From NCBI GenBank assembly GCA_963713975.1, contig OY970218.1, positions 3,136,001-3,200,000 on the forward strand: a DNA stretch of 64,000 nt. Direction: 5' to 3'. Shown one piece after another: positions 1-64,000 of the stretch; position 1 is the stretch's first letter, and each line of letters begins with the position of its first letter. This DNA comes from an uncultured Chloroflexia bacterium. Its GTDB lineage: Bacteria > Chloroflexota > Limnocylindria > Limnocylindrales > CSP1-4. Both the position numbers and the translations under genes were made by a program. The notes under the pieces were generated by a model. The model was given only the letters and a program-made list of their open reading frames with translations, did not search any database and was not told the origin of the DNA.

Positions 1-2990
1 GGAGGGTCCTGTGCCCAGCGCGGGGCCAGCCGGTCCAGCGCCGATTCCAGTGCGGCCGTCTCGCCCACGTCACCGTCGTCCGTCTCTCCCGCAGCCTCGG
101 CCGGCTCGCCATCCGGCCCGAGTCCGCCGACGTCCGCCACGTCCTCCCCCGCCGCCGCGACGAGGTGCCGCAGCCCGACGCCACCGAGCCCGGCCAGCTC
201 GACCAGCAGCTGTTCCCGCAGGGCCTCGAGGCCGAGGCGGGCCTCGAGCGCGGCGACGTCGGCGGCCCGAGCCCGGTCATCGGCGGAGCGCAGTCGCTCG
301 CGGGCGGCGGTCGCGGCCCGCTCGGCATCGGCCAGACGGGTCCGCTCGACGCGATCGTCGGCGAGGAGCACCTCGAGGACATCCCTCGCCTGCGCCTCGC
401 GGGCGGCCGCCGCCGCAAGCTCCCCGGCAACGGTGTCACGCTCGGCGGCCGCAGCCTGTTCCCGGTCCGCGAGCGCCAGCAACTCCCGCTCGGTCGACGA
501 GATCCGGCCCTCGGCAAGCGCTGCGGTCGCCTCGGACCGGGCCCGCCGCCCCTCCGCATCACGCCGCGTCCGCTCATGGGCGCCCGCGTCGCCGGCCAGG
601 CGGTCGCGCCGCGTCCGCAGTTCGGTGACCCTGGACTCCCACGCGGAGATCGCCTCCCGCTCCCCGCTCCCAGTTTCGTCGCCGGGTCCGGGCACCTCCG
701 CTGGAGCTACCTCCAGCGCGGCCTGCGCCGCCGCGGCTCGCTCGGCCTCGCCCGCGAACCGCTCGGCTTGGGCGGTGTGCCACGAGGCCTCGCGCGCGGC
801 GCCCTCCAACTCCCGGCCGGCGGCGCGCTCCACGTCCTCCGCCCGCCTCCGGACCGCCATCGCTGCCGATTCCGCCACCCGAGCCGCCTCGAGCACGCTT
901 CGCGTCCGGGTCGCCTCGGTGACCGCCTCCCGGGAGGCGTGCTCGGCGAGGTCCGCATCAGCCTGGAGGGCCTCTGCCTCCCTGAAAAGACGATCGGCCT
1001 CCGCCCGGCGCTCGAGTGGTGAGTCACCCCGACCGATCCGCACGGCGAACGCATCGACGGTGGCGCTCCCGTCCCGCGTGACTGCAACCCAGCCGACCGG
1101 CAGGGAGACCTGGACCTCGAGCGCGGCCGCGAGGTCCGGCGTCCAGACCACGCGGGCCAGCAGAGCCCGCACGGCGCCGTGCGGATCCCGACGGACGGCC
1201 TCGGTCAGCCGTCCCCCGGCCACAGCGGCCAGCGCGTCGTCGAGGCGGCGGAGCTCCGCCGCGCTCCCGCCGCCCGCGACCTTGCCGGCTGCATCCAGGC
1301 GCTCGCGGATCACCACGTGACCACGCTCGCCGGCCAGCGCCTGGGTCCCGCCTCGCTCGACGACGTACGCGCGGGCCAGCTCGCCCAGCGCCGCCTCCAC
1401 CGCGGCCCGCAGCGTGGGCTCGATCCCCAGCTCCTCGTCCACCCGGCGACCGCCCAGCTTGCGTGCCGCCCGGGCGATCCCGCGCTCCTCGTCCTCCGCG
1501 AGCCTGCGCTGGATCTGCTCCAGCCGGCCCCTGGCGCCTGCCAGCATCGAGCCCGCCTTCGCGGCCCGCTCCGTCACCGCGCGGCGCGTGCCCTCGGCCG
1601 CGTCGGCGGCAGCACGCGCCGACTCGCGACCGTCGACCGCGGCCGCCTCCTCGGCAGAAGCGGTGGCCAGCGCCGTCCTGGCATCCGCGAGCGCGGACTC
1701 GAGCCGGTCGCGGCGCGTGTCGGCCGCCGTGGACCGGGCTTGTTCGTCGGCCGCCCGTCGCTCGGCTTCGGCGTGGCGCCTCCGTGCCGTCTCGGCCTCA
1801 CCCGCGCGGGCCGACTCCGCGCGCCGGATGGCCGCCAGCTCGTCACCCCGAGCCCGGGACGCGGCCCGCAGGGCTCCCAGCTCCGCGAGGGCGTCGGCCA
1901 GCGCACGGTCAGCCTCCGCGAGGGTGGCCTCCAGCTCCAGGTCTCGCTCGGGCACCGGCTCCGCGAGGATCCGGCGGTGCGCGGCGAGATCCGCCTCCGC
2001 CGTCGCCCGCTCATCCGCGATGCGCTGCCGGTCCCGAACGGCAGCGGCCACCTCCCCGGCGGCGCGGGCCTGCCGGAGACCGAGCGCGGTCAGCTCCGCC
2101 CGGGCCGCCTCGTGGATGGTGCGCCGGACCCGCTCGTCCTCGGCGCGGGCCGCCATCGACGCTGCGATGTCCGCGACCGACGTCTCCGCCGTCTCCAGGG
2201 CCTCGAGCGCACCTTCCGTCTCCCGGCGCACCCCGTCCCGCCGCTGCTCGGCGTCGCCCGCCCGCCCGGCGGCCTCTCGCCACCGCCCATGAGCGGCGAC
2301 GATCAGCGCCGCTGCGAGCTCTTCGCCGGCGGTGAGCCTTGTCGCCTGCTGCTCGGCGAGCTGCCCGAGGCGGCGCGCCTGCGGGCGCAGCTCGGCGAGG
2401 ATGTCCTCCACGCGGGAGAGGTTGGCCTCCGCCTCCGCGAGCTGCTCCTCGGCCTTGCGCCGGCGTCGCTCGTGGCGCCGGACGCCGGCCACCTCCTCGA
2501 ACAGCGGGCGGCGCTCCTCGGGGCGCAGTGCCAGCGCCTGGTCCACCATGCCCTGGCCGATGAACAGGAAGGCGTTCTCGGCGAGGTTCGCGCTGTCGAG
2601 GAGGTCGACGAGGTCGCGCAGCCGGACGCGCTGGCGGTTGAGCAGATAGTCATTCTCGCCGGAGCGGTACAGGCGCCGGCCCAGCTCCACCACTGCGTAC
2701 TCGACGGGCAGCAGCGCGTCCCCGTTGTCGAGCACGAGCGTCACGTCCGCCATCCCCTGGGCGCTCCGCTTCTCCGAGCCCGCCCAGATGACGTCCTCGC
2801 TCTTGCGGATGCGAAGCGATCTGCCCTGCTCGCCGAGGGCCCAGCGAAGCGCGTCGGCGAGGTTCGACTTGCCCGAGCCATTGGGTCCCACGATCGCACT
2901 GATGCCGGGCCCGAACTCGACGGTGGTCCGCTCGGCGAACGACTTGAAGCCCTGGACGCGGAGGCCCAGCAGGCGAGCGGGTGCGCTCAC
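1..2990 (-). CDS. smc: Chromosome segregation protein SMC (3' end runs off the window)
   Basis: Manual translation from GTG at 2990 (overlaps rnc stop): ...LRVQGFKSFAERTTVEFGPGISAIVGPNGSGKSNLADALRWALGEQ... Walker A, then coiled coil and hinge. Not in the ORF track because it is open at the edge. Confidence 0.95.
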   Translation of the reverse strand, partial: MSAPARLLGLRVQGFKSFAERTTVEFGPGISAIVGPNGSGKSNLADALRWALGEQGRSLRIRKSEDVIWAGSEKRSAQGMADVTLVLDNGDALLPVEYAVVELGRRLYRSGENDYLLNRQRVRLRDLVDLLDSANLAENAFLFIGQGMVDQALALRPEERRPLFEEVAGVRRHERRRRKAEEQLAEAEANLSRVEDILAELRPQARRLGQLAEQQATRLTAGEELAAALIVAAHGRWREAAGRAGDAEQRRDGVRRETEGALEALETAETSVADIAASMAARAEDERVRRTIHEAARAELTALGLRQARAAGEVAAAVRDRQRIADERATAEADLAAHRRILAEPVPERDLELEATLAEADRALADALAELGALRAASRARGDELAAIRRAESARAGEAETARRRHAEAERRAADEQARSTAADTRRDRLESALADARTALATASAEEAAAVDGRESARAAADAAEGTRRAVTERAAKAGSMLAGARGRLEQIQRRLAEDEERGIARAARKLGGRRVDEELGIEPTLRAAVEAALGELARAYVVERGGTQALAGERGHVVIRERLDAAGKVAGGGSAAELRRLDDALAAVAGGRLTEAVRRDPHGAVRALLARVVWTPDLAAALEVQVSLPVGWVAVTRDGSATVDAFAVRIGRGDSPLERRAEADRLFREAEALQADADLAEHASREAVTEATRTRSVLEAARVAESAAMAVRRRAEDVERAAGRELEGAAREASWHTAQAERFAGEAERAAAAQAALEVAPAEVPGPGDETGSGEREAISAWESRVTELRTRRDRLAGDAGAHERTRRDAEGRRARSEATAALAEGRISSTERELLALADREQAAAAERDTVAGELAAAAAREAQARDVLEVLLADDRVERTRLADAERAATAARERLRSADDRARAADVAALEARLGLEALREQLLVELAGLGGVGLRHLVAAAGEDVADVGGLGPDGEPAEAAGETDDGDVGETAALESALDRLAPRWAQDP

Positions 2991-3757
2991 GATCCCGGCG
3001 TCTGGTCGGGAGCCGAGGCTGGCTGCGTCGGGCTCGTGGAGGCCCGTGTGGCACGGGCAGCCTGCCGCTCCATCCGGAGCACCTCGAGCGCCTCGGCCGC
3101 GGCCAGCGTCTCGGCGATCCTGCGTGAAGGTCCCTCGCCGACGCCGAAGACCCGGCCGTCAAGGACCACCTCGATCCGGAACTGCTTCTCGTGGTCCGGC
3201 CCGACGGCCTCTACGATCCGGTACAGCGGCCGCTCTCCGGTGGTCCGCTGCGTGTGCTCCTGCAGCCGGCTCTTGGGGCTCTTGAGGGTCGTCAACGGGG
3301 AGTCGGCCGCGAGCTCCTCGGCCGCCCACGCCTGGATCCAGTCCCGTACGACATCCCAGCCGAGGTCAAGGTAGATCGCGCCAACCAGTGCCTCGAACGC
3401 GGACGCCAGGAGGGACGGGCGCACCCGACCACCCCGCTGGGCCTCTCCCTCGCCCAGGAACAGGTACGAGCCCAGGTCGAGTCGGACCGCGAGGCGGGCG
3501 AGACCCAGCGTGCTGACGATGAACGCGCGGCGCGCCGAAAGCACACCCTCGTCATCGGCGGGGTGGCGTCGGTACAGCGCTTCGGACACGGCAAGGCTGA
3601 CCACCGCGTCCCCAAGGAACTCCAGCCGCTCGTTGTGCCCCCGAACCGCGTCGGGATGCTCATGGAGCCAGCTGCTGTGGACGAGCGCCTGCTCAAGCAG
3701 GTCGCGATCTCGGATGGGGAGCCCGAGGCGCTCCGTCAGCGCGTCGGCCGGATGCAT
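2987..3757 (-). CDS. rnc: Ribonuclease III
   Basis: HNERLEFLGDAV signature; C-terminal dsRBD (PKSRLQE...GPDHEKQF). Confidence 0.98.
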   Translation of the reverse strand: MHPADALTERLGLPIRDRDLLEQALVHSSWLHEHPDAVRGHNERLEFLGDAVVSLAVSEALYRRHPADDEGVLSARRAFIVSTLGLARLAVRLDLGSYLFLGEGEAQRGGRVRPSLLASAFEALVGAIYLDLGWDVVRDWIQAWAAEELAADSPLTTLKSPKSRLQEHTQRTTGERPLYRIVEAVGPDHEKQFRIEVVLDGRVFGVGEGPSRRIAETLAAAEALEVLRMERQAARATRASTSPTQPASAPDQTPGS

Positions 3758-3776
3758 GACGCCCCGGGCAGGGCCG

Positions 3777-4013
3777 CTAGGAGGCGCGCTCGTCGATGTA
3801 GTCGACGGCGTCCTGCACGGTCCGGATCTTCTCGGCGTCCTCGTCGGAGATCTCGGTCCCGAACTCCTCTTCGAGGCTCATGATGAGCTCGACGAGGTCC
3901 AGGGAGTCGGCATTGAGATCGTCCACGAAGGAGGCTTCCGGCGTGACTTCCGCCTCGTCCGCACCGAGTTGCTCGATCACGATCTTCTTGAGCCGATCGT
4001 ACGTGCTGGCCAC
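3777..4013 (-). CDS. acpP: Acyl carrier protein
   Basis: [15 protein letters not shown] motif; GTG start at 4013 with GAGGAG RBS. Confidence 0.97.
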
Positions 4014-4024
4014 TGACTCACTCC

Positions 4025-4507
4025 TCAAACCGGGGTGTCCCGACGGGTTGCATCCTGGTCCCGGGCCACTCGCCCGAGCACGCCGTTCACGAGCCGTCGC
4101 ATCGGATCGCCCGAATAGGTTCGGGCGAGCTCGACCCACTCGGCAATGGCCACCCGGGCCGGCGTCGCGGGCGAGTGTAGCACCTCGCACAGCCCGCAAC
4201 GCAGCAGTGCGCGGTCCATCCGGGCCAGCGATACGACCGGGTACTGGGGCGCCGCGCTGGAGATCTGCGCGTCGAGCGAGTCGCGGTGGCGGGCCACGTT
4301 GCCCACGATCTCGCGAGCCAGAACCGCGGTCTCCGGATCAGCCTCAAGCGCGAGGTGCCGTTCCAGGATGGCGTCTGCCGTGCGCTGTCCGAACTCCGCC
4401 TCGAACACCGACGCCAGCGCCAGGCGACGTGCGGACCGGCGGCTCCGGACCCGATCCTCGCGGAGGCGCTCGCGCCGCTGGCGGGGGGCGTCAGGCCCCG
4501 ATGCCAT
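4025..4507 (-). CDS. nusB: Transcription antitermination factor NusB
   Basis: RRSARRLAL...[10 protein letters not shown]...[13 protein letters not shown]...LVNGVLG; start trimmed to MASGPD. Confidence 0.92.
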
Positions 4508-4799
4508 CGACCAGCACGGTGACGCTGCCGAGCTCCAGGCCGAGCAGCCGCACGACGGCCGACCCGACCGCCTCCCGGACCTGGGCCGACAGCGGCACCA
4601 GTTGCTGTCGCGGACGGGCGACAAGCCAGACGGTGACATGGACGCGCTCATCGCGGATACGGACCCGGATCGGGGATCCGACGATGGCGTTACGCCAGCG
4701 CGGGCCCCCGCGGCCGACCCGCAGGACGCCCGGTACCTCGAGCGCCGCGAGGCGGACGGTCTCCCGGATGACATCGGGGCCAACGGACAGGGCTGACAT
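4491..4799 (-). CDS. Asp23/Gls24 family envelope stress protein
   Basis: VIRETVRLAALEVPGV...QVREAV...VTVLVDGI; typical position upstream of nusB. Confidence 0.8.
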   Translation of the reverse strand: MSALSVGPDVIRETVRLAALEVPGVLRVGRGGPRWRNAIVGSPIRVRIRDERVHVTVWLVARPRQQLVPLSAQVREAVGSAVVRLLGLELGSVTVLVDGIGA

Positions 4800-5887
4800 C
4801 AGGCACCAGTCTCCGTCGTTGCGGGCTCGACGTCCACCGGGGGCGAGCCGACCTGCGATCCAGCCCCAACAGCCTCGGCGATCAGGTCCGGAACCCGCTC
4901 GCGCGCTGTGGTGGCACCGACGCGGACGGCATGCTCGATCATGCGCCGCTTCGCCCGGCCGTGCGTGATGATCACGGCGCCCCGGACACCGAGCAGCGGC
5001 GATCCGCCGACGACCTCGTAGTCGAACGTCCTGCGGATCCGCGCGATGCCGGGCCGCAGCAGCAGGTACGCGAGACGACCCCGGATCCCGCGGCGGAACT
5101 CGGCCCGCAGCTGGTCGAAGATGAATCCTGACAGCCCTTCGAAGAACTTGATCACGACGTTGCCCAGGACGGCGTCGCACACGACGACGTCGGAGATCAG
5201 CAGCGTGAGGTCCTTGCCCTCGACGTTGCCGATGAAGTTGAGGTCCGTCTGGTCGATGAGCTCCGTGGCGCGCTGGATCCGCGCATCGCCCTTGCCCTTC
5301 TCCTCGCCGATCGACAGCAGGGCCACCCGGGGCCGTTCCACGCCCAGGACCCGCTCCGAGAAGATCGCGCCCATGCGCGCGTACTGGGCCAGGTTCTCAG
5401 GCGTCGAGTCGGGGTTCGCACCGATGTCCAGCAGCACGAACGGCCGCTCGGTGCCGACCATCTGGACCGCCAGCGCCGGCCGATCGACGCCATGGACGCG
5501 CCCCAGCCGCAGCACGGCCGCTGCCATCCCGGCGCCGGTGTGGCCAGCCGTGACGACGGCGTCGGCCTCACCCTTCCGGACGAGATCCATCGCCACCATG
5601 ATCGAAGCGTCCTTCTTCTCGCGCAGCGCCATGGCGGGATGCTCGTGCATCTCGATGACCTGGGAGGCGTGGACGGTGCGGACGTTGGCGGGCGGATCCC
5701 GCAGGAGCGGCGCCATCAGCGCGTCGTCTCCAACCAGGATCACCGTGTCCTCGGGGTGGGTGCGTGCATAGGCCAGGGCGCCGGGGATGACCTCGGCCGC
5801 ACCGTGGTCACCGCCGACGGCGTCGACCGCGACGCGGACGCCCCGGGTCGCGGGGCTGCTCGGGGCGGGATCCTTGTCTTGGGTCAC
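4799..5887 (-). CDS. plsX: Phosphate acyltransferase PlsX
   Basis: VAVDAVGGDHG, AGHTGA, LLDIGAN, LLSIGEEKGKG, GGSPLLG, HG motifs; start approximate. Confidence 0.95.
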   Translation of the reverse strand: MTQDKDPAPSSPATRGVRVAVDAVGGDHGAAEVIPGALAYARTHPEDTVILVGDDALMAPLLRDPPANVRTVHASQVIEMHEHPAMALREKKDASIMVAMDLVRKGEADAVVTAGHTGAGMAAAVLRLGRVHGVDRPALAVQMVGTERPFVLLDIGANPDSTPENLAQYARMGAIFSERVLGVERPRVALLSIGEEKGKGDARIQRATELIDQTDLNFIGNVEGKDLTLLISDVVVCDAVLGNVVIKFFEGLSGFIFDQLRAEFRRGIRGRLAYLLLRPGIARIRRTFDYEVVGGSPLLGVRGAVIITHGRAKRRMIEHAVRVGATTARERVPDLIAEAVGAGSQVGSPPVDVEPATTETGA

Positions 5888-5894
5888 GACCCGG

Positions 5895-6107
5895 TTACGC
5901 GGACTCCTCGCCCGCGGACGACCCGCCGGCCGGCTTGAGCTCGATCGCCTGGCGGCCGTTGTACCACCCGCACGCCGGGCAGACCCGGTGCGAGAGCTTC
6001 GGCTCGTGGCAATGCGGGCACTCGACGAGCTTCGGCAGGGTGAGGGCGAGGTGGCTCCGGCGCTCCATCTGCCGCGCGTGAGCGACCTTTCGCTTGGGAA
6101 CACCCAT
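5895..6107 (-). CDS. rpmF: 50S ribosomal protein L32 (Zn-binding type)
   Basis: MGVPKRK...CPHC...HRVCPACGWY. Confidence 0.97.
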   Translation of the reverse strand: MGVPKRKVAHARQMERRSHLALTLPKLVECPHCHEPKLSHRVCPACGWYNGRQAIELKPAGGSSAGEESA

Positions 6108-6230
6108 GTCGGTTCTTGCTCCTGTTCGAGGCTGGTGACGCGGACGGAGCCGCGAGACGGTCTGTTGTCATCGGGCCGGCCCCTGCGGGCGCGCAGACGC
6201 GCCGCCGCCGGGCTGGGCCGACTGGGGAGT

Positions 6231-6824
6231 CTACCCGCTCTCGTCCCCGGCGTCGAACCGGAAGGCACGCAGTGCCTCGAGGCGCGGATCGATGGGCTCG
6301 TCGCCATGGCCGTGCCCGGCCTCGAGACCCTCCCCGCACTCCGGACAGAGCCCAGGACAGTCCGGCGCGCACAGCGACGCGATCGGCTCCTGCAGGCTGA
6401 TGGCCTCGATGACCAGCGGCCGCAGCTCGAGCTCGTGATGGTCCGTCAGGCGTGGCGCCTCGGGGTCGCCACCCTCCTCGAGGGCGACCGGCGCACCGCT
6501 GGCCAGGTCGATCGACGGGAGCACCTCCTCGTCGATCCGGAACCGGGATGGGATCACCAGAGGCTGCAGGCACCGGGCGCATTCGCCGGCCAGGGCCGTG
6601 GCCAGCTTCGCGCTCACGACGAGGCCGCGGTTGGTCCGCATGAGGCGGACGTCGCCGGAGACCGGCTGCGCCAGCACCAGGTCGTCGCCGGGATCGACGG
6701 GCACGCCGTCGATCGTGTAGTCGCGAACCGTGCCCGGGACGTCGGCCATCAGGCCCGAGAGGGCGAAGGTGAGCGGGTCCCCGTGGGCGTCCACGGGGTG
6801 CTCATCGTGGCCGGTCACCGTCAC
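6231..6824 (-). CDS. YceD/DUF177 family protein
   Basis: ECARCL...LCAPDCPGLCPECG...DPRLEAL; upstream of rpmF. Confidence 0.93.
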   Translation of the reverse strand: MTVTGHDEHPVDAHGDPLTFALSGLMADVPGTVRDYTIDGVPVDPGDDLVLAQPVSGDVRLMRTNRGLVVSAKLATALAGECARCLQPLVIPSRFRIDEEVLPSIDLASGAPVALEEGGDPEAPRLTDHHELELRPLVIEAISLQEPIASLCAPDCPGLCPECGEGLEAGHGHGDEPIDPRLEALRAFRFDAGDESG

Positions 6825-7381
6825 CGGCGTCCGGTGGCCGGCGCCCCCACTTCCTCATCCTCCGGGTCATAGCCGGCGTCGGGTGCGTACTCGTCACCAC
6901 CGTCGAGCCGTGGCTCCTCGGGCGGGGCATAGGAGGCGCGCCGCTCGTCGAGCATCGCGATGCCGCGTTCGATGCCCCGGAGTGTCCGGGTGACCTCGGC
7001 CTCGAGGTCGGTCAGCACGCCGGCGGCGTACTCGTCGGCACCCTGGCGGACGAGGCCGGCCTCCTCGTCGGCTTGGGCGATGATGCGGCGGCTCTCGTCA
7101 TCGGCGGCCTCGGTCAGGCCACGCTCGTCGATGAGATAGGCAGCCTGCTCCTGTGCGCGCGCGACGATGCGCTCGGCCTCCTCCTGGGCCTTCTCGATGA
7201 TCCGCTCGCCTTCCTGGTTGATGCGCTTGGCCGCACGCACCTCCTCGGGCACGGCGACCCGGAGCTCGTCGATCAGGTTGAGGGCAGCGTCACGCTCGAT
7301 GATCGCCTTGTTGGTCATCGGCAGCGGCTTGCCGTTCGCGATCAGTGACTCGAGGCGTTCGACGAGGAAGATGATGTCCAG
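6821..7381 (-). CDS. Conserved coiled-coil protein (DivIVA/ATPase-b-like family found between coaD and yceD); probable CTG start
   Basis: (M)DIIFLVERLESLIANGKPLPMTNKAIIERDAALNLIDELRVAVPEEV...; GGAGG 8 nt before CTG at 7381. Confidence 0.8.
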   Translation of the reverse strand: MDIIFLVERLESLIANGKPLPMTNKAIIERDAALNLIDELRVAVPEEVRAAKRINQEGERIIEKAQEEAERIVARAQEQAAYLIDERGLTEAADDESRRIIAQADEEAGLVRQGADEYAAGVLTDLEAEVTRTLRGIERGIAMLDERRASYAPPEEPRLDGGDEYAPDAGYDPEDEEVGAPATGRR

Positions 7382-7453
7382 CGGACCGGCCTCCCCTGGG
7401 CTTGACGCCCCGGCGGGGCGTTCCGACGATTATGGCACGGGAACGCGTGTTTC

Positions 7454-7966
7454 CTAGGCCCGCTGCGGCCCATCCTCCGCGGCAAGCTTGCCGGCCAGGA
7501 GCTCTGCGGCCGCACGGGGCAGCATCGATGCCACGTCGCCCCCGAACAGGGCAATCTCCTTCACCAGGCTGGAGGAGATATAGGAATGCTCCAGCGAGGT
7601 CATGAAGAACACGGTGTCGACGTCCGGCGCCAGCTGGTGGTTGTTGTGGGCCAGCTGGAGCTCCGCCTCGAAGTCCGCGATCGCCCGCAGCCCGCGGACG
7701 AGGAACGAGGCTCCGACCTGGTGGCAGAAGTCGACGGTCAGGCCGTCGAAGGTGGTGACCTCGACCAGCTCCGCGAGCGTGGCGTCGGCCTCGACGGCGG
7801 CGCGGATCACCGCGACCCGATCGGCTGTTGGCAGCAGCGGCGTCTTGCGGGGATTCCCGAGCACGGCCACGACAACGCGGTCGAAGACGTGCGTCGCGCG
7901 GCGGATCACGTCCAGGTGTCCGTTCGTGATCGGGTCGAAGGACCCGGGATAGACCGCGACCTTCAC
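7454..7966 (-). CDS. coaD: Phosphopantetheine adenylyltransferase
   Basis: YPGSFDPITNGHLD, RGLR, ISSSLVKE. Confidence 0.98.
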   Translation of the reverse strand: MKVAVYPGSFDPITNGHLDVIRRATHVFDRVVVAVLGNPRKTPLLPTADRVAVIRAAVEADATLAELVEVTTFDGLTVDFCHQVGASFLVRGLRAIADFEAELQLAHNNHQLAPDVDTVFFMTSLEHSYISSSLVKEIALFGGDVASMLPRAAAELLAGKLAAEDGPQRA

Positions 7967-8565
7967 GCTTCGCCCGCCTCCTCTGGTCCCGCTTCGCGCC
8001 GGTAGAACGTCAGGGCGGTCTCGCCGAACCGCCGCTCGCGGATCGATGCTAGCAGCCCGATGCGGCCCGGCGGAGCATCGCGCCAGAAGTGCTTGGCCAC
8101 GACGATGGCGCCATCACGCACCGGCGCCGATGGCTCGCCGAGCATTCCCAGCACCTGCACCAGGGTCGTCGCGGCCTCGTAGGGCGGATCCAGCAGCACG
8201 AGATCGAACCGTTGGATGGAGCCCCCGCGGTCCAGCCCGGCGAGGTACGTCTCAACGCCGCCCCGGACCACCCTCGCGGCCGGCGGCCCGAAGCGTGCCC
8301 GGCGCAGGTTCTCCTCGATGGCCAGGGCCGCCCTGCGGTCCTTCTCCACGAACACCGCCGATGCCGCTCCGCGGGAGAGGGCCTCGATCCCGCCGGCTCC
8401 ACTGCCGGCGAACAGGTCGAGGACCGCCGCATCGGCGAGCTCCGGCTCGAGGATCCCGAACAGCGTCTGCTTCACCCGGTCGGTCAGGGGCCGCGTGCCA
8501 GGCCCGGGGGCGGCCAACCGGACGCCGTGCGCGGTGCCCGCGATCACGCGGCCTGCGTCGGCCAT
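7963..8565 (-). CDS. rsmD: 16S rRNA m2G966 methyltransferase
   Basis: RVIAG...TRPLTDRVK...VLDLFAGSG...EALSRGA...DPPY. Confidence 0.95.
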   Translation of the reverse strand: MADAGRVIAGTAHGVRLAAPGPGTRPLTDRVKQTLFGILEPELADAAVLDLFAGSGAGGIEALSRGAASAVFVEKDRRAALAIEENLRRARFGPPAARVVRGGVETYLAGLDRGGSIQRFDLVLLDPPYEAATTLVQVLGMLGEPSAPVRDGAIVVAKHFWRDAPPGRIGLLASIRERRFGETALTFYRREAGPEEAGEA

Positions 8566-8566
8566 G

Positions 8567-10858
8567 TCAGGCGGCGCTCGCCGGGTCACCGGCGTAGACC
8601 CGGCGCAACCAGCCGGTATCGAGCTCGGTCCGCAACGCCGGCGGCTCGGCGGGCGGTTCCCCCTCCTCGCCAACCAGGGCCTCCGCATAGGCACGGGCAC
8701 GGGTGGCCAGGTCCCGGTGGGCAGGATCCGACAGCGTCGCCACCCGCAGGCGCGGCAGGCCGCTCTGGGCGAGCCCCAGCACGTCGCCCTCCCTACGGAG
8801 CTCGAAGTCGCGCTCGGCGAGCGCGAAGCCGTCCGTCGTGGACGCCACGGCCTCCAGCCGCGCGTGCTCCGTCGTCTCTGCTGCAGCCTCGCTGACGAGC
8901 ACGCAGTAGGACGCCGCGGTCCCCCGCCCCACCCTGCCGCGCAGCTGGTGGAGCTGGGCCAGGCCGAAGCGCTCCGCTCCCTCGATGACCATCAGCGTCG
9001 CCTCCGCGACATCGACGCCCACCTCGACCACGGTGGTCCCGACCAGGACGTCGAGCTCGCCGTCACGGAAGCGGGCCATCTCACGGTCGCGATCACCGGG
9101 CTTGAGGCGCCCGTGGACCAGGCCAACCCGGAGCGGTGCGAGCAGGCCGGTCAGACGCTCGAACTCGGCCTCGGCCGCCGCGGCCCACGCGGTCTCGACA
9201 TCCTCGTCCGGCAGGTCGTCGTCGCCAGCGAAGCCGGTCTCCTCGGCCGCGTCGGCCGCGTCCATCCCGGGCCTGGTGGCGGGGCCGATCCTCGGCACCA
9301 CGACGAACGTGCGCCGGCCCTCCGCCGCCTCGGAGCGCACCAGGCTCCAAGTCCGGTCGAGGTTGTCCGGGCGGCGGATGCCGGTCAGCACGGCGATGCG
9401 CCCCTCGGGCGCGCTGTGCAGCGTGGACACGTCGAGGTCCGCATACAGGACCTGGCCCAGCGTCCGCGGGATCGGCGTGGCGGTCATCAGCAGCACGTGT
9501 GGCACGCCCCTCCGGGCCTTCTCCTCGAGGGCGCCGCGCTGCTCGACTCCGAAGCGATGCTGCTCGTCCACGACGGCCAGCGCGAGATCGGAGAAGGCGA
9601 CTGCCTCCTGGAGCAGCGCATGCGTGCCCACGACGACCTGGGCCTGGCCGGTGGCGATCGCCTCGTTCGCCTTGCGCTTGGCGTCGGCCGACAGCGAGCC
9701 GGTGAGGAGGATGACGCTGATGCCCAGGTCGTCGAGCAGCGACGCGATCGTCTCGAGGTGCTGGCGGGCGAGCAGGTCGGTGGGCGCGAGGAGCGCTCCC
9801 TGCCGGCCGGCGAGCGCCGCCGCGGCCAGGGCCCATGCCGCAACCGCCGTCTTGCCCGATCCCACGTCGCCCTGGACCAGCCGGAGCATGGGCACGTCCC
9901 GGGTGAGGTCGTCACGGATCTCGTCGAGCGCCGTGGCCTGGTCGCGGGTGAGCTGCGCGGCATGACCCAGCTTGCGCGAGATGGAACCTTCCAGCGAGAC
10001 GCGAACCCGGGCGTCGTCGGCGGGTCCGACGGTGATCGGCATCGTGTGCGCCCGGCCCCGCGCCCGGCGCCGCCCCACCATGCCCAGCTGGAGGGCGAGC
10101 AGCTCATCGAAGGCGAGCCGGCGCAGCGCCAGGTCGCGCGCCTCGAAGGTCGTCGGATAGTGCGCCGCCTCGAGAGCCTCCGCGATGCCCGGGAGCTCCT
10201 CGTCCGCGCGGATCCCGTCCGGCAGGTACTCCGGATACATCAGTCCAACCCGGTCGAGCGCCTGCCGCATCGCGGCCCTCAGGCGGTTTGCGGTCACGCC
10301 GGTCGTCAGCCGGTAGACCGGGACGATGCGCCCGACATGGAGCAGGTTCGATGCATCCGCGGGCTGGAAGTCGGGACCCTCAAACACGATCTCGCCCTGG
10401 CGGTGCTTGATCCGGCCCGAGACGAGCAGCTCGTCCCCGGGTCCCACTCGCTTCTCGATGTAGCGGCGGCCGAACCACGTGGCGACCGCCGTCCCGGAGT
10501 CGTCCGCGAGGTGCGCCGTCGTGAGCTGGACCCGACGCCGCCACGTCTGCTGGACCGAGATGTCCAGGACCCTCACCCGCGCCGAGACGACCGCGCCGTC
10601 GTCCAGGTCGCGCAGCTCCGCGAGCCGCCGGAGATCCCGCAGGTCGTCGTACCGGCGCGGCAGGTGGAACAGGAGGTCGCGTACCGTCTCCACGTCCATC
10701 CGCCGGGCGACGCGCCGCAGCGAGGAGACCCCGGGAATGCCGGACAGCCCGACCGGGGACCGGAGGATGTCCGCCGGCGTCACGGGCGGTGGGGCGGTGA
10801 CCTGCGGCCGGAGGGCCCGGCTCCCGCGCGGCGCGGTGGTCCGCCGTCGGTCGCTCAC
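8567..10858 (-). CDS. recG: ATP-dependent DNA helicase RecG
   Basis: OB wedge domain, QGDVGSGKT, DEQHRFG, MTATPIPRTL, QLRGRVGRG. Confidence 0.98.
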   Translation of the reverse strand: MSDRRRTTAPRGSRALRPQVTAPPPVTPADILRSPVGLSGIPGVSSLRRVARRMDVETVRDLLFHLPRRYDDLRDLRRLAELRDLDDGAVVSARVRVLDISVQQTWRRRVQLTTAHLADDSGTAVATWFGRRYIEKRVGPGDELLVSGRIKHRQGEIVFEGPDFQPADASNLLHVGRIVPVYRLTTGVTANRLRAAMRQALDRVGLMYPEYLPDGIRADEELPGIAEALEAAHYPTTFEARDLALRRLAFDELLALQLGMVGRRRARGRAHTMPITVGPADDARVRVSLEGSISRKLGHAAQLTRDQATALDEIRDDLTRDVPMLRLVQGDVGSGKTAVAAWALAAAALAGRQGALLAPTDLLARQHLETIASLLDDLGISVILLTGSLSADAKRKANEAIATGQAQVVVGTHALLQEAVAFSDLALAVVDEQHRFGVEQRGALEEKARRGVPHVLLMTATPIPRTLGQVLYADLDVSTLHSAPEGRIAVLTGIRRPDNLDRTWSLVRSEAAEGRRTFVVVPRIGPATRPGMDAADAAEETGFAGDDDLPDEDVETAWAAAAEAEFERLTGLLAPLRVGLVHGRLKPGDRDREMARFRDGELDVLVGTTVVEVGVDVAEATLMVIEGAERFGLAQLHQLRGRVGRGTAASYCVLVSEAAAETTEHARLEAVASTTDGFALAERDFELRREGDVLGLAQSGLPRLRVATLSDPAHRDLATRARAYAEALVGEEGEPPAEPPALRTELDTGWLRRVYAGDPASAA

Positions 10859-12624
10859 TCGGCGGAGATCAGGTACCGGTAGTGGGGCTGCCCGCCATGC
10901 GCGAGGTCCACGCCCTCGAGGCCCGGGGCTGCCGCCTGGATCCGCCGGGCGAGCGCCTCGGCTGCCGCCAGCGTCGCATCGTGCCCGTAGTAGATCGTCA
11001 CGACCGCGAATCCCTGCTCCAGCCGTCCGAATGCGGCCAGGACCGCGCGCTCCGTGTCGTTGTCGACGGAAAGCAGGCCGTCATCCGGGTCGAGCACGAT
11101 GGTCTGGCCCCGCTTGACCTTGTGCCCGGACACGGTCGCATCGCGAACCGCCTCCGTCACCTGCATCGTCTGCAGGCCACGGCCCGCATCCGTCATGGCC
11201 GCCGCGTTTTGGGCGGCCGACTGCGACGGATCCAGCTCGAACAGGGCGGCGATGCCTTCGGCGCAGTTGCGCGTCGGCACGACGTGCACGGGCCGGTCCG
11301 TCATGGACGCGACCTGCCTCGCGGCGAGCACGACGTTCGGGTTGTTGGGCAGGATCAGGAGCTCGTCGGCCTGGGTTGCCTGGACGGCCTCCAGCAGCTC
11401 GCCCGTCGATGGGTTTGCGGCCTGACCGCCGCGCACGATGCGGAACGCCCCGTACTCGCGGAACGGCGCCGCCTGGTCCGCCAGCAGCGCCGCAAGCCCG
11501 TCCGACGGCGCGACGGCGACGACCCCCAGGGGGAGCCGGGTGGCCGGATCCGTGTCGGCGCCGTCCGCGTCAGCACCGGACGCGGACGCTGTGCCCAAGG
11601 CGACCGACGTCGCCGCGGGGGCCGTGCCTGTCCAGCCGGCCCCATCCTCGCCCAGAAAGGCGGCGACCCGCGCCTCGCGCACGTCGTGGGCCTGACCGTC
11701 GAGGTTCTCGATGGTGATGCGGGACAGCGTTCCGAGCCCGAGACCGTAGGCGATGACGGCATCGGGCCGGTCGTTGTGAACGTGAACCTTGGCCAGGACC
11801 GCGTCGCCGGCCACCAGCACCGAGTCCCCGATGCCTTCGAGGTGGTCCTGGATGGCCGGAAGGTCGAGCGGCCGCCCGGGCAGGGCCCGGATCAGGTACA
11901 CGGTCTCGTACCCGAACGCCGTCTCGTCCACCACGCGGGCGACGGCCTCCCGGCCCGGAGCGGCGTCCACGGCAGGATCCGGGGCGCCAACCAGCTCGTA
12001 GGGCCGGCCACGCGAGGCGTCGAGCGCACCCTGGAACAGGCGGAGCAGCCCCTGGCCGCCCGAGTCCACCACGTGCGCCTCGCGCAGGATCGGGAGCAGC
12101 GACGGCGTCTTGGCCACCGCCCGCTCCGCGGCCTGTGCCGTGGCCAGCAGGACGTTCTCGACGTTGTTGTCCTGCTCGGCCGCGGTGACGGCGGCCGCCG
12201 ACGCCTCACGGATCACGGTCAAGATGGTCCCCTCGACCGGCTTGGCCACCGCCCTGTAGGCCTTCTTCGTCCCGGCCTCGAGGGCATAGGCCAGGTCGAG
12301 CCCGTTGAAGCGTCGCTTGCCGGCAAGGCCCTCGGCGATGCCGGCGAGGATCTGGCTCGCGATCACCCCTGAGTTGCCACGCGCGCCCATCAGCGCGCCG
12401 AAGCTCACCGCGTGGGCAATGGCCGCGGCATCTGCTCTCGGTCCGGCCTTGTCGGCCTCCTCGAGCGCCGCCCGGACGGTTGCCACCATGTTCGTGCCGG
12501 TGTCGCCGTCCGGGACCGGGAACACGTTGAGCGCGTTGATCTCGTCGACGTTCGCCTCGAGGCGCGCGACGGCGCTCCGGAATGCGAGGAGGAAGCCCGC
12601 TCCGTCACACGATCGGCGGGGCAT
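10855..12624 (-). CDS. fakA: DAK2-domain fatty acid kinase subunit A
   Basis: INALNVFPVPDGDTGTNM, GARGNSG, PVEGTILTV, VVDSGG, GGQP.Y.Y.IS.E. Confidence 0.93.
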   Translation of the reverse strand: MPRRSCDGAGFLLAFRSAVARLEANVDEINALNVFPVPDGDTGTNMVATVRAALEEADKAGPRADAAAIAHAVSFGALMGARGNSGVIASQILAGIAEGLAGKRRFNGLDLAYALEAGTKKAYRAVAKPVEGTILTVIREASAAAVTAAEQDNNVENVLLATAQAAERAVAKTPSLLPILREAHVVDSGGQGLLRLFQGALDASRGRPYELVGAPDPAVDAAPGREAVARVVDETAFGYETVYLIRALPGRPLDLPAIQDHLEGIGDSVLVAGDAVLAKVHVHNDRPDAVIAYGLGLGTLSRITIENLDGQAHDVREARVAAFLGEDGAGWTGTAPAATSVALGTASASGADADGADTDPATRLPLGVVAVAPSDGLAALLADQAAPFREYGAFRIVRGGQAANPSTGELLEAVQATQADELLILPNNPNVVLAARQVASMTDRPVHVVPTRNCAEGIAALFELDPSQSAAQNAAAMTDAGRGLQTMQVTEAVRDATVSGHKVKRGQTIVLDPDDGLLSVDNDTERAVLAAFGRLEQGFAVVTIYYGHDATLAAAEALARRIQAAAPGLEGVDLAHGGQPHYRYLISAE

Positions 12625-13046
12625 CAGGCGACGTCCGTCCCGCTCGCGGCAAGGTCCGACTGGGTGGGCGAGGCGGGATCGGGAGCCTCGGCAGTGGGCG
12701 GGATCCCATGCTCGTGGACCAGCCGCCCGATCCGGATCGAGATCCGGTCCGGCTCAAGTTCCACCGCGTTGCGCAAGGCGTACCGTACGGACGACTCGAC
12801 CTGGCGGGCGACCTCCGCGATGGGCAGGCCGTAGGCCACGGTGAGCCGCAGGTCCACCGCAAGCTCGTCGCCCAGCTCGATGTGCAGTCCGGGGTGCGCG
12901 AGGCCGAGACGCCCCAGCACCCGGCCGACGGGGCCGCCGCTGGCGAAGCCGGAGACGCCGTAAACGGACAGCACGGCACCTCGGACCAGGTCACGGATTG
13001 CGCGTTTCGTGACGAGCGAGCGATCGCCCTCGGGGTCGGCGGTCAC
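12624..13046 (-). CDS. Asp23/Gls24 family protein
   Basis: VYGVSG...VAYGLPIAEVARQVESSVRYAL; canonical position between rpmB and fakA. Confidence 0.85.
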   Translation of the reverse strand: MTADPEGDRSLVTKRAIRDLVRGAVLSVYGVSGFASGGPVGRVLGRLGLAHPGLHIELGDELAVDLRLTVAYGLPIAEVARQVESSVRYALRNAVELEPDRISIRIGRLVHEHGIPPTAEAPDPASPTQSDLAASGTDVA

Positions 13047-13205
13047 GCGGGCAACGTCCTCCTGGCGAGCGGGTCCACGCGCTCGGCGGGGGCCACGACG
13101 GGGCCATCCGGGGGCGACCGGAGCCTGTGCTACGATACCACCCGCTCGCGCCGGTCAGCCGGCGCGCGCTCGTGTCCGGCCCCCCCCAAAGGAAACGACC
13201 AGACC

Positions 13206-13406
13206 ATGGCTCGTGCTTGCGTCATCTGTGGCAAGGCGTCGATGGGCGGCTTCAACCCCCAGTCGTCGGGAATGAACCGCGTCCGCGCCCACCGCCGCTA
13301 CCAGCCGAACCTCCAGGTCACGACGCTGCCCGCGAAGAACGGCGGCACCGAGAAGGTGCTCGCCTGCACACGCTGCCGTCGCACCCTGACCAAGAGCGCC
13401 CGCTAG
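13206..13406 (+). CDS. rpmB: 50S ribosomal protein L28 (Zn-binding type)
   Basis: MARACVICGK...RRYQPNLQ...CTRC; TG-extended -10 (TGcTACGAT) at ~13128-13136. Confidence 0.95.
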   Translation: MARACVICGKASMGGFNPQSSGMNRVRAHRRYQPNLQVTTLPAKNGGTEKVLACTRCRRTLTKSAR

Positions 13407-13426
13407 CCCTGACCGGGGCCTGACGG

Positions 13427-13458
13427 GGAGCCGGTCGCGATCGCCGCGGCCGGCTTCG
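13427..13458 (+). terminator. GC-rich hairpin between convergent rpmB and dtd
   Basis: gagccggtcgcg...cgcggccggcttc inverted repeat. Confidence 0.5.
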
Positions 13459-13492
13459 TTGCGTCCGGGACGTGCCGACTCGCCGAGTGCTC

Positions 13493-13948
13493 TCAGCCTC
13501 CCGACCGATCCGCCGTGTCCAGCCAGATCGTGAACGGTCCGTCGTTCACGAGCTCCACGTCCATCTCCGCGCCAAACTCCCCGAGCTCCGTGCGGACGCC
13601 CTGGACCTCGATGCTGGAGGCGACCCGCAGCCAGAGCACTCTCGCGAGGCCCGGTGAGGCGGCCGCGGTGAACCCCGGACGCCGGCCCCGGCGCGTGTCC
13701 GCGTAGAGCGTGAACTGGCTCACCACCAGGGCCTCCCCGTCCACGTCCAGCAGCGAGCGGTTCGTCCTGCCCTCGTCGTCCTCGAACACCCGAAGCTCGC
13801 AGATCCGGCGCGCCAGCGCATCGGCCGTTCCCTCGTCGTCCCCGTGCCCCACACCCAGCAGGACGAGCAGCCCGGGCCCGATCCTGCCGACCACGCGCTC
13901 TGCCACGCGGACCTCCGCACGGCTGACCCGCTGCAGGAGCGCGCGCAC
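13493..13948 (-). CDS. dtd: D-aminoacyl-tRNA deacylase
   Basis: MRALLQRV, SQFTL, NDGPFT. Confidence 0.97.
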   Translation of the reverse strand: MRALLQRVSRAEVRVAERVVGRIGPGLLVLLGVGHGDDEGTADALARRICELRVFEDDEGRTNRSLLDVDGEALVVSQFTLYADTRRGRRPGFTAAASPGLARVLWLRVASSIEVQGVRTELGEFGAEMDVELVNDGPFTIWLDTADRSGG

Positions 13949-13960
13949 CGCGTGGTCCGC

Positions 13961-14671
13961 CTAGCGGCCGAGCGTCGCCGCGCGGGCGGTACCGGCGATC
14001 GAGCGGATGCGTGCCACCGCCGCGGCCATATCCGGGGCGCGGTAGAGCGCCGAGCCGGCGACGATCACGTCGGTTCCGCCACGCCCGATGATCTCCGCGG
14101 TCTCCGCCCGCCCGCCACCGTCCACCTGGACCTCGCAGGCACCCGAGGGATCCAGCCATGCGCGGGCGGCGCCGAGCTTCGTATCCGCCACCCCATCCAT
14201 GAACGCCTGCCCGCCGAACCCCGGCTCCACCGTCATGACGAGGATGATGTCCAGCAGGTCGCGGTAGGCATCGAGCGCGACCAGCGGCGTCGCCGGCTTG
14301 ACGGACAGTCCCGCAGACCGGCCCGCCTCCCGGATGCGCTCGAGCGCGGGCACGACCTGGGTCGCGGCGACCTCCACGTGGAACGTGATCGAGTCGCAGC
14401 CGGCGTCCAGGAACTGCTCCGTCCAGCGACCGGGTTCCGAGATCATGAGGTGGGCGTCGAACGGCATGTCGGTGACCCGCCGCACGGCCTCGATCGTCTT
14501 CCAGCCGAAGGTGATGTTGGGGACGAAGTGCCCATCCATGACGTCGAGATGGATGCGATCCGCACCGGCGTCCTCGGCGCGGCGGATCTCGTCACCGAGG
14601 TCGCCGAGATCGCTGTCCAGGATGCTGGCCGCGATCAGGACGCCGGCGGGCCGGCGGCTGCCCATTGTCAT
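13961..14671 (-). CDS. rpe: Ribulose-phosphate 3-epimerase
   Basis: HLDVMDGHFVPN, DAHLM, MTVEPGFGGQ, VDGG. Confidence 0.97.
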   Translation of the reverse strand: MTMGSRRPAGVLIAASILDSDLGDLGDEIRRAEDAGADRIHLDVMDGHFVPNITFGWKTIEAVRRVTDMPFDAHLMISEPGRWTEQFLDAGCDSITFHVEVAATQVVPALERIREAGRSAGLSVKPATPLVALDAYRDLLDIILVMTVEPGFGGQAFMDGVADTKLGAARAWLDPSGACEVQVDGGGRAETAEIIGRGGTDVIVAGSALYRAPDMAAAVARIRSIAGTARAATLGR

Positions 14672-15912
14672 CCCTCCCCCACCCCGTCCGGGACGGGTTC
14701 GGCGCTCCGCTCCCCGCGCAGCGCCGCGGCGCTCTGGGCGACCAGCTTCTCCCGCCGGCGCTGGACCACCATGGGGGTCGGCTGGCCGGCGTGCTCGGCG
14801 GCGAGTTGGCCACAGGCCGCGCCGATCTCCGTGCCGCGGTTGAACCGGATGGTCGTGGCGATCCCCGCGGCGCGGAGACGCTCGGCAAAACGCTCGAGCA
14901 CGGGGATCGGCGTCCCGATCCACGGGGTGTGGGCGACCGCGTTCATCGGGATCAGGTTCACGTGCGCGAGGTCACCACGCAGGAGCTCCGCCAGCGCATC
15001 GGCATCGACATCCGTGTCGTTGATCCCGTCGATCATCGTCAGCTCGTAGGTGATCCGGCGGCCGGTGGCCCCGGCGTGCTCGCGCGCGGCGGCGACGACC
15101 TCCTCCACGGGCCAGCGGCGGTTGAGCGGCACCAGCACGTCGCGGAGCGCGTTGCGCGCGGCGTGCAGGCTGATCGCCAGGGTGAACTGGGGACCGAGCG
15201 CGGTCAGGCGGCGGATCCCGGGCACCACGCCCGAAGTGCTCACCGTGATGTGCCTGGCGCCGAGCCCGAAGCGCTTGGGGTCGTTGAGGGCGGCGATGGA
15301 CTCGAGCACGCGGTCCAGGTTGAGCAACGGCTCGCCCATACCCATGTAGACGACGTTGGTGAGGCGCTGACCGGCGGCGGCGAGGCGGCGGGATGCGCTC
15401 CGCACCTGGTCGACGATCTCCGCGGTCTCGAGATCCCGCTCCATGCCCAGCTCACCGGTGGCACAGAAGGGACAGCCCACGGCGCAGCCGGCCTGGGACG
15501 AGATGCACAGCGTGTGCCGCTCGCGGGACTCCGCGCGGGCCGGATAGTGCATCAGGACCGACTCGACGAGGAGCCCGTCGGACAGGCGGTGGACGGCCTT
15601 CTCGGTCAGGACCCCGTCGGTGAGACGAACCTCGCTGTCCTCGACGGTGTCGAAACGAAACGCGGCCTCCAGACCTGAGCGGAGCGATGCCGGAAGGGTC
15701 AGGATCCCGTCGAAACTGGTCTGCTGTCCGCGCCACGCGGCATCCAGCACCTGGCGCGCCCGATACGAGGGCTCGCCGTGGTCCGTGAACCAGGTGCTCA
15801 GCTCGGCGGGCGCGAGCCCGCCCACACCGGGACGCTCGTCACGGCGCCGGCTGGCGGATGGGGCTGGTCGCAGCCCGAATAGCGGGATCACGACGGGCTT
15901 CTCGACGGTCAT
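14668..15912 (-). CDS. rlmN: 23S rRNA m2A2503/tRNA methyltransferase RlmN (radical SAM)
   Basis: CISSQAGCAVGCPFC, MGMGEP, SLHA, AACGQL. Confidence 0.95.
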   Translation of the reverse strand: MTVEKPVVIPLFGLRPAPSASRRRDERPGVGGLAPAELSTWFTDHGEPSYRARQVLDAAWRGQQTSFDGILTLPASLRSGLEAAFRFDTVEDSEVRLTDGVLTEKAVHRLSDGLLVESVLMHYPARAESRERHTLCISSQAGCAVGCPFCATGELGMERDLETAEIVDQVRSASRRLAAAGQRLTNVVYMGMGEPLLNLDRVLESIAALNDPKRFGLGARHITVSTSGVVPGIRRLTALGPQFTLAISLHAARNALRDVLVPLNRRWPVEEVVAAAREHAGATGRRITYELTMIDGINDTDVDADALAELLRGDLAHVNLIPMNAVAHTPWIGTPIPVLERFAERLRAAGIATTIRFNRGTEIGAACGQLAAEHAGQPTPMVVQRRREKLVAQSAAALRGERSAEPVPDGVGEG

Positions 15913-15952
15913 CTCCCCGATGATGACACGCGCACGCCCCGGCGGCGACGTG

Positions 15953-16891
15953 TCATGCCGGATCGCGCCGGCCGCGCAGCCAGTCCTCCCCGGACATCGG
16001 GCGCCGGCCCTGCGGCGTCACCTGCTCCAGCACGAGGCGCCCGGCGCCCGTCGCGAGCGCCGCCAGGCGGCCGTGACGGACGATCGCCCCGGGCTCGTCG
16101 TCTTCCTGTGAGGTGGCCACGGAGGCGCGTGTCACCACGAGCCGGCCCTCGTCGAGCACCACGTGGCTCCCGGGCCACGGCAGGTACGCCCGAACCTGCC
16201 GCTCCAGCGCGGCCGCCGGCCGCGATGGATCCAATCGGCCGTCCTCGCGGGTGAGGGGCCGGGTCAGCTCCACGCCGTCCTCCGCCTGCGGCTCCCCGAG
16301 GAGCCCGCCGCGGAGCCACGGCCCGAGGCTCCGGTCGAGGAGCTCGCCGGCGATCTCGGCCAGGCGCACCTCCAGGTCAGGAGCCCGCTCGTCGCCCTGG
16401 AGCGGAACGAGCACACGGGCAACGATCGGGCCCGTGTCGAGGCCGGCGTCCATGCGCATCAGGGTCACCGCGGTGTCGCGGTCGCCAGCCAGGATGGCGG
16501 CCGGGATCGGCGCCGCCCCGCGCCAGCGCGGCAGCGCCGAGGGGTGGAGGTTGAGGGCGCCGTGCGGGAGATCCAGCAGCGCCGGTGGCACGATCTGACC
16601 GTAGTCGGCGAGCACGGCGAGCCCGGGCTCCAGCGCCAGGATGGCGGCAATGGACTCCGGGGCGCGCAGCCGGATCGGCATGAGGACGGGTCCCAGCCCA
16701 AGCTCGGCGGCCAGCGAGCCGATCGCGGTCGGCGTCGCCACCTGCCTGCGGCCGACGGGGCGGGGCGGGGCGGTGACGATGCCCACCACGTCGACGCTGG
16801 GGTGGACGGCGAGCCTGCGCAGCGCGGGGATGCCGAACGACCCGCTGCCGAGGAAAACGGCCCGGACGCGGCCGTCCGGCCGGTCCGTCAC
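15953..16891 (-). CDS. fmt: Methionyl-tRNA formyltransferase
   Basis: NLHPSALPRWRGAAP, MDAGLDTGP; GTG start overlapping def stop. Confidence 0.96.
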   Translation of the reverse strand: MTDRPDGRVRAVFLGSGSFGIPALRRLAVHPSVDVVGIVTAPPRPVGRRQVATPTAIGSLAAELGLGPVLMPIRLRAPESIAAILALEPGLAVLADYGQIVPPALLDLPHGALNLHPSALPRWRGAAPIPAAILAGDRDTAVTLMRMDAGLDTGPIVARVLVPLQGDERAPDLEVRLAEIAGELLDRSLGPWLRGGLLGEPQAEDGVELTRPLTREDGRLDPSRPAAALERQVRAYLPWPGSHVVLDEGRLVVTRASVATSQEDDEPGAIVRHGRLAALATGAGRLVLEQVTPQGRRPMSGEDWLRGRRDPA

Positions 16892-17403
16892 GCCAGGGCG
16901 CTCGTTGCCCCGCGGATCTCGGCGTCCTCGTCGTCGTCCTGCCCAACGGGGATCAGCTCGTCCATCGAGTCGAGGTAGTCGATGTAGAGCTTGCCCTGGA
17001 GGTGGTCCAGCTCGTGCTGGAGGGCACGGCCCAGGAGTCCGGAGCCGGCGACCTTGATCTTCTTGCCCACGCGGTTCTGGGCGACGACCCACACCTTCTC
17101 ACGACGGGTGATGTAGGCGACGTAGCCCGGGATGGAGAGACAGCCCTCCAGGTCCCGGTCGTCACCGCTCGTGCGCACGATCTCCGGGTTGACGAGCTCG
17201 TACAGGTTTCCCTCGACCTCGATGACGCAGGCACGGACGGCCTCGCCCAGCTGGGGCGCGGCAAGACCCACGCCGGGCGCGTGGCGCATCGAGTCCGTGA
17301 GGTCGTCCAGGAGCTCGTGGAGGTACTTGCCGAAGCTGTCCACGGTCTCGCCCTTGAGGCGCAGTCGTGGGTCGCCGAGGAGGACGATGGGTTTGATGCT
17401 CAT
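16888..17403 (-). CDS. def: Peptide deformylase
   Basis: GVGLAAPQ, EGCLS, QHELDHL. Confidence 0.98.
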   Translation of the reverse strand: MSIKPIVLLGDPRLRLKGETVDSFGKYLHELLDDLTDSMRHAPGVGLAAPQLGEAVRACVIEVEGNLYELVNPEIVRTSGDDRDLEGCLSIPGYVAYITRREKVWVVAQNRVGKKIKVAGSGLLGRALQHELDHLQGKLYIDYLDSMDELIPVGQDDDEDAEIRGATSALA

Positions 17404-17512
17404 GACCGGCAGAGTATAGCCAACGACCGCCCGCGCCCCGACGGGCCGGACGCTCGAGGTACCTGCCGCACTGGTGGCGGGATCGCTCCCGTGCGCAGCG
17501 ACCGGGGGACGG

Positions 17513-17983
17513 TCAGGCGCCGGTCTGGGTCGGGTCCTCCGCGACCGACGCGTCCGCCGCCTCGTCCGGGACACCGGCACCCGCAGGGGCGTCCTCGGTT
17601 GCCGGCGAAGCAGGCTCGTCCCCGGCGTCGTTCCCATCGGAACCTTCGACAGCCTCCTGGGCGCGCAGCTCCGCGGCGACGGACTGCGCCTTGTCGGCGA
17701 ACCGCTGCCCGTAGTCGACCGTCAGCTCGGCGGCCTTCTGGGCGGCCGGGCCGGCCTTCACGGCGGCGACGGCGGCCAGCTCGGCGGCCTTCGCCCCGAC
17801 CTGGCGGGCCAGTGGCGCAGCCTGCGTGGAGATCTGCTGGATCATCATCTCGAGCTGGTTGAGCCAGTCCCTGGAGCCCGAGCCCCCGCCCGCGGCGCCC
17901 TTGGGGGTCTCGTCCGGGATGGGCTCGTCGACGAGCGGCTCGCCGCCCGAGGGTGTGGTCTCGTCGGGAGTCTGCTCGGTCAT
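17513..17983 (-). CDS. Hypothetical protein, acidic termini and central amphipathic Ala-rich helix
   Basis: AAGGAGG RBS before ATG at 17983; coding-like codon usage. Confidence 0.7.
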   Translation of the reverse strand: MTEQTPDETTPSGGEPLVDEPIPDETPKGAAGGGSGSRDWLNQLEMMIQQISTQAAPLARQVGAKAAELAAVAAVKAGPAAQKAAELTVDYGQRFADKAQSVAAELRAQEAVEGSDGNDAGDEPASPATEDAPAGAGVPDEAADASVAEDPTQTGA

Positions 17984-18098
17984 GGTGGTCCTCCTTCGGG
18001 CCTGGCGCAGGCGTCGGTCTCGTTCTCCGCCATTGTCGCTCATGAGGCCGTCCGAGCCCAGAGGCTCGTGCCGAAGCCGCCGTCTCGGCGAGCCGGGT

Positions 18099-20615
18099 CT
18101 ACAGCAGGCTCTCTGGGTCCACGTCGATGCTCCACGGCGCGCCCGGGACCGGCTCGAGGAGGGCGACCGGATCCCGGCCACGGAGGACCACGTGGTACCG
18201 CCACCGGTCGCCGCGACGGGCGATGTAGGCGGGTGCCGGACCGGTGACCTGGATGTCGAGACCCCGATCCCGCGCGGCCGATCGGAGGCGCTCCGCCATC
18301 GCCTTCGCCTCGCGCTCGGCGTCGTCGCGCTCCGGAAGGCCGATCGTGAGCTTCACCAGGCGCCCGAACGGCGGCGAGCCGAACCGCTGCCGAAGGGCCA
18401 GCTCCTCGTCGTAGAACGTGGCGGAGTCGCCGTCGACCACGGCCCGGATCGCCCGGTGCTCCGGGCGGTAGGTCTGGATGTAGGCGACACCCGGCCGGTC
18501 TCCCCGGCCCGCACGGCCGACGGCCTGGGCCAGCAGCTGGTACGTCCGCTCAGACGCGCGCTCGTCGGGCAGGTTGAGCGCGATGTCGGCGGACACGACC
18601 CCGACCAGCGTGACCTCCGCGATGTCGAGGCCCTTGGCCACGAGGCTCGTTCCCACCAGGACGTCCGTGCGGCCGGCGGCGAAGTCGTCGAGGACACGGT
18701 CGGCGGCCCCCTTGCGCTCCACGACGTCCCGATCCAGGCGCCCGACCCGCAGGCCGGGGAACCGGGTGCGCACCTCGCGCTCTACCCGCTCGGTGCCCCC
18801 GCCCAGGTACCGGATCCGCGGTGAGGAACAGGTGGGGCAGCGGGTCGCGATGGGCCATGCCCGCCCGCAGTGGTGACAGCGCAGCGTCGTGCCCGCCCGG
18901 TGGTAGACCAGCGGGCGGTCACAGTCCGGGCAGGCCTGGACCGTGCCGCAGTCCCGGCAGAGCACCACGGACGCCGTCCCGCGCCGGTTGAGGACCAGGA
19001 TCGCCCGGTCGCCGTCCTCGGTGTCCAGCTCCGCGAGCGCCTCCGCCAGCGCGTCCGAGATGAGGCCGCGGTTGCCGGCGGCCAGCTCCTCCCGGAGATC
19101 CACGGCGGTGACCGCGGGTTCCGTGCCGGCCGCGCGCACGGGCAGCACGGCACGGCGGTAGCGGCCGGTCCGCGCGTGGCCGATCGTCTCCACGGCGGGC
19201 GTCGCGGACCCGAGGACGACGGCAGCGCCCGCCAGCCGCCCCAGCTCGATGGCCCCGTCCCGGGCCTGGAAGCGGGGCGTGCGATCGCTCTTGTAGGCGG
19301 CGTCGTGCTCCTCGTCCACCACGATCAGCCCGACATCCGCGAGCGGTGCCAGCAGGGCAGTCCGTGTCCCGACCACGAGATCCGCTCCACCGGCGCGGAT
19401 CCTCCGCCATTCATCGGCCCGCTCACCCTCGCCCAGCCCGGAGTGCAGGATGGCGATCCGGACCGGCAGGTCTGCCCGGAGGCGGTCCACGATCGGTGCG
19501 GCGAGCGCGATCTCCGGGACCAGCAGCAGTGCGGGCCGGCCCGCGGCCAGCGACGCCGCGATCGCCTCGACGTAGATCGCGGTCTTGCCGCCGCCGGTGA
19601 CGCCATCGAGGAGCGTGGGCGTCGGGTCCGAGGCCGCCACGGCATCCAGCACCAGGCGCAGGGCGGCCGCCTGCTCAGCGGTGAGCGACGCCCCGACCGG
19701 GCGGGCTCCCCGGGTGGCGGCCGGCCTGTCCTGGAGCGGTCGGCGCGGCCGCTCGCGGACCTCGACCCGCACCAGGCCGCGCCTGACGAGGCCGACGAGC
19801 GACGATGACCCGTGGCGCTCCGCCAGCGAGGCCGCCGCTGCCCCGTCAGCCGGGGATGCATCGGCGCCGGCATCCGACACCAGCTCCTCGAGGGCGGCTC
19901 GCTGCCGGGGACCCAGGGGCCTGCCCGGCATCCGGTCGCCCGCGGCCAGCGTCGCCGCGGCAGCCCGCCCCTCGTCCGTCGGCCACAGCCGGCGCTCGTA
20001 GCGTGGCCCGACGGCGGCCACCAGCAGCGTCCAGGTGAGCTCCACCAGGCCCTCGTCCGCGAGAGCCCGCAGTCGGCGCAGTAGCGCGGCGCGGCCCTCG
20101 GGCGACGAGAGATCACGGACGGGACGCGCCCGCCCCGCCACCTCGTCGAGCAGGTCCAGGTCTGCCAGCAATAACCCTGGTGCCTCGAGCCCCATCCGCC
20201 GCTCACCCGCCGGGGTGACCTCCGCCATGAGCTCCAGCCGCTCCAGCATCCCCGGCGGCAGCATGGCCCGGATCACGACCGCGAGCGGCGCCAGGTAACG
20301 AGCGGCGAGCTCCCGGGCGAACGCGAGGGACAGCGGCGGCAGGAGCGGTCCGTCGCTCCGGACCCGGGCTGCGACCGGTCGGGCCTCACCGCCCTCTGGC
20401 ACCGTCCCCTCGCCGATCACCACCCCGATCGCATGGCGTCCGCCGCGCCCGAACGGGACGAGGACGGCCTCGCCCGGCTCGACATCCTGGAGATCACCCG
20501 CGGCCCGGTAGGTAAACGTCCGCGGACCCGGTCCGGCCTGGGCGTCGACGGCCACCTCGACGAGGCGGCCGTCCGCGGGTGCGGGTCCGGGGAGCAGGCC
20601 CAGCGTCGACGGCAC
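18099..20615 (-). CDS. priA: Primosomal protein N'
   Basis: GVTGGGKT, VDEEHD, four CxxC motifs, QAVGRAGR, IDVDP. Confidence 0.97.
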   Translation of the reverse strand: MPSTLGLLPGPAPADGRLVEVAVDAQAGPGPRTFTYRAAGDLQDVEPGEAVLVPFGRGGRHAIGVVIGEGTVPEGGEARPVAARVRSDGPLLPPLSLAFARELAARYLAPLAVVIRAMLPPGMLERLELMAEVTPAGERRMGLEAPGLLLADLDLLDEVAGRARPVRDLSSPEGRAALLRRLRALADEGLVELTWTLLVAAVGPRYERRLWPTDEGRAAAATLAAGDRMPGRPLGPRQRAALEELVSDAGADASPADGAAAASLAERHGSSSLVGLVRRGLVRVEVRERPRRPLQDRPAATRGARPVGASLTAEQAAALRLVLDAVAASDPTPTLLDGVTGGGKTAIYVEAIAASLAAGRPALLLVPEIALAAPIVDRLRADLPVRIAILHSGLGEGERADEWRRIRAGGADLVVGTRTALLAPLADVGLIVVDEEHDAAYKSDRTPRFQARDGAIELGRLAGAAVVLGSATPAVETIGHARTGRYRRAVLPVRAAGTEPAVTAVDLREELAAGNRGLISDALAEALAELDTEDGDRAILVLNRRGTASVVLCRDCGTVQACPDCDRPLVYHRAGTTLRCHHCGRAWPIATRCPTCSSPRIRYLGGGTERVEREVRTRFPGLRVGRLDRDVVERKGAADRVLDDFAAGRTDVLVGTSLVAKGLDIAEVTLVGVVSADIALNLPDERASERTYQLLAQAVGRAGRGDRPGVAYIQTYRPEHRAIRAVVDGDSATFYDEELALRQRFGSPPFGRLVKLTIGLPERDDAEREAKAMAERLRSAARDRGLDIQVTGPAPAYIARRGDRWRYHVVLRGRDPVALLEPVPGAPWSIDVDPESLL

Positions 20616-20625
20616 GGCGCTCAGC

Positions 20626-21255
20626 TCAGCCGACGCGGATCTGCCGGTCCGCGTTGCGCCGCTTCTCCTGCTCGATCACGGCCTCGATCTCCGCCGCGGT
20701 CCGGTGCACCTCGCCGGTCTCGTTGACCACGACGTGGTCGTAGTCGCCCTGGCGGGCGAGCTCGATGGCGGCATTCCGCTGCCGGATCTCCAGCTCGTCG
20801 GCCGTCTCCGTCGCCCGCGAGCGAAGGCGCTGGAACAGCGCCTCCAGCGACGGCGGGACGATGAACACCAGCAGGGCATCCGGCACGCGCTGCTTCACCA
20901 CCATCGCGCCCTGGACGTCGATCTTGAGGATCACGTCGTGGCCCGCGGCCATCGCGTTCGCGACATCGCGCCGTGGGGTGCCGTACCAGTTGCCATGGAC
21001 CTCGTTCGCCTCGAGCAGCTCGCCCGCCGCGCGCAGGGCGTGGAACTCGGCGCGAGAGAGGAACTGGTAGGACACGCCCGGGATCTCGCCGGGGCGCGGG
21101 CCGCGCGTGGTGCAGGTGACGACGTAGTGGTAGTCGGGATCGCGAGGACGCTCGCGCAGCGCGTCGATGATCGTGTCCTTGCCCACGCCGGACGGACCGC
21201 TGATGATCACGAGCACCGCGCCCGGCGCGCCGAGCAGGATCTCCGGCTCCGTCAT
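20626..21255 (-). CDS. gmk: Guanylate kinase
   Basis: SGPSGVGK, TTRGPRPGE, NWYGT, IDVQG. Confidence 0.98.
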   Translation of the reverse strand: MTEPEILLGAPGAVLVIISGPSGVGKDTIIDALRERPRDPDYHYVVTCTTRGPRPGEIPGVSYQFLSRAEFHALRAAGELLEANEVHGNWYGTPRRDVANAMAAGHDVILKIDVQGAMVVKQRVPDALLVFIVPPSLEALFQRLRSRATETADELEIRQRNAAIELARQGDYDHVVVNETGEVHRTAAEIEAVIEQEKRRNADRQIRVG

Positions 21256-22322
21256 CCCTCACCTCCCGATGGCCGCCGGCCGGTCAATGTCTCGGCCGCG
21301 CGCAGGCCCTCCAGGGTCGACTCCAGGGCATCCGGCAGCGGTGCCTCGACACGGATCAGCCTCGCCGTCGACGGGGACACAAGCTCAAGCCGCCAGGCGT
21401 GCAGGAACAGGCGTTCGAGGCCGTCCGGCCCCTTGCGGGCGGTCCCGGTCCCGTAGACGGCGTCGCCGGCGACGGAGTGGCCGAGGGCCGCGAGGTGGAC
21501 GCGGATCTGGTGCGTCCGGCCCGTGACCAGGTCCAGCTCCAGCAGCGTCCAGTCGGCGAACCGCTCCCGCACGCGGTAGCCGGTCACGGCCTTCCTGCCG
21601 TCCGGCACCACCGCCATCCGCTTGCGATCCTTCGGGTCGCGACCGATCGGGGCCTCGATCCGGCCGACCGCCGCCGCCACCGATCCCTGGACCAGCGCAA
21701 GGTAGGTCTTGCGCACCCGACGGGCCTTCAGCTGCGCCATCACGGAGGCCTGGGCGGCGTCGTTGCGGGCAACGATCAGCAGCCCCGATGTGTCGCGGTC
21801 CAGCCGGTGGACGATCCCGGGTCGGGCAACGCCGGCGATGCCGCCGTAGTGATCGCCGCGGGCGAGCAGCGCGTTGACCAGTGTCCCCTGCCAGTGCCCC
21901 GGGGCCGGGTGCACGACGAGGCCGGCCTGCTTGTCCACGATCAGGACGTCGTCGTCCTCGTAGACGACGTGGACCTCGATGGTCGGGTCGGGCTCGAGGT
22001 GGTAGGGCACCTCTGCGGGCGGGACCTCCAGCGTGACGCCGCCGCCACGGACCTCGGAGTTCGCGCGCAGCATGCGCCCGGTGTCGTCGACGAGGCGGCC
22101 CTCGCTTATCAGCTTCTGGACGTAGGAACGCGAGAGGCCGGTACGGTCGGCCACAAACCGGTCGACGCGCCGGACGATCTCGCCATCGGGAACCTGGAGC
22201 CGGCGCGGACCTGGCGTGACCGACGGGGCGGGAACGGCGGGCGCCACCGCGCCCTCGAGGTCGTCGTCCGGTTCGAGGTCGTCGTCCACGGAGGCCGCGG
22301 GCTGGTCCCAGGGGTCAGCCAT
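21252..22322 (-). CDS. rluD: RluA-family 23S rRNA pseudouridine synthase (RluD-like, S4 domain)
   Basis: GIVHRLDRDTSG, TGRTHQIRVH, LHAWRL. Confidence 0.93.
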   Translation of the reverse strand: MADPWDQPAASVDDDLEPDDDLEGAVAPAVPAPSVTPGPRRLQVPDGEIVRRVDRFVADRTGLSRSYVQKLISEGRLVDDTGRMLRANSEVRGGGVTLEVPPAEVPYHLEPDPTIEVHVVYEDDDVLIVDKQAGLVVHPAPGHWQGTLVNALLARGDHYGGIAGVARPGIVHRLDRDTSGLLIVARNDAAQASVMAQLKARRVRKTYLALVQGSVAAAVGRIEAPIGRDPKDRKRMAVVPDGRKAVTGYRVRERFADWTLLELDLVTGRTHQIRVHLAALGHSVAGDAVYGTGTARKGPDGLERLFLHAWRLELVSPSTARLIRVEAPLPDALESTLEGLRAAETLTGRRPSGGEG

Positions 22323-22866
22323 CGGCTCCCCACTCGGCGGTCTGCGGAACCACCGCCATCACGATCAGCAGGATGATCGCGGTCGTGATGCAGGCGTCCG
22401 CGACGTTGTAGGTGTAGAAGCGCCACGAGCCGATGCCCATGTCCACCCAGTCGACGACCGCCCCGTAGCGCAGGCGGTCGAGCAGGTTGCCGATGGCGCC
22501 GCCGAGCAGGAGCCCGAGGGCGATGGTCGTCACCACGCCCCGTCCCGCCTTGGCGTGGTACACGACGATCAGGCCCGCGACGAGCAGCGACACGACGCCG
22601 AACGCGGGCGCAGACTGGGGCAGCATCCCGAACAGGATGCCCGAGTTCTTCCCGTACACGATGCGCAGCCAGTCCCCGAGGATCTGCGTTGGGGGTGCCG
22701 CCGGGTCCAGGTTGCCGGTGATCCACGCCTTGGACAGCTGGTCGAGCACGACCACGCCGATCGCCAGCGACGCGAACAGGGCCCAGCGTCCGGCGGACGG
22801 CCCGCGCCACGCCTTCGCCCCGGCGGCCGCGTCGGCCACCTCGTCCTCCGCCACCGGCCGCGTCAT
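22315..22866 (-). CDS. lspA: Lipoprotein signal peptidase II
   Basis: DQLSK, N.G..FG, GAIGNLLDR, V.D, YNVAD. Confidence 0.95.
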   Translation of the reverse strand: MTRPVAEDEVADAAAGAKAWRGPSAGRWALFASLAIGVVVLDQLSKAWITGNLDPAAPPTQILGDWLRIVYGKNSGILFGMLPQSAPAFGVVSLLVAGLIVVYHAKAGRGVVTTIALGLLLGGAIGNLLDRLRYGAVVDWVDMGIGSWRFYTYNVADACITTAIILLIVMAVVPQTAEWGADG

Positions 22867-22870
22867 GGGG

Positions 22871-25800
22871 TCAGGCGTCCCGGCCGGCACGACGAAGAGC
22901 GATCCTCGCCTCGCCCGCCTCAAGACGCACGACCGCGGTCGGAGCGTCCTGGGGGGGCGCCTCGCGGCGGATCTCGTCGGCGAGCGTGTCCGCGGCCAGG
23001 GACCCGAGGTACGGATCCAGGTCCGGCGCCAGCCCGTCGGCCCACAGGACGATCCGATCGTCCAGCTCCAGCTCCGCCGCCCTGCGCAGGTCCTGGACGG
23101 CCCGCTGGAGCTCGCGAGCGTCGCCTTCGGCACGCAGGTCGGGCGTGAGGATGGTGTCGATCACGGCGACCAGGCCGTCGTCGTGGGCCACCGCGGTCCC
23201 GGGTCTCGGAGTGGCCTGGATCTCGACCTCGTCTGGGGCCAGGGTCTCCCCCGCCAGCGTGACCCCTCCGTCAGGGTTGATCTCGAATCGACCTTCCCGG
23301 GCAGCGGCCATGACGGCGGGGATCCGCGCCCCGAGCCGCTTGCCGACCCGCGGAAGCAGCACCTTCACGCCGCGATCCACCAGCGCCGACTCGTCGCCGA
23401 TAATCTCCACGGCCTTGACGTTCGCCTCGACGCGGACGAGCTCGAGCAGGGCGTCCAGCTCGGTCATCACGCGGCCCGGCAGGGCCAGCCACAGGCGGGC
23501 CAGCGGCTGGCGGATCTTGAGGCTGGCCTGTCCCCGCAGGGTGCGCGACAGGTCCACGGCCCTGCGCGCGACCGCCATCGCCTCCTCCAGGCCCTCGTCC
23601 CGCAGCGGGGCGAGCTCGCTCGCCGGCCACGGAGTCAGGTGGACGCTGTCCGGGGCGTCCGGATCGAGGCCGGCCACGAGGTTTCCGTACATCGAATCGG
23701 AGAGGAACGGGAGGAACGGCGCGACCGTGCGCGACAGCGCGACCAGCGCCTCGTGCAGCGTCGCGAAGGCCGCATCCCGGTCCGCTCCCGTCGAGCGCGA
23801 CATCCGGCGGCGGGAGAGCCGCAGGTACCACGTGGACAGGTCGTCGACGTGCGCTGACAGGACCCGCGTCGCCGCCTCCGCGTCGAAGTCACGAAGGTGC
23901 GCCTCGACCTTCGCCGCGACCCCCGCGGACCGCGACAGGATCCAGCGGTCGAGCGGCGGACGCTCCGCCACGGGCGGTGACCCCACGGCCGGCGTCCAGC
24001 CCGCGAGTCGGGCGTAGGTGACGAAGAACGCGTACACGTTCCACAGGACCAGCAGCCCGCGGCGCGCCTCGTCGGCGGCATGCCAGCCGAACAGGATGTT
24101 GTCGTCGGGCCGGGCGGACGCGTACATCCAGCGCATGACGTCCACGCCCATGCGCTCCGCGGCCTCGTCGAACTCGATCGCGTTGCCCCAGCTCTTGTGC
24201 ATGGGGCGGCCGTCCTCGCCGAACAGGGTGGCGTAGCCGAAGATCGTCCGGAACGGCTCCTCCCGGCGCAGCACGGTGCTCATCGCGAGCATCGCGTAGA
24301 ACCAGTTCCGGAACTGGCCCGGGAAGCTCTCCGTGATGAAGTCGGCCGGGAACCACTTCGCCCAGGCTTCGGGATCCTCGCGGAAGTGGAGCGTGGAGAA
24401 CGGCACGATGCCGGCGTCCAGCCAGGGGTTGCCGACGTCGGCGATCCGGGAGACCGGCTCGCCGCACGACGAGCAGGCGACCTGGACCGCGTCCACGTAC
24501 GGACGGTGCGGCGTGTGGCCCTCGAAGGCCTCCCATCCCTCGATGGCCCGCTCCCTGAGCTCTTCGCGCCCCCCGATCACGTCGAAGTGCCCGCAGGCCC
24601 GGCAGTCGTAGATCGGCAGCGCCAGGCCGTAGTAGCGCTTCTTGGAGATCATCCAGTCGCGCATGTTCAGGAGCCAGTCCAGCTCCCGCTCGTGGCCGAA
24701 GTCCGGGATCCACCGGATGCGGTCCACGACCTCCATGATCTGGTAGCGGAGGGATGCGTCCACCTCCTCCGTGGTCAGCTGGTCGCGGGGCCGGTCGTAG
24801 ACCTCGCCCATGCTGATGTACCACTCGTCCACGAGCCGGAACAGCAGCGGCGTTCCGCACCGCCAGCAGTGCGGGTAGCGGTGGCTGTACGGCTCCAGGT
24901 GGTAGAAGAAGTGGCGCTGCTCGAGGTCGGAGATGATCGCCTCGGTGATCGCCGGGGCCTCCCGACCCGCCATCCATCCGAACCCCGGGTAGTACCGGCC
25001 GTCCTCGTCGATGGGACCGATGACCGGCAGCCCGATCTCACGGCCCAGCTGGTAGTCCTCGGCGCCGCAGCCGGGAGCGATGTGGACGATGCCGGTCCCC
25101 TCGTCCTCGCCGACCTCGTCCCAGGTGACGACACGGTGCTCATAGTCCGCATCCGCGAAGGCCGACGCGACCGCCGGCAGCTGGTCGAAGGGGCCCGTGT
25201 AGCGCCAGCCGGCCAGCTCCGAACCGGCCCGCTCCTCCACGATCTGGAACGGGCCCCGCAGCGCCTGCTTGAGCGTGCCCTTGCCCAGCCAGAACTGGTC
25301 ATCGCCCTGGCGGACCTTGACGTACCGAAGGTCCTCCCCCACCGCCGCTGCCACGTTGGCGGCCAGCGTCCAGGGAGTGGTCGTCCAGACCAGGAGGGAC
25401 TCGCCCGGGCGGTCGAGCAGCGGCAGGCGGACGGTCAGGCCCGGGTCCTCCCGGTCCTGGTAGCCCTCGTTCATCTCCATCTGCGACAGGCCGGTCCCGC
25501 AGCGCGGGCACCAGGGCATCGTGTCGTGCCCACGGTAGACCCAGCCTCGTCGGTGGCATTCGGCCAGGAAGCCCCAGATCAGGTCGTTGTTCTCGTTGCT
25601 GAAGGTGAAGTAGGACCCACCGACATCGGGCATGCCCAGGCGCCCGACGACCATCTCCACCGTGTCGGTGACGGGACCGTCGGGTCCCTCGATCGTCACC
25701 TGCTGGGTGGGGTCGGCCTTGAGCAGGTCGCGCAGGCGCAGGAGCTCGGCGGGCTCGTTCCAGTCCATCCAATAGCCGAGGCGCTGGCTCTGCTCGGTCT

Positions 25801-26221
25801 GGCGGGCGGCGAAGGTGAGGACCCGCTGCTTGCACAGGCTCACGAACTCGGCGATGCCGAACGCCTCGATATCGCGCTTGGACGTGAACCCCAGGTCGCG
25901 CTCGACGTTGACCTCCACCCACAGGCCCTGGCAGTCGAAGCCGTTCTGGTACCGCTGGTCCTCGCCGAGCATGGCGTGGAAGCGCTGGAAGAGGTCCTTG
26001 TAGGTGCGACCCCAGGCGTGGTGGACGCCCATCGGGTTGTTCGCCGTGATCGGTCCGTCCAGGAAGCTCCACCGCGGCCCGTCCGCGTTCTGCGCGCGGA
26101 GGCGGGCGAACGTCCTGCGCTCGTCCCACTCGCGGAGCAGGGCGTGTTCCTGGGCGACGAGATCGGGTCGGGCGGTGACGGGTCGGAACATCGGGCCTCG
26201 AGCGGTCGCCGGTGGGGTCAT
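22871..26221 (-). CDS. ileS: Isoleucine--tRNA ligase, type 2 (non-canonical GVHH/PMHKS motifs)
   Basis: DGPITANNPMGVHH, GFDCQGL, WTTTPWTL, GTGIVHIAP, DWMISKKRYYG; IleRS2-type C-terminus. Confidence 0.96.
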   Translation of the reverse strand: MTPPATARGPMFRPVTARPDLVAQEHALLREWDERRTFARLRAQNADGPRWSFLDGPITANNPMGVHHAWGRTYKDLFQRFHAMLGEDQRYQNGFDCQGLWVEVNVERDLGFTSKRDIEAFGIAEFVSLCKQRVLTFAARQTEQSQRLGYWMDWNEPAELLRLRDLLKADPTQQVTIEGPDGPVTDTVEMVVGRLGMPDVGGSYFTFSNENNDLIWGFLAECHRRGWVYRGHDTMPWCPRCGTGLSQMEMNEGYQDREDPGLTVRLPLLDRPGESLLVWTTTPWTLAANVAAAVGEDLRYVKVRQGDDQFWLGKGTLKQALRGPFQIVEERAGSELAGWRYTGPFDQLPAVASAFADADYEHRVVTWDEVGEDEGTGIVHIAPGCGAEDYQLGREIGLPVIGPIDEDGRYYPGFGWMAGREAPAITEAIISDLEQRHFFYHLEPYSHRYPHCWRCGTPLLFRLVDEWYISMGEVYDRPRDQLTTEEVDASLRYQIMEVVDRIRWIPDFGHERELDWLLNMRDWMISKKRYYGLALPIYDCRACGHFDVIGGREELRERAIEGWEAFEGHTPHRPYVDAVQVACSSCGEPVSRIADVGNPWLDAGIVPFSTLHFREDPEAWAKWFPADFITESFPGQFRNWFYAMLAMSTVLRREEPFRTIFGYATLFGEDGRPMHKSWGNAIEFDEAAERMGVDVMRWMYASARPDDNILFGWHAADEARRGLLVLWNVYAFFVTYARLAGWTPAVGSPPVAERPPLDRWILSRSAGVAAKVEAHLRDFDAEAATRVLSAHVDDLSTWYLRLSRRRMSRSTGADRDAAFATLHEALVALSRTVAPFLPFLSDSMYGNLVAGLDPDAPDSVHLTPWPASELAPLRDEGLEEAMAVARRAVDLSRTLRGQASLKIRQPLARLWLALPGRVMTELDALLELVRVEANVKAVEIIGDESALVDRGVKVLLPRVGKRLGARIPAVMAAAREGRFEINPDGGVTLAGETLAPDEVEIQATPRPGTAVAHDDGLVAVIDTILTPDLRAEGDARELQRAVQDLRRAAELELDDRIVLWADGLAPDLDPYLGSLAADTLADEIRREAPPQDAPTAVVRLEAGEARIALRRAGRDA

Positions 26222-26333
26222 GGCCTGGCTGCGGCGGGCCACCAGTCTATCGGCTCCGCCGCTCGCGCCACCCGCCTGCGGTCACACGGACCTCCCGGGC
26301 CCGATTCCCGCCTCCGTCGTATCATTCCGCGCG

Positions 26334-28172
26334 ATGTCGACACACCAGCGGGCCCCGCGGTCGCGCTCCGCGTTCGCCGCCGCATTCCTCTCCCTCCTGT
26401 TCCCCGGCCTTGGCCATGCCTATGCGGGCGCCTACACGCGTGCGCTGGGTTTCGCCGCTGCGCCGCTGCTGGTGATCGCGTTCGGCACCGGCATCGTGCT
26501 GCGGGTGGACAGCTACGAGCTCCTGGGCATGGTCGCGAGCCAGGGCGCCCTGATCGCCATCTTCGTCGCCAACATCGCGGCGCTCGTCTACCGCATCGTC
26601 GCGGCCATTGATGCCTGGCAGGTCGCCCGCTTCCTCAACGCCGCCGACGCCTCGGGCGGTGGGCGCCTGGGCCGCGCCCGCCTCTCCGTGCACCCGCTGT
26701 CGATCGCCGGGCTGCTGGCGGTCGTGCTCGTCATGGGGGCCGGACACCTCGCGATCGCGCGCTACAACGTCCTCGCCCTCGACCTGGTGAACTGCGTCTT
26801 CAGCGAGGACGGTGGTGCCGACTGCGAGGAAGCGGTCGCATCCGGGTCACCCGAGCCGTCCGCCGAGCCCGCGGCCACCAGCGCCCCCGGCGAGTCCGAC
26901 GCGCCGACCGCATCCCCGGACGTGATCCCAACGCCAAACCCGTCCGCGCAGGGAACCCTCGCCCCCACCCTGCCGCCCTGGGATGGCAAGGAGCGCCTCA
27001 ACATCCTGGCCGTCGGCGTGGATGCCCGACCGGGCGACACCTCGTTCAACACGGACACGCTGATCGTCGTGTCCATCGATCCGGTGTCCAAGCAGGTCGC
27101 GATGTTCCAGATCCCGCGCGACATGGCAGACGTGCCGGTGCCGGCGAACGCGCGCTCGCTCTGGGGCTCCGCCTACGGCGGCAAGATCAACAGCTGGTTC
27201 ACCCAGAACCGGAACCGGACGGACCTGTGGCCGGGCAAGACCGCGAACGCCCGCGGATTCGCCTCGCTCAAGGCCATCCTGGGCGAGCTCTACGGCCTGG
27301 ACATCCGCTACTACGTCAAGGTGGACTTCAGCGGGTTCCGCAAGGTCGTGGATACCCTCGGTGGGGTCCAGGTCAACGTGCAGATGCCCGTCTACGAGAG
27401 CATGTACCCGGCCGGAGGCGGAGCCCTCACCCGGATCTACATTCCGGCGGGCCCGCAGCAGATGAGCGGTCCAGAGGCGCTGATCTACGCCCGATCGCGC
27501 CACCGGGCGGCGGGCGGCGACTTCGATCGTGGACGCCGGCAGCAGCGGGTGCTCCTGTCGCTCAAGGAGCAGATGAGCGCTCAGGCGATCGTCGCCAACC
27601 TCCCCGAGCTCGTCGATGTCCTTGGCGAGTCCGTCAAGACCGACATCCCCACCTCCGAGCTGCCCAAGCTCCTGGGGCTCGCGGAAACCGTGAACACCAA
27701 GGACATCCGGTCCTACGTGTTCTCGCCGCGCTTCTACGCCACGGAGTTCGCCAACTCCCCGCGCGGCTACATCATCACGCCCAACGTCGCACGTATCCGC
27801 AAGGCCGTGAAGGAGGCATTCTCGATCAGCCCCGAGCTGCTCGCCCAGCGCGAGGGCCTGGGTGCGGAGGCCGCGGGTGTCTGGGTCCTCAACGCCTCCG
27901 GCAAGACCGGCAAGGCCACCCGCGCCGCCGAGTACCTCGCCTACAACGGCATCGAGGCGTCGGCGCCGAACCAGAAGGCATCGCCCACCACGGCCGCCAC
28001 GGAGATCGTGGTCTACAACGGGGCCGAGGCCACGATGCCGGAGACGATCAAGTTCCTCGAGGACCTCTACGGCGCCACGGCCACCACGGCCACGGATCCG
28101 GCCGTGACCACCGACGTGATCGTCACCATCGGCAGCAGCGCACCGGACAAGTCGGTCGACGCGGTCGGCTGA
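26334..28172 (+). CDS. LCP (LytR-CpsA-Psr) family protein with N-terminal TM segments and C-terminal LytR_C domain
   Basis: NILAVGVDAR...TDT...IPRD...KIN...YARSR...DFDRGRRQQ; VLNASG in C-terminal domain. Confidence 0.92.
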   Translation: MSTHQRAPRSRSAFAAAFLSLLFPGLGHAYAGAYTRALGFAAAPLLVIAFGTGIVLRVDSYELLGMVASQGALIAIFVANIAALVYRIVAAIDAWQVARFLNAADASGGGRLGRARLSVHPLSIAGLLAVVLVMGAGHLAIARYNVLALDLVNCVFSEDGGADCEEAVASGSPEPSAEPAATSAPGESDAPTASPDVIPTPNPSAQGTLAPTLPPWDGKERLNILAVGVDARPGDTSFNTDTLIVVSIDPVSKQVAMFQIPRDMADVPVPANARSLWGSAYGGKINSWFTQNRNRTDLWPGKTANARGFASLKAILGELYGLDIRYYVKVDFSGFRKVVDTLGGVQVNVQMPVYESMYPAGGGALTRIYIPAGPQQMSGPEALIYARSRHRAAGGDFDRGRRQQRVLLSLKEQMSAQAIVANLPELVDVLGESVKTDIPTSELPKLLGLAETVNTKDIRSYVFSPRFYATEFANSPRGYIITPNVARIRKAVKEAFSISPELLAQREGLGAEAAGVWVLNASGKTGKATRAAEYLAYNGIEASAPNQKASPTTAATEIVVYNGAEATMPETIKFLEDLYGATATTATDPAVTTDVIVTIGSSAPDKSVDAVG

Positions 28173-28236
28173 GGACCGCGGTCGACAAATCGCTGAGGGC
28201 CTCGGGCCCAGGTCGGTGGCGCGGGCGTCTCGAACG

Positions 28237-29211
28237 CTAGCCCTTGATCGGGCTCAGCCAGCTCCGGTACTCGGGCAGGTTGCCACGGACCGCGGCGAAG
28301 TAGCGCTCGCTCATCAGCCGCGAGACGGGGCCGATCGCGCCGGTGCCCACGGCCCGGTGATCCACCTCGATGACCGGGCTGACCTGGACGCCGGTCCCGC
28401 ACAGGAACACCTCGTCGCAGACGTACAGCTCGGAGCGGTCCACGGAGCGGATCTCGATCGGGATGCCAGCATCGCGGGCGAGCCCGAGGATCGCGCCGCG
28501 CGTCACGCCCTCGAGGATGTCGTCCGAGACCGGCGGCGTGATCAGGACGCCGCCCCGGACCACGAACAGGTTCGCCGCCGATCCCTCGGACGCGTGGCCG
28601 TCGGGGGTGAGGACGAGGGCCTCGTCGAAGCCGTTGAGCTCCGCCTCGCTCTTCTGGAAGGCCATGTTGACGTAGCCGCCGACGATCTTGCCGCGGGCCG
28701 GGAGCGCCTCGTCCGCGTTGCGGCGCCACGTCGACGTCATCACCCGGACGCCCTTCTCGGTATCGATGTAGTTGCCGAAGGGCGAGGTGATCACGTACAG
28801 CTGGTGCTCGAGGTGATGGAGCCGGACGCCGATGGCCTTGGTGCTCTTGTAGAACGACGGCCGGACGTAGACGTCCTCCCGGTCGTGGTTCCGGCGTACG
28901 GTCTCCAGGACGATCTCCACCAGCTCGTCGACCGACGGAAGATCCTCCATCAGCAGCATCTTGGCGCTGTTGCGGATCCGCTCGCAGTGCTCCCGCACGA
29001 ACAGGACGTACAGCGTCTCGTGCTCGGCGTTCCAGTAACCACGGATCCCCTCGAAGGTCGCCGTCCCGTACATGAACGCGTGGGTCATGATGCTGACCTT
29101 GGCGTCGCGAAGCGGCACGTACTCGCCTTCGAAGTAGGCGATCCGGTCCTCGATGGAGCGCGGCTCGGCGGGCACGGCCTCCGCCGCGGTGCCGGACGGC
29201 TGGGTGAGCAT
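28237..29211 (-). CDS. ilvE: Branched-chain amino acid aminotransferase
   Basis: HAFMYGTATFEG, YVRP, EGSAAN, ILEGVTR, CGTG. Confidence 0.93.
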   Translation of the reverse strand: MLTQPSGTAAEAVPAEPRSIEDRIAYFEGEYVPLRDAKVSIMTHAFMYGTATFEGIRGYWNAEHETLYVLFVREHCERIRNSAKMLLMEDLPSVDELVEIVLETVRRNHDREDVYVRPSFYKSTKAIGVRLHHLEHQLYVITSPFGNYIDTEKGVRVMTSTWRRNADEALPARGKIVGGYVNMAFQKSEAELNGFDEALVLTPDGHASEGSAANLFVVRGGVLITPPVSDDILEGVTRGAILGLARDAGIPIEIRSVDRSELYVCDEVFLCGTGVQVSPVIEVDHRAVGTGAIGPVSRLMSERYFAAVRGNLPEYRSWLSPIKG

Positions 29212-29330
29212 GGTCGGCTCCAGGTCGCGTGCGGCTGATCGCCGCGAGTCCCACGTGGTCGCCGAAAGTCTAGCACCGGGCGATTTGCATGCCGTCCGGT
29301 CGCCCTCCGCGTCCCCGCCCCTCGCGGCGG

Positions 29331-30392
29331 TCAGCCGATGGGCAGCAACCCCGCGATGGCCAGCACGACGATCGTCAGGTAGACGAGGTAGAGGAGGCCG
29401 CCCACCAGCAGGGAGCGTCCATCCAGGCGGGCCCGACGCCACATGGGCAGGAAGATCACCCCGACCGCGAGGAACGCGATCCCGGCCGACAGGAAAGCGA
29501 TCATCGAGTTCTCGTCGACGTGCCATGCGTCGCCGGCGAGGACCAGGGCAACCACCGTCGGGATCGCTGACTGGAAGACCATCGCGCCCGTGATGTTGCC
29601 CATCGCGAGCGTGTCCTTGCCCCGGCGGACCCAGATCAGCGAGTTGAACTTCTCGGGCAGCTCCGTGGCGATAGGAGCGATCACGAGCGCGAGCAGGAGC
29701 TCGCTGACACCGAGGACGGCAGCGACGCTGGATACGGCGCCCACGAACAGGTAGGCCCCGCCGATGATGAGCGCGAGCGCGAAGACCACCTGGAGGCTGA
29801 CGACGCGCAGCCTCGGGACGTGCGGTGCCCGCCGGTGACCATTGCGGTCCAGCCGCCGGAAGCGGAGCGGCGCCAGCTCCTCCTCATGCTCCTCGGGCTC
29901 GGCGTCAAGGTGACCCTTGACGTAGTAGGCATAGATGCCGATCAGGGCGATCGCCACGACGTACCGAAGGCCATCGAGGCTGGTCGGGAGGAAGGCGGAC
30001 CCGATCGCGAGCGAGTAGGCGATCACGAAGTAGCGGATGTCATGGACGAGGACACCCGTGTCCACGACCATGCGGGTCCCGGTCGCCCGCCGCCGACGCC
30101 AGTAGAGCACTCCAATCCCGGTCACGAACATGGCCAGTGTCGAGAGCATGAACGGAGCGCCCAGGATCGCGCCGATACCCACGTCGTGCGCGGAGCCCTC
30201 GGCGCTCCCGAAGACGATGGCGATGATCGGGATCATCGTCTCCGGCAGGGCCGTGCCGACGGCCGCGAGCACGGACCCCACGGCGCCCTGCGCCAGGTTC
30301 AGCTTGCGGCCGAACCACTCGATCCCGTTGGTGAACAGCTCGGCGCCGCCGAGGATCACGACGAACGCGATGGCGAGCACGATGGCGTCCAC
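29331..30392 (-). CDS. Sodium:calcium antiporter (CaCA family)
   Basis: GTALPE and ATELPE alpha repeats, GNITG; multiple TM segments. Confidence 0.9.
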   Translation of the reverse strand: MDAIVLAIAFVVILGGAELFTNGIEWFGRKLNLAQGAVGSVLAAVGTALPETMIPIIAIVFGSAEGSAHDVGIGAILGAPFMLSTLAMFVTGIGVLYWRRRRATGTRMVVDTGVLVHDIRYFVIAYSLAIGSAFLPTSLDGLRYVVAIALIGIYAYYVKGHLDAEPEEHEEELAPLRFRRLDRNGHRRAPHVPRLRVVSLQVVFALALIIGGAYLFVGAVSSVAAVLGVSELLLALVIAPIATELPEKFNSLIWVRRGKDTLAMGNITGAMVFQSAIPTVVALVLAGDAWHVDENSMIAFLSAGIAFLAVGVIFLPMWRRARLDGRSLLVGGLLYLVYLTIVVLAIAGLLPIG

Positions 30393-30393
30393 G

Positions 30394-30771
30394 TCAGCCC
30401 TCCAGTCCGGTTGCGGCGACGATCGACGCGAGCACCACGAGGAAGACCGCCACCGACACCAGCGCCAGACGCCAGTCCCGGACGGCCACATAGCCGACGC
30501 CCGCGACGATCACGCGCCCGATCGGGAGGCAGATGATCAGGACGATCCCGGCCCACAGGAACCCCTCGGGCCGGAGCGCCGCCAGCTCCGCCGGGATCCG
30601 GCTGAGATCGAACGGCGGGACGGCGCCGTGCGCCATCGGGTCCATCCCGTCGAGGAGCATCAGCACGACACCCACGAGCACGAGGCCCATCGCCAGCCAG
30701 GTGCCCACGATCAGCAGCCGGGCCACGATGGTCTCGAGGGCGTAGGCCGCCTCGTTGCGGCCGGACCTCAT
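30394..30771 (-). CDS. DUF1634 family membrane protein
   Basis: IVARLLIVG...GIVLIICLPIGRV; typical partner of TSUP transporters. Confidence 0.8.
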   Translation of the reverse strand: MRSGRNEAAYALETIVARLLIVGTWLAMGLVLVGVVLMLLDGMDPMAHGAVPPFDLSRIPAELAALRPEGFLWAGIVLIICLPIGRVIVAGVGYVAVRDWRLALVSVAVFLVVLASIVAATGLEG

Positions 30772-30782
30772 CGACGGGCCGC

Positions 30783-31697
30783 TCACAGGCCCAACGCCTT
30801 GATGGCCATCTGGATGGACGTGTAGACGAGCACCACCACGAACAGCGCCCGCAGGACGCGGAGGTTGACGCGGTGGGCCAGCCTGGAGCCAAACGAGGCC
30901 CCGACGAACACGCCCAGGGCGATCGGGCCGGCGATGAACGGGTCGATCTCGTCCCGCAGCAGGTAGATGACGGCCGACGCCGTCGCGGTGATGCCCATCA
31001 TCATGTTGCTGGTCGCGGTGGACACGCGCAGGGGGACGCCCATCCAGATGTGCATGACCGGCACCTTGATGATCCCGCCGCCGACACCCAGGAGCGCCGA
31101 GTTGAGGCCGGCGAACACCGAGCCCAGCATGCCCGCGCGCAGGCGGTGGACGGTGTAGCCCGGTCCGGCCAGCGTCGCGGTGAACGACGTGTAGGGCACG
31201 GCCGCGACGGGCGCCGCGTGGGGCGCGGTGCCGAACGCCGTCTCGGATGCCGCCGCCTCGAGTGCGACGGGCCCGGGTGCCTCGGGATCGGCGGATCCCA
31301 CGGGGACGGGCTCGGCCGGCGCCTGCGTGCGTGGTCGGTCGTTGCGCCTGGCCATCGAGATCGCGACCCACGCGAGGAGCGCGGCGAACAGGCCGGCCAG
31401 CAGCCGCTCGTTAATGAGGAACGCGATCAGGCCGCCGACCAGCGCCCCCATGGCCGAGAACAGCTCGAGGGTCATACCCAGGCGCAGGTTGGCCACGTGC
31501 CGCTGGAGGTACACCCCGGCCGAGGCGCTGGAGGTGACGATCACCGACACGAGCGAGACCGCGACGGCCTCGCGCAACGGCAGCCCGAAGCCCAGGTTGA
31601 GGATCGGGACGATGAGCACGCCACCACCCAGCCCCAGCAGGGAGCCGAAGGCGCCGGCGGCTATGCCGCCCGCAAGCAGGACGAGGACGACGATCAC
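30783..31697 (-). CDS. Sulfite exporter TauE/SafE (TSUP) family protein
   Basis: LLGLGGGVLIVP, LLGVGGGIIKVP, ATSN. Confidence 0.92.
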   Translation of the reverse strand: MIVVLVLLAGGIAAGAFGSLLGLGGGVLIVPILNLGFGLPLREAVAVSLVSVIVTSSASAGVYLQRHVANLRLGMTLELFSAMGALVGGLIAFLINERLLAGLFAALLAWVAISMARRNDRPRTQAPAEPVPVGSADPEAPGPVALEAAASETAFGTAPHAAPVAAVPYTSFTATLAGPGYTVHRLRAGMLGSVFAGLNSALLGVGGGIIKVPVMHIWMGVPLRVSTATSNMMMGITATASAVIYLLRDEIDPFIAGPIALGVFVGASFGSRLAHRVNLRVLRALFVVVLVYTSIQMAIKALGL

Positions 31698-31757
31698 CGC
31701 TGGGCGCCCGGTTCCGGACCGGCTCCCCTCGCCTGATCGCCGTGCCGCGTCACGACG

Positions 31758-32021
31758 TCAGGGGCGAAGGTGCTGCGGCGCGTACGGGAGCAGGGCCACG
31801 TGGCGGGCCCGCTTGAGCGCCACGGACAGCTCGCGCTGGTGAGCAGCACAGGTCCCGGTCTTGCGGCGCGGTTCGATCTTGGCGCGCTCGGACAGGTAGC
31901 GGCGGAGGCGGTTGACCTCCTTGTAGTCGATCACGACCGTCTTGTCGGCGCAGAAGGAGCAGACCTTCCGGCGCCGGCGATCTCGGTAGTAGTCGTCGCG
32001 CTTCTTCGTGCGGGGGGGCAT
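31758..32021 (-). CDS. rpsR: 30S ribosomal protein S18
   Basis: CSFC...IDYK...[16 protein letters not shown]...ALLPY. Confidence 0.98.
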
Positions 32022-32085
32022 GAGCGGTGTCTCCTGGTGGTGGCGGGCTTGCCGCCGGAGCGGCCCTCAGGCCGCGGGACAATCG

Positions 32086-32547
32086 TCAGAACGGGAGGTC
32101 GTCGAGGTCGTCGGGCGCGGGCGCCGATGGTCGCGTGGGCCGCACGGACTCGCCGCCTCCGCCACCGCCGCTGCCGCCCGACGGGGCTCCGAACGAGCCC
32201 TCCTCGTCGCGGACCCGGGCATCGAGGCTGATCACGTTGTCGGCGGTGATCTCCAGGGACGTCCGCTTCTGGCCGTCCCGGGCCTCGTACTCGCGGGTGC
32301 GGAAGCGGCCCTCGACGAAGACCTTGTTCCCCTTGCGGAACTGCTCCGCGGTCCGCTCTGCGCGATCACCCCAGACCGTCACGCGGAACCAGTCGGTCTG
32401 GTCGTCCTGCCACTCGCCTGACTGCGGGTCACGGCTGCGGTGGCTGACCGCGACCGAGAACTCGGTCACGGGACGCCCGTTGGGGGTGTACCGCATCTCG
32501 GGGTCACGTCCGAGGTTGCCGATGATCATGACCTTCGCGAATGCCAT
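32086..32547 (-). CDS. ssb: Single-stranded DNA-binding protein
   Basis: KVMIIGNLGRDPEMRYT; acidic DDLPF tail. Confidence 0.98.
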   Translation of the reverse strand: MAFAKVMIIGNLGRDPEMRYTPNGRPVTEFSVAVSHRSRDPQSGEWQDDQTDWFRVTVWGDRAERTAEQFRKGNKVFVEGRFRTREYEARDGQKRTSLEITADNVISLDARVRDEEGSFGAPSGGSGGGGGGESVRPTRPSAPAPDDLDDLPF

Positions 32548-32560
32548 CGCCGGCTCCTCT

Positions 32561-32995
32561 TCAGTCGATGGCCGCGGGCGCGGCCTCGCTCTCGGATTCG
32601 TCGATCTGCTCGCCGTCATCCTCGGCATCGTCCTCATCGGCGGACGGGAGCTCGGCGTCGATGTCGTCGGCGTCCTCGGCGGCGGCCGCGTCGCGGCGGG
32701 CCTTGACCGGCCGGATGGCGCGGGTCACGAGGTAGCGGAGCACGTCCTCCGTGATCTGGAGGCTCCGCTCCATCTCCGCGATGACCTCGGCCGGGGCTTC
32801 GAAGACCACGATGTGGTACGAGCCATCCCGGTAGCGGTCAATGGGATACGCGAGGCGGCGACGCCCCCAGGGCGCGACCTTGACGATCTGGCCACCCGAG
32901 GCGACGACATAGCGCGTGGTGCGGTCGATGACCGCGGCGGCCCGCTCATCCGGCGCATCCGGCTTGAGAACGAGCATGAGTTCATAGCGGCGCAC
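32561..32995 (-). CDS. rpsF: 30S ribosomal protein S6
   Basis: RRYELM...WGRRRLAYPI...VLRYL; acidic tail. Confidence 0.97.
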   Translation of the reverse strand: MRRYELMLVLKPDAPDERAAAVIDRTTRYVVASGGQIVKVAPWGRRRLAYPIDRYRDGSYHIVVFEAPAEVIAEMERSLQITEDVLRYLVTRAIRPVKARRDAAAAEDADDIDAELPSADEDDAEDDGEQIDESESEAAPAAID

Positions 32996-33006
32996 GGCCT
33001 GCTTGT

Positions 33007-33063
33007 CTCCTTCCAATGGGTATCTGCCCCGCTGACGGCATGCCGGCACGGGACCGAAAGGAC
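33007..33063 (-). promoter_or_regulatory. Probable S6:S18 autoregulatory RNA leader
   Basis: Transcript UCCUUUC can pair with the SD-containing GAAGGA, enclosing a stem and an ACCC internal loop; TGcTATCCT -10 at 33070-33078. Confidence 0.5.
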
Positions 33064-33176
33064 CGCGGGAGGATAGCACGGGCCGCCACGGCACCGATCT
33101 GCGAGTGTCCGCAGGGTGCCGTATCCTCTCGCCGTCACCATCGCCCGCGGTGACGAAAGTATTGCTGGGGGAACGC

Positions 33177-34373
33177 GTGCAGCTCTCGATCCTGCTCTTG
33201 GCCACCGACCGCAAGTCCGTGCAGTCGCTGGCCACTGCACTGACCGTACCCGGCCACGGCGTCACCGTCGTCACCCGGCCGGACGAGGCCGTGGCCGCGG
33301 CCGCCGGCTACAGCCTGGTCCTGATCGACCGGGTGACCCCGCCTGCGACGGTCGCGGATGTCGTGACGATGCTGGGCGCCGACCCGAAGACGGCCGGGAT
33401 CCCGGTGCTTGCCGTCGCCCAGACCGGCGAACTGGACGAGCGCATCGCGCTCCTGGAAGCCGGTGCCGACGACGTCATCGCCCGGCCGTTCGACCAGCCG
33501 GAGCTGGAGGCGCGGATCGAGGCCCTGGCCCTCACGACCCAGCGCGGCGGCGCCGGCGCGGGCGGTGGCATCGGCGACATCCAGGGTCACCGGCTCGTGA
33601 CCGTGTTCAGCCCCAAGGGCGGCGTCGGCACGACGACGGTCGCCACCAACCTCGCCGTCATCGCGGCCGAGACGCAGCCCAACAAGGTCCTCCTCGTGGA
33701 CCTCGACCTGTCCTTCGGGCAGGTGGCCTCACACCTCAACCTGCAGCCGAAGCAGACCCTGCTGGAGCTGGCACGCGACGAGGGTGCCCTGCACGAGACG
33801 GACCTCTTCCGAACCTACGCGATCCACCATGCCAGCGGTGTCCACGTCCTCGCGTCGCCTCCTTCCCCCACCTTCACCGCCCTGATCAGCACCGAGCAGA
33901 TCGAGCTGATGCTCGCGCGGGCCATCGAGGCCTACGACGTGATCGTGGTCGATGCCGGCACCGCGCTGGACCCCAGGCTCACGTCCTTGTTCTCGCTCTC
34001 GTACTCGGTCGTGGTACCCGTGCTGCCCGAGATCCCCGCGCTCAACTCCGTGCACGTGCTGCTGGAGCAGCTGACCGAGAACGGATCCCTTGGTGTGCAA
34101 ACCGTGTTCGTGCTCAACAACGCGTTCGCACGAGACCTGCTCAAGCGCAGCGACGTGGAGACCGTCCTGGGCTCGAAGATCTCGGCCGAGCTCCCGTACG
34201 ACCCGATCGTCTATCTCAAGGCCGTGAACGAGGGCAACCCGGTGGTCCGCAGCGCCCCGAAGTCGCCGCCGGCCGAGAAGTTGCGTGCCCTGGCCACGCT
34301 CGTGCTCGGACGCACGATCGCCCCCAGGACGGACGAGGGCAAGAAGGAGAAGCGGGGGCTCTTCGGCCGCTGA
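33177..34373 (+). CDS. Receiver domain + MinD/ParA-type ATPase (CpaE/TadZ-like)
   Basis: N-terminal REC (LVLID...LEAGADDVIARPF); deviant Walker A PKGGVGTT; DLDLSFG; EGNP. Confidence 0.85.
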   Translation: MQLSILLLATDRKSVQSLATALTVPGHGVTVVTRPDEAVAAAAGYSLVLIDRVTPPATVADVVTMLGADPKTAGIPVLAVAQTGELDERIALLEAGADDVIARPFDQPELEARIEALALTTQRGGAGAGGGIGDIQGHRLVTVFSPKGGVGTTTVATNLAVIAAETQPNKVLLVDLDLSFGQVASHLNLQPKQTLLELARDEGALHETDLFRTYAIHHASGVHVLASPPSPTFTALISTEQIELMLARAIEAYDVIVVDAGTALDPRLTSLFSLSYSVVVPVLPEIPALNSVHVLLEQLTENGSLGVQTVFVLNNAFARDLLKRSDVETVLGSKISAELPYDPIVYLKAVNEGNPVVRSAPKSPPAEKLRALATLVLGRTIAPRTDEGKKEKRGLFGR

Positions 34374-34436
34374 CCCGAGGGACCGCGGCGGCGAGCATCC
34401 GGAACGCCCGCACCGCGGGCAGCCCGCTCCGGGCGC

Positions 34437-34523
34437 TGGTGCCGAGGGCGAGGTTCGAACTCGCACGGGGTTGCCCCCAGCGGTGTTTAAGACCGCAGCG
34501 TCTGCCGGTTCCGCCACCTCGGC
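34437..34523 (-). tRNA. tRNA-Leu(TAA)
   Basis: GCCGAGG...anticodon arm GCGGT-CTTAAAC-ACCGC, long variable arm, GTTCGAA, encoded CCA. Confidence 0.95.
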
Positions 34524-34578
34524 ATGTCCGACCGTGCGGACGCAGCCATCCTACCCGCGTGCCCGGCCACCCGCCCGG

Positions 34579-36033
34579 CTATCCCCTTGCGCCGGGGCGT
34601 CGCGCCGTCAGGCGGGCGGCGCTCCAGCGGCATCCGCACAGGACCTTCGGGCAGGCGGGATGCGGCAGCATGGTGGCCTTCAGCTCCTCGCTGATCCGCA
34701 CGACGAGTCCACGATCCGCGCGGCACGTTTCGCAGCAGGAACCGGCCACAAGCACGGCCTCCCGGCCGGTCACGCGCAAGCCCTTGAGGTCCGCGATCGC
34801 TGCCTCACGCTCGAGGTCCCGGATCTCGTCAGGAGCAGGCGCGTCCGGGTCGGCGGCCTTGAGCAGGGACCGGGCCTGCGTCCGCCTGATCGAAGCCGCG
34901 TCTGCCCAACGGTGGTCCCGCTTCGCCGCCGCATAGGCGCGATTCGCGGTCTGCACGTAGAGGGCGCATGCCGCAGCGATCCCCTCCTCCGACGGGAGCG
35001 CGGAGGCGAGCCTGTGGACGCTGGCCGTGGACGCCCCCGTGGTCGTCGCCAGGACCAGCCAGCGGTCCCGCGGGCGGGCGAGTCGGGTGAGCTCCTTCAC
35101 ACGACGCTGCGCAGCCACCAGGGTGGCCGCCGCCGTCTCCGTGAGGTAGAGGACGCCGCCGTCGAGTCGCTTGACGACGATGCGCTCACGGCAGTTGCCG
35201 CAGCGGCGGCTCGAGGTGGGCCGGGGCTCGAGCAGGACGGCGCAGGACGGACAGGCTGCGAGCACGAGCGGCTGTCGACGTCGCCGAGGGGCCGCCTTCG
35301 GGAGAACGACCTGGCGCGCCGGTGGCACGGTGCGCGGCGGGCGAGGTGGGATGACCGACTTGCCGGACTTGGCCGCCGCCTGGGACCTGGTGTCACGCTT
35401 CTTCGCGCGGGGCACGGTTGGCTTCGGATGGGCACCGTTCAGATCGGCGTCAGCTTCGGCGACCGGCTCGAGCGTCGCAACCGGCTCGATCACGTCAGCT
35501 TTGGCGACAGGCTCTGGCGTCACGACAGGCTCTGGCGTCACGACCGGATCTGGCGTCACGACCGGATCTGGCGTCACCGCCTCGGGGGCTGGGGCGGGAA
35601 GCGCGACCGGCTCGGGCGTCACGACTGGCGTGGGCGTCACGACCGGCTCGCGGCGGTCCAGGTCCCAGTCGTCCGCGACCACCACGATCGACGGTACATG
35701 GGAGGCCCGGTGTCGAGCTCCGGCCGCCGCGACGACGTCATCGGCCATCACCGGGATCCCCGGCGACTCAAAGATCGGGACGCTCGCGGCCTCCGGCGCG
35801 GGATCCCCGGGGGCTTCTTCGAGCGGCTCCGGGTCGGCGGCCACCGCGTCATCGCGGGCGATGTCACCCGGGTCGAGACCCTCCCGCTGGAGGAGCAGGC
35901 GCTCCAGGCGCGCGGCGCTGCCCTGGCGGGCCAGCTCCAGCTCCAGCTGCTCTTCCTTGGATGATCGCTTGAGGATCCCGGGCACTCGTGCCACGCGCCG
36001 ACCCTCCTCCTTCGATGCGTCCCCGCTCGTCAT
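34579..36033 (-). CDS. Hypothetical protein with TPEPVV repeats, Zn-ribbon and C-terminal Cys/His motif
   Basis: 484-aa ORF; CPSC..CGNC and CCETC..PHPACPKVLCGC motifs; start uncertain. Confidence 0.75.
   Translation of the reverse strand: MTSGDASKEEGRRVARVPGILKRSSKEEQLELELARQGSAARLERLLLQREGLDPGDIARDDAVAADPEPLEEAPGDPAPEAASVPIFESPGIPVMADDVVAAAGARHRASHVPSIVVVADDWDLDRREPVVTPTPVVTPEPVALPAPAPEAVTPDPVVTPDPVVTPEPVVTPEPVAKADVIEPVATLEPVAEADADLNGAHPKPTVPRAKKRDTRSQAAAKSGKSVIPPRPPRTVPPARQVVLPKAAPRRRRQPLVLAACPSCAVLLEPRPTSSRRCGNCRERIVVKRLDGGVLYLTETAAATLVAAQRRVKELTRLARPRDRWLVLATTTGASTASVHRLASALPSEEGIAAACALYVQTANRAYAAAKRDHRWADAASIRRTQARSLLKAADPDAPAPDEIRDLEREAAIADLKGLRVTGREAVLVAGSCCETCRADRGLVVRISEELKATMLPHPACPKVLCGCRWSAARLTARRPGARG
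35506..35650. repeat. 18-bp coding tandem repeat (TP[ED]PVV units)
   Basis: ggcgtcacgac(a/c)gg(c/a)tct repeated ~4x plus degenerate copies. Confidence 0.9.
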
Positions 36034-36211
36034 ACAGGTATTCGCGGCCGGACGTCAGTGCAGAGTAGTCGGGTAGGGTCGTCGAGCGCAATTGCCGCCC
36101 GTCAACAATGGCGCACTCAGGCACCATGCCGGGCATCAGCATCGCCGGCGGCGGCGCCGCGGGACGCCCGTGTTCACGCGGCCTGGCCCTGTCGCCTGCC
36201 TCGGTCTGCGG

Positions 36212-36502
36212 TCAGCTCCACGTGAACGGAAGCAGGTCCTGGCAGACCTCGTGGCTGACGCCCTCGGGGTCCGCGGCCCGGCCCGGCGGCGTCTCGAACT
36301 GCCGCAGGGCGTGCTCCTCGCGGGTCGCCGCACGACACCACCGCACCTTGATCACGTAATGGGCGTGATCCCGGTGCGGGACCTTCTCCAGCCCGGTTGG
36401 AAACTCCTGCTCGATCCTGCCAACGAGACCGTCGACGCCACGGAGGACGACGAGGCCGAACTCCTTCCACGTGCCATGGATGCAGCTTGCGACGGTTGTC
36501 AT
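36212..36502 (-). CDS. Small hypothetical protein (96 aa)
   Basis: GAGGGA RBS before ATG 36502; TACGAT -10 at 36548-36553; globular-looking sequence MTTVASCIHGTWKEFGLVVL... Confidence 0.6.
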   Translation of the reverse strand: MTTVASCIHGTWKEFGLVVLRGVDGLVGRIEQEFPTGLEKVPHRDHAHYVIKVRWCRAATREEHALRQFETPPGRAADPEGVSHEVCQDLLPFTWS

Positions 36503-37009
36503 GACCAGGTTCCCTCGTGCGCTGGACACTCGCGTGCCCTCGCGACCATCGTAGGCGCGTGCCGGACGTGGCGTGGGCCGGTTGCAGCGTGGCGGGTGCG
36601 CGGCCAGAGGCGATCGGGCGCGAGCCGCTCGCCGACGCTGAGCCGGAGGCAGAGATCGGAGCGGCGTGCGCGGAACCGGGGGCGCCAGCGGCGTCGCGAG
36701 GCGGGCGACGGCACAGGCGACCGGCTCGCGCTGGGCGAGCGTTCGGCAAGGTCCGTCGCTGGGTCACGCCGGTCCGTGTTCACTGGAGGGGTGCCAGCGG
36801 CGTGAGCGGACTCATCGCGACGCCGCGTGCGCCGCGGCCTCATCGCAGCAGCGCGTATCTGTAGGTCAGGCGCACCTTCGCGAACCGTCCGATGGCGTCC
36901 GTGGAGTCAGCGATCACGCACGAACCGGCCATCCGTTCGGGCCCGGTGACCGGCTTCGATCGCCTCTACTGCTGCCCGCGTTACTGCCCAACTCCACCGT
37001 CCGACGCCC

Positions 37010-37165
37010 CTATGGCGCTCCGATAAGGTCGGCCCAGAGCTGTCCGGCGGCGCTGGGCCCACCCGCCGACAGGAACACCCAGATCGCGCCGATGGCGACC
37101 ACAGCGACGACGAGCTCCACGACGTAGCTCCGTGTGCTTCGTCTTTGGCGCTGGCGTCGGCCCAC
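37010..37165 (-). CDS. Small single-pass membrane protein (51 aa), not in ORF track
   Basis: GTG-GRRQRQRRSTRSYVVELVVAVVAIGAIWVFLSAGGPSAAGQLWADLIGAP*; basic N-terminus + TM; TAGCCT -10 6 nt upstream. Confidence 0.65.
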   Translation of the reverse strand: MGRRQRQRRSTRSYVVELVVAVVAIGAIWVFLSAGGPSAAGQLWADLIGAP

Positions 37166-37185
37166 ACGGACAGGCTAGCGCGCCG

Positions 37186-37222
37186 GTCATCCCGCCGTGA
37201 GCTGGTCCGCGTCGTTGAGATA
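37186..37222. repeat. Inter-cassette direct repeat copy R1
   Basis: gtcatcccgccgtgagctggtccgcgtcgttgagata; first 18 bp identical to R2. Confidence 0.85.
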
Positions 37223-37223
37223 C

Positions 37224-37778
37224 CTACTCGCAGGCGAACGGGACGTCTGCAAGGAACGCTTCCAACGCAGCAGTCGTCTCCGTGAGCAGCGCGGTTGCCG
37301 TGACAAGACGCGTGGTGGCCCGCCCGATGAGATCGAAGTCCCTCGCGCTTGCTCCTTGCTCAAGGTCGGACGCAACAGCGCCCCAGGCAGACAGCATCTT
37401 TCGGTGGGTCGCAACAAGATCCGTCGCCGGTCCCCAGCGAGGCACGCCGTCCAGTGCCACTTCGATTGCGTCGACATCCGTCTTCAGGGCAAAGGCCGTA
37501 GTTGCGATGGAATCGAAGTCGGGCTCGTCCGCGCTGAGCGCGGCGCCGACCTTGCCGAAGTCCTCGGCGAAGGGGCCGGCCATCCCATTCAGCGCTTCGC
37601 ACAGCGGGGCCTGGAACCCCTCAGGCCAAGGCTCATCACTGGAACTCACCCCACCAGTCGGCCGCGGGGTGCCTGCGGTCGCAGATACCGTGGGTGGTGG
37701 AGACGCCGCTGGAGCCGCTGTCGAGCAGCCGACAATCAGTCCCACGATCAACAGGCAGAACATCAGGATTGCCCGCAT
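37224..37778 (-). CDS. Putative lipoprotein with Pro/Thr linker and helical domain
   Basis: MRAILMFCLLIVGLIVG-C lipobox; GGAGG RBS. Confidence 0.8.
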   Translation of the reverse strand: MRAILMFCLLIVGLIVGCSTAAPAASPPPTVSATAGTPRPTGGVSSSDEPWPEGFQAPLCEALNGMAGPFAEDFGKVGAALSADEPDFDSIATTAFALKTDVDAIEVALDGVPRWGPATDLVATHRKMLSAWGAVASDLEQGASARDFDLIGRATTRLVTATALLTETTAALEAFLADVPFACE

Positions 37779-37825
37779 ACGCATTCCCTCCAGCTGGGAC
37801 GCACACTCAATCACAATGGCCGAGA

Positions 37826-37860
37826 GTCATCCCGCCGTGAGCTCGTCGGTGTCGCTCTGA
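37826..37860. repeat. Inter-cassette direct repeat copy R2
   Basis: gtcatcccgccgtgagctcgtcggtgtcgctctga. Confidence 0.85.
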
Positions 37861-37865
37861 GTCAG

Positions 37866-38390
37866 CTAGCAGCTGCCCTTACGGGTGATCTTGGTGACGA
37901 GGAATGCGGGCACGGTCGTGTTGCCGCCGATCTGGGTGTCGTAGCTGTACGAGCCGAGGCCAACGACGTTCATCACCACGACATCGTCCTCGACAACGTC
38001 GATGAGGGCGCGCGGCTCACCCGTGAAGTACGCGTTCTCGCCCTGATACCAGTACTTGAGCTTCTTGAAGGAGGCATTGCCCAGGAACGAGTCGTCACCG
38101 GTCGCGGCATCGAACTGGGTGATGCACGCCCAAAGCTGGTAGCCCTTGCCGGTGTAGTCGTCGGGCGCCTTGACGATCTTCTTCCAGTTGCGCTCGGTCA
38201 CCTTCGCGTGCGACTTGGGCAGCGAAATCTCGGGTTCGGGGGTCGTCACCTCCTCGGTGGTCCCTCCGCCGCTGCCCGGGTCCGCCGTCGCGGGCGCCTG
38301 GTTGATCGCAGGTTGCTGTGTCGTCGTTGCTGCTCCCCCGCACGCGCTGACCACCACCAGCGCAACCAGGAGGCCAAGAAGCCGCATCAC
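37866..38390 (-). CDS. Putative lipoprotein with TcdC-like OB-fold domain
   Basis: LVVVSA-C lipobox; WKKIVKAPDDYTGK...ITQF...EDDVV...GSYSYDTQIGGNTTVP pattern. Confidence 0.8.
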   Translation of the reverse strand: MMRLLGLLVALVVVSACGGAATTTQQPAINQAPATADPGSGGGTTEEVTTPEPEISLPKSHAKVTERNWKKIVKAPDDYTGKGYQLWACITQFDAATGDDSFLGNASFKKLKYWYQGENAYFTGEPRALIDVVEDDVVVMNVVGLGSYSYDTQIGGNTTVPAFLVTKITRKGSC

Positions 38391-38455
38391 CGTCCCTCTC
38401 CCTTTGTTCCGTCAGGTTGGCCCGGGTCCGCTCTCCTCACCACGATAGTCCTCAG

Positions 38456-38511
38456 GTCGCCCCGCCGTGAGGTGGTCGGCGTAGCCGAGATCGCTCCGGC
38501 GGCGTGGAGCC
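38456..38511. repeat. Inter-cassette direct repeat copy R3
   Basis: gtcgccccgccgtgaggtggtcggcgtagccgagatcgctccggcggcgtggagcc; aligns to R1/R2 and to R4. Confidence 0.8.
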
Positions 38512-38602
38512 GGGAGCGTTGCGCCGTGACCGGTTTCCCTCACACGGGAGTGAGCCAAGCGCTAGGCTCGGCTAGACGGAGCAACCAACGAGGGTGCAAC
38601 TC

Positions 38603-40006
38603 ATGGCGGTCGCGAAGCCAGCTCCAAGGTCTGCCGCGAAAGTGCCACCCAAGCCAGAGGAATTGTGGCAACCCGCGAGGCTCATTCCGACCACTGGGAT
38701 CGGTGGTCAGGACGAGCAGGAGCAACGGGCTACCTCCTCGCTCCTCGCCGTGATCAAGGCTGTACCCCAGTTCGGGCGGGCGATCACGGCGCATCTGGGC
38801 GCACCGGCCGGTCGGATCGAGACCTACACGGAGGTCCGTTTCCAGGACGCCGACAACAAGACGGTGATCCCCGACGGGGCGATCGTGGTGGAGCGCGGGA
38901 AGACGCGTTGGGTCTGTCTCGTCGAGGTGAAGACCGGCGGCGCACCGCTCCAGGCCGGGCAGATCGAGCGGTACCTCGACATCGCGAAGGTCCACGGGTT
39001 CGACGCCCTGCTCACGATCAGCAACCAGATCGCCTCGTCGCCGACGGAAAGCCCGGTAGCGGTCGATGCCCGCAAACTGAAGCGCGTGTCGCTCTATCAC
39101 ATCTCGTGGTGGCGAGTGATGACCATCGCTCGGGTATGGCACCAGCATCGAGGCATCGCTGACACGGACCAGGCATGGATCCTCGGCGAGCTCATCGCCT
39201 ACCTCGACCACGAGCGCGCTGGCGCCGGCGGCTTCGAGGATATGGGAGCGTCCTGGGTCGCCGTTCGCGACGGTGCGCGCCAACTGACCCTGCGAGCACC
39301 CGACAAGGACGTCCGAGACGTGGCCTCGCGCTGGGAGCAATTCGTCCAGTACCTCGCCTTGGGCCTGTGTCAGGACCTCGGCCGGGACGTCGATCCCGTC
39401 TGGCCTCGCAACCTCGACGTTGGTGCTCGCCGGGATCTGATCGTGAGAAACCTTGTCGAGAGCGGTCGGCTGGAGGCAACCGTTCGGGTCCCGGATGCAG
39501 CTGCGCCAATCGACCTTGCGGCCGACCTCCGCACGCGCTTGTTCACGACGAGCGTCGAGTTGGCCGCACCCCGAGATGGACGACCGAGGACCCGAGTCTC
39601 GTGGCTCCTCCGGCAGCTCCGCGACACCAACGACGCGCTTCGGATCGACGCCCGGTACCCGAATGTCAAGGAATCGGTCACGGTGATGCTGAAGGATGCC
39701 CGGGAACAGCCGGACCGGCTCCTCTACGCTCAGGATCCGAAGCGGGAGCCACGAGCGTTCCGGGTTTCGCTGTCCCGCGAGCTCGGTACGAAGCGCGGCA
39801 AGAATCAGGGCAGCTTCGTAAACGAGAGCAAGAAGCAGGCGCTCGATTTCTACCGGGAGGTCGTCCAGGGGCTCCGTGCTTGGAGCCCCAGCGCTCCTCG
39901 CTTGCCAGAGCAGAGTGCGGACAGCTCACCCCTAGCGTCTCCCGACCCGCCTAGCTTTGGCGACGGCGAGCGCGACTTCGGCGAGGCTACGCAGCCCGAG
40001 GGCTGA
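38603..40006 (+). CDS. Standalone PD-(D/E)XK nuclease-like protein (family often labelled 'stress response protein', sometimes TerD-fused)
   Basis: ARLIP...EQEQRATS.LLAV, PDGAI...LVEVKTG...QIERYLDIA...DALLTISNQ; GAGGG RBS; TAGGCT -10 at 38563-38568. Confidence 0.8.
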   Translation: MAVAKPAPRSAAKVPPKPEELWQPARLIPTTGIGGQDEQEQRATSSLLAVIKAVPQFGRAITAHLGAPAGRIETYTEVRFQDADNKTVIPDGAIVVERGKTRWVCLVEVKTGGAPLQAGQIERYLDIAKVHGFDALLTISNQIASSPTESPVAVDARKLKRVSLYHISWWRVMTIARVWHQHRGIADTDQAWILGELIAYLDHERAGAGGFEDMGASWVAVRDGARQLTLRAPDKDVRDVASRWEQFVQYLALGLCQDLGRDVDPVWPRNLDVGARRDLIVRNLVESGRLEATVRVPDAAAPIDLAADLRTRLFTTSVELAAPRDGRPRTRVSWLLRQLRDTNDALRIDARYPNVKESVTVMLKDAREQPDRLLYAQDPKREPRAFRVSLSRELGTKRGKNQGSFVNESKKQALDFYREVVQGLRAWSPSAPRLPEQSADSSPLASPDPPSFGDGERDFGEATQPEG

Positions 40007-40091
40007 AGCACGGTGCACCAAGCCCGATAGACCGCCAGGCGCCCCCCCCGGCCGCCCCCCGGTCGGGGGGCCTCACCGATGACGGAGGTAG

Positions 40092-40245
40092 ATGGTGCCA
40101 CCCGCCAGGCTGGCCGACGCAGCCGAGTTCAGCTCGCCAGGATGTGGAGCCATTGATCGCAGCACCTCGACTCGGACAACACCGCGCCCGAGTACCCGGA
40201 ATTCCCTTCCGGCCTATGCGCGGCCGATGCGGCCCGTGGATGGAA
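40092..40245 (+). pseudogene. Degenerate AlpA/excisionase-like HTH gene remnant containing repeat copy R4 (40101-40151)
   Basis: GGAGGT RBS, MVPPARLADAAEF..., later YPEFP.. and GP/W-like codons in shifted frames; nucleotide similarity to R3. Confidence 0.4.
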
Positions 40246-40248
40246 GTC

Positions 40249-40283
40249 AGAAGCCCCCGGCCGTATTGGCCGAGGGCTTCTTT
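40249..40283. terminator. Hairpin terminator downstream of tRNA-Phe-Gly-Gln-Cys operon
   Basis: agaagcccccggcc-gtatt-ggccgagggcttcttt. Confidence 0.7.
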
Positions 40284-40292
40284 GCGCTCAGT

Positions 40293-40369
40293 TGGAGGCG
40301 ACGATCGGATTCGAACCGATGAATAGAGGTTTTGCAGACCTCCGTGTTGAGCCACTTCACCACGTCGCC
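40293..40369 (-). tRNA. tRNA-Cys(GCA)
   Basis: GGCGACG...GAGGT-CTGCAAA-ACCTC...GTTCGAATCC...CCA. Confidence 0.96.
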
Positions 40370-40409
40370 CCGTGGCGCCGGTCCATTCGCCGGCGGGCGG
40401 TTGTCAGAT

Positions 40410-40483
40410 TGGCTGCCCCTCGAGGATTCGAACCTCGGCTAACGGATCCAAAGTCCGCTGTCCTACCACTAGACGAAGGGGCA
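40410..40483 (-). tRNA. tRNA-Gln(TTG)
   Basis: TGCCCCT...CGGA-CTTTGGA-TCCG...GTTCGAATCC...CCA. Confidence 0.96.
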
Positions 40484-40518
40484 GCGGGACCGGGTCTGGT
40501 GCTCGATATGGGGAGGAA

Positions 40519-40594
40519 TGGAGCGGAAGACGGGGTTCGAACCCGCGACCTCAACCTTGGCAAGGTTGCGCTCTACCAACTGAGCCACTTCCGC
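40519..40594 (-). tRNA. tRNA-Gly(GCC)
   Basis: GCGGAAG...CAACC-TTGCCAA-GGTTG...CCA. Confidence 0.97.
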
Positions 40595-40613
40595 TCGATG
40601 ACCGACCAGGTGA

Positions 40614-40689
40614 TGGTGCCGAGAGCCAGATTCGAACTGGCGACACCGCGATTTTCAGTCGCGTGCTCTACCAACTGAGCTATCTCGGC
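40614..40689 (-). tRNA. tRNA-Phe(GAA)
   Basis: GCCGAGA...CGCGA-CTGAAAA-TCGCG...CCA; TGcTATTCT -10 at ~40729-40737. Confidence 0.97.
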
Positions 40690-40760
40690 CCGTTCCCGGG
40701 TCCCCGTGGGGCCCCGTCGGCGCGCCGGAGAATAGCACGGGACCCGAACGGGGGGCAACC

Positions 40761-41789
40761 TCAGCGACCCGGCGGAGGCGGCGGTCCGGGGGCGCGCGAC
40801 AGCGCTGCCTGGGCCCCCGGATCCAGCACCATGGCCGGGTCCGTAACCGGGGGCTGGCCGCTGAGCGCCCGCAGGCGGTTGATCCGGTCGAGCGCCGGCG
40901 GATGGGTCGAGAACAGCGCGCGGGACGACCCGGTGGCCGCCTTGATGGGGTTCTCGAAGTAGAGGTGCTGCGTGGCGCGGTTGGCCACCTCGAGAGGCTC
41001 CGTGTCCAGCGCGATCTTGGCCAGGGCCCGCTCCAGCCCGTACGGGTTCCGGGTGAGCTCCACGCCCGACGCGTCGGCGAGGTACTCGCGCTGCCGGCTG
41101 ACCGCCATCTGCACCAGGCGCGCCATGATCGGTGCCAGGATGGCCAGGGCGAGGGCGAGCAGCATGATCACCACCTGCACTCCCCCACCCCCGGAGTCCG
41201 ACGACCCGCGGCGGCTGCGGCGGCCCATGCCGCCGAACATCGAGAAGCGCAGGAAGAAGTCCGCCAGGAGCGCGATCGAGCCGACCAGCACGCCCACCAT
41301 CAGCGAGAAGCGGATGTCGAAGTTCCGCACATGCGAGAGCTCGTGGGCGAGGACACCCTGTAGCTCCTCGCGGTCCAGCTTCTGCAGCAGCCCGATCGTC
41401 ATCGCCACCGACGCGTGCTTGGGATCCCGGCCCGTGGCGAACGCGTTGGGCGCCGTATCGTCGATGAGGTAGACCTTGGGCATCGGCACGTTGGCCGCCA
41501 GGGCCATCTCCTGGACCACGTTGACCAGCTGCGGCTGGTCCGCGGCCGTGACCTCGCGCGCCCCGGAGGTCCTGAGCACGAGCGCATCGCCGCCGAAGTA
41601 CGAGAACAGGGCTGCCCCAAAACCGACAGCGATCGCGATCGCCATCGAGGGCAGGGCGGCCCGTGGGTCGCCCGTGACTGCCCAGCCGATCAGCAGGCCG
41701 AGCAGCCCGAGGAGGACCACGACCACCAGGGCCAACAGCACGGAGTTCCGCTTGTTGGCCCCGATCTGGGAGTAGAAGGTTGCCGCCAT
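40761..41789 (-). CDS. htpX: M48 family zinc metalloprotease HtpX
   Basis: PNAFATG, AHELSH, SRQREYLAD, FSTHPP. Confidence 0.93.
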   Translation of the reverse strand: MAATFYSQIGANKRNSVLLALVVVVLLGLLGLLIGWAVTGDPRAALPSMAIAIAVGFGAALFSYFGGDALVLRTSGAREVTAADQPQLVNVVQEMALAANVPMPKVYLIDDTAPNAFATGRDPKHASVAMTIGLLQKLDREELQGVLAHELSHVRNFDIRFSLMVGVLVGSIALLADFFLRFSMFGGMGRRSRRGSSDSGGGGVQVVIMLLALALAILAPIMARLVQMAVSRQREYLADASGVELTRNPYGLERALAKIALDTEPLEVANRATQHLYFENPIKAATGSSRALFSTHPPALDRINRLRALSGQPPVTDPAMVLDPGAQAALSRAPGPPPPPGR

Positions 41790-41822
41790 GTCGCGTCAGG
41801 CAGGGCCGATGTGCGACCCGCC

Positions 41823-42386
41823 TCAGTTCAGCGTGAGATCCACGTTCGGGACCTGGCTGGCCTCCGGCTCAGCATCGAAGAACTCGCGCTTCGTGAAGCC
41901 CAGCGGGCCCGCGATGATCACGCTCGGGATGGTCTGGATCGTGTTGTTGTAGTCCAGCACGGTGGCGTTGTAGTGCTGGCGGGAGAAGCTGATCTGGTTC
42001 TCGGTCGTCGTGAGCTCCTCCTGGAGCTGCATGACGTTCTGGTTGGCCTTGAGATCCGGGTAGTTCTCCACCACCGCGAACAGCGAGCGCAGCGCGCCGG
42101 TCAACATGTTCTCGGCGGCAGCCTGGCCGGCGGGACCCTGCGCCCCGGCCGCGACCGCGTTGGCACGCGCCTCGGTGACCCGGGTCAGGACGTCCTGCTC
42201 GAACCCCATGTAGCCCTTCACGGCCTGGACGAGGTTCGGGATCAGGTCGTGCCGGCGCTTCAGCTGGACCTCGATCTGGCCCAGCGCCTCGTCGATCCGG
42301 TTGCGCCGGGTGACGAGCCCGTTATAGATCCCTACGAGGATCACGACGATGACGACAATGATCCCGACGATGATCAGCAGTTCCAT
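41823..42386 (-). CDS. lemA: LemA family protein
   Basis: YNGLV...QLKRRHDLIPNLV...ENYPDLKAN...TENQISFSRQHYN; GGAGG RBS before ATG 42386. Confidence 0.95.
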   Translation of the reverse strand: MELLIIVGIIVVIVVILVGIYNGLVTRRNRIDEALGQIEVQLKRRHDLIPNLVQAVKGYMGFEQDVLTRVTEARANAVAAGAQGPAGQAAAENMLTGALRSLFAVVENYPDLKANQNVMQLQEELTTTENQISFSRQHYNATVLDYNNTIQTIPSVIIAGPLGFTKREFFDAEPEASQVPNVDLTLN

Positions 42387-42510
42387 GCGGCCTCCTCGAG
42401 TGCACGGGCGCACGCCCCGAGCGACCAGCATAGCGCGGCGGTCAGGCAGGTCGCACCTGATCGGCGGCCGCAGCGACGCGGGGCGTGCGCGGGATTGGCG
42501 CGCCCGGAGG

Positions 42511-43826
42511 TGTCTGAGTTCACGACATAGGTGACACCTGATAGGGCACACATGAGTCGGGACATGCGTGACAGTCCGCCGCATGTCGAAGCACCGCGTG
42601 TCCGTCCTCAAGGTCGTCTCTGGGCAGCTGTCCGTCACCGCCGCCGCAGCGGAGTGCCACCTCTCCCGGGGCCATCTACAGCGGCTCCTCGCCAGGTACC
42701 GGGAGGCCGGCCTCGACGGCCTGGAGCCCCGGTCCCGTCGGCCGCGGACGAGCCCCCATGCGGTGCCCGACGGCGTCCGTGCCCGGATCACCGCGCTGCG
42801 GACGGAGCTTGCCGGGCGGGGTCTCGACGCCGGTCCTGCCACCATCGCCTGGCACCTGGAGCGCGAGGGCCTGACGGTGCCCTCGACCTCCACGATCCGC
42901 CGGGTCCTCCACGCCGCGGGCCTCGTCGTGCCCGAGCCGCACAAGCGGCCCCGGAGCTCCTGGATCCGCTTCGAGGCGGCCGCGCCCAACGGGGTCTGGC
43001 AGGCGGACTTCACCCACTGGCGGCTCGCCGACGGGAGCGGGGTCGAGATCGCGAGCTGGCTCGACGACCACTCCCGCTTCCTGCTCGGGTGCACGGTGTT
43101 CCGCCGGGTCAGCGGCGACGACGTGGTCGCGACCTTCACCGCCGCCGGCGACGAGCACGGCTGGCCCGCCGCCACGCTCACCGACAACGGGACCGTGTAC
43201 ACCGCCCGGCTGGTCGGAGGTCGCAACGGCCTCGAGCACCTGCTCGCGTACCTCGGCATCCGCCAGAAGAACGGGGCTCCTGGCCACCCCCAGACCCAGG
43301 GGAAGGTCGAGCGCTTCCACCAGACCCTCAAGCGCTGGCTGGCACGGCAGCCACGCGCGCGGACCCTCGCGGCGCTCCAGGCCCAGCTCGACGCCTTCCG
43401 CGACGTCTACAACGAGCAGCGGCCCCACCGGGCGATCGGCCGGCGGACACCCGGCGAGGCGTACCGGGCGATCCCGAAGGACCGGCCATCGGCCCCCGCC
43501 GGCCGCGGCCACTTCCGCCTGCGCTACGACACCACCGATGCCAAGGGTGCCATGACCCTGCGCCGGGCAGGGCGCCTTCACCACCTCAAGGTCGGCCAGG
43601 CCCACGCCCGCACCAAGGTGCTCGCGATCGTGGACGAGCAGGCGGTCACGGTCGTCGCCCTCCACACGGGCGAGATCCTGTCGGCCCATCGCATCGAGCC
43701 CGACAAGGGCTACTGGCGCAACACGCGGAGAGACCCCGGCCGATGGCCGGGGTCTCAGGCGACCGGGTGACTCCATGTGTCGCATATGTCGCGACTCATG
43801 TGTCGCACATGTCGCGACTCATGACA
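42511..43826 (+). mobile_element. IS481-family insertion sequence
   Basis: TGT...ACA ends; ~26-bp imperfect terminal inverted repeats; two 23-bp tandem repeats at right end (43774-43819). Confidence 0.9.
42583..43770 (+). CDS. IS481-family DDE transposase
   Basis: N-terminal HTH, WQADF, DDHSR, TDNG, PQTQGKVERFHQTLK, YNEQRPH. Confidence 0.96.
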   Translation: MSKHRVSVLKVVSGQLSVTAAAAECHLSRGHLQRLLARYREAGLDGLEPRSRRPRTSPHAVPDGVRARITALRTELAGRGLDAGPATIAWHLEREGLTVPSTSTIRRVLHAAGLVVPEPHKRPRSSWIRFEAAAPNGVWQADFTHWRLADGSGVEIASWLDDHSRFLLGCTVFRRVSGDDVVATFTAAGDEHGWPAATLTDNGTVYTARLVGGRNGLEHLLAYLGIRQKNGAPGHPQTQGKVERFHQTLKRWLARQPRARTLAALQAQLDAFRDVYNEQRPHRAIGRRTPGEAYRAIPKDRPSAPAGRGHFRLRYDTTDAKGAMTLRRAGRLHHLKVGQAHARTKVLAIVDEQAVTVVALHTGEILSAHRIEPDKGYWRNTRRDPGRWPGSQATG

Positions 43827-43827
43827 T

Positions 43828-43904
<77 letters not shown>

Positions 43905-43977
43905 GGAGGCCGCCGCTTGACGGTGCCGAAAACACGAGCGGGCGGCCGTCGGGCCGCCCGCTTGAGGGTCAGGAGAG

Positions 43978-44062
43978 TGGTGCCCAGGCCGGGACTTGAA
44001 CCCGGATGAGTTGCCTCATACGCCCCTCAAACGTACGCGTATACCAATTCCGCCACCTGGGC
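43978..44062 (-). tRNA. tRNA-Leu(GAG)
   Basis: GCCCAGG...TACGT-TTGAGGG-GCGTA, variable arm, CCA. Confidence 0.95.
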
Positions 44063-44104
44063 AAGAGCACCGGCGCCTGCGTCGGAGATCCCGGGACGGG
44101 GACC

Positions 44105-44190
44105 TGGTACCGAGGGAGGGAGTCGAACCCACACGACCTTGCGGCCACTGGTACCTGAAACCAGCGCGTCTACCATTCCGCCACCTCGGC
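44105..44190 (-). tRNA. tRNA-Leu(CAG)
   Basis: GCCGAGG...CTGGT-TTCAGGT-ACCAG, variable arm, CCA. Confidence 0.96.
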
Positions 44191-44217
44191 CCGACCCAAA
44201 ACGGCTCACCCGAAGGA

Positions 44218-45948
44218 TCACCGGTCTGCGGCGAGGCGCCATGCTAGCACATCCCAATACCGGTCGCCGGGGTCCGCGATGAGGCGCGGTGTGACCCCTT
44301 CGAGGCCCCTGGCGAGCATCACATCGTCGTTCCAGGCGAGCGGCAGCATGGGCCGACGCTCGGCCAGGGCGGCGAGCAGGGCCTTCCACGCGGCGGTGCG
44401 CTCCTCGTCCGTGCCGGGCTTCCTGGCCGCCTCCAGCAGCGGGTCGAGCTCCGTGTCCTGGTACCCGGCCAGATTCGTCCCGGACGCCTGCACCTGCGAC
44501 GACGCGAGCAGCGGATACAGGTCCGGCTCCAGGCCCTCGGCGATGTCCACCACGGCCGCCGTGAACTCCCCGGCGCGCAGCCGGGCGGCAAGGTCGCTCG
44601 CCTTGACCTCGACCAGGACCGCGTCGAACCCGAGGTCTTGCCAGGCATCACGCACGGCACCGGCAACGGCCGACAGCCGCGGGTTGGCGGACGCGGGAAC
44701 GCTCAGGATCTCCATCTGGTAGGGGTTGTTGGCGCCTGGGGCGACCCACCCGCCGCTCTTCTTCGTCCAGCCGGCGTTCTGGAGGGCCTTGGTCGCTGCC
44801 TTCTGGTCGTACTTGACGGACACCGCGGAGGCCTCGTCGTAGGCCCATGACCACGGAGGCACCATTGAGTCCGCGCGTGTGGCGTTGCCACCGAGGACGT
44901 CTGCGACCAGGGCGTCCCGATCGATGGACGCGAGGAGCGCCGTTCGCACCTTCGGGTCCCGCAGCTCCTTGTGGTTCGGTCGCAGGTTCAGCATGACCGA
45001 TGACAGCGTCGTGGTCTGGTATCGGTTGGTGTCAAATCCGTCGACGGTCGCGAGATCGGCGAGGACCGGGGAGGACAGGCCCGCCGCCGCATCGATCTCA
45101 CCGCCTCGCAGGGCGTCGGCCACCGCGGTCTCGTCGGCGTAGAACCGGAGCTCCATCTCGTCCAGGTAGGGCGCCGGCAGGCCGATGCCGACGGACGGAA
45201 GCGGCGTCGCCAGGGAATCCGACGGGGGCAGCCCATCGGCTGACGCCGGCGCCTCCTCCACCTGCGGGACCACGCCCGAGGCCGGCACCAGGATCGCGCG
45301 CTCATCGTTGATGTCCGCGAGGGCGAAGGGGCCACTGCCCACCGGCAGCCGCGCGAACTCGCTGGTCGCGATGTCCGCAAACGGCATGTCCCCGAGCAGG
45401 TGAGCGGGCAGCAGCGGCTGGGCGGCGAGCGCCAGGACGCCACCAATCGGGCTGCCCAGCCTCAGCTGGACCGTGGAGTCGTCGAGGGCGAGCGCGGTGA
45501 CGTCGGCCCACGCTCCCGCGGTGGATCCCCCGGTGTCCGGGCTCTTGCGGGCATTCACCGTGAACACCACGTCCCCGGCGGTGACGGGCTCGCCGTCATG
45601 CCAGACGGCGCCCTCCCGGAGCTTGAAAGTCCAGGTGCTCCCCTCCGCGTCGCTGGACCACGAGGTGGCCAGGTCCGGCTGGTAGGAGGCCCCCGGCCCG
45701 AGGCGGACCAGGCCCGAGAACACGAGGCCCACGAGCGAGCGCTCGGCACGGCTGCGCGCCGTCACCGGCGTGATGGATTCGGCCGTGCCAACGACTCCCT
45801 CGCGGTAGACCGCCGGGGGCGGCGGCGTGATCTCGGGTGTCGCGTTGGGCTCCGGATCATCGACCGCACGCGGCAGCGCGAGGGCGCCGGCGATGACGAC
45901 GAGGACAAGGGCCAGGACGGCGACGACGGCGCGGTCGCGACGGTTCAT
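44218..45948 (-). CDS. Family 5 (peptide/nickel) ABC transporter substrate-binding protein
   Basis: LVFSGLVR...PDLATSW...WTFKLREGAVWHDGEPVTAGDVVFT, PVGSGPF; N-terminal TM. Confidence 0.9.
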   Translation of the reverse strand: MNRRDRAVVAVLALVLVVIAGALALPRAVDDPEPNATPEITPPPPAVYREGVVGTAESITPVTARSRAERSLVGLVFSGLVRLGPGASYQPDLATSWSSDAEGSTWTFKLREGAVWHDGEPVTAGDVVFTVNARKSPDTGGSTAGAWADVTALALDDSTVQLRLGSPIGGVLALAAQPLLPAHLLGDMPFADIATSEFARLPVGSGPFALADINDERAILVPASGVVPQVEEAPASADGLPPSDSLATPLPSVGIGLPAPYLDEMELRFYADETAVADALRGGEIDAAAGLSSPVLADLATVDGFDTNRYQTTTLSSVMLNLRPNHKELRDPKVRTALLASIDRDALVADVLGGNATRADSMVPPWSWAYDEASAVSVKYDQKAATKALQNAGWTKKSGGWVAPGANNPYQMEILSVPASANPRLSAVAGAVRDAWQDLGFDAVLVEVKASDLAARLRAGEFTAAVVDIAEGLEPDLYPLLASSQVQASGTNLAGYQDTELDPLLEAARKPGTDEERTAAWKALLAALAERRPMLPLAWNDDVMLARGLEGVTPRLIADPGDRYWDVLAWRLAADR

Positions 45949-45991
45949 GTCTGCGGGACCAGGACTGGCGGCTTGGCGGGTGGGACTGCGT

Positions 45992-46213
45992 TCAGCCGCC
46001 GAGGACGAAGGCCACCAGCGCGAACAGCACGAACAGGACCAGCAGGACCACAGTGAACTGCCAGAGCCGGCGCTCGACACCACGGCGGCTGCGGTACACG
46101 GCGGAGTCGCCGCCGAAGGTGCCGGACAGGCCGGTCCCGCGCGCCTGGAGCAGGATGGCGGCGATCAGCGCGACGCTGAGCAGAAGCTGGCCGATGGCCA
46201 GGATCGGGTTCAC
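45992..46213 (-). CDS. secG: Preprotein translocase subunit SecG
   Basis: ILLQARGTGLSGTFGG...RRGVERRL. Confidence 0.95.
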   Translation of the reverse strand: MNPILAIGQLLLSVALIAAILLQARGTGLSGTFGGDSAVYRSRRGVERRLWQFTVVLLVLFVLFALVAFVLGG

Positions 46214-46290
46214 GGGTGAGATGACCTCCGTTGTCTGACGGAGCGGGATGGTAGCAGACTCAGGCGCGGTGCCCCTACGTCTGCCCCTGC

Positions 46291-47868
46291 TCAGTCGTGG
46301 TCGAGCAGCGAGCGGCCGGTCATCCCCTCCCAGCGCGGAAGACCGGCGAGCGCCAGGATCGTCGGCGCCACGTCGGCGAGCACGCCATCGCCAAGCGCCA
46401 AGCCCTCGAGAGCCCGGCCCATGCCCAGGAGGGGCACGGGGTTGAGGGAGTGCTTGGTGACGGGGTTGCCCGCGTCGTCGAGCATGTCGTCCGCGTTGCC
46501 ATGGTCCGCGGTCACGAACAGGACGGCCCCGGGGCCATCGGGGTCCGCGTCGTCGACGGCGGCGATCGCGTCGAAGATCCGGCCCAGACAGATATCGATG
46601 ACGGCAAGGGCGGCCACGGTGGCGTCCCAGATGCCGGTGTGGCCCACCATGTCCGGATTCGCGAAGTTGGCGACGATGAAGTCGTAGCGCCCGGACCCGA
46701 TAGCCGCCACGAGCTCGTCGGCGACCCCCGCGGCGCTCATCTCGGGCTGGAGGTCATAGGTGGCCACCTTGGGCGACGGCACGAGCCGCCGCTCCTCGCC
46801 GGGCCACGCCGTCTCGACGCCGCCGTTGAAGAAGTACGTGACGTGCGCGTACTTCTCGGTCTCGGCGACGTGGAACTGTGACCAGCCCGCTTCGCTGAAG
46901 GCCTGTGCGAGCGATCGAGCCTCCTCGGGTCCGAAGGCAACCTCGACCGGGAGACCGGACTCGTACTCGGTCATGGTGATGACGCGGAGGCCGGCCGGGG
47001 CCGCGCGACCGCCGGGGCTCGTGCGATCGAAGTCGGCGAAGCCCGGCTCCGCCAGGGCGTGGGTCAGCTGGCGGGCCCGATCCGCCCGGAAGTTGACGTG
47101 GACGATTGGGTCGCCGTCCCGCAGGGCGCCGTCCGTGCCATCGATGACGGTGGGGGCGACGAACTCGTCCGTCTCGCCGCGGGCGTAGGCCTCCTCGATG
47201 GCGGCGGTGGCAGACGCGGCGTGGAGACCCTCGGCGTGGACGATGGCGTCATAGCCGCGCTCGGTCCGCTCCCAGCGCTTGTCCCGATCCATGGCGTAGT
47301 AGCGGCCACCGACGGATGCGATCCGGGCGTCGGGATGGACGGTCGCGAGGCGGGCCTCCAGGTCCTGCATGAACCCGAGGGCGGAGCTGGGCGGCGTGTC
47401 GCGGCCGTCGAGCAGCGCATGGATCCGGACCGACGGCACGTCGAGGCGCGCGGCCAGGTCCATCAGGGCGAGGAGGTGCCGGTCGTTGGCGTGCACGCCA
47501 CCTGGGCCGATCAGGCCGACGGCATGGAGGCGTCCCGTCTGACGGGCTAGCTCGCAGGCTGCGACGAGCGCCGGCCGTGAGAAGAACGATCCGTCGGCGA
47601 TGGCCGCGTCGATCCGCGGCAGGTCCTGGAGCACGGGGCGGCCGGCACCCAGGTTCAGGTGACCGACCTCCGAGTTGCCCATCTGCCCGGCCGGCAGGCC
47701 GACGGCATCCTCGGATGCCCGCAGGACCGAGTTGGGCCATGCGGCAACCGCGGCACGCCAGCGCGGCATGGTGGCGGCGGCGATGGCGTCACGGGACGGG
47801 TCCGGGCCGATCCCGAACCCGTCAAGGACGACGAGGACGATGGGGCGCGGTCGGGTGCCCTCGATCAC
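46291..47868 (-). CDS. gpmI: 2,3-BPG-independent phosphoglycerate mutase
   Basis: LDGFG, QMGNSEVGH, DGRD, GRYYAMDRD, AETEKYAHVT, DMVGHTG, TADHGN. Confidence 0.98.
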   Translation of the reverse strand: MIEGTRPRPIVLVVLDGFGIGPDPSRDAIAAATMPRWRAAVAAWPNSVLRASEDAVGLPAGQMGNSEVGHLNLGAGRPVLQDLPRIDAAIADGSFFSRPALVAACELARQTGRLHAVGLIGPGGVHANDRHLLALMDLAARLDVPSVRIHALLDGRDTPPSSALGFMQDLEARLATVHPDARIASVGGRYYAMDRDKRWERTERGYDAIVHAEGLHAASATAAIEEAYARGETDEFVAPTVIDGTDGALRDGDPIVHVNFRADRARQLTHALAEPGFADFDRTSPGGRAAPAGLRVITMTEYESGLPVEVAFGPEEARSLAQAFSEAGWSQFHVAETEKYAHVTYFFNGGVETAWPGEERRLVPSPKVATYDLQPEMSAAGVADELVAAIGSGRYDFIVANFANPDMVGHTGIWDATVAALAVIDICLGRIFDAIAAVDDADPDGPGAVLFVTADHGNADDMLDDAGNPVTKHSLNPVPLLGMGRALEGLALGDGVLADVAPTILALAGLPRWEGMTGRSLLDHD

Positions 47869-48653
47869 GAAGCCAGCCCGCGGGCCACGGCCGTGAGGCT
47901 GGCCCGGGCCACCATCCCGGCCATCTCGTCGGGCTTGAGCGAGGCTCCACCCACGAGCGCGCCATCGACGCCGGGCTCCGCCAGAAACTCGCCGATGTTG
48001 GCGGAGGTCACGCTGCCGCCGTAGAGCACGGGCGTCTCGTCCGCCCCATCGCCCCAGCCGAGGCTGCGGAGGCTGGACCGGATCGCGTCGGCCATGGCGG
48101 CCGCATCCGCACCGCGCGCGTTCTTGCCGGTGCCGATGGCCCAGACGGGCTCGTAGGCGATGACGATGCCGGCGGCGACGAGCCCGGCCGGGTCGCGGCC
48201 GTCGAGGGCGCCCTTGAGCTGCGCATCAACGACGGCGGCCTCGCGGCCTGCCTCGCGGTCCGCGAGCACCTCGCCGACGCACACGATGGGGCGGAGTCCG
48301 CCCGCGACGGCGCGGTCGAGCTTGCTTCCGACGAGCTCGTCCGTCTCGCCGAAGTAGGCACGGCGCTCGGAGTGACCCAGGATCACCCATGTCGCGAGGC
48401 CGGCCAGCATCGGCACGGACACCTCGCCGGTGTAGGCCCCACCCAGCTCGTGGTGGACATTCTGTGCACCGACGTCCACGTCCTCGCCGGCCAGCGCGTC
48501 ACGGACGGCGGCGAGGCTCACGTACGGCGGACAGATGACCCGGGTCACCCCGGGTTCCCGCGTGCGGGATGCGATGGTCCGCGCGAGCTCACCGGCATCG
48601 GCGGGGGTGGTGTTCATCTTCCAGTTGGCAGCAATCACGATCGGTCGAGTCAT
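47865..48653 (-). CDS. tpiA: Triosephosphate isomerase
   Basis: ANWKM, GHSERR, AYEPVWAIGTG, YGGSV, LVGGASL. Confidence 0.98.
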   Translation of the reverse strand: MTRPIVIAANWKMNTTPADAGELARTIASRTREPGVTRVICPPYVSLAAVRDALAGEDVDVGAQNVHHELGGAYTGEVSVPMLAGLATWVILGHSERRAYFGETDELVGSKLDRAVAGGLRPIVCVGEVLADREAGREAAVVDAQLKGALDGRDPAGLVAAGIVIAYEPVWAIGTGKNARGADAAAMADAIRSSLRSLGWGDGADETPVLYGGSVTSANIGEFLAEPGVDGALVGGASLKPDEMAGMVARASLTAVARGLAS

Positions 48654-48660
48654 GCCCAGA

Positions 48661-49587
48661 TCATGCCAGAGGCGGGCGTGCGGTTCCCCGTCCGACCGGC
48701 CCCCTCCGAGCCGCTGTCCGGCCCGGGACGCGACGGCCGTGCGACACCCCGCCCGCGGCGCCGGATGGCCGGGTGCGCGACCGCAGGCCCGCGCCGTCGT
48801 CGTCGTGGAGCGCGAGCAGCTCCAGCCTGTCCAGGGCCCGCTGGACGGTCGAGCGATGCAGCTCGAGGCGCTCGGCGATCTCGGACAGCGATGCCTCCGG
48901 CGTCTCTCGACGGGCCTCCGCAACCGCCCGGACGGTGCGCGGCTGCTCACCGAGGCGGCCGTCGGCCTCGAGGGCCTCGATGGCCTCGAGGTGGCGACCG
49001 GCGGCAGCAACCGAGCGGTGCAGGTTGGCGCTCTCGGCGTTGAGCACCCGGTTGAGGTCACCTCGCAGCGTGCGGGCCACGCCCCGTGCCTCGAGCTCCA
49101 GCAGGGCAGCGCTGCCCCCGATCATGCCCAGGAACGCCTCGATGGACTCCGTGCTCTTCCAAGTGACGACACCCATGCCCCGCCGCAACCGCCACGCGGC
49201 GGGCAGGCCGATGTCGTCGAGCCGAAGGGCTAGACGCGGAGCCTCCGCGGCCGGCACGACGAACTCCAGGTGGGCACGACCGGACGAGATGCTGAGCGAG
49301 CCACGGGCCAGGAAGCGGCCCCGCAACCACGCCACGCGGCAGTGATCGGGGGCGGCCTGCCAGTCAAGGTCCGTGGGTGGCAGGAGGAACCGCCGGCGCG
49401 CTGCTCCCCCACCCTCGCGGGCGTGGCCGCCGAGGCGGATGACCAGGCGCGCCACGGCGGGCTCGCGCGCATGCACCTGGGGACCGAGCCCGGCGATCTC
49501 CGCGCGCCGATCACACGGTCGCGACGGATCGATCGCCGCGAGCTCCGCCCGCAGGGCCGCAACGAGGTCCCGGTCGCTGGCCGACAT
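48661..49587 (-). CDS. whiA: DNA-binding protein WhiA
   Basis: AWLRGRFLARGS, HLEF, NRVLNAESANL, C-terminal HTH; follows yvcK. Confidence 0.9.
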   Translation of the reverse strand: MSASDRDLVAALRAELAAIDPSRPCDRRAEIAGLGPQVHAREPAVARLVIRLGGHAREGGGAARRRFLLPPTDLDWQAAPDHCRVAWLRGRFLARGSLSISSGRAHLEFVVPAAEAPRLALRLDDIGLPAAWRLRRGMGVVTWKSTESIEAFLGMIGGSAALLELEARGVARTLRGDLNRVLNAESANLHRSVAAAGRHLEAIEALEADGRLGEQPRTVRAVAEARRETPEASLSEIAERLELHRSTVQRALDRLELLALHDDDGAGLRSRTRPSGAAGGVSHGRRVPGRTAARRGPVGRGTARPPLA

Positions 49588-49596
49588 CCGTCCCCG

Positions 49597-50985
49597 TCAG
49601 GAAGCGCGCGCCGCGTCAGGCGTGGTCGCCCGGCGGCGGTGGCCGCCATCGTGCGTCCACACCCCGATCACCGCTGCGGCAAGGCGTTCCGGATCGTGGT
49701 GATGGGCATTGGCCGGGTCCACCAGGTCGTCCAGCACGAGACGCAGTCCGTGGGGTGCGTCACCGGTCGGTGGCCAGCGCAGGCGCACGGGCTCCCCGCG
49801 CCAGCCGTCGGGAGCGTGCGCGTCGAACCGGTTGTTGGCCAGGACGACGTCGGGCAGGCCCGCCGCGTGGTGGCGCTCCAGGGTATCGACGTGGTCGGCA
49901 AGGTCGTAGCCTCCCGTCTCGCCCGGTTGCGTGGCGACGTTGGCGACGAACACGACCAGGGCCCCGGACGCCGCGATCGCCTCGCGGATCCCCGGCACCA
50001 CCAGCGAGGGAAGGATGCTCGTGTACAGGCTGCCCGGGCCGATCACGATGATCTCGGCGTCCCCGATCGCCTGGAGGGCGTCGTCCGCTGCCCGGACGTC
50101 TTCCGGGCTCACCCAGACCCGCTCCACGGTGTTGGTGCGCGCGATCAGGCTCTGGCCGGCCACCTCGCTGCCATCCCGCAGCCGGGCGTGCAGCGTGAGC
50201 ACGGTCCCGGTGGCCGGGACGACGCGGCCCCGGACGGCGAGCACGCGGTTCATCTCCCGCACGCCCTCCTCGAAGTCGCCGTCCTCCAGGGCCACCAGGG
50301 CTGCGAGGAGCAGGTTCCCGACCGCGTGCCCGCCCAGGCCCACGCTGAGCGCCTCCGCGCTCCGGGCGGGTGGCAGCACGCCGTCCCGCTCCGGGTCGGG
50401 CGCAGTGACTCCAGGAAAGCGGTACTGGAGCAGGCGGCCCATCATCGGCTCCGCGTCCGCGAGGGCGACGACGCAGTTGCGGATGTCGCCCACGGCCGGG
50501 ATCCCGAGCTCCGTCCGAAGGACGCCGGACGACCCGCCGTCATCGGCGACTGTCACCACCGCCGTCAGGTTGGACGTGTGCTCCTTCAGGCCACGCAGCA
50601 GCGCGGACAGGCCCGTGCCGCCGCCGATGGCGACGATCCGGGGCCCACGGGCGAGGAAGCGCTTCTGGTAGATCACGTCCACCATCGGCTGGTCGCGTCC
50701 CCAGAGCGCGAACGGGTCCACGAGCGTGCGTACCAACCGGTACGCCCCGACGAGGAACAGCGTCAACCCGAGGGCCCCCGCGACCAGGCCGCGCAGCTGG
50801 TAGGGCAGGAACTGCAGCGTGCCCAGGTCGATGACGCTCATGACCGGTCCGCCCGGGTCGGCGTCGGCCATGACCTGACGCAGAACGTGGGCGAGGCCGA
50901 TGGCGAGCACCAGAAGCCCCAGGAAGGCGAGAAGAAGCCACCGCTTGACGCCGATCCCGACGGTCAACCAGCGGCGGAGGTTCAC
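49597..50985 (-). CDS. yvcK: Gluconeogenesis factor YvcK/GlmR (N-terminal TM extension)
   Basis: IGGGTGL, VTVADDGGSSG, GDIRNC, GPGSLYTS, TQPGET. Confidence 0.93.
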   Translation of the reverse strand: MNLRRWLTVGIGVKRWLLLAFLGLLVLAIGLAHVLRQVMADADPGGPVMSVIDLGTLQFLPYQLRGLVAGALGLTLFLVGAYRLVRTLVDPFALWGRDQPMVDVIYQKRFLARGPRIVAIGGGTGLSALLRGLKEHTSNLTAVVTVADDGGSSGVLRTELGIPAVGDIRNCVVALADAEPMMGRLLQYRFPGVTAPDPERDGVLPPARSAEALSVGLGGHAVGNLLLAALVALEDGDFEEGVREMNRVLAVRGRVVPATGTVLTLHARLRDGSEVAGQSLIARTNTVERVWVSPEDVRAADDALQAIGDAEIIVIGPGSLYTSILPSLVVPGIREAIAASGALVVFVANVATQPGETGGYDLADHVDTLERHHAAGLPDVVLANNRFDAHAPDGWRGEPVRLRWPPTGDAPHGLRLVLDDLVDPANAHHHDPERLAAAVIGVWTHDGGHRRRATTPDAARAS

Positions 50986-51869
50986 CGCTCCAGCTCCCTG
51001 TGGAACACCGAGACGGGCCCGAAGTCCCGGTCCCGCAGCCACGCGGCCAGCTCCTCGGACATGACGACCGACCGGTGCCAGCCACCCGTGCAGCCGATGG
51101 CGATGGCCAGCCGGTTCTTTCCCTCTTCCGCGTAGGCCGGCACCAGGAGATCCAGCAGATCGTGCAGGCGCTCCTGGAACTCGGCCGCGACGGGCAGGCC
51201 GAGCACGTATTCGCGGACCTCCGCGGTCAGGCCCGAGTGCGGCCGCAGCGCCTCGATGTAGTGGGGGTTCCGCATGAACCGCACGTCAAGCACGAGGTCA
51301 GCCTCGAGTGGCACACCGTACTTGAAGCCGAAGCTGATGATCTGGATCGACATGCGATCGGACCCCTGGACGTCGCCCAGGCGCGCGAACAGCCGCTCGC
51401 GCAGCTCCCGCAACGCCAGGTCGCTGGTATCCAGCACGACGTCGGCCTGGCTCCGCACCGGCTCGAGCATCTCGCGCTCGAGCTGGATCGCCGTCGCGAT
51501 CCCCCGCTCATCCGCAAGCGGATGGCGGTGCCGAGTCTCCGAAAACCGCCGGATCAGGACCTCGTCGCGGGCCTCGAGGAAGATGATCACCGGCCGCATG
51601 CCGCGCCCCTCGAGCGCTCCGCGCATCGCCCCGAACGCCAGCGGCACGTCACCGGCGCGCACGTCCAGGACGATGGCCGTGCGTCCGTAGCGGACGGGCT
51701 CCGTTGCGATCAGGTCCGCGAGGTCGCGCAGCAGCTCGCCGGGCAGGTTGTCCACCACGACGTAACCCAGGTCCTCGAACAGCTTGGCGGCCGCGGTCTT
51801 GCCGCCTCCCGACAGGCCCGTCAGGACCACGACCTCCTGGTCCGGTGCAGGTGCGCCGTCCTGGGTCAT
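50982..51869 (-). CDS. rapZ: RNase adapter RapZ/YvcJ P-loop NTPase
   Basis: TGLSGGGKT, VDNLP, SFGFKYG, IGCTGGWHRSV. Confidence 0.95.
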   Translation of the reverse strand: MTQDGAPAPDQEVVVLTGLSGGGKTAAAKLFEDLGYVVVDNLPGELLRDLADLIATEPVRYGRTAIVLDVRAGDVPLAFGAMRGALEGRGMRPVIIFLEARDEVLIRRFSETRHRHPLADERGIATAIQLEREMLEPVRSQADVVLDTSDLALRELRERLFARLGDVQGSDRMSIQIISFGFKYGVPLEADLVLDVRFMRNPHYIEALRPHSGLTAEVREYVLGLPVAAEFQERLHDLLDLLVPAYAEEGKNRLAIAIGCTGGWHRSVVMSEELAAWLRDRDFGPVSVFHRELER

Positions 51870-51885
51870 GCCGCTCCTCTGTCGC

Positions 51886-52671
51886 TCACTTGCCGCTGCG
51901 CCGGATGAAGAAGACCGTCCCCTCGAACAGGATGTACATCGTCAGGCCGAGGGCGAGGGGGCTCACGAGGTCCCCGCCGGGAGTGATTGCCGCGGCGAAC
52001 ACCGCGATCCCCAGGACGATCATTCGTCGGGCACCGATGAGCCTGGCCGAGGTCACGATGCCCACCAGGGACAGCCCGTACAGCAGGATCGGGAACTCCA
52101 TGATCAGCCCGAAGGCCAGGAACATCGTCGTGACAAAGTCGAAGTAGGGCCCGGCCGCCAGGTTGGCCACCAGGACGTCATCGGTGAAGGCGAGCAGGAA
52201 GCCAACCGCGAACGGCAGGATGAGGTAGGCGATCGCGACCCCGAGCGCGAAGAACAGCAGCGCCAGCGGGATCCAGGGGCGGGCCATCCTGCGCTCGGGA
52301 GCGGTGAGCCCCGGGGCGACGAATGCCCAGACCTGGTAAAGCAGGACAGGCATCGCCAGGATGATCCCGGTGATGATCGAGATCCGGAGCGCGATCACGA
52401 ACGCATCGCCCGGGCCCAGGACCTGGACGGTACCGGAGGGCAGCGGTGCGATCAGGATGTTGCGGATGTCCCGCCAGAACCAGAAGCCGATGACGCTGCC
52501 GATCGCGACCGCGATCAGGGCCTTGACCAGGCGGCTGCGGAGCTCGGTGAGATGGTCGACCAGCGTCATCTCGCCGGCCGCGGGCGCCGCCGGCGGTGTC
52601 GCCGGATCCGGCTCGACCGGCGTCGGGTGCGCGCCGACGGAACCGTCCGCGACGGCCTCGGCATCGGTCAT
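51886..52671 (-). CDS. tatC: Twin-arginine translocase subunit TatC
   Basis: MTLVDHLTELRSRL, YQVWAFVAPGL, EFP, ITPGGD. Confidence 0.96.
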   Translation of the reverse strand: MTDAEAVADGSVGAHPTPVEPDPATPPAAPAAGEMTLVDHLTELRSRLVKALIAVAIGSVIGFWFWRDIRNILIAPLPSGTVQVLGPGDAFVIALRISIITGIILAMPVLLYQVWAFVAPGLTAPERRMARPWIPLALLFFALGVAIAYLILPFAVGFLLAFTDDVLVANLAAGPYFDFVTTMFLAFGLIMEFPILLYGLSLVGIVTSARLIGARRMIVLGIAVFAAAITPGGDLVSPLALGLTMYILFEGTVFFIRRSGK

Positions 52672-52697
52672 GGTGCGGGCCCGACGGGTCCGGCCGG

Positions 52698-53147
52698 CTA
52701 GGCGGAGGGGGTCGGTGGCTCGTCGACCGGCGTGGCCTCCGCCGGCGGCTCGACGGCCTCACCTTCGGCTTCCTCCGGGTCGGACACGGGCCAGGGAACG
52801 GCGGCGGGCTCGGCTCCCGCATCCGGGGTCGCGACTGCGGTCATGGCAGCTGCGACCGGAGCGGTAGCAACGGGCGCCGCGGCGACCGGGGCGGGCGGTG
52901 TGATCGCTTGCGGCCCGGCCTCGGGCGCGGTGCCGGAGGGCGCGGTGCCGGAGGGCGCGGTGCCGGAGGGCGCGGATGCCACGGGCTCCAGGCTGGTGCT
53001 CTCCTTGACATCCGTGGCCGCCTTGCGGAACTCGCGGATGCTCTTGCCCAGCGCGCTGCCGACGTCGGGGAGCTTGCCCGGACCGACGACGATGAGCGCG
53101 ATGATCAGGACGATGATGAGCTCACCGGGTCCGATGTTGAACGGCAT
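52698..53147 (-). CDS. tatA: Twin-arginine translocase TatA/TatB subunit
   Basis: IGPGELIIVLIIALIVVGPGKLP...GKSIREFRKA. Confidence 0.9.
   Translation of the reverse strand: MPFNIGPGELIIVLIIALIVVGPGKLPDVGSALGKSIREFRKAATDVKESTSLEPVASAPSGTAPSGTAPSGTAPEAGPQAITPPAPVAAAPVATAPVAAAMTAVATPDAGAEPAAVPWPVSDPEEAEGEAVEPPAEATPVDEPPTPSA
52923..52975. repeat. 15-bp coding tandem repeat (SGTAP x3)
   Basis: gggcgcggtgccgga repeated three times plus partial copy. Confidence 0.9.
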
Positions 53148-53201
53148 GACCTGTCTCGACCTCGTGGCGGGAGCGGTGCCACTCCGGGGGTTTGGAGGGC
53201 G

Positions 53202-54080
53202 TCAGGGTAGCACAGCGAGCTTGGCCGCCCACGTGGCGGCGGCCTCTTCCAGGCGCTCCGCGACGTCCCGCCGGGCGCCCTCGACGGGCGGTCCCAGGGC
53301 AGCCTGCGCGATGCCTCGCGAGACGTTGACGAGGAGTCCCCCGCCCGGCCGCGCGCCGGCCGGCGGAGCCGTCGCGGGGCCGTGGGCGAGCACGGGTGCC
53401 AGCTCCCCACCCTGGGCGCCGATGCCGGGGACGAGGAACGCGAGTCGTGGCGCCAGCGCGCGGATCCCGGCCATCTCGTCGGGAGCCGTGGCGCCAACAA
53501 CGAGGCCCACCGTCCCACCCGGGCCCCAGGTCGCAGCGCGGCGGGCCACGCGGGCCCACAGCGGTTCGGCGGGGTGGCCGGCGGCCGGATCCGGCTCGAC
53601 CCGGAGGCCCTGCAGCTCCGCGGCGCCCGGGTTGGAGGTGCGGCACAGCACGTAGGCAAACCGGTCCGCACGCTCGAGCAGGGGTGCCACGGCCTCCTCG
53701 CCGAGATACGGGTTGACGGTCACGGCATCCGCGCCGAGCCGGTCGAACAGCGCGAGCGCCTGCTTCGTGGCCGTGGTCCCGATGTCGCCGCGCTTGGCAT
53801 CGGCGATGAACGGCACGTCCGGCGGGACCATGGCTCGGATCCGTTCCAGCGCGCCAACGCCCGCGGCCCCGTGGGCCTCGAAAAAGGCGAGGTTCGGCTT
53901 GACCGCGGCCGCGTGCGGGAGGGCGGCCTCCAGGAGCAGCTGCGAGAACCGCTCGACACCCTCCAGTGTGGGCGGGAAGCCCTCCGGGAGCGCATCCGCG
54001 TCCGGGTCGATGCCCAGGCACAGCACCGTCCTGGTGGCGGCCGTCCGCGCCGCCAGCCGCTCCAGGTACGACGTGATCAC
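53202..54080 (-). CDS. pyrF: Orotidine-5'-phosphate decarboxylase
   Basis: CLGIDP, KPNLAFFE, DAKRGDIGTT, RTSNPG, VVGAT, VPGIGAQGG. Confidence 0.96.
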   Translation of the reverse strand: MITSYLERLAARTAATRTVLCLGIDPDADALPEGFPPTLEGVERFSQLLLEAALPHAAAVKPNLAFFEAHGAAGVGALERIRAMVPPDVPFIADAKRGDIGTTATKQALALFDRLGADAVTVNPYLGEEAVAPLLERADRFAYVLCRTSNPGAAELQGLRVEPDPAAGHPAEPLWARVARRAATWGPGGTVGLVVGATAPDEMAGIRALAPRLAFLVPGIGAQGGELAPVLAHGPATAPPAGARPGGGLLVNVSRGIAQAALGPPVEGARRDVAERLEEAAATWAAKLAVLP

Positions 54081-55324
54081 GAGCCCGAGGGCGACGCGGA
54101 TGGGGCCGTCGAGGGGGCGGCGGTCGGGATGGGCATCTGGTCCGCCGGGACGAACCAGTCGGGTCGCGAGATACCGTCGAGCCCGGCGTTGGTGGTGAGG
54201 TCCATCGGGTCCCCGACCGTCCAAGTGGGCGCGGATCCGTCAAGCTGCACCAGCCGCAGGTCGACCACCTGCCCCGACACGTGGAGGTAGGCGAGCTGGT
54301 CGCCGGCGGGCGACCAGCTGGGCGCCCAGCTGTCGCCGTCGCTGGTCACGCGGACGAGCTCGGCCCCGGTAGAGGCGTCCAGGATCACGACGTCCGTGCC
54401 GAAGGAGTTCGTCCGTGTCGCGGCCATGTACCGCCCGTCGGGCGACCAGGCGGGGTGGAGATAGCCCGGGCCGGTCACCGCACGGGTCTTCTTCGTGGCG
54501 GGCGTGTAGACGTAGATCCGCGGGGTCCCCTTGGCGCCGTCCCGGTCGGGCATGACGTAGGCGACCCTGAGGCCGTCAGGCCTCCACGCTGGATCCTGGT
54601 GCCCCAGGGGTGGTACCTGCGGCAGCCCGAGGTCCGTGATCTTGCTGTTCTTGAGGTTGAGGAGCTTCAGCGAGACGTCGCTGCGGGTGGGATCCGGCAG
54701 GTCCGAGACCATCGCGATCGTGGTCCCATCAGGCGACACCACCGGCTCCCGGATGAAGCCCATCCACTTCAGGCGACCGGCCGGATCGACGAGCCCGTCG
54801 AGGATCCTGGTGGCGTTCCCGCCCGTGACATCGATCCGCATGATCGAGGGGACGTCCATGTCGTAGTCGCGGATCGTCCCTTCCACGCTCCACGTGCCGT
54901 TGACCGGGCGCGTGCGGACAAACAGCACGCCGGAGCCGTCCTGGTCGAACGACGGCATCGAGTCACGGCCGGTGGTCGTGAGCTGGGTCGCCTTGCCGTC
55001 CGCCTGGAGCCAGATGTTGCCGTCCTTGGCATACACGAGCGTGCCCGGGACGTTGATCCCCGGCTCCTCGGTCGGCACGACGACGACCTCGGGCGGGGTC
55101 GGGGTCTTGATGACCGTCGGGTCGTCGGACGCTCCGGGGCCCGTGCCCCCATTCCCGCTGCCGGCAAGGAACGGCAGCTGGCCATTGCTGAGTGAGAGTG
55201 TCACCACGGCCACGAGCAGGAGGCCGACGATCGACAGGATCGCCGCGATCGGGGCGCCCGCCCCCGCCTTGGCGCCTGGCTCTCGTGCGGCAGGCTGGCG
55301 CGGCGGGCGCGTCGAGCGGGTCAT
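54077..55324 (-). CDS. Membrane-anchored TolB-like beta-propeller (PD40 repeats)
   Basis: N-terminal TM; repeated PAW(S/R)PDG, PSWSPAG, SPDG motifs. Confidence 0.85.
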   Translation of the reverse strand: MTRSTRPPRQPAAREPGAKAGAGAPIAAILSIVGLLLVAVVTLSLSNGQLPFLAGSGNGGTGPGASDDPTVIKTPTPPEVVVVPTEEPGINVPGTLVYAKDGNIWLQADGKATQLTTTGRDSMPSFDQDGSGVLFVRTRPVNGTWSVEGTIRDYDMDVPSIMRIDVTGGNATRILDGLVDPAGRLKWMGFIREPVVSPDGTTIAMVSDLPDPTRSDVSLKLLNLKNSKITDLGLPQVPPLGHQDPAWRPDGLRVAYVMPDRDGAKGTPRIYVYTPATKKTRAVTGPGYLHPAWSPDGRYMAATRTNSFGTDVVILDASTGAELVRVTSDGDSWAPSWSPAGDQLAYLHVSGQVVDLRLVQLDGSAPTWTVGDPMDLTTNAGLDGISRPDWFVPADQMPIPTAAPSTAPSASPSGS

Positions 55325-57198
55325 GCGATCCCTCCGGGGACTGTGGCGGCCGGGCCGGGGCCGACTGGTGCACCGGCCATGCCGGCCGCCCGGTCCAGGA
55401 CCTCCCTGGCCCGCGGGTGCGACCCGGATACGGCGACGTCGCGGACCTCGAGCTGGAGCGTCTCGAGACCGCCGAAGACACGACTGGCGAGCCTGGCGAC
55501 CACGTCCACGCGATCCCCCTCGGCCAGGACATGGGCGAGATCCGCACGGCCGAACGCGATGCCGTCGATCACATCATGCTCCCGGCGCAGCACCAGCTGG
55601 GTGTGGCCGCCGCTCGCGGCGCGGACCCGCTGCACGGTCAGGCCGAGCACGGCCACGAGTGGCTCCGGGTTCCCGGCACCGCATGGTGCGAGGCGGGCGA
55701 GATCCCGGTAGAGGGCGTAGTCCACGTATCCGGCGGGCAGGGCGAGATCGACCGCGAGCGGCGTCCTCGGATCCGGGTCACCGTCGACGGCGGCCAGCTC
55801 CAGGAAGCGCGCGGCGAACTCGTCCCAGCGCTCGGCCGGGAGCTCGAACCCGGCCGCCGCCGCGTGCCCCCCAAAGCGCACGAAGAGGTCGCCACATGCG
55901 GTCAGGGCATCTGCGAGGTCCAGCCGTCCGTTGCCACGACAGGACGCTCGGATCACGTCGCCGATGCGGGTGCCCACCACCGCGGGGCGGCCCGTCTCGT
56001 CGGCCAGGCGCCCCGCCACGAGCCCGATGATGCCAACCGGCCAGGGGCCGTGGATCAGGAGGGCCGGTTCGTCTGCGCCCCCGCCGACAACGACAGACGC
56101 TGCATCGGCGCGCCGGTCCGGCACGAGCGGCTGCTGCCCCGGAACCGCAGCAGGGTCCGGGAGTCCCAGCGCCTCGCGTGCCTCCGTGATCGCGGTGCGC
56201 ATCAGGTCACGACGGGTCGTATTGGCCGCCTCCAGCGTTGCCGCGAGCCCCGCGGCCTCCTCCCGGGTCTCGGCGAGCAGCAGGCGCGCGGCGTCGAGCG
56301 CCTCCCCCACCCGGCCGGCCGCGTTGAGGCGCGGGGCGATGACGAAGCCCACGGTCTCGAGGTCCACGGACGCGGGGGCCACGCGGGCGCGCTCCAGCAG
56401 CGCCGCGATCCCGGGTCGTGGCGTCGTCCGCATCCGGTCCAGGCCGAGGCGTGCGATCGCCCGGTTCTCGCCCACGATCGGCACGACGTCCGACACCGTC
56501 CCGATGGTCGCCAGCTCCGCGAGGTCAAGTGCGTCGGCTTCGGAAGCCGCCAGCTCGCCCAGCAGCAGGCGTGCGACGGCGAACGCGACGCCACTGCCCG
56601 AGAGCCCTGGGAACGGGTAGGTGGAATCGGCCCGGTGCGGGTTGACGATCGCGACCGCCGCCGGCAGCACGTCCGGCAGGTGGTGATGGTCCGTGATCAC
56701 CACGTCGATCCCGCGCGCCCCGGCCGCCGCGATCTCCGCGACGCTGGTCGAACCCGTGTCCACGGTGATGATCAGGCTCATCCCCGCATCGGCAGCGACG
56801 TCCACCGCGGCGAGCGAGAGACCGTGCCCCTCCTCCAGCCGGGACGGGACATAGGGCGTCACGTCGATCCCCAGGCGTCGCAGCGCCAGGACCAGCTGGG
56901 CGAGACCGGTCAGTCCGTCCGCGTCGAAGTCCCCGAAGACCATGACCCGCTCGGATCGATCGCGCGCACGCCCCACGCGCGCTACCAGCAGCGCCGCGTC
57001 CGGGAGCGACCGAGGGTCATGGAGGCCCGCGATGGCCGGGCCGAGGAAGGCAGCCAGGGCCGTCCGGTCCGTGATGCCGCGACGGGCCATGACGGTCGCC
57101 GCAACCGTGCCGATGCCCTCGTCTCGCGCCGCGGCACGCAGGTCAGGATCGAGCCGGTACGGCTCCGGGAAGACCCAGCGGTGACGTGCGTCGATCAT
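55321..57198 (-). CDS. recJ: Single-stranded DNA exonuclease RecJ
   Basis: GDFDADG, TVDTG, TDHH, GTVSD, PRLNAAGR, GGHAAAAG, PCGAGNPEP. Confidence 0.95.
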   Translation of the reverse strand: MIDARHRWVFPEPYRLDPDLRAAARDEGIGTVAATVMARRGITDRTALAAFLGPAIAGLHDPRSLPDAALLVARVGRARDRSERVMVFGDFDADGLTGLAQLVLALRRLGIDVTPYVPSRLEEGHGLSLAAVDVAADAGMSLIITVDTGSTSVAEIAAAGARGIDVVITDHHHLPDVLPAAVAIVNPHRADSTYPFPGLSGSGVAFAVARLLLGELAASEADALDLAELATIGTVSDVVPIVGENRAIARLGLDRMRTTPRPGIAALLERARVAPASVDLETVGFVIAPRLNAAGRVGEALDAARLLLAETREEAAGLAATLEAANTTRRDLMRTAITEAREALGLPDPAAVPGQQPLVPDRRADAASVVVGGGADEPALLIHGPWPVGIIGLVAGRLADETGRPAVVGTRIGDVIRASCRGNGRLDLADALTACGDLFVRFGGHAAAAGFELPAERWDEFAARFLELAAVDGDPDPRTPLAVDLALPAGYVDYALYRDLARLAPCGAGNPEPLVAVLGLTVQRVRAASGGHTQLVLRREHDVIDGIAFGRADLAHVLAEGDRVDVVARLASRVFGGLETLQLEVRDVAVSGSHPRAREVLDRAAGMAGAPVGPGPAATVPGGIA

Positions 57199-57310
57199 CG
57201 CGAGGAGGATGCCACGAACCGCTTATCCGGGCCTTGACTCGAGGTCGGGTCACCGGCGGCCGGACGTCGGAGTGAGGAGCGCGGGCCCCGGTCTCGGCCG
57301 GGCCCCGGGA

Positions 57311-58493
57311 TCACGTGGTCGCGCGGCGGCCCGGTTGAGCCGCGGCCGCGCGCAGGCGCCGCTTGTCTTCCCACTGGTGCCAGACGACGAGCAGCGGGCT
57401 CGCGTTGAAGATCGAGGAGTACGTCCCGGACACGATCCCGAGCAGGAGGGCGAGGACGAAGGTGCCGATCGCGTCGCCCGCGAACAGCAGCAGCGAGAGC
57501 AGCGCGATCACGACCGTCAGGCTGGTGGTGATCGACCGCCCGAAGGTCTGCAGGATCGAGTGGTTCACGATCCGGTCGAACGGCTCGCCCGCATGCCGCG
57601 CCTTGTTCTCGCGGATCCGGTCGTACACGACGATCGTGTCGTGGACGGAGAAGCCGATCACGGTAAGCATCGCCGTGACGAACAGGCCGTCGATCAGCAT
57701 CCCGGTGAAGGTGCCCAGGATCGCGAAGGCGCCCACGACGACGAGGACGTCATGCACCAGGGCCACCAGCGCGGTCACGCCCATCTTGAAGTCGCGGAAG
57801 CGGTAGGTGATCCAGAGCAGGATCCCGATCGAGCCGAACAGGATCAGGGTCAGGGCCTGGGTGATGAGGTCGCTGGACACGACCGCGCCCACGGTGGACA
57901 GCGACTGCTGCTCCGCGATCGGGCCCAGGTCCGCCTCGAGGGCGACGCGGACCTCGCCGAGCTGGCCCTGCGACGGAAGGTCGCCACCGGTGCCGGCGAC
58001 GGGTGCTCCGCTTGCACCGGGCGATGCCGACGGCTCGGCGGACGCCGACGGGTCCGGGCTGGCGGCCGAGGACGGCGATGGTGCGGCAGATGCCGACGGG
58101 GCCGCGGACGCTGACGGTGCGGCAGACGAGCCCGCCGCGGCCGAGGCGCCGGGCGAGCTCGACGCGGCCGCGGATGGCGCCACGCTGGGGGCGGGCGTTG
58201 CCGGGGCGGCAGGCGCCGCGAGCGCGGCCTCCTTGGTGCGGATCTCGATGAATCCCTCGCCGGTCTTGGTGACGCTGGTCTCGTAGCCCAGGTCCTCGAC
58301 GACCGCCTTGACCTGCTGGGCCGTGACCTCCGGGTCCTCGAACCGGACCGTCCAGACCGTGCCCCCGGTGAAGTCGATCGCGAACTGGAGGCCGACCTTG
58401 CCCCCGGTGACGGGGCCCAGGAGCAGGAAGACGAGGCCCGGGATCGTCATGAGCAGGGAGAACGCGAAGAACCAGTTGCGCTTCCCGATGACG

Positions 58494-58501
<8 letters not shown>
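57311..58501 (-). CDS. secF: Protein translocase subunit SecF
   Basis: IDFTGG, VHDV, IGFSVHDTIVVYDRIREN, GTYSSIF; GGAGAGG RBS before GTG 58501. Confidence 0.96.
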
Positions 58502-59849
<1,348 letters not shown>

Positions 59850-59949
59850 CGGGGCGGGATGATACAGGGGACCGCCGATCCGCGCGCCGTCGATCGGCGG
59901 CCGGCGCCGGCAGCGACCTCAGCGAGGCGGTCGCACGACCTGCGCGCCG

Positions 59950-61806
59950 TCAGCCCTCGAGATGGGCCTTGATCCGCTCGGCCAGGGCCGGCCCGATCCC
60001 CGGCACCGCCGCGATCTGCTCGACCGGTGCCTCGCGAACCCGCTTTGCCGAGCCGAACACCTTGAGCAGCTCGCGCCGGCGCTTGGGCCCGACGCCGGGC
60101 AGGTCGTCGAAGGCCGACTTGACGGCCTTGCGGTTGCGCAGGCTCCGGTGATAGGTGATCGCGAACCGATGGGCCTCGTCGCGGAGCCGCTGAACCAGAT
60201 ACAGGGCCTGCGAGGTGACCGGCAGCAGCACGGGAGCCTCCCGGTTCGGCAGGATCAGCTCCTCGCGCTCCTTCGCCAGGCCAGCGAGCGGCAGGTCGCC
60301 GAGTCCAAGCTCCTCGAGGACCTCGCTGGCCGCGCTCACCTGGCCCCTTCCCCCGTCGATGATGACGAGGTCGGGCATCGCCCAGCGGCGCTCCTCCTCG
60401 ATCCCCTCCTCGCCGGACTTGGCCCGACGGAAGCGGCGCCGGAGGACCTCCTGGTGGCTCGCGAAGTCGTTCGAGCCCTGGACGGTCCTGATCTGGAACC
60501 GCCGGTACTCCCCCGTCCGCGGCCGGCCCTCCTCGAACACGACCATGCTGCCGGTGGTCTGCGCCCCCTGGAAGGTCGAGATGTCGTAGCACTCGATGCG
60601 CATCGGCGGCCCGGGGAGCCCGAGGGCGATCGCCAGCTCCTGCAGCGCGCCAAGCGTGCGGCCCTCGTCCGCGAGCCAGCGGGCGGCCTCCCGGGCCAGC
60701 GCCTCGGCGGCGTTGCGGGCCGCCAGGTCCATGAGCTCCCGCTTCTCGCCCCGCAGCGGCGTACGGAGCCGCACGATCGTCCCCCGCTTGGCCGTCAGGA
60801 AGGCCTCCAGGTCGGCCGTGTCGGCGAGCGCTCGGGGCACGAGCACCTCCCTGGGCACGCTCGTGGCCCGAGCGTAGTACTGCTCCAGGAAGCTGGCGAG
60901 CACCTCGTCGTCCGGGACGTCGCGAGGAGCGTCCATGAAGAACACGTCCCGGCCCAGCATCTTCCCGTTGCGCACGACGAACAGCTGGACCCCGGCCTGG
61001 TCGTCCTTGCGGGCCATCGCCACGAGGTCCAGCTCCGTGCGGGCGAAGGCCTCCATCTTCTGGCTCTCCATCGTCCGCTCGATGGACCGGATCTTGTCGC
61101 GGACCACGCCCGCCTTCTCGTACTGCTGCGCCTCGGAGGCGACGTGCATCTCGTGGCGCAGGCCCTCGAGGACGGTGTCGGCGTTGCCCTCCAGGAACAG
61201 CTCCACCTGGGAGATGTCGCGGCGATAGGCCGTCCTGCCGATCGCCTCGATGCACGGGCCCTGGCAGCGCTTGATGTGGTACAGGAGGCAGGGGCGTGAC
61301 AGCGCCCGCTGTCCCTCCCGGATGTCGATGGTGCAGGTCCGGAACGGGAACAGGCGCCGGACCAGGTTCATCGCCTCGTCCACGGAGCTGGCGGACGCGT
61401 ACGGGCCGAAGTAGCGCGAGCCATCGGCGGGCAGCTTGCGGGTGCGCTCGACCCGCGGGAAGTCGTCCCCGAGCGTGATCTTGATGTAGGGGTAGCTCTT
61501 GTCGTCCTTGAGCCGGATGTTGAACCGCGGCCTGAACCGCTTGATCAGGTTCGCCTCGAGCAGCAGCGCCTCGGACACCGAGTCGACCTCGGTCACCTCC
61601 AGGTCCACCACGCGGTCGATGACCTGCCGGATCCGGTGGATCTCGCCGCGGGCCGGCGCGGCCTGCTTCTGCCAGTAGCTCCGCACGCGGCTGCGCAGGC
61701 TCTGCGCCTTGCCCACATACAGCACCTCGCCACGCGCGTCCTTCATCAGGTACACGCCGGGACGGTCGGGCAGGGTGGCCAGGGTGGCCTTGAGCTCGGG
61801 GGTCAC
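59950..61806 (-). CDS. uvrC: Excinuclease ABC subunit C
   Basis: PGVYLM..YVGKA (GIY-YIG), RIECYDIS, IDGGRGQ, RDEAHRFA, HhH. Confidence 0.98.
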   Translation of the reverse strand: MTPELKATLATLPDRPGVYLMKDARGEVLYVGKAQSLRSRVRSYWQKQAAPARGEIHRIRQVIDRVVDLEVTEVDSVSEALLLEANLIKRFRPRFNIRLKDDKSYPYIKITLGDDFPRVERTRKLPADGSRYFGPYASASSVDEAMNLVRRLFPFRTCTIDIREGQRALSRPCLLYHIKRCQGPCIEAIGRTAYRRDISQVELFLEGNADTVLEGLRHEMHVASEAQQYEKAGVVRDKIRSIERTMESQKMEAFARTELDLVAMARKDDQAGVQLFVVRNGKMLGRDVFFMDAPRDVPDDEVLASFLEQYYARATSVPREVLVPRALADTADLEAFLTAKRGTIVRLRTPLRGEKRELMDLAARNAAEALAREAARWLADEGRTLGALQELAIALGLPGPPMRIECYDISTFQGAQTTGSMVVFEEGRPRTGEYRRFQIRTVQGSNDFASHQEVLRRRFRRAKSGEEGIEEERRWAMPDLVIIDGGRGQVSAASEVLEELGLGDLPLAGLAKEREELILPNREAPVLLPVTSQALYLVQRLRDEAHRFAITYHRSLRNRKAVKSAFDDLPGVGPKRRRELLKVFGSAKRVREAPVEQIAAVPGIGPALAERIKAHLEG

Positions 61807-61908
61807 GCACCGATTGTGCGGCACGCACGGTGGAGGCGCCCACGCCACCCGGGCGCCGGGGCCGGTCAAGCAGCCGGGGCGCCGACGGTGTGGGCGTCGT
61901 CGCTGGAC

Positions 61909-61945
61909 GACGAGGGCCCGCCGGGCAAGCCGGCGGGCCCTCGTC
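61909..61945. terminator. Long GC-rich hairpin downstream of the nucleotidase gene
   Basis: gacgagggcccgccgg-gcaag-ccggcgggccctcgtc, 16-bp perfect stem, no U-tract. Confidence 0.6.
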
Positions 61946-61994
61946 CCTGTGGGGCGGGCCGATCCCTTGCGGGAGGCGGCATCGCCAGCTGCGC

Positions 61995-64000
61995 CTAGTT
62001 GAAGATCAGGCGCCCCTCGATCGCGGGCGACACGGTCCCCTGGTTGGTGATGTAGTCGATCACCGCATCCCGAACGTAGAACTGGGTGTCGTGAACGATC
62101 TTGTCCAGCGGCCAGAGGCTCACGCCGCCGTCGTTGAAGTTGCACGACCCGGCGGCGAGGTAGTTGACGGTGGAGACGTTGTAGAACGTCGACGCGTCCG
62201 AGAAGTCGACCGGCGTCCCGCTGATCGTCAGCGAGACGACGTTGTTCCCATTCGGGAGGCCGGCGTTCGTGCCGTCGTAGGCGTCGTCGTAGGTGATCTG
62301 CCCGACCGAGTTGGTGTCGATCATGCAGGTCGTGTAGTACGAGTACCCGCCGTAGCCGGGAACGTACTTGTAGTAGTAGTAGTTGCGGTAGGCGCGTTCG
62401 AGGACGGCCTTGATCTGCGGCCCGTTCATGCTCATCACGACGAGCGAGTTCTCATAGGGCATCGCCGCGAACATGTCCGACACCTTGAGGGTGACGGGGC
62501 TTGCCGGCGTCGCGCCGGTGGCGACGAACTTGTTGGTCATCGCGCCGGACAGATGGACGTCCACGTCGGTGATGCCGTTCTTGGCCAGCTCGTAGACGGA
62601 CGCATCCGCCTGGAGGTTGGCCCCGTTCGTCTCCTCGGTGAACGCCTTGAGCGTGTCGATCGGGGCGGTCGTCTGGCCGACGACCTTGTCGTAGTAGGTC
62701 GAGAGCTGCGCGACGTACGGATCCACGATCGCCTTGATCGCGGGATCCTCGGGCGTGGAGCTCGTCACGGCGAGGTACTGGCCGGCGCTGGACACGGTGC
62801 GGCTCATCGCCTTGTTGGCGATCATCCAGTTCGCGTCCGCGATCAGCGCGCTGGCGGCGGAATTGCTGATGTGCCTCCCGGTCTGTGCCCTCACCTCCCA
62901 GATGAACGCCTTGAGCTGGAGGAGTGCCGTCGACGTCTTGCCCGCCCAGAAACTCTTCTCGACGGCGGACAGCTTGGCCAGCAGCGAGTTCCTGACTCCC
63001 TTGCTGTCGATCGCCCTGGTGGCATAGAACGCCTCCACGTCGGCGACCGTCATCTGCATCTTGGGGAGCACTCCAAGGATGACCTCGCCGAGGTAGTTGT
63101 TGTAGCGGTACGCCTGGGTCACGAGAACCGGGGCGTTGTCCGGCCCGCCAACGACGGTGGGCAGGAACTTGTAGTCCCCGGAATAGGCGGTCTGCTTCGA
63201 CGGGTCGGTGTGGCTGTGGCCGCCGATGATGGCGTCCACGCCCGGCACCTGGGCCGCGAAGTTGGTGTCGACGTTCGTGTCCACCTCGACGCTGGACGGG
63301 TTCTCGGTGAACCCGATGTGCGTGAGGGCAACGACGACGTCACCCTGGGCCGCCAGCGTCGGCGCGTACTTCTTGCCGGCCGCGATGGGATCGCTGAACG
63401 TCAACCCCTGGATGTTGCTCGGGAGCTCGTAGTTCGGGACCCGGTGGTTGGTGATCCCGAGGACCGCCACCTTGATCCCGCCGAGGTTGATCTCCACGTA
63501 GGGATTGACGCCCTCGCCCCCGTTGGCCGCAGACAGGCCGTACGACACCACCTTCGGCGGACAGGGCTTGGGCTTGCGATGATGGCCGTACCACTGCCAG
63601 TGGTCGTGACACGGTGCCGCTGTCGTGTCGGACACGTTCGCTCCGAGCACGGCGAAGTCGGCCTGCCCGAGCACCCCCTGGAAGACGTCGCCGCCGTAGT
63701 TGAACTCATGGTTCCCGAGCGTCATCGCGTCGTAGCCGAGCGCGTTCATGACGGCCATCATCGGGTTCGTCTCGAGGCTCGCGGGCAGCGGCGTGCCATC
63801 GCTGGCCGCGCCGGTGGATGACGTCTTGAAGTAGTACATCATCGCGTCGCCCTGGATCTGGTCGCCGGCATTGAGCAGCAGCGTCCGACCCGGGTTATGC
63901 AACTCTTCCTGCTTGATCAGGGTCGCGAGCTGCGTGTAGCCCACGTACGTGCCCTTGGCCAGGTTGCCGTGGGAGTCGTTGTTGTGGAGCACGGTGATCG
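61995..64000 (-). CDS. Metallophosphoesterase/5'-nucleotidase (5' end outside window)
   Basis: HNNDSHG, AGD..QG, LGNHEF, GGHSH; C-terminal 5'-nucleotidase domain (MPYEN, NYLAAG, EGR). Confidence 0.93.
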   Translation of the reverse strand, partial: ITVLHNNDSHGNLAKGTYVGYTQLATLIKQEELHNPGRTLLLNAGDQIQGDAMMYYFKTSSTGAASDGTPLPASLETNPMMAVMNALGYDAMTLGNHEFNYGGDVFQGVLGQADFAVLGANVSDTTAAPCHDHWQWYGHHRKPKPCPPKVVSYGLSAANGGEGVNPYVEINLGGIKVAVLGITNHRVPNYELPSNIQGLTFSDPIAAGKKYAPTLAAQGDVVVALTHIGFTENPSSVEVDTNVDTNFAAQVPGVDAIIGGHSHTDPSKQTAYSGDYKFLPTVVGGPDNAPVLVTQAYRYNNYLGEVILGVLPKMQMTVADVEAFYATRAIDSKGVRNSLLAKLSAVEKSFWAGKTSTALLQLKAFIWEVRAQTGRHISNSAASALIADANWMIANKAMSRTVSSAGQYLAVTSSTPEDPAIKAIVDPYVAQLSTYYDKVVGQTTAPIDTLKAFTEETNGANLQADASVYELAKNGITDVDVHLSGAMTNKFVATGATPASPVTLKVSDMFAAMPYENSLVVMSMNGPQIKAVLERAYRNYYYYKYVPGYGGYSYYTTCMIDTNSVGQITYDDAYDGTNAGLPNGNNVVSLTISGTPVDFSDASTFYNVSTVNYLAAGSCNFNDGGVSLWPLDKIVHDTQFYVRDAVIDYITNQGTVSPAIEGRLIFN

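What the first reader, a model, noticed from the sequence alone, without database searches (positions are those of the whole stretch)
36975..40245. Integron-like array of single-gene cassettes delimited by non-attC direct repeats, downstream of tRNA-Cys
Seen: four unrelated genes (51-aa membrane protein 37010-37165, lipoprotein 37224-37778, OB-fold lipoprotein 37866-38390, PD-(D/E)XK nuclease 38603-40006) alternate one-for-one with a degenerate direct repeat. R1 (37186) and R2 (37826) share an exact 18-mer, gtcatcccgccgtgagct. R3 (38456) shares cccgccgtgag-tggtcggcgt. R4 (40101) aligns to R3 over ~50 bp (cccgcc..agg.tgg.cg.cg.agccgag.tc.gctc...gtggagcc). In R1 and R2 the cccgcc core starts 33-35 nt from the stop codon of the neighbouring gene, and a weak cccgcg sits 35 nt from the stop of the first cassette (36975). 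The cargo looks less GC-rich than the flanks (by eye). Known: site-gene-site-gene layout with surface and defence cargo is typical of integrons, but these sites lack the RYYYAAC...GTTRRRY attC structure and no integrase lies in the window. Inference: a cassette-capture system acting in trans at a tRNA-adjacent hotspot.
Basis: partly seen in the sequence, partly recalled or inferred. Interest (0 to 1): 0.78.

Follow-up and report, generated by a model that had tools for sequence, protein, structure and literature searches.

The report
Palindromic repeats between island genes
Three of the reported repeats are real and belong to a genus-specific family of about 70-base palindromic DNA elements that sit at the joints between small accessory genes in tRNA-linked genomic islands, but they are not integron sites and no cassette-capturing enzyme was found.

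Summary
R1, R2 and R3 are real direct repeats. They are the only three copies in the 3.62-Mb genome by a profile of R1-R3. R4 and the 36975 site are not members.

The repeats lie in a ~3.7-kb insert of lower GC that the closest relative lacks. The insert sits in a variable gap between tRNA-Leu and tRNA-Cys.

They belong to a family of 65-69-nt GC-rich imperfect palindromes. The family was found in 45 of 70 genomes of the genus and in 0 of 139 genomes of other genera in the order. R3 is a full copy. R1 and R2 are 3' part-copies that abut the stop codons of the genes before them.

Copies cluster in accessory islands, several of them next to tRNA genes, and are co-oriented in 22 of 22 neighbour pairs. 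Four comparisons in relatives place duplication, indel or fusion joints in or at an element.

There is no attC pattern, no integron integrase, no Y1 transposase, no target-site duplication and no fixed orientation relative to genes.

Verdict: a new island-associated repeat family that marks module junctions. The integron-like mechanism is unproven.

The parts
34437..34523 (-). tRNA-Leu(taa). This is the left conserved anchor of the variable gap.
   Evidence: ARAGORN. It is conserved next to the upstream genes in most relatives' loci.
36575..40245 (.). Approximate species-specific insert of about 3.7 kb with lower GC. It is absent from the closest relative, G013.
   Evidence: G013 has about 111 nt between the homologue of window 36517 and tRNA-Cys. 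GC profile. The two ends share no terminal repeats.
37010..37165 (-). Predicted 51-aa membrane protein with a GTG start 6 nt after a TAGCCT -10-like hexamer. It is possibly leaderless. The gene call is weak.
   Evidence: ORF list. GC3 is about 0.78. The sequence was read. No convincing homology to the small membrane proteins of relatives (E 0.14).
37171..37221 (-). R1, a part-copy (3' about 45 nt) of the palindromic element. It begins 2 nt after the stop codon of the gene before it.
   Evidence: (17.2 bits, model positions 36-65)
37224..37778 (-). 184-aa predicted lipoprotein (lipobox LIVGC). It is an orphan with moderate GC3.
   Evidence: Only itself is found among the proteins searched. There is no paralogue in the genome.
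37811..37861 (-). R2, a part-copy of the element. It begins 5 nt after the stop codon of the lipoprotein gene before it and shares an exact 18-mer with R1.
   Evidence: (9.7 bits, E 0.37 with the family model)
37866..38390 (-). 174-aa lipoprotein of a family conserved in the genus, with high GC3.
   Evidence: Homologues at 53-62% identity lie at other loci of five relatives. In G084 a homologue is followed by a full element.
38443..38516 (-). R3, a full-length copy of the 65-69-nt palindromic element.
   Evidence: 57.4 bits, E 4.5e-16, model positions 1-74.
38594..40006 (+). 470-aa protein of a large unannotated family. Its N-terminal domain is probably a PD-(D/E)XK nuclease.
   Evidence: 3617 homologues with E<=1e-5, the 120 listed at 64-81% identity. 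D94, E111 and K113 are invariant. AlphaFold model pLDDT 81.5. Weak Foldseek matches to restriction endonucleases.
40093..40151 (.). It is not a member of the repeat family.
40249..40285 (+). GC-rich hairpin followed by TTT beside tRNA-Cys. A hairpin stands at the same position in G013.
   Evidence: Read from the sequence. It was not picked up by the simple terminator scan.
40293..40369 (-). tRNA-Cys(gca), first of a four-tRNA cluster. This is the right conserved anchor.
   Evidence: Homology with relatives stops at its 3' end in 15 of 17 loci (40293 in 15; 40292 and 40288 in two others are within 5 nt; 40250 in one).

Best explanation
R1-R3 are copies of a genus-restricted, 65-69-nt GC-rich imperfect palindrome. 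Its ends are CTCCGG...CCGGAGG and its invariant core is CGGCGGGGCGACCGG on the strand of the three genes. The family lives in accessory genomic islands, several of them tRNA-linked.

In this window there is one full copy (R3) and two locally duplicated 3' part-copies (R1, R2). They separate three small envelope-protein genes inside a ~3.7-kb remnant island between tRNA-Leu and tRNA-Cys.

The elements mark the joints at which gene-sized modules have been joined, duplicated or lost.

Shown: family membership, distribution, strict co-orientation within arrays, and coincidence of several joints with the elements.

Inferred: the joints arise because the palindromes are recombination-prone. This could be recombination between dispersed copies or breakage at the hairpin or cruciform during island shuffling and decay, and it need not involve a dedicated integron-type machine.
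For: 1. Local uniqueness. Only three copies exist in the genome by a profile of R1-R3. The family model adds one weak hit (22 bits) elsewhere.

2. Family and range. Four matches to R3 appear in three relatives in a genus-wide DNA search. A sequence-only model built from 8 copies hits 45 of 70 genus genomes at E<=0.01, with 1-10 hits each. It hits 0 of 139 genomes from 27 other genera of the order at E<=1e-4. It gives only 3 weak hits (E 0.013-0.16) in 254 kb of control loci.

3. Arrays. All 22 of 22 neighbour pairs no more than 10 kb apart lie on the same strand. So do the three copies in the window.

4. Island context. Of the 29 relatives' best loci, 13 have no homology to this genome within 3 kb and 7 lie beside a tRNA gene conserved here. 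Three arrays lie beside tRNA-Pro(ggg) with an integrase or its remnant, and two of these have a partial tRNA copy at the far end.

5. Joints.
- A G072 internal duplication (92% identity, 1168 nt) ends in the middle of the element.
- A G063 duplication (653 nt) ends at the element's outer edge in both copies.
- G078 carries about 2 kb (two genes plus a 97%-identical extra element copy) that starts exactly at the 3' edge of the element shared with G071.
- Two G081 copies are fusions of the element with the 3' end of a small gene.

6. Palindrome. The 16 proposed pairs form in 88% of cells, against 26-52% when the partner is slid.

7. Nearest relatives of most copies lie in other genomes at 84-94% identity. 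Flanking housekeeping DNA is 74-87% identical.
Against: - The mechanism is inferred. No recombination event was observed.
- The enrichment of alignment end-points near elements is modest: 12 of 262 against 4.3 expected. The end-points are not independent, and 6 of the 12 come from one locus.
- The joints fall at different positions in the element (centre, outer edge, between hairpin and core).
- The proposed structure has no covariation beyond shuffles. Single copies do not fold better than shuffled sequence, with z from -1.9 to +1.1.
- Strict co-orientation and high cross-species conservation of a 15-nt core are not explained by passive recombination hot spots. They fit a directional, protein-recognised site or a transcription-linked function better.
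- My gene calls in relatives are crude, being based on GC3 only.
Confidence: 0.5

Rival explanations
1. The elements are recombination sites of a site-specific cassette system that is integron-like or dif-module-like in function. A tyrosine recombinase encoded elsewhere recognises the palindrome (arms around the central YTCGATC) and inserts or excises single-gene or few-gene modules directionally.
For: - Co-orientation holds in 22 of 22 neighbour pairs.
- The element is a 65-69-nt imperfect palindrome with conserved ends and a more variable middle.
- Arrays have spacings of about 0.6-1.2 kb in G000, G057, G014 and G078.
- Near-identical element copies flank genes absent from a relative: R2-gene-R1 here, and the G078 against G071 comparison.
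- R1, R2 and the G072 breakpoint all start near the central GATC.
- In G071 an island integrase lies divergent from the array.
- Copies within an array are heterogeneous, and their closest kin lie in other genomes, as in mobile cassette pools.
Against: - No attC pattern is present.
- The genome has only three PF00589 genes, none within 200 kb of the window.
- The G071 integrase is a generic family member: 53 bits against a 265-bit cut-off for integron integrase.
- Element orientation relative to the flanking genes is mixed. The upstream gene is on the same strand in 15 cases and the opposite strand in 10. The downstream gene is 12 and 12.
- The number of genes between elements ranges from 0 to 3.
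- Joint positions are not at one fixed point.
- R1 and R2 lack the 5' arm, so they could not be palindromic substrates.
- In G078 there is no element between the last inserted gene and the resident gene.
Confidence: 0.2
2. The element is a transcription signal shared by envelope-protein genes. It would be a terminator or insulator hairpin, or a promoter or operator recognised by a genus-specific regulator such as an ECF sigma factor. The array look would arise because each small gene has its own copy.
For: - The copies are intergenic.
- R1, R3 and one G081 copy have a TANNNY hexamer 7-8 nt after the core.
- R1's hexamer sits 6 nt before the GTG start.
- In G081 two copies lie just upstream of c-di-GMP-II-type riboswitches and their genes.
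- Many copies are followed by a short T-containing patch.
- ECF sigma and anti-sigma-like ORFs lie near some arrays (judged by eye; not tested).
- The 15-nt core is invariant in the ten aligned copies and nearly so across species.
Against: - Orientation relative to neighbouring genes is mixed, and some copies lie between convergent genes.
- The distance from the core to the next start codon ranges from 26 to more than 100 nt. The distance to a -10-like hexamer ranges from 7 to 28 nt.
- No consensus promoter or terminator is found in 36400-40400.
- Homologues of the 174-aa lipoprotein in five relatives have no such motif upstream.
- R1 and R2 cannot form the hairpin.
Confidence: 0.12
3. The element is a non-autonomous mobile element, a MITE-like palindrome, that transposes into island DNA. 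The genes between copies would be incidental.
For: - The element has sharp, constant ends and inverted-repeat arms.
- Copies 84-94% identical lie in different species with unrelated flanks.
- There are 1-10 copies per genome with patchy distribution.
Against: - No target-site duplication is seen in 17 full copies.
- Strict co-orientation in arrays is unexpected for transposition.
- No Y1 transposase is found in five carrier genomes.
- No clean filled-versus-empty site was found.
Confidence: 0.1
4. R1-R3 are a chance or purely local feature, for example leftovers of a tandem duplication of one gene unit, with no wider meaning.
For: The spacing is nearly equal at 640 and 630 nt. The three copies are found only at this place in the genome by a profile of R1-R3.
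Against: - The two lipoproteins are unrelated (E 2.9).
- R3 matches a family found in 44 other genomes of the genus.
Confidence: 0.03

Closest known systems
Integron cassette arrays without integrase (CALIN; Cury et al. 2016, PMC4889954, passages read)
   Same: Both are co-oriented imperfect-palindrome sites of about 60-140 nt that separate mostly single, unrelated, often unannotated genes. Both lack a nearby integrase and occur in chromosomes.
   Different: - There are no R''/R' boxes (RYYYAAC...GTTRRRY).
- No integron integrase is present in the genome.
- The sites are not consistently at the 3' ends of genes.
- Two of the three local copies are half-sites.
- IntegronFinder itself could not be run.
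dif modules bounded by pdif (XerC/XerD) sites in Acinetobacter plasmids (PMC13141974 and PMC6449649; abstracts seen in the listing)
   Same: Small gene modules are bounded by short recombinase-type sites and shuffled between replicons by an enzyme encoded elsewhere.
   Different: - pdif sites are 28-nt Xer sites in alternating orientation (recalled, not from a call).
- Here the elements are 65-69 nt, co-oriented and chromosomal.
- No resemblance to a dif site was tested.
REP/BIME elements and their RAYT transposases (PMC3733652; abstract seen in the listing)
   Same: Both are GC-rich extragenic palindromes with proposed roles in termination, mRNA stability and recombination.
   Different: - REPs are 20-40 nt, carry a GTAG or CGTC end tag and occur at high copy (abstract).
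- Here the elements are 65-69 nt, at 1-10 copies, clustered in islands and co-oriented.
- No Y1 transposase is found in 5 of 5 carrier genomes.
MITE-like palindromes such as Correia elements of Neisseria (recalled, no call)
   Same: Both are short inverted-repeat elements in intergenic DNA that can carry promoters or terminators and mark rearrangement points.
   Different: No target-site duplication is present. Copy number is far lower. Orientation is strictly shared within arrays.
tRNA-derived att repeats of integrative islands
   Same: Both lie in tRNA-linked islands. The element has a T-arm-like hairpin, GYCGG-YTCGATC-CCGGY.
   Different: The element has no significant similarity to tRNA-Pro, tRNA-Cys or any of the genome's 50 tRNAs beyond the generic T-loop. 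ARAGORN and Rfam do not call it.

Membership tests
Integron / CALIN | attC sites with conserved R''/L'' and L'/R' boxes (RYYYAAC ... GTTRRRY) in an imperfect palindrome | tested here: not met
   A pattern scan finds 0 matches in the whole 64-kb window on both strands, and neither box is present in R1-R3. This is a simple pattern, not IntegronFinder's covariance model.
Integron / CALIN | Integron integrase (IntI) in the element or the genome | tested here: not met
   The genome has three PF00589 matches, none in the window. The intact integrase beside an array in G071 scores 53 bits against a 265-bit cut-off for TIGR02249.
Integron / CALIN | Co-oriented sites, one per cassette, at the 3' end of a promoterless ORF | tested here: inconclusive
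   Co-orientation holds in 22 of 22 neighbour pairs. Orientation relative to genes is mixed (15 same and 10 opposite upstream; 12 and 12 downstream). The number of genes between sites ranges from 0 to 3 (crude gene calls).
Integron / CALIN | Cassettes excise as circles | not testable with these tools
   No sequencing run was listed for the region.
REP / RAYT system | 20-40-nt palindromes with a GTAG or CGTC end tag, at high copy and dispersed | tested here: not met
   The elements are 60-69 nt in 15 of the 17 bounded copies; the two longer values (80, 84) come from a mis-set 3' boundary. There are 1-10 copies per genome, clustered. No end tag is seen.
REP / RAYT system | Associated Y1 (IS200/IS605-type) transposase | tested here: not met
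   PF01797 is found in 0 of 5 carrier genomes; the control search hits 6 of 14 reference genomes.
MITE | Terminal inverted repeats plus target-site duplication | tested here: not met
   Inverted arms are present, but no duplication flanks any of 17 full copies.
Intrinsic terminator | GC-rich hairpin followed by a T run, downstream of a gene on the same strand | tested here: inconclusive
   The simple scan finds none in 36400-40400. The full copy can form a hairpin, but the T patch is short and positions relative to genes are mixed.
tRNA-derived att repeat | Sequence identity with the 3' part of the adjacent tRNA gene | tested here: not met
   Local alignment scores are 7.5-10.5 against tRNA-Pro and tRNA-Cys. 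The best match to any of the genome's tRNAs is limited to the T-loop.
Known RNA families (Rfam 15) | Match to a curated covariance model | tested here: not met
   Only the tRNA is found in 36000-40400 at E<=1. Nothing is found at element positions in four relatives' loci.

The most novel reading that the evidence does not exclude
These 65-69-nt palindromes are the recombination sites of a previously undescribed, non-attC gene-cassette system of an uncultured Chloroflexota genus. A tyrosine recombinase acting in trans would exchange strands near the central GATC and stack single envelope-protein and defence genes directionally in tRNA-linked islands. This would be a functional analogue of integrons that arose independently.
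Probability: 0.17. Interest if true: 0.85.

Novelty: new variant of a known kind. Interest (0 to 1): 0.45.

Why it matters
If the elements only mark recombination-prone joints, this finding is a useful but modest description. It would describe a lineage-specific repeat family that helps shuffle small secreted-protein and membrane-protein genes in the accessory islands of an uncultured Chloroflexota genus.

If the elements are true recombinase sites, this would be a second, independently evolved cassette system besides integrons and dif modules. The site is defined well enough to test directly: a 65-69-nt consensus, an invariant 15-nt core, strict directionality and 45 carrier genomes. The covariance model built here could be used to mine metagenomes for arrays and for the enzyme that travels with them.

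Tried and rejected
- **Tandem duplication of one gene unit.** Rejected: the two lipoproteins are unrelated.
- **Genome-wide REP or promoter motif.** Rejected: only three copies exist by a profile of R1-R3.
- **Motif as part of the 174-aa lipoprotein's own promoter.** Rejected: five homologues in relatives lack it.
- **Terminal repeats of the 3.7-kb insert.** None found.
- **R4 and the 36975 site as members.** Rejected.
- **Element derived from the 3' end of a multi-copy small gene (85-90 aa, no Pfam or NCBIfam).** I first believed this from a MAFFT alignment. An HMM of the gene's 3' end matches only 2 of 22 copies, and those two are fusions. The long form is therefore not derived from the gene.
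- **tRNA-derived att site.** Rejected.
- **G000 layout as the G084 layout plus one inserted gene.** Only the lipoprotein and the element are shared. Homology of the small membrane proteins is not supported (E 0.14).
- **Within-array homogeneity.** Not general: the nearest relative lies in the same array for 6 of 55 copies. R1 against R2 was not scored there because their overlap is too short.
- **Filled-versus-empty site comparison.** The only locus with both flanks conserved in this genome has an entirely different spacer.
- **Structure.** RNAalifold on 41 copies gave no pairs. My hand-drawn structure shows no covariation beyond shuffles.
- **Protein Atlas for the small gene.** Only unnamed clusters.
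- **PDB sequence search and PADLOC for the 470-aa protein.** Nothing.
- **Sequencing runs.** None was listed and no RNA holder was listed.
- **Unused tools.** Complex prediction and the search of protein representatives were not used.
- **Supplements.** Papers' supplements were not opened. The supplementary figures of PMC4889954 on the taxonomic spread of integrons could bear on whether Chloroflexota integrons resemble this locus.
- **Literature.** I found no paper describing this repeat family. That rests on two searches only.

Full report
**The observation**

The window is positions 3136001-3200000 of a single 3.62-Mb contig with 70.8% GC.

The repeat finder reports one family of three 51-nt direct copies at 37171-37221 (R1), 37811-37861 (R2) and 38441-38491 (R3). 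They are spaced 640 and 630 nt apart.
- The 17-mer shared by R1 and R2 occurs only at these two places in the genome.
- The 11-mer core occurs 13 times in the genome, three of them here.
- A profile of the three copies finds only these three sites (E 6e-15 to 3e-14). The next best hit has E 0.2.

The reported R4 is not found by this profile or by the later family model. Its alignment to R3 scores 18.5, which 0.8% of 3000 random genome segments reach. R1 and R2 score 8.5 there, below the null mean of 12.1. Nothing supports the 36975 site.

GC falls to 0.63-0.68 across the region, against 0.69-0.74 outside. tRNA-Cys heads a four-tRNA cluster at 40293-40689, and tRNA-Leu(taa) lies at 34437-34523.

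**The setting**

In 17 relatives' loci the conserved backbone runs up to tRNA-Leu and resumes at the 3' end of tRNA-Cys. Homology breaks at 40293 in 15 loci, at 40292 and 40288 in two, and at 40250 in one. The gap between the two tRNAs ranges from about 0.1 to 5.7 kb.

In the closest relative (G013, 87-93% identity in the flanks) the gap holds homologues of the window's 484-aa and 105-aa ORFs. About 111 nt then separate these from tRNA-Cys. Roughly 36575-40245 is therefore specific to this genome.

The insert has no terminal repeats and no integrase. The genome's three PF00589 genes are all elsewhere. An IS481-type transposase lies at 42568-43770.

**The cargo**

None of the four genes has a Pfam, NCBIfam or PADLOC match.
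- The 184-aa lipoprotein is an orphan.
- The 174-aa lipoprotein belongs to a family found at other loci in five relatives at 53-62% identity.
- The 470-aa protein belongs to a very large, highly conserved, unannotated family: 3617 proteins at E<=1e-5, with the 120 listed at 64-81% identity. D94, E111 and K113 are invariant. A confident model (pLDDT 81.5) gives only weak Foldseek matches to restriction endonucleases, with best E 3e-3. The PD-(D/E)XK reading is therefore plausible but not proven.
- The 51-aa ORF is a weak gene call.

**What the repeats are**

A DNA search of 70 genomes of the genus returned four 64-76-nt matches to the R3 region (79-85% identity) in three other genomes. Aligning these copies showed a shared unit of about 70 nt.

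A sequence-only covariance model built from eight copies gave these results:
- It finds the element in 45 of 70 genus genomes at E<=0.01, with 1-10 hits each.
- It finds it in 0 of 139 genomes from 27 other genera of the same order at E<=1e-4.
- It gives three weak hits (E 0.013-0.16) in 254 kb of control loci from relatives. These controls were the syntenic tRNA-Leu/tRNA-Cys gaps and the loci of the cargo homologues.

An exact 22-nt pattern found the element outside the genus nowhere convincingly in 185,579 species. Four of the nine stretches (five matches) lie on one contig of a MAG whose record title says Chloroflexia. Five are single matches in unrelated phyla and are probably chance.

In the window the model scores as follows:

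| Copy | Bits | Model positions | E-value |
|---|---|---|---|
| R3 | 57.4 | 1-74 | 4.5e-16 |
| R1 | 17.2 | 36-65 | 0.0017 |
| R2 | 9.7 | 36-61 | 0.37 |

R3 is thus a full copy. R1 and R2 retain only the 3' part. By eye their similarity to R3 starts at the central GATC, 2 and 5 nt after the stop codons of the genes before them.

The consensus from 36 distinct copies is CTCCGGCTCCGCGCCCGYCGGYTCGATCCCGGYYCGCCGGCCAGNYCRCGRCGGGGCGACCGGRGG on the strand of the three genes. Its length is 60-69 nt in 15 of the 17 copies I could bound.

The element is an imperfect palindrome. My 16 proposed pairs (outer stem, middle stem and a T-arm-like hairpin) form in 88% of cells, against 26-52% when the partner is slid. 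There is no covariation beyond shuffles. Single copies do not fold better than shuffled sequence.

Rfam and ARAGORN see nothing there. The element is not derived from the neighbouring tRNAs.

**Where the copies sit**

Copies cluster. In the list there are 14 clusters with 22 neighbour pairs no more than 10 kb apart, and all 22 pairs are on the same strand. The three copies in the window are co-oriented too. A few weak opposite-strand hits (E>0.005) appear in the more permissive local search.

Of the 29 best loci from other genomes, 13 have no homology to this genome within 3 kb. Seven lie beside a tRNA gene that is conserved here: Pro(ggg) three times, Arg(tct) twice, Gly(ccc) and Leu(taa).

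Three arrays (G071, G084, G072) lie next to tRNA-Pro(ggg), with an integrase or its remnant beside the tRNA. Two of them have a partial tRNA copy at the far end, so they are ordinary integrase-type islands. The intact G071 integrase is a generic family member.

Genes next to the elements are mostly small, and many have signal-peptide or lipoprotein-like N-termini (crude GC3-based calls). Orientation of the element relative to its neighbours is mixed. The upstream gene is on the same strand in 15 cases, opposite in 10 and absent within 400 nt in 10. The downstream gene is 12, 12 and 11. These counts cover the 35 copies of at least 20 bits outside called genes.

**Joints at the elements**

Four comparisons place a rearrangement joint in or at an element.
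1. Within G072, a 1168-nt duplication (92% identity) loses its identity in the middle of the element, near GATCGA.
2. Within G063, a 653-nt duplication ends at the element's outer edge in both copies.
3. G071 and G078 share a flank plus an element at 88.5% identity. Homology stops exactly at the element's 3' end and resumes about 20 nt before a shared small membrane-protein gene. In between, G078 has about 2 kb holding two unrelated genes and a second element copy 97% identical to the first.
4. Two G081 copies are fusions of the element's core side with the last 52 nt of a small multi-copy gene.

The window's R2-gene-R1 arrangement, an orphan gene between two near-identical part-copies, is of the same kind as case 3.

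The overall enrichment is modest and the counts are not independent. Twelve of 262 alignment end-points fall near elements against 4.3 expected, and six of the 12 come from one locus. The joints are not at one fixed position in the element.

**What speaks against a cassette machine**
- The attC box pattern is absent from the whole window.
- There is no integron integrase.
- No Y1 transposase is found in five carriers.
- No target-site duplication is seen in 17 copies.
- The number of genes between neighbouring elements ranges from 0 to 3.
- Copies in one array are usually not each other's closest relatives (6 of 55). The closest relatives lie in other genomes at 84-94% identity.

That last point, together with strict co-orientation and the invariant core, is also what keeps the cassette and regulatory readings alive. 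Passive hot spots do not explain these features well.

**Verdict**

Its mechanism is not shown, and membership in the integron family fails on the features I could test.

The best-supported reading is a new, genus-restricted, island-associated palindromic repeat family that marks module junctions (0.5). The rivals are a site-specific cassette system (0.2), a transcription signal (0.12), a MITE-like mobile element (0.1) and a local accident (0.03).

Noticed in passing
L048:8012-8095, L048:11343-11427, L048:12602-12657, L049:430-515, L049:1087-1171, L050:5909-5997: Rfam matches to the c-di-GMP-II-GAG and -GCG riboswitch variants (four at or above the gathering score) in two relatives. Those in L048 lie just upstream of predicted secreted or lipoprotein genes, and two of them sit directly after a copy of the palindromic element.
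   Followed up: partly
L089:3573-3842, L049:7044-7319, L086:7841-8083, L085:5433-6014 and others: A multi-copy small gene family (about 85-90 aa, ending ...REWTAVAQSELEVVREMARCLRLIREGRVPE) has no Pfam or NCBIfam match. Intact and fragmentary copies are scattered through the same islands, sometimes fused to or followed by the element. No copy is present in the window's genome.
   Followed up: partly
window 38594-40006: The 470-aa protein belongs to a very large unannotated family (3617 hits at E<=1e-5, the 120 listed at 64-81% identity; one source calls a member 'stress response protein'). It has an invariant D...EVK motif and a confident AlphaFold model with only weak resemblance to restriction endonucleases.
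   Followed up: partly
window 42568-43770: An IS481-family transposase (rve, HTH_32 and LZ_Tnp_IS481 domains) lies next to tRNA-Val (43828-43904), 2 kb beyond the tRNA cluster.
   Followed up: no
window 36530-37000: The left 450 nt of the species-specific insert has no frame with a convincing GC3 signal and no annotated homologue. It may be decayed sequence.
   Followed up: partly
G000 contig C1 2322604-2322684 (outside the window): ARAGORN calls a tRNA of undetermined type with a four-base anticodon (gatg).
   Followed up: no
window 40249-40285 and L011:11958-11995 (oriented copy): A GC-rich hairpin followed by a short T run sits between the variable region and tRNA-Cys in both this genome and its closest relative, although the sequences differ.
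   Followed up: no
L087:1186-1262 with 7705-7800; L091:15589-15665 with 3007-3111: Two relatives carry islands at tRNA-Pro(ggg) bounded by a partial copy of the tRNA (about 6.5 kb and 12.5 kb). An integrase or its remnant lies next to the tRNA, and the element arrays lie inside these islands.
   Followed up: partly
G000 contig C1 1067417-1067474 (outside the window): This is the only other hit of the family model in this genome (22 bits, E 5e-4). Its context was not examined.
   Followed up: no
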